From Candidatus Hermodarchaeota archaeon (GTDB lineage: Archaea > Asgardarchaeota > Heimdallarchaeia > Hodarchaeales > Hodarchaeaceae), in NCBI GenBank assembly GCA_048886185.1, contig JBHLKY010000022.1:20774-52773 (forward strand): 32,000 nt of DNA. Reading direction: 5' to 3'. The notes beneath the pieces are model-generated. The model did not search any database, had not been told where the DNA came from, and saw only the letters and a list, made by a program, of their open reading frames with translations. Shown in pieces: positions 1-32,000 of this stretch. Position numbers and translations under genes: made by a program. The stretch's first letter is position 1. Each line of letters begins with the position of its first letter.

Positions 1-48
1 AATGTAATAACTCATATTTAACGCGTTAAAAATGGATTCTAATCAAGG

Positions 49-771
49 GTGACTTTATCAATGGAAAAAGCAGAAGAAATAGCCAAAATGATTGATCATT
101 CATTACTTCATCCAACGTTAACCGATGAAGAATTAATTCAAGGATGTAACCTTGCCAAAAGATTAAATGTTGCTTCAGTCTGTATTAAACCTTATGCTGT
201 TAAATTAGCAGTTGAGACACTTAATGGATCTGATCTTGCCGTTGGTACTGTAATTGGATTCCCCCATGGTAGTAATAAGCTTGAAGTGAAAGTATTTGAA
301 GCCAAACAAGCATGTCAAGATGGAGCTGTTGAATTAGATATGGTAGTTAATATTGGTAAAGTATTAACTGAAGATTGGTTATATATCGAAAAAGAGATCC
401 AAGAAGTACTTAATGTTACACAAAGATACAAAACGATTTTAAAAATAATATTTGAGAATGATTTCTTATCTGATAACCATAAGATTCAATTATGTAAAAT
501 TTGTAGTAGATTGAAGGTCGATTTCGTTAAAACGTCAACAGGATACGGTTTTATTAAAGGAAAGGATGATAAATACTCATACCAAGGAGCAACTGATCAT
601 GATCTTGAATTAATGAGATCTAATTCATCACCCAGTGTTCAAATAAAAGCTGCAGGTAGAATCCGAACTCTTGATGATGTTTTGAGAGTAAAGAAGTTAG
701 GTGTGACTAGAATTGGCGCAACTGCAACTGAAAGTATTATAACAGAGGCAAAAAAGAAATTCTTGACCTAA
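49..771 (+). CDS. deoC: Deoxyribose-phosphate aldolase (class I aldolase)
   Basis: IDHSLLHP, SVCIKP, TVIGFPHG, ELDMVVNIG, LKIIFE, catalytic DFVKTSTG, IKAAG.IR and RIGAT motifs; GTG start. Confidence 0.93.
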   Translation: MTLSMEKAEEIAKMIDHSLLHPTLTDEELIQGCNLAKRLNVASVCIKPYAVKLAVETLNGSDLAVGTVIGFPHGSNKLEVKVFEAKQACQDGAVELDMVVNIGKVLTEDWLYIEKEIQEVLNVTQRYKTILKIIFENDFLSDNHKIQLCKICSRLKVDFVKTSTGYGFIKGKDDKYSYQGATDHDLELMRSNSSPSVQIKAAGRIRTLDDVLRVKKLGVTRIGATATESIITEAKKKFLT

Positions 772-801
772 ACTAGATTAAAGTTCCCGATTAAATAGTG
801 A

Positions 802-1971
802 ATGATAATGTCTGCATCACAGATACTGAAAGTTTCTCTGATTATATTTGTATACTTTATATCATTTTTAATCTCTATTTCAGTCACAATGAACACTAAT
901 AAGACAAATGTAAGTAATTCAAAACAAGGAGGCTTTTCACGTGGAATAAATCTTGGGAATGCATTAGAAGCACCAAGAGAAGGCGATTGGGGAGTTTACC
1001 TTAAAGAAAAATACTTTCAGCTAATTAAAGATGCTGGTTTTGATTTTATTCGTGTTCCTATTAGATGGTCTGCTCATGCTAGTTCAAACGATCCTTATTC
1101 AATTTCAACCGAGTTTTTTAAGCGGATTGATTGGGTTATTGATCAATCACTATCTCGAAACCTTACTGTTATAATCAACATCCATCATTATGAAGATTTA
1201 ATGAATGATCCTCATGTGCATAAATCTAGGTTTCTTTCAATTTGGCGTCAGATTTCGACCCGTTATCAGGATTATTCTGAAAATCTTTATTTTGAGTTAC
1301 TTAATGAACCAACTTATAATCTTAACAGTTCTCTTTGGAATCAGTACCTTCAAGAAGCCATTGAAATAATCAGAAATACAAATCCAAATAGAACTCTCAT
1401 TGTTGGCCCAACAAACTGGAATAACTTATTTGATCTAGAATATCTTATACTCCCAGAGGATGATTCGAATATAATTGCTACATTTCATTATTACTCACCC
1501 TTTCTCTTTACTCATCAAGGGGCCGAATGGGTTCAGGGGAGCAATCAATGGCTTGGAACAAAATGGACTGGAACAGAATCTGAAAAAGAAGCTATAAGAT
1601 GGGATCTTAACACAGCTCTCCAATGGGCACAGGATCAAAATAAAACTTTGTTACTTGGTGAATTTGGGGCATATAATAAAGCAGAAATGGAATCTCGTGT
1701 ACGATGGACAAACTTTGTTGCAAGAGAAGCAGAAAAAAGACAAATAACATGGGCATACTGGGAATTCTGTGCAGGTTTCGGGATATACGATCAGGAAGAA
1801 AAAAAATGGAGACTGGAATTACTAGAGGCACTTGTACCAACTAGTCCAATTTTAACTCGTGTAACAACTTCCACTAACCATACCACAAGGTATATGGAGA
1901 ACTTTTTTTCAATTGTCACATTTGCTACTATTGCATTATTCTTCTATCGTTATCGACGTAGAAAAACATGA
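802..1971 (+). CDS. GH5 endoglucanase (Thermotoga Cel5A-like) with N-terminal hydrophobic segment and C-terminal membrane anchor
   Basis: GINLGNALEAP, RVPIRW, IHHY, acid/base FELLNEP, FHYY.PF.FTHQGAEW, nucleophile LLGEFG, WAYWEF; Thr-rich linker, then FFSIVTFATIALFFY followed by RYRRRKT. Confidence 0.88.
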   Translation: MIMSASQILKVSLIIFVYFISFLISISVTMNTNKTNVSNSKQGGFSRGINLGNALEAPREGDWGVYLKEKYFQLIKDAGFDFIRVPIRWSAHASSNDPYSISTEFFKRIDWVIDQSLSRNLTVIINIHHYEDLMNDPHVHKSRFLSIWRQISTRYQDYSENLYFELLNEPTYNLNSSLWNQYLQEAIEIIRNTNPNRTLIVGPTNWNNLFDLEYLILPEDDSNIIATFHYYSPFLFTHQGAEWVQGSNQWLGTKWTGTESEKEAIRWDLNTALQWAQDQNKTLLLGEFGAYNKAEMESRVRWTNFVAREAEKRQITWAYWEFCAGFGIYDQEEKKWRLELLEALVPTSPILTRVTTSTNHTTRYMENFFSIVTFATIALFFYRYRRRKT

Positions 1972-2018
1972 CAGTTTTGAATATGTAATTAGAGAGATTT
2001 TACTAGAATTTCCAAAAC

Positions 2019-3926
2019 ATGGAGGCAAATATTATACTTGAAAAAAAAGATTTACTCTTTCCGAACCCTAAGCATCTAAAATTAGAGAAAGGATCTTTAT
2101 CTCTATCAAAGGAATTATGGATCGTTCTCAACAGTCCATCGACAAAGATTCTTTCTCATGCCTGGTATTTGAAGAAAAAATTAACAGAGTTTGGTTATAA
2201 TTCAAGAATTACTGCATCCAAATCGAATATGCCGAAATCTGATGTGGTTCCCATCACACTTTCAATTAATCAACCAGTGCTTGAAAAACCAGAAAGCTAT
2301 ACAATAATTATAAATCAAGAAGGGATCATTTTAACTGGGTACGATAGACCAGGCCTATTTTATGCGATTGTAACTTTTTTCCAAGTTATAGAGCTTTCAA
2401 ATCAACAGGAATTATCTTGCTTAGAAATTAAAGATTGGCCTGACTTTCCATCTAGAGGAGTAATGTTAGATGTAAGTAGGGATAAGGTTCCCACCATGGA
2501 GACCCTATTTGAATTAACAGAATTACTAGCAAATCTTAAGATCAATCAATTACAACTATACTTAGAACATACTTTTGCTTATTCTGGGCATAATGTAGTC
2601 TGGAAAGATGCAAGTCCTTTCACTGGAGAGGAAATATTAGCCTTAGATGAGTTTTGTAAGGAACGATATGTTGAATTAGTACCCAATCAAAATAGTTTTG
2701 GCCATTTTCATCGCTGGTTGATTCATGATCCTTATAGAGATCTTGCAGAATGTCCTGAAGGGACAGATCACCCGTTTAGTAAAGAAAAAGAACCATTTTC
2801 TTTAAACCCTATTGATTCACATGTAATTGAGTTACTGGAGGATCTATATGATCAGTTATTACCTCATTTTTCCAGTAACCACTTGAATGTTGGCCTTGAT
2901 GAAACCTTTGATTTGGGAGAAGGCCAGTCGGCTGAAGTGTGCAAAGAAAAAGGAAAAGGAACTGTTTACTTAGAGTTTCTCCTTAAGATCTATGAATTAG
3001 TGAAAAAACGAGGAAAAACAATGCAATTTTGGGCTGATATAATTTTTGAACACCCAGAATTAATACCACAAATACCCAAGGATATCATTCCTTTAATATG
3101 GGGTTATGAAGCATCACATCCTTTTGATTTATTATCTGAGAAAATAAGTAATTTAGGTTTATCATATTATGTCTGTCCTGGAACTAGTAGCTGGAATAGC
3201 ATCGCTGGGCGGACAGATAATGCAATAGCTAATTTGTATAACGCAGGGATCAATGGAGTGAAGAATAACGCGGGAGGTTACCTTATTACCGATTGGGGTG
3301 ATCATGGTCATCTCCAACCATTACCTTTCAGCTATTTAGGATATCTTGTTGGGTCAGGAGTCGCGTGGAATGTCAAAAGCGCCGAAATGTTGGACAAAAA
3401 GTCATTTATTTCTCATTTACTTGATTTTCATATATTTCATGATAAAGGAGGAGTAATGGGAAAAGTTACTTGGGAATTAGGAAACGCTTATACAAAAGTT
3501 GAATTCAATCCTCCCAATAATTCATCATTATTCTTGATTCTTATGTCTTCAATGAATAAGTATTCTGAGATGGTACTAGAAAATATTTCAATTGAAAAAC
3601 TACAAGAAGCATATACATTTATCGATGAGTCAATCAAGTTAATAGTCAATGCTGATATGAAAAGAAAAGATGCCCAATTGGTGGAACAAGAATTTCTTTG
3701 GGCTGCGAATATTTTGAAATTTGCTTGTGATCTTGGTATAGCTAGATTAAGAATCGGTATCAATGAACCTCTAAGTAAAATTCCTAATAAGAAGAAAAAT
3801 GCGTTACAAACAACATTGGGAAAATTGATTGAGGAGCATCGAAACATTTGGTTACAAAGAAATCGTTCTGGAGGATTATCTGACTCAGCTAATCGACTTG
3901 AAGTGCTTTGGCACGAACTTAATTAG
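2019..3926 (+). CDS. GH20 family beta-N-acetylhexosaminidase-like glycoside hydrolase
   Basis: N-terminal GH20b-like domain (ESYTI...GLFYAIVTF), DWPDFPSRGVMLDVSR, catalytic pair in NVGLDET, ITDWGD.GH. Confidence 0.85.
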   Translation: MEANIILEKKDLLFPNPKHLKLEKGSLSLSKELWIVLNSPSTKILSHAWYLKKKLTEFGYNSRITASKSNMPKSDVVPITLSINQPVLEKPESYTIIINQEGIILTGYDRPGLFYAIVTFFQVIELSNQQELSCLEIKDWPDFPSRGVMLDVSRDKVPTMETLFELTELLANLKINQLQLYLEHTFAYSGHNVVWKDASPFTGEEILALDEFCKERYVELVPNQNSFGHFHRWLIHDPYRDLAECPEGTDHPFSKEKEPFSLNPIDSHVIELLEDLYDQLLPHFSSNHLNVGLDETFDLGEGQSAEVCKEKGKGTVYLEFLLKIYELVKKRGKTMQFWADIIFEHPELIPQIPKDIIPLIWGYEASHPFDLLSEKISNLGLSYYVCPGTSSWNSIAGRTDNAIANLYNAGINGVKNNAGGYLITDWGDHGHLQPLPFSYLGYLVGSGVAWNVKSAEMLDKKSFISHLLDFHIFHDKGGVMGKVTWELGNAYTKVEFNPPNNSSLFLILMSSMNKYSEMVLENISIEKLQEAYTFIDESIKLIVNADMKRKDAQLVEQEFLWAANILKFACDLGIARLRIGINEPLSKIPNKKKNALQTTLGKLIEEHRNIWLQRNRSGGLSDSANRLEVLWHELN

Positions 3927-3947
3927 GATCGAGGGGTTAAAATACAA

Positions 3948-4781
3948 TTAATAATATCCTAGTGCTCCTTTTTGTCGTGTACGATATTCAAAGTAATTGA
4001 AGACTAGAATTCCTAGAATCAACCACACTACGTTTAAAAACATTATATATATGAGAATTTCAAACCAATATGCACTAAATCCTTGGAGTACTCCCTCACG
4101 GAATCCCTCAACACCCCAAGTTATTGGTGAGATGAAAGATAATGGTTTTAGAAGAGCAGGTAATACTGCTAATGGAAAAAAAGCCGGAGCTAATAAATTC
4201 ATGAATCCATCCATGAAAAGGACAAACTTCCAAGCTTGTTTCATTGCAAGAACCAATCCAGATATGATTAGGGAAAATCCTAACAATGAAATCGTAGCAA
4301 AAAACAAAATGAAAATCATGGGTAGAATATTGAGAACATTTATTTGTAATCCATATAGAAAATATACACCACCAATCTGCAAAAAAAATGCCAATACTGA
4401 CATGGACAGACCAAAAAGTGTATTACCAAAAATTATTGAAAATCGGGAGGCAGGGGTCATATAAATGCTAACTAATGTTCCAGTCCATTCTTCCCGTCGA
4501 ATACCCATTGCTCCCATCCAATAAATGCGTGTTAGAATAGCCATTGAAGCTGAACCGAAAGTTAAGAATAAGATAACATCACTTGTTGTTGCATACTTGG
4601 CTAGTATCTCACTTTCACGACCACCTACTAAGGCTTGTCCATAGATGATAACAGGAAGCAAGAAAATCAATGGTTCAGATACAAAGTAGAGAAAAGTTAA
4701 TGGATATGCTAATCTGATTCTCCAATATTTAATCATAAGTTGCCAAGAGCAATTAAGCTCAAACCAAATGCGAGATATCAT
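3948..4781 (-). CDS. ABC-2 type exporter permease subunit
   Basis: About 6 hydrophobic helices, REEWTGTLVSIYMTP motif, P.TW/FP..LP motifs; co-oriented with a second permease and an ATPase. Confidence 0.85.
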   Translation of the reverse strand: MISRIWFELNCSWQLMIKYWRIRLAYPLTFLYFVSEPLIFLLPVIIYGQALVGGRESEILAKYATTSDVILFLTFGSASMAILTRIYWMGAMGIRREEWTGTLVSIYMTPASRFSIIFGNTLFGLSMSVLAFFLQIGGVYFLYGLQINVLNILPMIFILFFATISLLGFSLIISGLVLAMKQAWKFVLFMDGFMNLLAPAFFPLAVLPALLKPLSFISPITWGVEGFREGVLQGFSAYWFEILIYIMFLNVVWLILGILVFNYFEYRTRQKGALGYY

Positions 4782-4783
4782 TG

Positions 4784-5611
4784 CTAATAGGCTCCTAATG
4801 ATCCTTTTTCACGTGAGAATTCCTCCATCTTTGTAAAGAGAAGGACTCCAATCATCCACAACACAATATCTAGAATTACTAGGCTAATTATAAAGATCAT
4901 TGGTTCTAATGCGGGGTACATTATTGTTTCTGGCATTGTTAATTTCCTAATAACAGAAAGACCTAATGTAAAGGGAATTGTAAGAGAAATTACTCGAATC
5001 CAGCCTGGCAGAGCTTGCAAACTGTACCGAACTGGTGTGATGAGATGCATCCCAGTTTCAATCATTTCAGTTAGTGTTCCTGGTTCTTTGAAGACTATAA
5101 TTATACCTGCCATCAAAACACCAAATCCATACAAACCTACTATTGTGAGGATTAAGACACCAACAGATAAAATTAGTCCTTGCCAAAGTAGATGTATTTG
5201 TAGAAAGACACTTATAATGGTAAATTGAATCAAAATATTGATTGATGCCCATATTGTTTCCGAAATACTTGTACCAATTAGTATATCCACACGACTCGTG
5301 GGCGTTGTCCATAGTACTTCCAGTGTTCCAGATTCTTGTTCCCAACGAATGGCATTTCCTGCTCCCCATAAAGCTGTAGACACAAACATGAAGAGAATTG
5401 TCCCTACAACAATAAAGCTCAGAAAATCTTCACTTCCAGTAAGTTCTGCGAAGTTTTCACTAGTAGTTCCCCCAACAAATGCTATTCCTTGAAGTATGAG
5501 TGGTGTTACCCACATTACTGGCATAACTGCCCAAAACAGCAAGTCGAACTTGTATCGAGACATATGAATTATATTTTTATAGATAATGGCTTGAATTGTC
5601 GCAAGTTTCAT
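4784..5611 (-). CDS. ABC-2 type exporter permease subunit
   Basis: WEQESGTLEVLWTTP motif, about 6 TM segments. Start moved to ATG 5611 (MKLATIQ), which follows a GGAGG RBS and avoids overlap with the ATPase gene. Confidence 0.85.
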   Translation of the reverse strand: MKLATIQAIIYKNIIHMSRYKFDLLFWAVMPVMWVTPLILQGIAFVGGTTSENFAELTGSEDFLSFIVVGTILFMFVSTALWGAGNAIRWEQESGTLEVLWTTPTSRVDILIGTSISETIWASINILIQFTIISVFLQIHLLWQGLILSVGVLILTIVGLYGFGVLMAGIIIVFKEPGTLTEMIETGMHLITPVRYSLQALPGWIRVISLTIPFTLGLSVIRKLTMPETIMYPALEPMIFIISLVILDIVLWMIGVLLFTKMEEFSREKGSLGAY

Positions 5612-5612
5612 T

Positions 5613-6617
5613 TCAAGTGTCCTCCTTGATATTTGATAATCCCCGTCCAGTGAGTTTAATGAAAGCATCTTCTAATGTAGGAGTTTCAACATCAATACTT
5701 TGTATCGAGACATTCTCTTCTTTCAATTTTTCTAAAACTGAGAGCATAATTTGTGAGCTGTCTTGTGTATGAATGTGAGTAAGATTGTTTTGTGTATAAA
5801 CTTCAAGGATCCCAGGAATATCATGAAAGATTCTATTTGGAAATGAATCAGTTGTTTTAATTTTAATAACTTCGTGTTCTTTGATCTGTAATTTAAGTTG
5901 TTCAGGAGTGGCGGTATCTATGATTACTCCGTTATCAATTAGAGCTACTCGATCAGATAACTGATCAGCTTCAGCCATATAATGAGTGGTTAACAGAATA
6001 GTTTTTCCCTCTTCCTTCTGTAGAATATTTTTTATGAATTGTCTCAAATCACGAGCAAAGGAAGGATCAAGGCCTAATGTTGGTTCATCGAAGAGTAATA
6101 CTGGTGCATTTGATATTAAAGCTCTAGCAAAATTAATTTTCATTTTCATTCCAGTACTATATTTTTCAACGCGTTCATGAGCTTTATTTAGAAGTTGCAT
6201 TTGTTTAAGTAAATGCCTTGCACGATCATGGGCTTCAGTTTTACTAAGGCCATACATACGTCCAAAAAATATCAGGTTTTCCAATCCAGTCATTTTCCAA
6301 TAGGTACTCCGTTCACCACCACCAATAGTAGCCCCGAAACTAGCACGTGCTTTAGAACTTTCTTTTACAACATCGAAACCATTGATTTTTGCTATACCAT
6401 GATCCGGAATAACAATTGTAGTTAGTATTTTCACTAAAGTAGTCTTACCAGCTCCATTAGGACCAAGTAAACCAAAAATTTCTCCTTTACTGACACAGAG
6501 ATCTACTTTATCGAGAGCTTGGACTATCTCTTTTTTCCGATTACGCTTAAAACGCGAGCCTCTTGTTTTCTCAAATCTTTTGCTTATTTTAGACACATAA
6601 ATTGGAAAATTCTGCAT
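5613..6617 (-). CDS. ABC exporter ATP-binding subunit (DrrA/CcmA-like, with C-terminal extension)
   Basis: Walker A GPNGAGKT, signature YSTGM, Walker B LLFDEP, H-loop TTHYM, C-terminal PTLEDAFIKLTG. Confidence 0.92.
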   Translation of the reverse strand: MQNFPIYVSKISKRFEKTRGSRFKRNRKKEIVQALDKVDLCVSKGEIFGLLGPNGAGKTTLVKILTTIVIPDHGIAKINGFDVVKESSKARASFGATIGGGERSTYWKMTGLENLIFFGRMYGLSKTEAHDRARHLLKQMQLLNKAHERVEKYSTGMKMKINFARALISNAPVLLFDEPTLGLDPSFARDLRQFIKNILQKEEGKTILLTTHYMAEADQLSDRVALIDNGVIIDTATPEQLKLQIKEHEVIKIKTTDSFPNRIFHDIPGILEVYTQNNLTHIHTQDSSQIMLSVLEKLKEENVSIQSIDVETPTLEDAFIKLTGRGLSNIKEDT

Positions 6618-7074
6618 CTAAGAACATCCTTCACAGCATAAATTGTTTTTTTCAGTGTAATCGTGTGTTAGAAAGTCTTAAATTAGACTGGTGATCGAAT
6701 GAAAGAATTTTGACGAACTTCAACGTTATTAAGAATGTTTAAATATCTGAAAATATTATAATTAATCTTTTTACCAACGTAAAGCAAAGATAACTAGGAA
6801 ATGGCGGTGAAGATTTTTTATCAACACGGTCAAATTTCAATCCTTATTTTAACTTATTATCTTCTATATAATTTCGTCTTTAAAGAATATTCCTGAAAAA
6901 ATGACTAAAAATTATAGAAAACTGAATTATAGTAATTTAGATATTCTTATTAGACCTGTTGATTGCTTATTTTTTTATTTGTTCTAAAAATCAATGTAGT
7001 AAAAGTTTTTCATTACGTATTGAGTAGATAATAAATGAATTATACAGTGAAATCTACTAATTCATGTGTTTAAA

Positions 7075-10000
7075 ATGAGTTATTTCAACATAGCTTTCCG
7101 TAATGTAAAGCGAAATAGATGGAGAAGCTTCTTATTAATATTAGGTATCACCATGTCTGTTGCATTGGAAACGGGAATAGCTATTACAGTTGATTCATTA
7201 TATGAAAATTTCATTACGGAGCAGAGATGGAATAATTATACTGATCTTAGTATTCATTCTACGATTAATGGGACGACTCCTGAAGAAATGAAAGATGTAG
7301 CAAATACAGTTCAGTCGATATCAGGAGTTCGTAGGGCTAGTACAATCATAACTCATATTTATTCTAATGAAACACTTGAATCTATAGAATACAACTTCAG
7401 TATTGACTATAACGTCATTATATATGGTTGTCAAACAAATCATCCTGATTTTCAGAATATCAATGTAATTAATGGAAATCGAAGTTTAAATACCAACGAG
7501 GTAATGATTTCGAATAGCCTCGCTAAAATGTTTGGAACTGTTCCTGGCCAGAACATTAATCTATCACGATTCATTCCTGATATGTCTGGATCAGTGAATA
7601 TTAAGGGAATTATAAAAGACGAAAATAATTTTGGAAACTTATTTGGATATCTTCTTATCCTTGTTAATTTAGATTTTTTATATGAAAAATTGTTAGAAGC
7701 CAAATGGGATTTTGAAATTGAATGTGTGGTTGAGATTGCTAATTTAATGGAAATTGATGAAGTCACTACAAGAGTAATGAATGAGCTTGGAGAAAATTTT
7801 CTGGTTATGCGGGGAAAGATCATTTCAGAATTAGCGAAAATGGGAATCACCTCCTATCAATCAGCAATGAACATTATATTATTAGCTTCTTTTGTTGTAG
7901 CTGTCCTATTTTTAACAAATATATTAGCAATAAATGTTAATGAGCGAAAAAAGGAATTTGGTATTTTAAGATCGATTGGTACATCTAATACACAAATCAT
8001 TATAACACTTGGCATTGAGATCTTAATTTATTGTATTTTAGGGAGTCTTTTAGGAAGTATCCTTGGGTTATTTTTCTCAGTGTTTTACTTAACGATATTT
8101 AATCAAACTGAAGAAATAATAACTATAACTGAACTTGTGATAAGCCCTATCTCCTTAGGTTCCGCTTTTTTTTCAGGTATTTTTATATCTCTTGTCGCTG
8201 GGAGCTACCCCGTTTTACTAGCTATATTCTATCCACCTGTTCAAAACATCTATTATCAACAACGAACTATGGAACGTAAATGGAGAATAACATGGAAATA
8301 TTCATTTTTAGCTGGCTCTATCTTAAGTCTAATTGGGATTCTTGGTACATACTTAATTGGACCGTCACAATTCTTATCTTTTGAAATAATTTCTTTCCAC
8401 TTTATTGCTGTTGTTTTAACACTGATTGGGACACTCTTAATACTAACTGGATTACTAAGTTTTTTACCAAAGGTTAGCAGGTATTTATTCTGGCACTCGG
8501 CTGTTTCCAAAATAATTTCATCACGAAATGTTAAACGTGAGGCGTCTAAGTCATCAATCACCATTCTTACCAGTGCTGTTGCATTGTCTTTCATCTTGAT
8601 AATTGGAGTTGTATCAAGTGCATTAGTTGAAGCTGTTCCAGATTTTTATAATAACCAATTTGGGGGAATTGATATTATTGCAGAATGTTATGATGGACAA
8701 GAGCTCCCAATTTCATTGGTAGATAAATTAAAGAAAAATGGAGACATACATCAAGTCAGTTTTATACAAGAGCACTCAACCAGTGTAGCTATGAGTCAAG
8801 ACAGGATTAATATTTTTGGAATTAGTCCAAAAGAATTTGAAATATTTATCGATCCAATTCTAGCTCAAACCAAACAAAATCTAATAACAATGTTAAATAC
8901 TACTGAACATGGAGTTATTATTAGCGATCTTCTATTAAAAAAACTAAATGTAGATCTAGAAGAAGAAGTTCAAATCATTATAAGAGAAAATATCACAGTA
9001 ACCCTTGTTATTAATGGAATTGTAAGAGGAAATCCATTTATTCACAATGGTATGTATTTATATTTATCTAATACTCTATTTAATCAGCTTTTCCCTTCTG
9101 AAAGTGAACCTGTGGCAAAATGGTTCGTTATTGCTACAGAAGACGAAGTTAATGAAAAGAACTTAACAAGAAGCCTTATGAGATCATATGAATTCAATCG
9201 TGTATCTTCGATAGATTATTTTTCAGGAGTGATCGAGAAAACAATTCAAAGACAAGCTGCGTTGTTCCAAATATTATTCTTAGAATCATTCTTCCTAGTT
9301 GGATTAGCTCAATTTGTGTGTATCTTAATTTCAACATTGAGGATGGAAAGAGAATTAGGAATCATGCGCGCAATGGGACTGTCAAAAAACGGAGTTATTT
9401 CAATCTTTTTGGCAGAAAGTACATTATTAGGAGTTACTGCCGTAATTATTGGTATTGTAGAAGGTGTTATTGGATCATATCTCATGCAATGGTACATTTC
9501 TACAAGTATTCCGATCAACGTGAGTTTTGATCTAAGATTGATCTTACTCTGGGTAGGAGTTACATTTTTAATAACTATTATTAGCACTTTGATTCCAAGC
9601 TATCGCTCTTCAAATAAAAGTGTTGTCGCAGCGATCAGCGGAAGAGCTATCCCTGAAATAAAAGTTCCAGATATTGAAGTATTTGAAGAGATTGTGTTAA
9701 ATGTTGAAAATCTGAGAGGCTACTATCGGGGATCATTTGGAATAGTGCATGGAGTTGATGATGTCTCCTTTACCATGAAAAAAGGTGAAATTGTAGGTCT
9801 TGCTGGAGAATCTGGTTGTGGAAAGTCCACATTAGCAGAACTCATTACAGGAACACCCAGGCCTCTCCTACACTATGAGGAGGGGATAGTACGCGTTGAT
9901 AAATACAATATATACAATATCAGAAATGAGGAGCTACGAACCAAGGTCAAATGCAAATTGATGGCATATGTACCTCAAGCTTCAATGGATTCCTTGAATC

Positions 10001-10680
10001 CTGTGAAAAGGATAATTGATTTTATCATGGATGTAGTGAAAGAACGTACTGGTCAAACAAGATCTAAAGGAGAAATCTATAAACTTGCTGCAGACCATTT
10101 TGAAAGGGTAGGTTTGGATAAATCAGTTCTGAAACACTATCCCCATGAACTTAGTGGGGGCATGAAACAACGTGTCATAATTGCAATCTCTACTTTATGG
10201 AATCCTCATCTCTTGATAATAGATGAACCAACAAGTGCATTAGATGTTACATCTCAAAAACAAATGATAAAAATGCTTTCTGAGTTGAAAAAAGAGCAGA
10301 TTATTCAATCAATCTTGTTTGTGTCACATGATATTGCTACTCTCAGACAATTATGTACTAGATCCATAATCATGTATTGTGGTGAAATTGTAGAGATTGG
10401 TACAATGGACGATATTATTAACAATCCTCTTCATCCTTATACTACTTTACTCATTTCATCTATTGTAAGATTCAATCCAGATGGTACTCGCTCTTTTGCG
10501 TTGAAGAGTATTCCAGGAAATCAACCTGACTTAAGAGCTCCTCCCCCTGGGTGTCGCTTTCACCCTCGCTGTCCTCAAGTGATGACTCATTGTAAATCTT
10601 ATGAACCCCCTACAGTAGAGATTTCTGTCGAAGGGAGAATGGTTAAGTGTTGGTTATTTCATGAGTATGATAAGCATTAA
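7075..10680 (+). CDS. Fusion protein: tandem FtsX/MacB-type (type VII ABC) permease plus C-terminal OppD/DppD-type ATPase with 4-Cys tail
   Basis: Two FtsX motifs (ERKKEFGILRSIG near 7942; ERELGIMRAMG near 9347), about 10 TM helices, two large extracytoplasmic loops. In frame from about 9690: GESGCGKS, QASMDSLNP, YPHELSGGMKQRV, IIDEPTSALDV, SHD, HPYT, PPGCRFHPRC..C..C. Start is ATG 7075 (track uses GTG 7066). Confidence 0.88.
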   Translation: MSYFNIAFRNVKRNRWRSFLLILGITMSVALETGIAITVDSLYENFITEQRWNNYTDLSIHSTINGTTPEEMKDVANTVQSISGVRRASTIITHIYSNETLESIEYNFSIDYNVIIYGCQTNHPDFQNINVINGNRSLNTNEVMISNSLAKMFGTVPGQNINLSRFIPDMSGSVNIKGIIKDENNFGNLFGYLLILVNLDFLYEKLLEAKWDFEIECVVEIANLMEIDEVTTRVMNELGENFLVMRGKIISELAKMGITSYQSAMNIILLASFVVAVLFLTNILAINVNERKKEFGILRSIGTSNTQIIITLGIEILIYCILGSLLGSILGLFFSVFYLTIFNQTEEIITITELVISPISLGSAFFSGIFISLVAGSYPVLLAIFYPPVQNIYYQQRTMERKWRITWKYSFLAGSILSLIGILGTYLIGPSQFLSFEIISFHFIAVVLTLIGTLLILTGLLSFLPKVSRYLFWHSAVSKIISSRNVKREASKSSITILTSAVALSFILIIGVVSSALVEAVPDFYNNQFGGIDIIAECYDGQELPISLVDKLKKNGDIHQVSFIQEHSTSVAMSQDRINIFGISPKEFEIFIDPILAQTKQNLITMLNTTEHGVIISDLLLKKLNVDLEEEVQIIIRENITVTLVINGIVRGNPFIHNGMYLYLSNTLFNQLFPSESEPVAKWFVIATEDEVNEKNLTRSLMRSYEFNRVSSIDYFSGVIEKTIQRQAALFQILFLESFFLVGLAQFVCILISTLRMERELGIMRAMGLSKNGVISIFLAESTLLGVTAVIIGIVEGVIGSYLMQWYISTSIPINVSFDLRLILLWVGVTFLITIISTLIPSYRSSNKSVVAAISGRAIPEIKVPDIEVFEEIVLNVENLRGYYRGSFGIVHGVDDVSFTMKKGEIVGLAGESGCGKSTLAELITGTPRPLLHYEEGIVRVDKYNIYNIRNEELRTKVKCKLMAYVPQASMDSLNPVKRIIDFIMDVVKERTGQTRSKGEIYKLAADHFERVGLDKSVLKHYPHELSGGMKQRVIIAISTLWNPHLLIIDEPTSALDVTSQKQMIKMLSELKKEQIIQSILFVSHDIATLRQLCTRSIIMYCGEIVEIGTMDDIINNPLHPYTTLLISSIVRFNPDGTRSFALKSIPGNQPDLRAPPPGCRFHPRCPQVMTHCKSYEPPTVEISVEGRMVKCWLFHEYDKH

Positions 10681-10743
10681 AAAAAAATAATAATATTATT
10701 ACAAACCAAATATCTTCCACATTTTAACAACGAGCATTAGGTT

Positions 10744-11553
10744 GTGCAATACTTGATAAATGATAATTTTGTTCTTGTTATGGACATGGACGGAACTTTG
10801 ATTAAAACAGGTGAACAACTTAATGATGAACTTGCAATTCTACTAAAACCCTATATTGATGAATTTCGTTTGATAATAGCTACAGCACGGCATCCCCTTG
10901 GAGTAAAATTTGTTTTACAGGAATTTTTTAATTTTGTGCCTACTATCTCTTTGAATGGAGCTGCTCTTCACCTAACGAGTTGGACAAAATTCGATAAAGT
11001 TATCTTTTTTCCAAGCAAAGTTGTTAGTGAGATCAAAGAAGAACTATCATCGTTTAATGTTGTTACAACATACTATGGAACAGATTTCTGGGCAGTATCA
11101 GATTATTCTCCAGGAGTTGATAGAGAGGCGAGAGTAACTGGTATGACGCCTGTTTTATGGGAAGAAAAGTTCCTAGATGGCTGTATAAAGATACTAGTAA
11201 TAGATGAAAGAAATAAGATAAAAAAGGTGCAAGAATATGTCTCCAGAAATCTCAGCAATCATGTCCAAGTTAATACTTCCCATGAAACTTATTTGGAAAT
11301 CTCCCCGTATTCTGTAAAGAAATGTTTATTTCTTCCGGATCTGTTGAAAGAGTTATTCTATAGAAACTATCGAACCATCAAAGTAATATTTATTGGTGAT
11401 TCTGAAAATGACATCCACTGTGCAGAAGTTGCCAATGAGGCTTGGACTTTTTCAACATCCCCAAAAAGATTAAAAGATCTCTCTTCAGGAATTCTAGACC
11501 ATGCTAATGGCAAAGGAGTAAAAAAATTTCTCATTCGGTTAAATAAACAATAA
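10744..11553 (+). CDS. HAD superfamily (Cof-like, subfamily IIB) phosphatase
   Basis: Motif I DMDGTL, IATAR, ISLNGA, YLEISP...K, motif IV IGDSEND. Confidence 0.87.
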   Translation: MQYLINDNFVLVMDMDGTLIKTGEQLNDELAILLKPYIDEFRLIIATARHPLGVKFVLQEFFNFVPTISLNGAALHLTSWTKFDKVIFFPSKVVSEIKEELSSFNVVTTYYGTDFWAVSDYSPGVDREARVTGMTPVLWEEKFLDGCIKILVIDERNKIKKVQEYVSRNLSNHVQVNTSHETYLEISPYSVKKCLFLPDLLKELFYRNYRTIKVIFIGDSENDIHCAEVANEAWTFSTSPKRLKDLSSGILDHANGKGVKKFLIRLNKQ

Positions 11554-11605
11554 GAATGCCTCTTAAACATGAACTATCAAAATAATCTCCTAGGAATGTC
11601 AAATA

Positions 11606-14600
11606 ATGAGTATTTATTATTACGATGAGAGTAATAGATTCGTTATAGAGAATTATAATCATGCTAAACCTTTTGCTAGTTTTCTACCTGGAATTGCAGG
11701 AACATTGGGCATCCCTCTGTGGGTTTTCTATGTTAACAGAGGGCAAGGAATTGCAAGTTTTGGATTTCGAGATAAGAATGGCTCAATCATGGAATTTTTT
11801 CCTGCAAATAAATCATACCAACTAGTGCCTTATATTGGATTTAGAACTTTTATAAAGAAAATTAGTAATAATAAATCTCATTTTCATGAACCTTTTTCAT
11901 TAAATCACCGAAATTTCAATAGAATTGAACGAATGATGATAAGCTCTCATGATCTAGAGATTGAAGAAATCTCACACGATCTTGGCTTGAAAACCAATAT
12001 AATTTACTTCACATTACCAAATGAAGATTTTGGTGGTTTAGTACGGAGAGTAAACATAAAAAATGTTTCTTCAAATCCCATAAAATTTGAGCTACTTGAT
12101 GGATTACCGATTGTGGTCCCTTTTGGGATCCCTCATAGGGTATTAAAGGAGATGAGTTATACAGGGATTGCTTGGATCGAAGTTTCCAATATAGACCAAA
12201 AAATCCCTTTTTATAGGGTTAGTTCAAGTATAGGAGACGAGACACAGGTTCAGAAAATAAACAAGGGACATTTTTTTCTATCATTCATTCAGAACAAAGA
12301 TGGAAATCGGCTATTAGATCCCATTGTTGACCCAGAAAACATATTTGGTAAAAATACATCACTATCTTATCCTGATATTTTCTTAAAATCATCAATAAAA
12401 GAATTACGAAAGAGAGGGCAAATAACTAGTAATAAAATCCCTTGTGGCTTTTTTTATACTGACTGGAGTCTAAATCCAAATGAATCAGTAGAAATAATTT
12501 CTATTATTGGTCAAGTTAATGATATTAACTGGCTTAACAGCCAAAAACAACGGATTATTCAGAAGAATTACATTGCTTTGAAAGAAGATGAAAATGCAGA
12601 AATCATTTCTTTAATAATGAAGAAGGTACAAACAAAGACATCCTCAAAATTATTTGATAGCTATTGCCAACAAAATTTCCTAGACAATGTTTTACGGGGA
12701 GGTTATCCATTTATTATAGATAGTATAAAAACACCTATTGTGTTTCACTTATACTTTAGAAAACACGGGGATTTAGAACGAGATTACAATTGGTACTATT
12801 TAGAAGATAATTTCTATTCACAAGGAAATGGAAATTATCGTGATGTTAATCAGAATCGAAGATGCGATGTACATATTCATCCTAATGTCCAGCATTTCAA
12901 TGTACTTGCATTCATGAACCTAATACAATTAGATGGATATAATCCATTAGTACTTGAAGGTTCAAGGTTCAAATTTGAAATCTCCAGTCAATTAGAAATC
13001 TTAAACCTTGGAAATGACCGTTCTAAAATAGAAGGTTTCTTTAAAAGACCCTTTACACCAGGAAGTTTAATCAAATTTATAAAGGATCAAAAAATCACTC
13101 TGAAGATTCCTCTTCACGATTTTCTGAAAACAGTCCTTAATCATTCAGATCAATTTTTTGAAGCTTCTCATGGAGAAGGTTATTGGATTGATCACTGGAC
13201 ATATAACTTAGACCTTATTGAAGACTATTTTTCAATTTTTCCTGATAAGAAGGATGAATTACTTTTTAAGAAGACCATTTTCACTTTTTATGACAATTCA
13301 GCAGTGGTTCGACCAAGAAAAGACAAATATGTATTAATTGACAGAAAAGTTCGACAATTAGGTTCAGTTATGATAGATAAACAAAAAGAGAAGTTAATTA
13401 ATTCCAGAGATCAATTTCAGAATTCTGTAAGAATAGAGAATGGAACTGGATCTGTTTACAAAACAACTTTGTTTTCAAAGCTATTTTGTCTCGTACTGGT
13501 TAAGTTTGCCACTTTAGATCCTTATGGAATGGGAATTGAGATGGAAGCTAATAAACCAAGCTGGTACGATGCTTTGAATGGATTACCAGGAATTTTCGGT
13601 TCCTCTATGTCTGAAACTTATGAGCTTAAAAGATTCATCATTTTTATGTTAAATTCTATTAAAAATAGTATAGAAAAATCTATCAAAATTCCAGTTGAAG
13701 CTTATGACTTTTTAGAGAAAACATTAAAACATTTAGAGGAATATTACTCTTCAAAAATGGAAAATAAGCAATTTCTTTATTGGGATGTAATCTCAACGGC
13801 GAGGGAAAACTTCAGGGAACGAATCAAATTTGGACTTATCGGGGAAGAAAAAGAGATTACAATTAAAAATGTAAAAATTAGTTTAGAAACCTTTTTACAG
13901 AAATTGGAGAAAGGGATATCTAATTCACTTGAATTGAATAATAAAAGATACCCTACTTACTTTTATTATGAAATCGAGGAATATGAACCACTTTATGATG
14001 AACAAGGAAATGTTAAAATTCATGAAAATGGTTTTCCTAACGTACAGATAAAGAAATTTAAGCCAGTGTCCCTACCATTGTTTCTAGAAGGATTTGTTAA
14101 AGGTATAAAAATCCAAACTAGTAAACAGAATGCAAGAGAAGTTTGGAGTCAAGCTAGAGACAGTAGGCTTTTTGATCAGAAGTTAAAGATGTATAAATTG
14201 AATGAATCACTTGATAAACAACCCATTGATATTGGGAGAGCCAAAGCTTTCACGGCAGGCTGGCTAGAGAATGAATCAATTTGGCTTCACATGCAGTACA
14301 AATTCTTACTTGAAGTCCTTAAACAAGGTCTATACAATGAATTTTTTTCTGATTTTAAAAATATAATAATTCCTTTCTTAAATCCAGAAGTTTATGGAAG
14401 AAATTTAACTGAAAATTCATCGTTCATCGTAAGCAGTGCCTTTATCGATGAAAATCTTCACGGAACAGGCTTCTATGCAAGATTAAGCGGAGCAACAGCA
14501 GAATTTTTACATATTTGGTTATTAATGATGGTAGGGAAGAATCCTTTTACAGTAGAAGATAACCAATTATGCTTAGAATTCAGACCAATTCTACCAAGCT

Positions 14601-14860
14601 GGTTATTCGATGAAAAAGGAATTATATCTTTTAATTTCTTAGGGAATTGTAATGTAATTTACAATAATCCGCAAAAATTAGACACATTTAATAAAAATAT
14701 ACAAATCAAGGAGATAGACCTTGAAATTGAAGGAGAAGGTACTACTAATCTCAAAGGAAGTAAAATCAGAACTCCTTTTGCATCATTGGTAAGATCAGGC
14801 AAAGTAAAATCTATTTCCATCTTTTTTGAATCCATTGAAACCTCAAAAAGTAATTTCTGA
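11606..14860 (+). CDS. Large glycoside phosphorylase-like protein; best fit is GH161 beta-1,3-glucan phosphorylase (often annotated 'cellobiose phosphorylase')
   Basis: 1084 aa; FASFLPGIAG..GIPLWVFYVNRGQ, RKHGDLERDYN, SQGNGNYRDVNQNRR, HGEGYWIDHWTYNLDL, WYDALNGLPG, GWLENESIWLHM.YK, RLSGATAEF. Family assignment is from my recall of these motifs and was not searched. Confidence 0.65.
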   Translation: MSIYYYDESNRFVIENYNHAKPFASFLPGIAGTLGIPLWVFYVNRGQGIASFGFRDKNGSIMEFFPANKSYQLVPYIGFRTFIKKISNNKSHFHEPFSLNHRNFNRIERMMISSHDLEIEEISHDLGLKTNIIYFTLPNEDFGGLVRRVNIKNVSSNPIKFELLDGLPIVVPFGIPHRVLKEMSYTGIAWIEVSNIDQKIPFYRVSSSIGDETQVQKINKGHFFLSFIQNKDGNRLLDPIVDPENIFGKNTSLSYPDIFLKSSIKELRKRGQITSNKIPCGFFYTDWSLNPNESVEIISIIGQVNDINWLNSQKQRIIQKNYIALKEDENAEIISLIMKKVQTKTSSKLFDSYCQQNFLDNVLRGGYPFIIDSIKTPIVFHLYFRKHGDLERDYNWYYLEDNFYSQGNGNYRDVNQNRRCDVHIHPNVQHFNVLAFMNLIQLDGYNPLVLEGSRFKFEISSQLEILNLGNDRSKIEGFFKRPFTPGSLIKFIKDQKITLKIPLHDFLKTVLNHSDQFFEASHGEGYWIDHWTYNLDLIEDYFSIFPDKKDELLFKKTIFTFYDNSAVVRPRKDKYVLIDRKVRQLGSVMIDKQKEKLINSRDQFQNSVRIENGTGSVYKTTLFSKLFCLVLVKFATLDPYGMGIEMEANKPSWYDALNGLPGIFGSSMSETYELKRFIIFMLNSIKNSIEKSIKIPVEAYDFLEKTLKHLEEYYSSKMENKQFLYWDVISTARENFRERIKFGLIGEEKEITIKNVKISLETFLQKLEKGISNSLELNNKRYPTYFYYEIEEYEPLYDEQGNVKIHENGFPNVQIKKFKPVSLPLFLEGFVKGIKIQTSKQNAREVWSQARDSRLFDQKLKMYKLNESLDKQPIDIGRAKAFTAGWLENESIWLHMQYKFLLEVLKQGLYNEFFSDFKNIIIPFLNPEVYGRNLTENSSFIVSSAFIDENLHGTGFYARLSGATAEFLHIWLLMMVGKNPFTVEDNQLCLEFRPILPSWLFDEKGIISFNFLGNCNVIYNNPQKLDTFNKNIQIKEIDLEIEGEGTTNLKGSKIRTPFASLVRSGKVKSISIFFESIETSKSNF

Positions 14861-14973
14861 AGGATGAAATCTAAGGGAACAATGATGAATAATAATTTTA
14901 ATCTTGCTCATTATATTAATATAGGCCAATTAAATATCAAAATAATTCAACCACATATAGGGTGAGCACTAAT

Positions 14974-15699
14974 ATGGAAACCACTAGGGCATTAATAGAC
15001 ATTGCTGAATGGAGGAGACGTCGTAAAGTAATTGAAAATAAAAGAATAGAACTTCTATTAAAGAATGAGAGTTGGATAAAACAAAGGTTGATTTCACAAC
15101 GGGGATCAGATGTTCGTCCTTCTGAAGTCTCTCAAACGATAGAATGGTTAAAGAAAGTCTCGAAATTTATACCTATTCCTTCTGATAGAGAATTAGAAGA
15201 AATTGTAAGAATTATGGTTCTCCTGAGCAATGAACGAGCAAAATTTTCTCACATTTATGATGAATCTGGTCTAAAACTAATGAAATCGGTAAGAGAGGGG
15301 ATGATACGATATTTTGTCGTACTCAGCGAACTTCGAGCTCGTAGAAAAGAGTTTATTGACTATTGGTTCACTGATGACTATTGGATAACAGAATGGAGTA
15401 AAATATTACTTGATTTAGCACCAGAGGAAAATATGACTAAATATAGTATTGCTGATGTAACAGCAAGGGACTTTTTATATATCTTAGAGCTAGAGCTAGC
15501 AACTGCTGACACTGCATCTGGATTGGAAAATCCAATGATCTGTTTACAAGCTATTGAAAATAAGGATGCTTTTCTAATTATTCCTACCGAAGCTGCCGCA
15601 AAAGAATATAAGGATCAAGTCGATCAAATCATTGATAAAAAAATAACATTCACGGAATGGACAAAAAAGACTTTAAAACATCTTGGACTACCGAAATGA
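14974..15699 (+). CDS. Hypothetical protein, charged and predicted helical, no recognised family
   Basis: Long open frame. GGTGA RBS precedes ATG 14974 (track start is GTG 14962); converges with the MBL-fold gene. Confidence 0.7.
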   Translation: METTRALIDIAEWRRRRKVIENKRIELLLKNESWIKQRLISQRGSDVRPSEVSQTIEWLKKVSKFIPIPSDRELEEIVRIMVLLSNERAKFSHIYDESGLKLMKSVREGMIRYFVVLSELRARRKEFIDYWFTDDYWITEWSKILLDLAPEENMTKYSIADVTARDFLYILELELATADTASGLENPMICLQAIENKDAFLIIPTEAAAKEYKDQVDQIIDKKITFTEWTKKTLKHLGLPK

Positions 15700-15721
15700 A
15701 TATTGAAAATAAATATAGCCT

Positions 15722-16564
15722 TTAATCTATATCATATTTCTTTTTATAGAAATTATACCAATATTCAACTGCTATTGGTTTCCATATCTCTGCTTCTAGC
15801 TTAAAAAAATCAGGGGGCTTTATAGCCTTCATTGGTAAATTATCTTGGATAACCTCACAAACTATTTCTTTAAGGGATTTATAGAAACTAATATGTTTAT
15901 CTAAGTCTTGTTTACTCAATAAAACATGACCATGACCAGGTACTATCTTCTCAATGTCCATTTTCTGTATTTGCTGTAACTGGGTCAACCACTTGTCAGG
16001 ATTGCAGGTAGGATCCCCCGCATAAGGATAAATATCTTCAAAAACAAGATCCCCAGTGAAAATAACCTTTTCTACAGGAAAATATACATAGGTTGATCCA
16101 GAGGTATGTCCTCCAGCGTGATAAATCTCTATCTTGAGATCTTCATCATATAGGAGCTTCTTATATTCAAAAGTGGTTGTTGGAGGAGTGATTTCAATTC
16201 CTTTTGCTAATGGATCTTCAATTATTAGGTTATTTCGCCATTCCTCTAAAGATTTTAAGGTATTTGGATCTGTTAGATTATGTAAGGTTTCTTTAGAACC
16301 AATAATTGACAAATCCCGAAATGCAGGTGACCCAAAGATGTGATCACCGTGATAGTGCGTATAAACTAAGTATTTAATAGGCAATCCAAATTTTTCCTCA
16401 ACTTTATCACGAAAATTCTTTGCTGTAACTGTATATGTCGTTGTATCAACGATACAGACAAAATTTCGTAATACTATGGCTCCAATATTTCCAGAACGGA
16501 TCATACTGGTGTTAACTATACAATGATAATCTGTAACAAATTCTAATTCAAATTTAAGTCCCAT
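15722..16564 (-). CDS. Metallo-beta-lactamase-fold hydrolase (cyclase-like)
   Basis: THYHGDH metal motif, GGHT.G, FTGDL, VPGHG. Confidence 0.88.
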   Translation of the reverse strand: MGLKFELEFVTDYHCIVNTSMIRSGNIGAIVLRNFVCIVDTTTYTVTAKNFRDKVEEKFGLPIKYLVYTHYHGDHIFGSPAFRDLSIIGSKETLHNLTDPNTLKSLEEWRNNLIIEDPLAKGIEITPPTTTFEYKKLLYDEDLKIEIYHAGGHTSGSTYVYFPVEKVIFTGDLVFEDIYPYAGDPTCNPDKWLTQLQQIQKMDIEKIVPGHGHVLLSKQDLDKHISFYKSLKEIVCEVIQDNLPMKAIKPPDFFKLEAEIWKPIAVEYWYNFYKKKYDID

Positions 16565-16660
16565 TGATTAAGAACACCTAAGATAAAAGAAGTTTCGATC
16601 CTATTTCAGATATTCTGGAGAAAAAGAAAGAGACCGGGATTAGTTATAGTATTTATTAAT

Positions 16661-17377
16661 TTACCATCCAAGGATTCTTTTTTCCTTATAAAATTCTCCT
16701 GTTTTTAAATTCCTCGCAGATTCTGTGGCTAGGAATATTGGAGTCTCAATTCCTTCTTTAATAGATAATGGCGCATTTGGTCCTCCTAGATCTGTTCTTA
16801 CCCATCCAGGATCAACTGAAAAAACCAGAATATTTGTATCCTTAAGTTCATTTGCTAAGTTTTTTGTTATGGCATTTATAGCAGTTTTTGAAATGCTATA
16901 AGCTGGATAATAATCCATTCTATTAACAGTCAATTGTCCCAATCCTGATGAAAAATTAATGATTCTTCCTGATTTGGATCTTCTTAGAAGAGGAATGAAC
17001 TTTTGGCTCATTAAAAGAATCCCTCTGAAATTTATGTTCATAGTTCGTTCTAAAATCTCAAGTGGAAGGTTTTCAATCCTGGTTTCAGCACTTTCAAGAT
17101 TCACTGCTCCATTGTTGATTAGAACATCGATGTGATTTTGTTCTTCTGAAACCTCTTTGGCAAGCCTTTCAATATCCTCAACTTTTTCTAAGTCAGTAAT
17201 TTTCAATTTAACTTTTAAGTTCTGATCTTTAAAGTCTTTTTCAGCCATAGAACCACTTTCCTCATTTCTACAAATCATATAAACAGTAGCTCCCATTTCA
17301 GCGAGTTTTCGTGTCATCGCTTTTCCCATACCTTTATTTGCACCAGTGATTAGAATGATTTTACCTTTGAGACTCAT
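16661..17377 (-). CDS. Short-chain dehydrogenase/reductase (carbonyl reductase-like)
   Basis: TGANKGMG, DVLINNGA, NFSSG, catalytic Y-x-x-x-K (YSISK), VDPGWVRTDLGG. Confidence 0.92.
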   Translation of the reverse strand: MSLKGKIILITGANKGMGKAMTRKLAEMGATVYMICRNEESGSMAEKDFKDQNLKVKLKITDLEKVEDIERLAKEVSEEQNHIDVLINNGAVNLESAETRIENLPLEILERTMNINFRGILLMSQKFIPLLRRSKSGRIINFSSGLGQLTVNRMDYYPAYSISKTAINAITKNLANELKDTNILVFSVDPGWVRTDLGGPNAPLSIKEGIETPIFLATESARNLKTGEFYKEKRILGW

Positions 17378-17501
17378 CTTGTTTCTTCCTTTCTTTCTCT
17401 AATGCTATATCCTCCATTTGCATCTATCCAGTAGGAGCTTCCCCAATTCCCGAACTTCCTCTGAATAATATAGCAACTTTTCCATTTAAACCATTTTCCA
17501 T
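17374..17501 (-). pseudogene. Internally deleted SDR remnant
   Basis: ATG 17501 reads MENGLNGKVAILFRGSSGIGEA (SDR Rossmann start), then stops. A shifted frame reads SSYWIDANGGYSIRERKEETR* (SDR C-terminal D-x-x-GG-Y motif), and its TGA overlaps the ATG of the downstream SDR (ATGA). Confidence 0.65.
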
Positions 17502-17592
17502 AATATTACACTTAAGATTAGATTGTTTCACTTGTTTTGAAGAAAATTTATTAAATTTCCTTTGAAAATAGACTGAAAGAGGTGTTTTAGTA

Positions 17593-18927
17593 ATGAATTC
17601 ATCCTTTATCAAAGTAGATGGATCTAAGTTCATTGTAAATGGAAACAAAATCATTTTAAGAGGTTTTGGGCTTGGAAACTGGTTAAACATCGAACACTTT
17701 ATGATCGGTCTTCCTGGAACAGAATCTCAATTAAGGGGAGCTCTTGAACAAGCATATGGATTAAAAAACGCCAAAAAATTCTGGGAAAAGTATCACAACT
17801 GTTACATTAATGAAAAAGATTTCCAATTTCTTAGGAAAATAGGTGTTAATTCGCTTAGAATTTCTTTTAATTACCGACTTTTTGAATCTGATCTGCAGCC
17901 TTATTCTTATGACCCAAATGGTTTTGGCCAACTAGACCGAATCCTGAAATTGTGTGAAAAATACAAGATCTATGCCATTCTCGATCTACACGCTGCACCA
18001 GGAGGCCAGAATCCAGATTGGCATTCAGATAACGCAACAGGTGAAGCTCTTTTTTGGGAACAGCAGGATTTCCAAAAGCGTGTCTTTTATTTATGGAAAC
18101 ATATTGCTTTGCATTACTGTTCTAATCCATGGGTCGCTGGATATGATTTAATGAATGAACCATGTTATTATGAACCCAAGGGAGAGATTGTTGATCAATT
18201 CTATCATGAACTAGCTAAAGAAATACGAAAAGTGGATAAAAATCATATTCTGTTCATTGAAGGAGATTTTTATGGACATTTCTTCACAAAGTATACTCCT
18301 TATGAGGACCCGAATGTCGCTTATTCATTTCATTTTTATCCATCATTTTTCGATGGCAAAATTCAACAAAAGTCAGACCAAATAGATACAATTGAAAAAG
18401 TAATTTTTGGTGATGGTGAGATAGATTTTGTAAAAAATAAATTCCAACGCCCTTTATGGTGTGGTGAAACAGGAATTTCCTTAAAAAGAGGTAATATGAA
18501 ATTTTATGAATCATTACTACATGATACAATAACAGTTTTTGAAAAAAATGGCATATCTTGGTCCATTTGGACCTACAAAGATGCTAGAAGCATGGGATGT
18601 CTTCATCCGAAAGTTGATTCTCCTTGGATGAAATTTTCGGCCTTGGCGTCAGGAGATTGGAAATTTGAGGAGGAATTTCAAAGATATTTAATTGCAAATG
18701 AAGTATTGAAGAACATGAATTTAACTCACTTACCGAATAATCTCCAGCGGAAGATTAATTTTCGCCTTTTGGCAAATAATCAATTAGTGAGGTGTATTCG
18801 CTACAAAGACATTTTTAATAAAATTCCAATTGAAGGATTGATGAGTTATCCAAAGTCCTTTCTTTTTGAAAATTGTGAACAATGGACAACCATTATAGAT
18901 CTGATCAAAACACAAACAAAAATTTAA
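17593..18927 (+). CDS. GH5 glycoside hydrolase, resembling subfamily GH5_22 (beta-xylosidase/glucosidase-like), no signal peptide
   Basis: LRGFGLGNWLNIEHF, LDLHAAPGGQNPDWHSDN, acid/base YDLMNEP, FHFY, nucleophile WCGETG, WSIWTYKD. Confidence 0.83.
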   Translation: MNSSFIKVDGSKFIVNGNKIILRGFGLGNWLNIEHFMIGLPGTESQLRGALEQAYGLKNAKKFWEKYHNCYINEKDFQFLRKIGVNSLRISFNYRLFESDLQPYSYDPNGFGQLDRILKLCEKYKIYAILDLHAAPGGQNPDWHSDNATGEALFWEQQDFQKRVFYLWKHIALHYCSNPWVAGYDLMNEPCYYEPKGEIVDQFYHELAKEIRKVDKNHILFIEGDFYGHFFTKYTPYEDPNVAYSFHFYPSFFDGKIQQKSDQIDTIEKVIFGDGEIDFVKNKFQRPLWCGETGISLKRGNMKFYESLLHDTITVFEKNGISWSIWTYKDARSMGCLHPKVDSPWMKFSALASGDWKFEEEFQRYLIANEVLKNMNLTHLPNNLQRKINFRLLANNQLVRCIRYKDIFNKIPIEGLMSYPKSFLFENCEQWTTIIDLIKTQTKI

Positions 18928-18965
18928 TTTCCCATCAAAATTATAAATAATTTAAGGTGAAATTT

Positions 18966-19949
18966 ATGAAATACCGTCATGTAGGTAGCACAGGTTTAAA
19001 AATAAGTGAGATAAGCTTAGGCTCATGGTTGACCTATGGAGGATCTCAAGATAAGGAAGCCAGTAGAGAAATTGTGGTTAAAGCCATAGAACATGGTATA
19101 AACTTCATAGATATCGCAGATGTCTATAGTGGAGGGAATGCAGAAAAAGTAATTGGTGAAATAATTCAAGAAGAAAATTATAATAGAAAAGACCTTGTTA
19201 TAAGCAGTAAAGCTTTTTGGCCAATGTCTAAGGGAGTCAATGATAAAGGTTTAAGTCGAAAACACATAATGGAGTCAATTGAAGGAACTTTAGATAGACT
19301 TAACACAGACTATTTAGACATTTATTTCTGTCACAGATTTGACAGATACACCCCTCTTGAAGAAACAATCCAAGCAATGTCGAATCTCGTTGATAGAGGA
19401 GTTATTCATTACTGGGGAACATCAGTATGGACTGCAGTACAGCTAGAAAGAGCTTATTGGATGGCAAAATCTCTTGGTTGTCATCCTCCAGTTGTGGAAC
19501 AACCTCAATATCATATGTTGAATCGTTATATTGAAATACCTCAAGGTGTAATAGAGACCTGCAGACATAATGGGATGGGTATCGTGTGTTTTTCTCCTTT
19601 ATGTCAGGGAGTTTTGACAGGAAAGTATAACGATGGGGTTCCATCAGAAAGTCGAGGAGCTTCAACAGATTGGCTTAAATGGGATTTAAATCCCGAAAAC
19701 ATAGAGAAAGTAAAACAACTTCAACCTATTGCTGATTATTTAAATGTTCAAATGTCTCAATTAGCGCTTGCTTGGATTTTACGTCATGAAGAAATAAGTT
19801 GTGCAATCACAGGTGCTACTAAACCACAACATGTTGAATCTAATGTTCAAGCATCTGGATTAAAACTTGACAACAAGACTATAAACCAGATAGAGGAGAT
19901 TCTAAATAATAAACCAGAGATCCATGGACTTTATCATCCTCCTTGGTGA
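18966..19949 (+). CDS. Aldo-keto reductase, Kv-beta-subunit-like (AKR6) family
   Basis: LGSWLTYG, IDIADVYSGG, SKAFW, GLSRKHI, YFCHRFD, YWGTS, SPLCQGVLTGKY. ATG 18966 follows an AGGTGA RBS (track start is GTG 18957). Confidence 0.92.
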   Translation: MKYRHVGSTGLKISEISLGSWLTYGGSQDKEASREIVVKAIEHGINFIDIADVYSGGNAEKVIGEIIQEENYNRKDLVISSKAFWPMSKGVNDKGLSRKHIMESIEGTLDRLNTDYLDIYFCHRFDRYTPLEETIQAMSNLVDRGVIHYWGTSVWTAVQLERAYWMAKSLGCHPPVVEQPQYHMLNRYIEIPQGVIETCRHNGMGIVCFSPLCQGVLTGKYNDGVPSESRGASTDWLKWDLNPENIEKVKQLQPIADYLNVQMSQLALAWILRHEEISCAITGATKPQHVESNVQASGLKLDNKTINQIEEILNNKPEIHGLYHPPW

Positions 19950-19985
19950 TTTCCTCCAAATGAGAATTTCTTGAAACAGTCCACG

Positions 19986-22286
19986 TTACGAGGATTTATC
20001 CAGAGAAACTCCAGCCTGAGCTAATAAGGTCTTAACAAGATCTTCTGCTGACATTGGTAGGTCTTTTTCTGCATATCTGAAAATTCTTATCAAAGGTTGG
20101 TCTATTGCCCACCTAAGAAGTTCTTCTCTTACCTTTTTTTCATCAATTTCTACATCTGGATTTTGCATTTTTACATGGCTTATTCGTTGAGCTATTATTT
20201 GGTCTATAATAGGTTTTCCTTTTAGATCATTGAGCCAATCACGCAATGTTGAATCCATATTTAATTTACTTGGTAATTTCTGCGTCGATTCTAATATCAC
20301 ATTAGTGTGCAATCGAATATCTCTTGAAGAAGCGCCAATTAAAATCTCATACTCTCCATTTTCCCATACCCATGATTTGTAAATAACATTATAATAGGCA
20401 AAAGAACGAGAATCTAAGTGAAAAGTTATTGTCTTTGTTTCATCAGGTTGTAATTCAACTTTACTAAATCCCTTCAGTTCCTTATTTGGCCGATCAATTT
20501 CAGGATTCGATTGGGATACATATAACTGCACTATCTCTTTCCCTACAACTTTTCCTGTATTAGTTATATCAACATTAACATCAACACCCTCTATATCTTT
20601 AAATGATTTACTTGAAACCCTCAAATTTGAGTAAGAAAATGTTGTATAACTTAATCCGTGCCCAAAAGGGAATATCGGTTCAATTGCCTTTTTATCATAA
20701 TACCTATAACCAACATAAAGACCCTCTCCATATCTTACTTTTCCAGCCTCTCCAGGATAATTAATATAAGCAGGATTATGCTCTAATCTTTCTGGGAAAG
20801 TTTCAGCCAATTTTCCAGAAGGATTTACCTTATCAAACAGTACATCAGCAATAGCTCCTCCTCCTGCTTGGCCGAGTAAATATGCTTCAATAACTGCTGG
20901 AACATCGTTAATCCATTCTTTCAAACTAATAACAGAACCATTATTCAAAACAACTATAGTTTTAGGATTTGAATTTGTTACGGCTTTTATTAGTTCAACA
21001 TGACTTTCAGGTATGTTTATAGTTTTTCGATCATACCCCTCCGATTCATACTCAAAGGGTAAACCTGAAAAAATTATGGCAATATCAGATTGTCTGGCTA
21101 GGTCACAAGCTTCATCGATTAAGGCTTTATTTATACCTTCTTTTGCATAACCATCAGAATATCTGAGAAGAATCCTATCCCCTACTATCCTTTGGATTTC
21201 ATCAAAAGAATTATCAACTTTAACAGGATTAATTAAGGAACTACCTCCACCTTGGAATCGAGGTTCTTTTGCCATATATCCAATGATAGCAACTGAAGAA
21301 GCTTCTGTGATTGGTAAAACATTATTTTGGTTTTTGAGTAAAATTATGCCTTCTGCTGCAACCTTACGAGCAAAATCATGATGCTTTTCCTTATCGAATT
21401 CAATATGTCCCTTTTTTGTTTCTTTTGCTTTAAAAATAATCCTTAAAATTCGTTCAACAGCCTGATCCAAGTTTTTTTCATCAAGATCATTATTTTTAAC
21501 AGCCTCAACAACCCTTTGGACATCTAGATCGTTTGGACCCGGCATTTGAAGATCTAATCCTCCTTTGAGTGCAGCAACACGGTTGTGGACTGCTCCCCAA
21601 TCGGAAACAATAAATCCCTCCAAACTCCATTCGGATTTCATTATTGTGGTTAAAAGATCATAATGTTCTGAGGCATATATCCCATTTATTTTGTTATAAG
21701 CACACATAACAGTCCAAGGATGTGATTCTTTCACTGTTTTTTCAAAAGCTGGTAAATAAATCTCTCTTAATGAGCGTTCATCAATTTCTGCACTAATCAT
21801 GAATCTTTGATATTCTTGATTATTTGCAGTATAATGTTTTAACGAGGTTCCCACACCTTTGCTTTGAACACCCTTTACAAAAGCCATACCCATTTCTCCA
21901 GCTAGAAAAGGATCTTCAGAGTAATATTCGAAATTTCGGCCACAAAGAGGTGTTCTCTTAATGTTGACACCCGGTCCCAATAATATATCTACGTCTAAGG
22001 AAATACATTCATCTCCTAGATATTCACCAACTTTTTGAACTAATTCCGTGTTCCATGAAGATGCTAAAGCCACAGCAGGAGGAAAACACGTCGCTGGAAA
22101 ACTTTTAGCATCACCAAACTCTTGGATATTTTGAACTTTTCTTACTCCATGAGGCCCATCGCTCATTGTAATCTTAGGAATGCCTAATCGTTGCACATCA
22201 ATTGTTTGCCAAGGGCCAGAGCCTGTACAGAAAGCTGCTTTTTCTTCCAGTGTTAATTGTGATAATAAAGATTTTATATCAACCAA
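19986..22286 (-). CDS. GH3 beta-glucosidase with fibronectin-III-like C-terminal domain
   Basis: SDGPHGVRK, GRNFEYYSEDP, KHYTANNQE, nucleophile in VSDWG, ESEGYDR, NPSGKLAETFP, YGEGLYVGYRYY, KELKGFSK; TTG start after GGTGA. Confidence 0.93.
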   Translation of the reverse strand: MVDIKSLLSQLTLEEKAAFCTGSGPWQTIDVQRLGIPKITMSDGPHGVRKVQNIQEFGDAKSFPATCFPPAVALASSWNTELVQKVGEYLGDECISLDVDILLGPGVNIKRTPLCGRNFEYYSEDPFLAGEMGMAFVKGVQSKGVGTSLKHYTANNQEYQRFMISAEIDERSLREIYLPAFEKTVKESHPWTVMCAYNKINGIYASEHYDLLTTIMKSEWSLEGFIVSDWGAVHNRVAALKGGLDLQMPGPNDLDVQRVVEAVKNNDLDEKNLDQAVERILRIIFKAKETKKGHIEFDKEKHHDFARKVAAEGIILLKNQNNVLPITEASSVAIIGYMAKEPRFQGGGSSLINPVKVDNSFDEIQRIVGDRILLRYSDGYAKEGINKALIDEACDLARQSDIAIIFSGLPFEYESEGYDRKTINIPESHVELIKAVTNSNPKTIVVLNNGSVISLKEWINDVPAVIEAYLLGQAGGGAIADVLFDKVNPSGKLAETFPERLEHNPAYINYPGEAGKVRYGEGLYVGYRYYDKKAIEPIFPFGHGLSYTTFSYSNLRVSSKSFKDIEGVDVNVDITNTGKVVGKEIVQLYVSQSNPEIDRPNKELKGFSKVELQPDETKTITFHLDSRSFAYYNVIYKSWVWENGEYEILIGASSRDIRLHTNVILESTQKLPSKLNMDSTLRDWLNDLKGKPIIDQIIAQRISHVKMQNPDVEIDEKKVREELLRWAIDQPLIRIFRYAEKDLPMSAEDLVKTLLAQAGVSLDKSS

Positions 22287-22402
22287 ATAGATTCACCATT
22301 TGAAATACAAAAGAATAATACTATTTTAACCTGATTAATATGATTTGAGAGAGAAACCTCACTTAATCTAAGAACATCATTATTAAATTTAAACAATTAG
22401 GA

Positions 22403-23413
22403 GTGGGATGTGAAATAATGATTGGAACTAAAATATATGACTTTCAAGGAGATCTTCAGGAGTTATTCAAAGAATGGCTTTCTCTAAACTTTGATACCAT
22501 TTTTGTAAGTAGATCTTTGTATTCCAATCACAAATTTAGAAAACTGGTGCAAAATAACAAAATGAATGCATTTATTATATTTCCTGTTTTTTATGATCCT
22601 AAAACTCTTGAGAATAATCCTGAATTGTACTCTATAACAGATAAAGGGGAGAAAGCGATAGATGAATGGATAAAATTCGTATGTCCATCCCGAGATGATT
22701 ACAGGAGATATAAAATAGAGGAAATCAAAAAAGAAGTCATGACACTAAACCCTGATGGATTAAGTCTAGATTTCATTCGATATTTTGTGTTTTGGGAAAA
22801 AATTTACCCAGGGAGAACAATGGATTCTATACCTAACTGTTGTTTCTGCTCTCATTGTATAGAGAAATTCCAAAAAGATACTCAAGTTTCACTGCCAAAG
22901 GAAATCACGGACAATCAGAAAAAAGCAGAAATCATCCAAAACAATCTCTCTAATGAATGGACAAAGTGGAAATGCAACATTATTTTCAGCTTCATAAAAG
23001 AAATCACCGAAGAGGTAAAGAAATTAAAACCAGAAATCTTGATTAATGTGCATGTTATTCCTTGGAGGAAAGAAGACTTCAACGGTGCAATTGAAAAGAT
23101 AGCAGGCCAAAATCTTAAAGAGATTGCAAAAATCGTTGATATGATTTCTCCAATGTGCTATTCCCACATGCTAAAAAGACAACCATCTTGGATAAACTCA
23201 GTAGTGAAAGACATGTATGAACAGACCAAACACAAGATCATACCAAGTATACAAGTAGAAAAATGTTATTTAAAAACTGAGATTTCAACAGAAGAGTTTA
23301 GTGACATGATTACGGAAGCATTAAAGGATCCTTCAAGTGGTATTGTTTTTTGGTCATGGGAGAAAATTCAAGGCAATATAGAAAAAAAACAACTCCTGAA
23401 AGCAAAAATATAA
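22403..23413 (+). CDS. Putative glycoside hydrolase-like TIM-barrel protein (GHL10/DUF187-like) with Cys cluster
   Basis: FVCPS, DGLSLDFIRY, CCFCSHC, W.KWK, GQN, DMISPMCY. The alternative start ATG 22418 is possible. Confidence 0.55.
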   Translation: MGCEIMIGTKIYDFQGDLQELFKEWLSLNFDTIFVSRSLYSNHKFRKLVQNNKMNAFIIFPVFYDPKTLENNPELYSITDKGEKAIDEWIKFVCPSRDDYRRYKIEEIKKEVMTLNPDGLSLDFIRYFVFWEKIYPGRTMDSIPNCCFCSHCIEKFQKDTQVSLPKEITDNQKKAEIIQNNLSNEWTKWKCNIIFSFIKEITEEVKKLKPEILINVHVIPWRKEDFNGAIEKIAGQNLKEIAKIVDMISPMCYSHMLKRQPSWINSVVKDMYEQTKHKIIPSIQVEKCYLKTEISTEEFSDMITEALKDPSSGIVFWSWEKIQGNIEKKQLLKAKI

Positions 23414-23540
23414 CTAGAATTTTGTTTAAAAACGAAAGAAGCAAGATAGAAATTCATAGTATTCAAATAAAACTCAAATAGCTTAATTAGTAAATAGCCT
23501 CAACTAGATAATCAAAATGATTTGACCCATGTGATTAGGA

Positions 23541-24578
23541 ATGTTTTCATTAAATGTTGAAACAGCCTTAACCAGGATAAAAGAATTAAAAATGACTGTT
23601 CTACCAGATTTTTACCTCGATATTATAGTAGATCCCCGAATGTCTTATGATCAATTAATAAAAGGTATCGGAACTGTGTATTCAAGGGGAGGAGGTAATC
23701 TTCTAGGACCAGAAACCCAATTCATCGCAGGTGGGAATGGAGGAAATGTTGCTAAAACATTAGGTGGTTTAGGTGTTCCAACGTTCTTCTTATGTGAAAC
23801 ATCACCCCTCGGTAAGCAGCTTGTTGAATTTTTCTTACATCCACTAGGAGTTAAGACACTGATCACCGCCTCTGGAGATATAGCTACTTCAATTATTCTA
23901 GAAATCCCCCATGGTTCAAACAAACATAATGTTATGCTTTGTTCCTCAGGAAGTGTGGCAGATTTTTCTTCTAAGAGATTAACACCTGACCAGTGGAATG
24001 TCCTTAAAGAGAGTCATGTTATTGCTATATGCAATGCACAAAACTACCAAATGGAAGATCTTGTAGAGGCAATCCTTCGAGAAGTTCCAACTTCTACTGT
24101 AGTATCAGTTGATTTTTCAGACTTGACACCACATCTTCAACGGATTGATGGGTTTAGGAAACGAATTCTAGAGCATCCAACGAGACCCCCATCATTTATC
24201 ACTGGAAATGAAATTGAATTTCGATTGTTAGCAAAGAAACCCAATCAGTCACCAGAGGAAGCCACACAAATATTATCCTCTACATATCCAGACATCATGT
24301 TTGGATTACATATGTCTAATAAGGCAGAAATATGGAAAGGTGGTAAACAATTATCCATAGAACCATGTTTTAAGGTTTTCGTCCTAAAAGCAACTGGGGC
24401 TGGAGATAATTGGCATGCTGGTTTTCTAACAGGATGGCAATTAGGACTAACTATTTCAGAAGCAACAATTTTTGCGAATGCAGTCGCAGGTTATCAAATA
24501 TCAACTGGAAAGATTGGCTCATTGAAGGATATCATCAGTTTTACAGCATCTACACCATGTCAGGATTTAATAATCTGA
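23541..24578 (+). CDS. PfkB/ribokinase-family carbohydrate kinase
   Basis: AGGNGGNVA N-terminal signature, GNEIE, C-terminal ATGAGDNWHAGF signature. Confidence 0.83.
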   Translation: MFSLNVETALTRIKELKMTVLPDFYLDIIVDPRMSYDQLIKGIGTVYSRGGGNLLGPETQFIAGGNGGNVAKTLGGLGVPTFFLCETSPLGKQLVEFFLHPLGVKTLITASGDIATSIILEIPHGSNKHNVMLCSSGSVADFSSKRLTPDQWNVLKESHVIAICNAQNYQMEDLVEAILREVPTSTVVSVDFSDLTPHLQRIDGFRKRILEHPTRPPSFITGNEIEFRLLAKKPNQSPEEATQILSSTYPDIMFGLHMSNKAEIWKGGKQLSIEPCFKVFVLKATGAGDNWHAGFLTGWQLGLTISEATIFANAVAGYQISTGKIGSLKDIISFTASTPCQDLII

Positions 24579-24599
24579 TTATATTAGTAAGTAAACTAC

Positions 24600-24620
24600 A
24601 CCCATATTGTTTATATGGGT
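24600..24620. promoter_or_regulatory. Perfect inverted repeat ACCCATAT-N5-ATATGGGT overlapping a TATA-like TTTATA, upstream of the GAPDH-like gene
   Basis: Arms 24600-24607 and 24613-24620 are exact reverse complements; TTTATA lies at 24610-24615, about 45 nt before ATG 24660. Confidence 0.45.
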
Positions 24621-24659
24621 AATACGAAACCAATGATTATGGATCCTTGAGGGTTATCA

Positions 24660-25766
24660 ATGTCACAAAATGGGAATACTATATTGATTGTAGGCACTGG
24701 TACTATTGGAGAACCGTTAACAGGCCTATTATCAGCTTTATCAAAAAATTTAGGAATTGATGAGTTAATCTTCTACAAACACACACCAAGGTTAACAGAT
24801 CGTCCTATGATACGGGGATTACTTAAAAAGGGGGCTCATATGTGCTGTCAAATAGAGAAATTTAACATGTTTCGGGAATTGGGAGTTGAACCAACGTATA
24901 CTTTTGAAGATGCCCTAGCTAAGGCAACTGTTGTCATTGATTGCTCAACTGAAGGAATGGGTGTTCGAAATCGTCTTTTGTTTTATGAAAATGCAAAAGA
25001 CAAAGTCCGTGCATTCTTAGGCCAAGGATCAGAACACGGGTTTGGTATTCCTTATGGTGTTGGACTCAATGATAGTATCCTACACAGAAAAAATTCCCAG
25101 TTTCTCCAAATCGTTAGTTGTAACACTCATGCAGCATCAAGGGTACTCAAGGATTTGGCATTTGATGAAGAAGGTAAGAGTATTTTAAGCGAAGGACGAT
25201 TTGTTTTCATGAGAAGAGCTACTGATGTCTCACAAGAAGGCAAATTCATTGCAGGGCCATCTGTTGGGAAACATAAGGATCAGACTTTCGGAACCCATCA
25301 TGCAAAAGATGTTTATCGCTTATATTCAACTTTAGGTCATCATCTCAATGTGTTTTCTAGTTCGATTAAACTTAACACCCAGTATATGCATACATCATTT
25401 TTTAATCTAGTATTAGATAAAAAGAAAGCACTTTCGTTGGAGGAGGTTATTCAAAAGTTTTCGGATGATCCTTATGTAGCTGTAACTAATAAAACAGATG
25501 CAAATGTGATTTTTTCCTTTGGAAGGGAGTATGGTCACTTCGGGAGAATCCTTAACCAAATTGTTGTAGTACTTCCCAGTCTAATGGTTCGTCAAAGTGA
25601 GCTTTTCACAGACAAAATAGAAATTGTAGGTTATGCCTATACCCCCCAAGATGGAAATTCACTCTTAAGCTCAACATCCGCAACAGCATTCTTTTTGGAT
25701 CCCGATAATATTACATTAGGTGAGCCACTTCCTTGCCTTAAACCATACATGTTCTCCGAGGTTTAA
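24660..25766 (+). CDS. Glyceraldehyde-3-phosphate dehydrogenase-like protein, divergent archaeal class II type
   Basis: Rossmann IVGTGTIG, VIDCST, catalytic VSCNT, RRATD, GTHHAKDV; lacks the class I ASCTTNC motif. Confidence 0.75.
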   Translation: MSQNGNTILIVGTGTIGEPLTGLLSALSKNLGIDELIFYKHTPRLTDRPMIRGLLKKGAHMCCQIEKFNMFRELGVEPTYTFEDALAKATVVIDCSTEGMGVRNRLLFYENAKDKVRAFLGQGSEHGFGIPYGVGLNDSILHRKNSQFLQIVSCNTHAASRVLKDLAFDEEGKSILSEGRFVFMRRATDVSQEGKFIAGPSVGKHKDQTFGTHHAKDVYRLYSTLGHHLNVFSSSIKLNTQYMHTSFFNLVLDKKKALSLEEVIQKFSDDPYVAVTNKTDANVIFSFGREYGHFGRILNQIVVVLPSLMVRQSELFTDKIEIVGYAYTPQDGNSLLSSTSATAFFLDPDNITLGEPLPCLKPYMFSEV

Positions 25767-25884
25767 GAGAAACACCTTTCTATCTTTATCAGTGTTGAAA
25801 TATATCCTGAATAACTTGGATTCACAATCTTCTACAAAGGCTTTTTTAAAGTTAATTACCTTTGAGTTGAATAGAGGTATTAAA

Positions 25885-28281
25885 ATGGATATTCCTACTT
25901 GTTGTTGGACTAGACCAATCAGTTTTGAATTGCGTGATTCACCAAAACCCAGTGGATTGTCCCTCGCCGTTTTACGATCTATCCCTCTGAAAACAATTTT
26001 TAAATTATGGAAATTGTCACGTAAAGCCAAACAAGAAGGGAAAGAAACGTTCTCTTTCTCCCCAATGAAAGATGGCTATTATCAAGGCATTTCAATTGGA
26101 GGAATGGGTGCTGGTACTATAGGCAGAAGTTATAGAGGTGATTTTATTCGCTGGCAGCTCTATCCTGGAAAAAGACGTTATCAGACACTTTATGCTAATC
26201 AATTCTCGATCTTCATTCGTAATTCACAAAAAACATTTTCAAATGTTCTCTTTCCTAACCAACCTGAAAGAAATCAATTAGCAGCATGGAAGTGGAAACT
26301 CTCGAGCAACATTGGAACGTATTATGCCCTCTATCCAAGGGCATGGACGAAGTATGAAAGGTTCCCTAACTTTCCAAATGTGTCTTTAATCTGTTCTCAG
26401 ATCACTCCAATGATTCCCCATAACTATAAGGATAGTAGTTTACCTTGTGGTTTATTTAATTGGGAGATAGAAAACAAAGAAAAGGATCCGATACAAATAA
26501 GTCTACTGCTTACATGGCAAAATGGTGATGGCTCCGAGAATGACCTAAAAGGTAGCCATTTTAATTCTTATAAAAAGTATGAGACCATAGAAGGAGTTCT
26601 TATGACATATAATCTCCCCGCAGATCAGAATGGACCAGCAAGCTTTTTCATTGGTACCCAAGCAGATTCAAATGTTTCCATAACTTATCATTCAACATTT
26701 GATAGTTCTGGTGATGGAAGTGACATCTGGGAGAAATTTAGTCAGAATGGTAGACTTCAAAACCTTGATAATAGTACTCCCTCAAATAAAGGCAAATCAA
26801 TAGCTGGCGCAATCTGTGTATCAGCAAAACTAAAGCCTGGAGAACAAATACACATTCCATTCGTTGTGTCATGGGATATTCCCATTATGACCTTTGGGGA
26901 AGGCCGTCAATGGTATAAGAGATATACAAAATACTTTGGTACAGATGGAAAGAATGCAGTTAATATAGCGAAATATGCCTTAGAAAGAAGACTTGAATGG
27001 AATAAAAAGATAGAAGAGTGGCAGAATTCAATAATTAACAATGATATAATACCTCTTTGGATAAAAACAGCCCTCTTTAATGAATTGTATTATCTTGCTG
27101 ATGGATTAACGGCATGGGAACATGGAGAGGTTGGGAGGAGACCACAACCAGATTCTTATAATGGCCATTGGGCTTATTTAGAATGTCCTGACTATCCAAT
27201 GTACAATACGTATGATGTCCATTTCTATAGCTCCTTTGCTTTAGCTATCTTATTTCCAGAGATTCAGAAGTCAATCACCCGAGATTTCGCCCAAGCTGTT
27301 TTAACCGAGAACACTGAATCGCTTACTATGCTTTTTGATGGAAAAAAAGTATCCCGAAAACCTTTAGGAGTTGTCCCCCACGATCTCGGATTGCCTTCAG
27401 AAGATCCTTGGATTAAGGTAAATAGCTATTCTATGCATGATATTGCAAAATGGAAGGATTTGAATTCTAAATTTGTGTTACAGGTATACAGAGACTCATT
27501 ACTTGATGATGATCGACTTTCTTTCATTCAATCTAATTGGCCAGCCGTAGTAATGGCAATAGAACATCTTGAACAATTCGATAAGGATGGAAATGGATTA
27601 ATCGAAAATGGAGGATTTGCTGACCAGACATATGATGTTTGGAAATTGAAGGGGGTTTCGGCATATTGTGGTGGTCTTTGGATTACTGCATTGGCCGCAG
27701 CAATTAAAATGGCTGAGACGATTGGAGATGAAGAAAGATATAATCAATACAAAGAAACATTTAATAAGGCAAAATTAAATTTTGATAAAATTTTATGGAA
27801 TGGGGATTATTATAAGTTAGATACTCAAAGAAAAAATACCCAAGTAATCATGTCAGATCAATTATGTGGCCAGTGGTGGGCGAGAGCTTGTGATCTTGAA
27901 GAAGCGTTACTCCCAGACGATAATGTTAAGAAAGCGCTTGGAACCATTCATAAATATAATGTCAGGACTTTTGGGGAAGAAAAACTCGGTGCCGTGAATG
28001 GAATGCTTTTTTCAGGAAAAATTGATAAGAGAGGCCTGCAATCTCAAGAAGTATGGTCAGGAACTACCTATGGACTAGCAGCATTAATGCTGCATGAACA
28101 TTTAGATGAGATGGCCTTTTCCACAGCTTATGGAGCCTATCATATGACATATGAAAGGGGTTTTTGGTTTAGAACACCAGAAGCATGGAATAAGGATGGT
28201 CGCTATCGAGCATCGCAATATATGCGACCTTTAGCTATATGGGCTATATGTTGGGCCCTAAAACACCGATCCAAAAGTTAG
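25885..28281 (+). CDS. GH116 beta-glucosidase / non-lysosomal glucosylceramidase (GBA2-like)
   Basis: GGMGAGTIGRSY.GDF.RWQL, LFNELYYL, YLEC.DY.MYNTYDVHFY (nucleophile region), PHDLG, WKDLNSKF, DQTYDVW (acid/base region), QSQEVWSG, FRTPEAW, YMRPLAIW. Start set at ATG 25885 after a GAGGT RBS. Confidence 0.9.
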   Translation: MDIPTCCWTRPISFELRDSPKPSGLSLAVLRSIPLKTIFKLWKLSRKAKQEGKETFSFSPMKDGYYQGISIGGMGAGTIGRSYRGDFIRWQLYPGKRRYQTLYANQFSIFIRNSQKTFSNVLFPNQPERNQLAAWKWKLSSNIGTYYALYPRAWTKYERFPNFPNVSLICSQITPMIPHNYKDSSLPCGLFNWEIENKEKDPIQISLLLTWQNGDGSENDLKGSHFNSYKKYETIEGVLMTYNLPADQNGPASFFIGTQADSNVSITYHSTFDSSGDGSDIWEKFSQNGRLQNLDNSTPSNKGKSIAGAICVSAKLKPGEQIHIPFVVSWDIPIMTFGEGRQWYKRYTKYFGTDGKNAVNIAKYALERRLEWNKKIEEWQNSIINNDIIPLWIKTALFNELYYLADGLTAWEHGEVGRRPQPDSYNGHWAYLECPDYPMYNTYDVHFYSSFALAILFPEIQKSITRDFAQAVLTENTESLTMLFDGKKVSRKPLGVVPHDLGLPSEDPWIKVNSYSMHDIAKWKDLNSKFVLQVYRDSLLDDDRLSFIQSNWPAVVMAIEHLEQFDKDGNGLIENGGFADQTYDVWKLKGVSAYCGGLWITALAAAIKMAETIGDEERYNQYKETFNKAKLNFDKILWNGDYYKLDTQRKNTQVIMSDQLCGQWWARACDLEEALLPDDNVKKALGTIHKYNVRTFGEEKLGAVNGMLFSGKIDKRGLQSQEVWSGTTYGLAALMLHEHLDEMAFSTAYGAYHMTYERGFWFRTPEAWNKDGRYRASQYMRPLAIWAICWALKHRSKS

Positions 28282-28615
28282 AATCCCACATAGATCCTTA
28301 GAAAGAAAAAATGATGTTACTGATAGAATCATCTTATATTATAAAACTATATTGCGAATGATTTCTCTAGCGAGTCTTATTATTCTGAAGATATAGGTAT
28401 AGTTATTTAATCGTGTTAATCAGCATATCATGAAGTCTTGAAAAATATAATGTGTCTTGCTTAGAAGAGTGTAATAATTCAAAATATCATTCAGATTCCC
28501 TAAAGCAGTCAATATAATAAACTTTCTTGTCATTCAGTATATCAACAGGAAGCTCACAAATCCTCTAGGAGAAAAGATAATTAGATAAACCCATTAAGAA
28601 AGAAAAAATGATTAG

Positions 28616-31600
28616 GTGGTTACAACAGTAATTCCACTCAAAAAACAGTATCAGGTTACCACTATATTGCTGATTCTCTCTCTGATTGCTAGTGTAATTC
28701 CCACTAATCTGTTATTTCCACTTTCAAATGGTCAAATTTCTTCAGAAAAGGGTGATAATTCTAATTCAATCTCAACTACATTCTCACAAATACCTAGGTT
28801 AATGACTATCTGTAATGATAGTTTTATAGGTTCGGCCTTTAGAAAAGAGAATAGTTCAGAATTATCTAAAAAAAATCAAGAGAACAACTCTCTAACAAAA
28901 TTTGTTATTGGAAGTCAATCAGGAGTTGGAAGTGGAAGCTATGAAGCTAAGGACTCCGCTATTCTGTCTAGTAACACAAACCTCGATGTAGAAGATGGCC
29001 ATTGGCGTTCACAACCAGAAGAACACCAAAATAGCATTACAATTACTATCCCATCAGGTTTCACAAACAAATCGGGGTATTTTAACATTAATGAGGTTAC
29101 AGCATTACCTGATTGGCGATTAGTTGAAAATGAAACTACAGGAATGACCCAAAGACAATCAGATTCGTTTTATGAGGGTGCCCAAGAATTCATAGTTGAA
29201 GAAACAGACCTTAATCTCACCAAAATTAATTTATTTATCGATATGATTGATACTAACGATATGGATGACCAGAAACCTAATGGAGAATTTTTGGTTGTTA
29301 GCGATAACTCAGGGGAGCCAAATTCAACAGATGTTATAGGAAAAATAACCCTAGAGACCCATCCCACTTTAGCAGGTCTCTCAGATGGAGGTAGCTGGAG
29401 CGCACCAACGAACGGGTGGTTACAATACACATTTTCTCCTGCGATACATCTGTCAAAAGGAACCTTCTGGTTTATTCTCAATGGCACTGGAGAAGGAGGT
29501 GCTGGCTATTGGCGTTGGTATACAGTCTCAGATGGTAGTGGAAATCCTGATAAGGGAGAGTGGGACTTTAAACTCGGATCACACTCAGGATCTTGGTCCG
29601 AATGGCCTAATGTTGACATGGTGATCATGCCTCAAGTATTACCTGTGGAATTTATTAGTTCATCATATGTCAATAAAAAGTACTCTTCCCCACAGTCTCT
29701 AGAGTTTATCTACCGAACTTCCATTGATGATACGAATTTAGCTTCATTTTCTTGGTTCCAATGGAATGGAACATCTGATAATATTCATTATTTTTTAACA
29801 AATACATCTATAAATCTCACACTCAGTTGGAGGATTAATATTACAGATTTAAATAATCCCCTATCTGTACTTTCATCTTATTTGACAAATAATGCTAGTA
29901 TTACAATCTGGAACTTGACTTTTTCGACTTCAAGTATATCAACTAGCTATAAAATCCGCAATCGGACCATTATCGTTGATGGCCTTGAAAATGATTGGAA
30001 TAGTAGTTCTATTTATCTTGATAATATATTAGAATATAATACATCTATATCAAGTGGATTAAATGCCTCTGTAACATATTCCAATCAGTCTAGCTCGATG
30101 GTTATTAATGCTTCATCGCTAGCAGCAGCTAAAAACTGGAAGGTTTCATTTGACTCTCCTAATTACCTCTTGGACTTCATAATTTCCAAGGAAGCTATTC
30201 CACTTTCATTACCATATAAAATTTTCAATATGAATGAATATAACTTAACTTTTGTAGTAGGGGATCCTGGTAATCTTACTTATTGGATTGACTACCCTAA
30301 TGGTTCCCAAGTTCTCCAGAAGAATAATATTAATAACGCTCAAACAACGATTACGGATCTCTGGAATGTCAACAGCACCCTAGATCAAACGACATATGTG
30401 AATGGAACATACAATCTTCAAGCCTTCTGGAATAACAGTGATAAGACAAAAGTAGGAACTTATACTCGTGTGGTAGATGTCTTCATCAATACATCCTTTT
30501 CTGTTCAAGCTGATTCACAGGTTGTGGTTGGTCATTTATTTAATGTTTCTGCATACTATACTTGCGTTCATAACAGTAGTGATATCCAAGATGCGTTAAT
30601 TTTCTGTGAGAGTAACTGGACTGAAAATGTCTATATGAATCAGATAGCTAGTTCCTATTATAACGCTTCATTTAATACAGATGGGCGAAACGCTGGAGAA
30701 ACAGGTACTATTATAATAACAACATTATTACCTTGGTTTGTTAACTGGACACAAGAGATTTATGTCAAATTTGTAAGAGCAACTAGCATTGAGGCTCGAG
30801 ATGCTATCAATAATACATTATTGGCTAATGAGACGAGTACATACTATCGACGTTATTCAGCAGCTTTTTATGATAACTTTTCTATTTACATTAGCTACTA
30901 TGACGAATTAACAAGTTCATCTTTGAATATGACAACAAATCCAACAATTGAAAGTGATGGTTCAATTTTTGTTTACAAGAAAAAAGATCCAGTCAGCTAT
31001 AACTGGACATTTGAATTCAATGGATCCATGGTTGGGAGCTTCCTCATCAATATCACCTTTAGCTTGGATAATTACACCTCTTCAACTTTTCAGATCCGAT
31101 ATGTGATTAGTCGGGCTGATACGGCAATTATCAGTGAAATAAAGGAAACGAATATTTTTTGGAGTAACTCTTATGATTTTGCGCTTATTGTCAACAATAC
31201 AAACTATAACGAGAATATCACTTTGTATACGAGTGACAAAATTGATATTAATGATACTGGCAAAATACAGTTCCTCAATCAGCAGGGAGACAAATATTGG
31301 TTCCGCTTTGCACCTACACTACTTTCAATAGACATCTACAGTATAAAAATTAAATTTTTCCATGATTATCTTTATAACTCTTCCATTACAGTTAGTTTTA
31401 CTGTAATAGCCCGCCCAACAAATATTGAGTCCCGAGATGCTCTTAACAACAGTTTGCTGATAAATACGACAAGTACTTATTCTCACCACTTCTCAGCTAG
31501 TCATTCAGACAACTTTTCTATAGTTATTAGTTATTATGATCAAGGGACTTCAGCGATATTGAACATGACTGCTGATCCAATAGTTGAAAGTGATGGTTCA

Positions 31601-32000
31601 ATTCTTATTTATAAAAGAAAGGATCCAGTCAGCTATAACTGGACATTTGAATTCAATGGATCCATGGTTGGGAGCTTCCTCATCAATATCACCTTTAGCT
31701 TAGATAATTACACCTCTTCAACTTTTCAAATCCGATATGTGATTAGTCGGGCTGATACGGCAATTATCAGTGACATAAAAGAAACGAGTATTTTCTGGAA
31801 TAACTCTTATGATTTTGCGCTTATTGCCAACAACACCAACTATAACGAGAATATCACTCTGTATACGAGTGAAAATATTGATATTAATGATACTGGGAAA
31901 ATAGAGTTCCTCAATCAGCAGGGAGACAAATATTGGTTCCGCTTCGCTCCTACAGTTATTCCAATTGGTACTTATAGCTTTAATATTACATTTTCCCATA
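28616..32000 (+). CDS. Very large predicted secreted/surface glycoprotein, 3'-truncated by the window; absent from the ORF track
   Basis: Manual translation from GTG 28616 gives 1128 codons with no stop to CAT at 31997-31999. N-terminal K-K then hydrophobic ILLILSLIASVIP; S/T/N-rich beta-strand character; about 57 N-x-S/T sequons by hand count. Confidence 0.85.
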   Translation, partial: MVTTVIPLKKQYQVTTILLILSLIASVIPTNLLFPLSNGQISSEKGDNSNSISTTFSQIPRLMTICNDSFIGSAFRKENSSELSKKNQENNSLTKFVIGSQSGVGSGSYEAKDSAILSSNTNLDVEDGHWRSQPEEHQNSITITIPSGFTNKSGYFNINEVTALPDWRLVENETTGMTQRQSDSFYEGAQEFIVEETDLNLTKINLFIDMIDTNDMDDQKPNGEFLVVSDNSGEPNSTDVIGKITLETHPTLAGLSDGGSWSAPTNGWLQYTFSPAIHLSKGTFWFILNGTGEGGAGYWRWYTVSDGSGNPDKGEWDFKLGSHSGSWSEWPNVDMVIMPQVLPVEFISSSYVNKKYSSPQSLEFIYRTSIDDTNLASFSWFQWNGTSDNIHYFLTNTSINLTLSWRINITDLNNPLSVLSSYLTNNASITIWNLTFSTSSISTSYKIRNRTIIVDGLENDWNSSSIYLDNILEYNTSISSGLNASVTYSNQSSSMVINASSLAAAKNWKVSFDSPNYLLDFIISKEAIPLSLPYKIFNMNEYNLTFVVGDPGNLTYWIDYPNGSQVLQKNNINNAQTTITDLWNVNSTLDQTTYVNGTYNLQAFWNNSDKTKVGTYTRVVDVFINTSFSVQADSQVVVGHLFNVSAYYTCVHNSSDIQDALIFCESNWTENVYMNQIASSYYNASFNTDGRNAGETGTIIITTLLPWFVNWTQEIYVKFVRATSIEARDAINNTLLANETSTYYRRYSAAFYDNFSIYISYYDELTSSSLNMTTNPTIESDGSIFVYKKKDPVSYNWTFEFNGSMVGSFLINITFSLDNYTSSTFQIRYVISRADTAIISEIKETNIFWSNSYDFALIVNNTNYNENITLYTSDKIDINDTGKIQFLNQQGDKYWFRFAPTLLSIDIYSIKIKFFHDYLYNSSITVSFTVIARPTNIESRDALNNSLLINTTSTYSHHFSASHSDNFSIVISYYDQGTSAILNMTADPIVESDGSILIYKRKDPVSYNWTFEFNGSMVGSFLINITFSLDNYTSSTFQIRYVISRADTAIISDIKETSIFWNNSYDFALIANNTNYNENITLYTSENIDINDTGKIEFLNQQGDKYWFRFAPTVIPIGTYSFNITFSH
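30779..32000 (+). repeat. In-frame tandem repeat, 636-bp (212-aa) period; second copy cut by the window end
   Basis: 30986-31065 is identical to 31622-31701. GGGAGACAAATATTGG occurs at 31285 and 31921 (offset 636). Units begin ATSIEARDA (30779) and PTNIESRDA (31415). Confidence 0.93.

Follow-up and report, generated by a model that had tools for sequence, protein, structure and literature searches.

An FtsX-type permease fused to an OppD-type ATPase in one genus of Hodarchaeales

The window, that is, the whole 32,000-nucleotide stretch of DNA that was analysed, carries on its + strand a single open frame (7066-10680) that encodes 1204 amino acids from a GTG codon or 1201 from the ATG at 7075, the probable start of the gene. 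The gene was delimited from the ORF list, the translation and the match to the database cluster P0002, to which the protein is 100% identical from residue 4 on. The product consists of a double-FtsX permease with ten transmembrane helices (TMs) and two ectodomains, followed by a 34-residue tail and linker and then by a complete OppD/DppD-type ATPase. Pfam profiles matched MacB_PCD at residues 21-203 (2e-12), FtsX in two stretches (5.7e-29), ABC_tran at 898-1057 (4e-26) and oligo_HPY at 1109-1176 (1e-20), and the two FtsX matches were also returned by the genome search. Hydropathy and AlphaFold2 (AF2; pLDDT 81.7) agree on ten TMs and on large ectodomains at TM1-2 (residues 41-269) and TM7-8 (517-735). 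A preliminary description of this DNA had proposed one uninterrupted frame with two FtsX motifs, about ten TMs, two ectodomains and an OppD-type nucleotide-binding domain, and the profile scan that it suggested, together with hydropathy and AF2, bears this out.

Along the + strand, TM1 (residues 22-40; 7129-7185) is a helix in both hydropathy and AF2 and leads into ectodomain 1 (residues 41-269; 7186-7872), which is of MacB_PCD type (PF12704, 2e-12), has an alpha/beta fold in AF2 and aligns with YbbP 9ge6_A. The first FtsX domain (TM2-TM4; 7873-8235; PF02687 at residues 270-390) contains coupling helix 1 (residues 296-305; 7951-7980), a short AF2 helix between TM2 and TM3 whose motif is kept in all fused and unfused relatives. 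The linker helices TM5-TM6 (residues 414-464; 8305-8457) were located by hydropathy and AF2 and are placed as TM5-6 of YbbP (PMC12646458). TM7 and ectodomain 2 (residues 498-735; 8557-9270) were found by the same means, with an AF2 alpha/beta domain at residues 533-711. The second FtsX stretch (TM8-TM10; 9271-9594) contains coupling helix 2 (residues 763-771; 9352-9378); AF2 and conservation support both assignments. The motif of the coupling helices, E-x-G-I-L/M-R-x-x-G, is conserved across 50 relatives. In a Foldseek search the best match of the permease part was YbbP 9ge6_A (893 columns, TM-score 0.55 by target), with BceB, MacB and LolCE next. As modelled, the permease half is a YbbP-like type VII ABC permease with ten TMs, a pair of MacB-type ectodomains and a pair of coupling helices.

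The junction (9595-9696, + strand) comprises a conserved FtsX C-terminal tail (residues 845-860) and a variable linker, as defined by an alignment of eight fused homologues and by spanning contigs; AF2 confidence is low there (pLDDT <50 for model residues 859-868). The ABC ATPase core that follows on the same strand (9697-10365), recognized by PF00005 and Foldseek, has intact motifs throughout, namely Walker A (9805-9831), Q-loop (9967-9984), signature (10150-10173), Walker B (10210-10245) and H-loop (10321-10332). It ends in an oligo_HPY C-terminal domain (10366-10677; PF08352, 1e-20) with four aligned Cys codons (10552, 10570, 10591 and 10648). The top NCBIfam models for the fused ATPase are OppD, DppD and OppF, the first two at scores below their cut-offs (219 bits against 575 for the OppD subfamily and 202 against 541 for the DppD equivalog), and Foldseek aligned it with 4fwi (TM-score 0.93, 40% identity) and with E. 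coli OppD (8z21_C, TM-score 0.87). By these measures it is classed as a divergent member of the OppD/DppD type. In a column-by-column alignment, Cys1163, Cys1169, Cys1176 and Cys1195 (C-x5-C-x6-C-x18-C) match cysteines of TtDppD (4fwi), E. coli OppD (8z21_C) and E. coli DppF (8z1v_D). They occupy known [4Fe-4S] ligand positions, those of E. coli being named in PMC12136057, and form a predicted cluster site. The Fe-S domain is required for complex assembly of E. coli DppBCDF (PMC12136057). NCBIfam, Foldseek and the Cys alignment are in agreement with the earlier assignment of an OppD/DppD-type domain with a four-Cys, Fe-S-type tail.

Upstream, on the - strand, lies an ABC-2 unit (3948-6617; Pfam) consisting of a DrrA-like ATPase (5613-6617) and two ABC2_membrane genes (4784-5668 and 3948-4781), which is divergent from the fusion gene across a 457-bp intergenic region. 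In two relatives, at loci L023 and L025, the ABC-2 genes lie directly upstream and point the same way, 6 and 131 bp away. Type VII permeases usually have a cognate ATPase of MacB/LolD/FtsE type encoded beside them; no MacB-type ATPase gene adjoins the fusion gene. Downstream, on the + strand, a Cof-type HAD phosphatase (10744-11553; Pfam and NCBIfam) and a 1084-residue protein with no Pfam match (11606-14860) are conserved neighbours found in the same positions in L023 and L025; the latter, which has Atlas feature matches to “cellobiose phosphorylase” clusters at 0.99, is probably a GH94-like glycoside phosphorylase. The next + strand gene (14962-15699) encodes a 245-residue protein of a Hodarchaeales-only family that adjoins unfused permease paralogues too. 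It shows 47-48% identity to a gene adjoining unfused permeases in L001, L002 and L034, and the family also adjoins permease paralogues in L035, L036, L038, L040, L071 and L073; two more copies in the source genome lie near Opp ATPase pairs. Every one of the 135 clusters of this family is annotated “hypothetical”, the predicted structure (pLDDT 42.8) was too low in confidence for a fold search, and the Atlas feature search with the protein gave no usable match. Many glycoside hydrolase genes surround the fusion, and the more distant fused homologue P0008 sits among GH94, ROK, GH2 and GH116 genes, with no ABC-2 neighbour.

Contigs of 11-15 kb covering 9000-10700 were present in each of three run-level assemblies with zero differences, and an independent, unrelated estuary run yielded an identical 157-nt contig spanning 9588-9744. 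The junction, at which a check of coverage had been advised, showed no stop, frameshift or misassembly. The same four-domain architecture, which the preliminary description had proposed to seek elsewhere, recurs in eight sequence clusters with identities of 60-100%, drawn from separate assemblies (NCBI, JGI, ENA and Logan), with the catalytic motifs and the four Cys invariant in the alignment. Because these clusters come from separate assemblies and an unrelated run crosses the junction, the fusion is not an assembly artefact. The dN/dS ratio was 0.08-0.10 in the ATPase half and 0.11-0.16 in the permease half, with dS saturated, which indicates that both halves are under purifying selection. 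We conclude that the fusion is a real gene kept by selection within one Hodarchaeales genus, where it occurs in 4 of 22 genomes. The fused ATPase of one of these genomes, G015, seemed to be truncated; this was rejected, since a run of N in that record produces the apparent shortening. Of 7924 long proteins that have an OppD-like ATPase, the best 120 included FtsX only in the eight Hodarchaeales clusters. An Atlas search with the whole fusion, covering clusters of at least 50 members, found none that joined FtsX to oligo_HPY and gave bacterial forms alone, with the ATPase at the N-terminus; the architecture may exist beyond clusters of that size. No description of an FtsX permease/OppD ATPase fusion was found in the literature searched.

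On the same contig, 14 kb upstream of the fusion and outside the window, lies a complete SBP_bac_5-OppB-OppC-OppD-OppF operon whose free OppD (G000:C22:12233-13222) is 76% identical to the fused ATPase. The earlier statement that a solute-binding protein, a type I permease and OppF are missing holds inside the window but not for the contig, and the apparent absence arises because the window ends before this operon. In the phylogeny of the nucleotide-binding domains, which had also been suggested, a single clade with 100/100 support unites the fused ATPases with the free OppD orthologues. The fused ATPase, as judged from sequence, arose by duplication of the OppD that belongs to the organism's own Opp-family oligosaccharide importer. 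The parent operon retains its own OppD, with OppF adjoining; this OppF is short (266 aa) with a truncated tail, and the stops in its match mark only where the short protein ends. We found no positions with a fixed difference that sets the fused ATPases apart from the free OppDs; there is thus no sign of the ATPase adapting to a new membrane partner, and the result also fits docking on OppBC. A search of the genome for an orphan OppF, as had been advised, found none: all 12 other oligo_HPY genes fall into six D/F pairs. In two of the four fusion genomes, G003 (83% complete) and G015 (70% by markers, single contig), neither OppF nor a free OppD orthologue was found, and in G010 the fusion and the Opp operon are 560 kb apart.

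The permease family was seen here only in Hodarchaeales genomes, of one genus. In the source genome, a gene for a MacB-type ATPase lies no more than 43 bp away from 20 of the 28 FtsX genes; in the subfamily of the fused permease the count is 0 of 3. At the unfused paralogue loci of the genus, an oligo_HPY-type ATPase lies within 7 kb in 16 of 40 and within 1.6 kb in 12 of 40, compared with about 2% expected from 6 Opp loci in 4.8 Mb. The 40 loci are mutually related, so that this enrichment counts clades rather than 40 independent events; the Opp-linked loci are spread over at least three separate clades, and 24 of the 40 have no Opp ATPase nearby. In the sister clade of the fused group, 7 of 10 members have the order OppB-OppC-OppD-OppF-158aa-permease, an operon with just two ATPase genes. 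These observations show that the permease family is genomically linked to Opp operons. The 158-aa membrane gene has no homologue in the source genome, and a 135-aa gene beside the C4 paralogue proved to be unrelated to it. The C-terminal extensions of paralogues of 1173-1427 aa, also considered as degenerate ATPases, proved not to be such; BLASTP against the ATPase returned nothing, and they contain about six extra hydrophobic helices.

Our best explanation, which we hold with about even confidence, is that the fusion works as a YbbP-like machine of type VII that runs on Opp-type ATPases, of which one is fused and the other comes in trans. It counts against this that, to our knowledge, no type VII system uses an Opp-type ATPase. 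In YbbP, ectodomains lie at TM1-2 and TM7-8 and coupling helices at TM2-3 and TM8-9, and two YbbA assemble with one YbbP (PMC12646458). Because a YbbP-type permease binds two ATPases and both coupling helices are conserved in the fusion, we infer that one fused ATPase fills one site and that a second is needed in trans. The fused OppD would occupy one coupling helix, probably that at TM8-9, nearest the linker, and the likeliest candidate for the trans site would be the parent OppD's own partner OppF, or else a different Opp-type ATPase. Closure of the pair, driven by ATP, would then move the two ectodomains and so perform work outside the cell by mechanotransmission, with no solute passing through the protein. 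As a guess from the conserved neighbour genes, that work would most likely serve the capture or processing of beta-glucan-type oligosaccharides, or the control of a surface partner.

A complex prediction for TM8-10 plus ATPase, TM2-7 and OppF scored 0.51, with a best control of 0.00, and the runs shared at least 82% of contacts with partner pLDDT of at least 76. Of 80 solved complexes, 58 attain the mark that this score passes, as do 2 of 110 mismatched pairs, but just 7 of the 80 and both mismatches score 0.60 or below, and the pass may reflect memory of OppD/OppF complexes already solved. The prediction weakly supports the arrangement of fused ATPase and OppF. By the result for G003 and G015, OppF cannot be an obligatory partner unless another Opp-type ATPase takes its place. 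For the family as a whole we tentatively suggest, at somewhat below even confidence, that a YbbP-like family of one Hodarchaeales genus is powered by importer-type OppD/OppF, shared with or physically coupled to the adjacent Opp importer, with the fusion as its “Rosetta stone”.

Other readings of the same observations were considered. If the fused OppD instead docked on the EAA loops of OppBC and paired with OppF, the YbbP-like permease would be tied to the Opp importer and act as an accessory subunit, for instance in substrate hand-over or in holding the binding protein or a hydrolase. The lack of fixed differences from free OppDs, the sister-clade operons with OppBCDF and only two ATPase genes, and the full conservation in the fusion of the Fe-S domain needed for DppBCDF assembly (PMC12136057) would all suit such a tether. 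However, both conserved FtsX coupling helices imply binding of an ATPase domain, the parent operon still has its own OppD, and that operon is distant from the fusion in G010 and was not found in two fusion genomes, both incomplete by markers; we consider the tether unlikely, with some chance of being correct. Also unlikely, in our judgement, is a partnership with the neighbouring ABC-2 system to export or extract a lipid, a glycolipid or a surface polymer, in which case the nearby genes for glycan utilisation would be incidental. The gene order in L023 and L025, the divergent region in the window and the ability of YbbAP to pull hydrophobic compounds out of the membrane (PMC12646458) are consistent with it, but P0008 has different neighbours, and the unfused relatives go with Opp operons rather than ABC-2 systems.

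The preliminary description had raised oligosaccharide uptake through the FtsX-type membrane domain, with the ectodomains replacing the binding protein as receptors. The hydrolase-rich locus and the importer-type ATPase would fit such a new importer. MacB, LolCDE and FtsEX, however, act in mechanotransmission or membrane extraction and are not known to act in import. The same is described for the YbbP/MacB fold (PMC12646458), and a full binding-protein-dependent Opp importer, the source of the ATPase, lies nearby; this proposal is improbable. The related suggestion of an undescribed transporter class stands in that the architecture is new to the literature searched, but the fusion is more aptly called a lineage-specific variant, present in a minority of the genomes of one genus. 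Its patchy spread is the one observation in favour of regarding the fusion as neutral, as decaying or as an assembly chimera, with an ATPase that has no function. This is barely credible, as it is already contradicted by the eight independent clusters, the junction in an unrelated run, dN/dS of about 0.1 and the intactness of every catalytic motif. The YbbP-like machine on Opp-type ATPases is the reading that we prefer.

ABC systems are grouped according to membrane-domain fold, with every such group regarded as having an ATPase lineage of its own. The joining of a type I importer ATPase to a type VII permease, itself undescribed in the literature searched, suggests that a membrane-domain fold can be combined with ATPases of different classes. 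A natural chimera of the two types, kept by selection, together with ATPase-less paralogues in Opp operons, would show that the two layers are recombinable, and the fusion offers a tractable single-chain construct with which to probe this. If the suggestion for the whole family is true, an ABC ATPase class is not bound to a membrane-domain fold, and type I uptake and type VII mechanical work can run off one ATPase pair. The finding also provides a first functional lead for the large orphan double-FtsX family and the 245-aa family, both seen here only in Hodarchaeales genomes, and points to an unexplained extra component of Hodarchaeales beta-glucan utilisation loci. Hodarchaeales are often discussed as close archaeal relatives of eukaryotes.

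Among known systems, the best structural match for the permease part is E. coli YbbAP(-TesA), of type VII (PDB 9GE6-9GE8; PMC12646458). Both are single-chain 10-TM permeases with MacB-type ectodomains at TM1-2 and TM7-8, a TM5-6 linker and coupling helices at TM2-3 and TM8-9. Unlike the fusion, YbbP is unfused and takes two YbbA subunits, which are ATPases of MacB/LolD type, whereas the fusion has a C-terminal OppD-type ATPase with an Fe-S-type tail, and sequence identity is only about 13%. The ATPase part resembles OppD/DppD of PepT-family type I importers (4fwi; 8z21; 8z1v; M. tuberculosis OppABCD, 8j5q), with 30-40% identity over structural alignments, and shares with them the ATPase core, the oligo_HPY domain that follows it and four Cys at [4Fe-4S] ligand positions. 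Those proteins, however, are free or tandem ATPases that sit on EAA loops of OppB/C type, while this ATPase shares one polypeptide with an FtsX-type permease. MacB and the bacterial fused “ATP-binding protein/permease” FtsX proteins (e.g., P0034 and P0040) likewise combine an ABC ATPase and FtsX in one chain, but they have an N-terminal MacB-type ATPase, as the preliminary description had correctly stated for fused type VII systems, and one 4-TM FtsX unit per chain, in contrast to the C-terminal OppD-type ATPase and two FtsX units found here. The BceAB-type 10-TM systems of type VII (7TCG), the second-best structural match class, share the double-FtsX topology. BceB differs from the fusion in having one large ectodomain and two free BceA ATPases. 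MsmX and MsiK are “multitask” importer ATPases that serve several membrane units. The sharing proposed here, of OppD/F between OppBC and FtsX-type permeases, would resemble theirs in using one ATPase for several units; the importers that share MsmX or MsiK, however, are all of type I and of one fold, whereas the sharing proposed for OppD/F would cross fold classes.

The permease and the OppD-type ATPase were encoded by a single open reading frame (window 7066-10680, + strand; 1204 aa) without a stop or frameshift, as the preliminary description had claimed, and the protein starting from the ATG at 7075 was identical to a 1201-aa database cluster. Pfam placed MacB_PCD at residues 21-203, two FtsX domains in the permease part, ABC_tran at residues 898-1057 and oligo_HPY at residues 1109-1176. 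Hydropathy and the AlphaFold2 model (mean pLDDT 81.7, pTM 0.61) agreed on 10 transmembrane helices (TMs), on ectodomains of about 225 residues each at TM1-2 and TM7-8, on short cytoplasmic helices at TM2-3 and TM8-9, and on a disordered linker directly N-terminal to the ATPase. Together with Pfam, this bears out the two FtsX motifs, roughly 10 TMs and two large ectodomains first read from the sequence. E. coli YbbP (9ge6_A) was the best Foldseek PDB match of the permease, with 893 aligned columns and a TM of 0.55 by target; BceB, MacB and LolC/E ranked next.

The fusion is a real gene architecture. A search for the same architecture elsewhere found the four domains in eight sequence clusters (60-100% identity), which carry the labels Heimdallarchaeota, Hodarchaeales or Hodarchaeota and derive from NCBI, JGI, ENA and Logan assemblies. 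Misassembly at the junction had been raised as a concern, and contigs span it: window positions 9000-10700 were crossed without difference by one 11-15 kb contig in each of three run-level assemblies, all from one sediment study whose runs are possibly the window's own source, and the junction itself (9588-9744) was present as an identical 157-nt contig in one run of a separate project on an estuary. In comparisons with three homologues, the ATPase gave dN/dS ratios of 0.08-0.10 and the permease ratios of 0.11-0.16, all of them approximate because dS was saturated. Walker A, the signature, Walker B with the catalytic Glu, the H-loop and the four Cys were invariant in all eight fused homologues, among which about 18 linker residues differed.

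The ATPase half has the structural features of OppD/DppD. Among NCBIfam models, the last 330 residues matched OppD, DppD and OppF best, none at its curated cut-off, and the best Foldseek PDB match was the DppD nucleotide-binding domain 4fwi (TM 0.93, 40% identity), followed by E. coli OppD and DppD. Cys 1163, 1169, 1176 and 1195 aligned column for column with those of 4fwi, E. coli OppD and E. coli DppF. These models, the 4fwi match and the Cys alignment confirm the complete OppD/DppD-type ATPase with four Cys proposed earlier. In E. coli DppD and DppF, the aligned Cys hold a [4Fe-4S] cluster required for complex assembly (PMC12136057).

A complete Opp-family importer, comprising SBP_bac_5 (727 aa), OppB, OppC, OppD (329 aa) and OppF, was found on contig C22 of G000, the genome carrying the window (G000:C22:20774-52773). 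It lies some 14 kb upstream of the fusion gene, surrounded by GH3, two GH94 and GH17-like genes. The lack of a binding protein, type I permease or OppF noted previously thus holds for the window but not for the sequence upstream of it. The free OppD of this operon was 76% identical to the fusion ATPase, compared with 42% for the second-best ATPase of the genome. In the maximum-likelihood ATPase tree, which the preliminary description had called for, the fused ATPases and free OppD orthologues from three other genomes formed one clade with a long stem and 100/100 support, within which fused and free copies were poorly resolved. The fusion ATPase is therefore a copy of this OppD that arose near the base of the group. 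The fusion was carried by 4 of 22 genus genomes (G000, G003, G010 and G015) and the free OppD-OppF pair also by four (G000, G008, G010 and G012), the two occurring together in two. The OppF of this operon (G000:C22:13234-14034, locus L018, outside the window; 266 aa) contained the first half of oligo_HPY only and lacked the Cys-rich tail present in its OppD partner; orthologues in three other genomes were just as short.

Paralogues of the fusion permease numbered two to six per genome in the genus, and among the 151 Asgard genomes sampled only this genus had relatives sharing at least 35% identity. The paralogues were either about 900 aa or 1100-1430 aa long, the latter with about six additional C-terminal helices, and a fused ATPase was found in no paralogue. 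These extra helices, without a Pfam match and giving about 16 TMs in total, were present in most paralogues (G000:C4:174847-178590, G000:C21:24311-27865 and many of the loci L041-L072). A MacB-type ATPase gene lay within 43 bp of 20 of the 28 FtsX genes in G000, and of none of the three members of this family there. An oligo_HPY-type ATPase gene was located within 7 kb in 16, and within 1.6 kb in 12, of 40 unfused paralogue loci retrieved from the genus, against a chance expectation of about 2% (six Opp loci in 4.8 Mb). These loci are mutually related and clades are a fairer counting unit; Opp-linked loci fell in at least three separate clades of the permease tree, with differing gene orientations. 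Seven of ten members of the clade sister to the fused group (SH-aLRT 82) had the arrangement OppB-OppC-OppD-OppF-158aa-permease, alongside a divergent SBP gene. The adjoining ATPases were 32-37% identical to the fused one, and the fusion therefore took its OppD from a different Opp operon.

Opp permeases beside the paralogues were of unusual length. One (L021:15118-17517, G000:C4) had 799 aa, with OppC_N at 300-333; another (L034:15437-17686) was an OppB of 749 aa, extended N-terminally by about 500 aa. In CP070760.1, a 128-aa ORF with the oligo_HPY domain alone (L001:4949-5335) occupied the usual OppF place of the sister-clade operon, upstream of a 154-aa gene and an unfused permease, and looks like the relic of a lost Opp operon. 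NCBI labels of genus MAGs were inconsistent (also Promethearchaeota, Heimdallarchaeota and Hodarchaeales); protein cluster P0017, labelled 'Thorarchaeota', was identical to a protein in the L055 genome, which GTDB places in the window's genus.

The neighbours of the fusion were conserved. Loci L023 (CP070695.1) and L025 shared the order DrrA-like ATPase, two ABC2_membrane genes, fusion, Cof-type HAD phosphatase and proteins of about 1075 and 241 aa. The window had the same set with the ABC-2 unit (DrrA-like ATPase and two permeases; 3948-6617, - strand) inverted; in L023 and L025 this unit was immediately upstream and co-directional. The 1084-aa protein (11606-14860, + strand) had no Pfam hit, and its Atlas (language-model) features resembled those of clusters named cellobiose phosphorylase. 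The family of the 245-aa protein (14962-15699, + strand) comprised 135 clusters, every one named 'hypothetical' and seen only in Hodarchaeales-labelled records, with several copies per genome; the AlphaFold2 model of the protein was too poor for classification. The protein was 47-48% identical to the gene adjoining unfused sister-clade permeases, and the two other G000 copies (G000:C4:189454-190110 and G000:C10:53318-53953) were also close to Opp ATPase pairs. The family repeatedly adjoins FtsX-type permeases and such pairs. A more distant fused homologue, P0008, had GH94, ROK, GH2 and GH116 neighbours, and the remainder of the window encoded GH5 (twice), GH20, GH3, a PfkB kinase and similar enzymes.

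From the fusion, the absent MacB-type partner and the Opp linkage, we infer that the permease is energetically coupled to Opp-type ATPases. The two coupling helices of a YbbP-type permease would provide two ATPase sites; each fusion chain carries one ATPase, so that no fusion-only oligomer would fill all sites and a second ATPase would be needed in trans. The natural candidate would be the OppF paired with the free OppD, or another Opp-type ATPase. A three-chain complex prediction (TM8-10 with the ATPase, TM2-7, and OppF) scored 0.51 against 0.00 for the best control, with at least 82% of contacts common to runs and partner pLDDT of at least 76. Of 80 solved complexes, 58 attained the prediction mark, as did 2 of 110 mismatches; only seven of those 80 solved complexes, and both mismatches, scored 0.60 or less. 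The prediction gives weak support to OppF as the partner and, since OppD/OppF complexes are already solved, mainly shows likeness to those structures. Against OppF in trans, a search for the free OppD-OppF operon found none in two genomes with the fusion, each incomplete by marker genes.

The fusion may accordingly be pictured as a type VII mechanotransmitter with an Opp-type ATPase pair as motor, linked to oligosaccharide use, although that external task is our guess. No residue was fixed differently between fused ATPases and free OppDs, a result that fits a tether equally well: the ATPase of the fusion would then keep its docking on OppBC and do no more than link the FtsX-type unit to the importer. 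Joint work with the neighbouring ABC-2 unit is possible. Oligosaccharide uptake by the fusion itself, as suggested originally, is the least likely reading because of the YbbP-like permease fold and the complete Opp importer nearby.

We found no paper on, and no large Atlas cluster with, a combined FtsX-type permease and OppD-type ATPase; among the best 120 of 7924 long proteins with an OppD-like ATPase, FtsX occurred only in the Hodarchaeales fusion clusters. The fusion appears to be a variant combining known kinds, restricted to one genus and with a predicted function. YbbP crosses the membrane 10 times; it has one ectodomain between TM1 and TM2 and another between TM7 and TM8, TM5-6 form a link, coupling helices lie between TM2 and TM3 and between TM8 and TM9, and each YbbP has two YbbA (PMC12646458). 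The fusion permease has the same topology with both coupling helices conserved, and structurally belongs to the YbbP-like type VII subclass, but lacks the cognate MacB-type ATPase. Its ATPase is structurally of the OppD/DppD type, yet no type I permease is joined to it. In bacterial single-chain FtsX-ATPase proteins the ATPase is N-terminal, whereas here it is C-terminal, and the domain order is therefore unusual as well.
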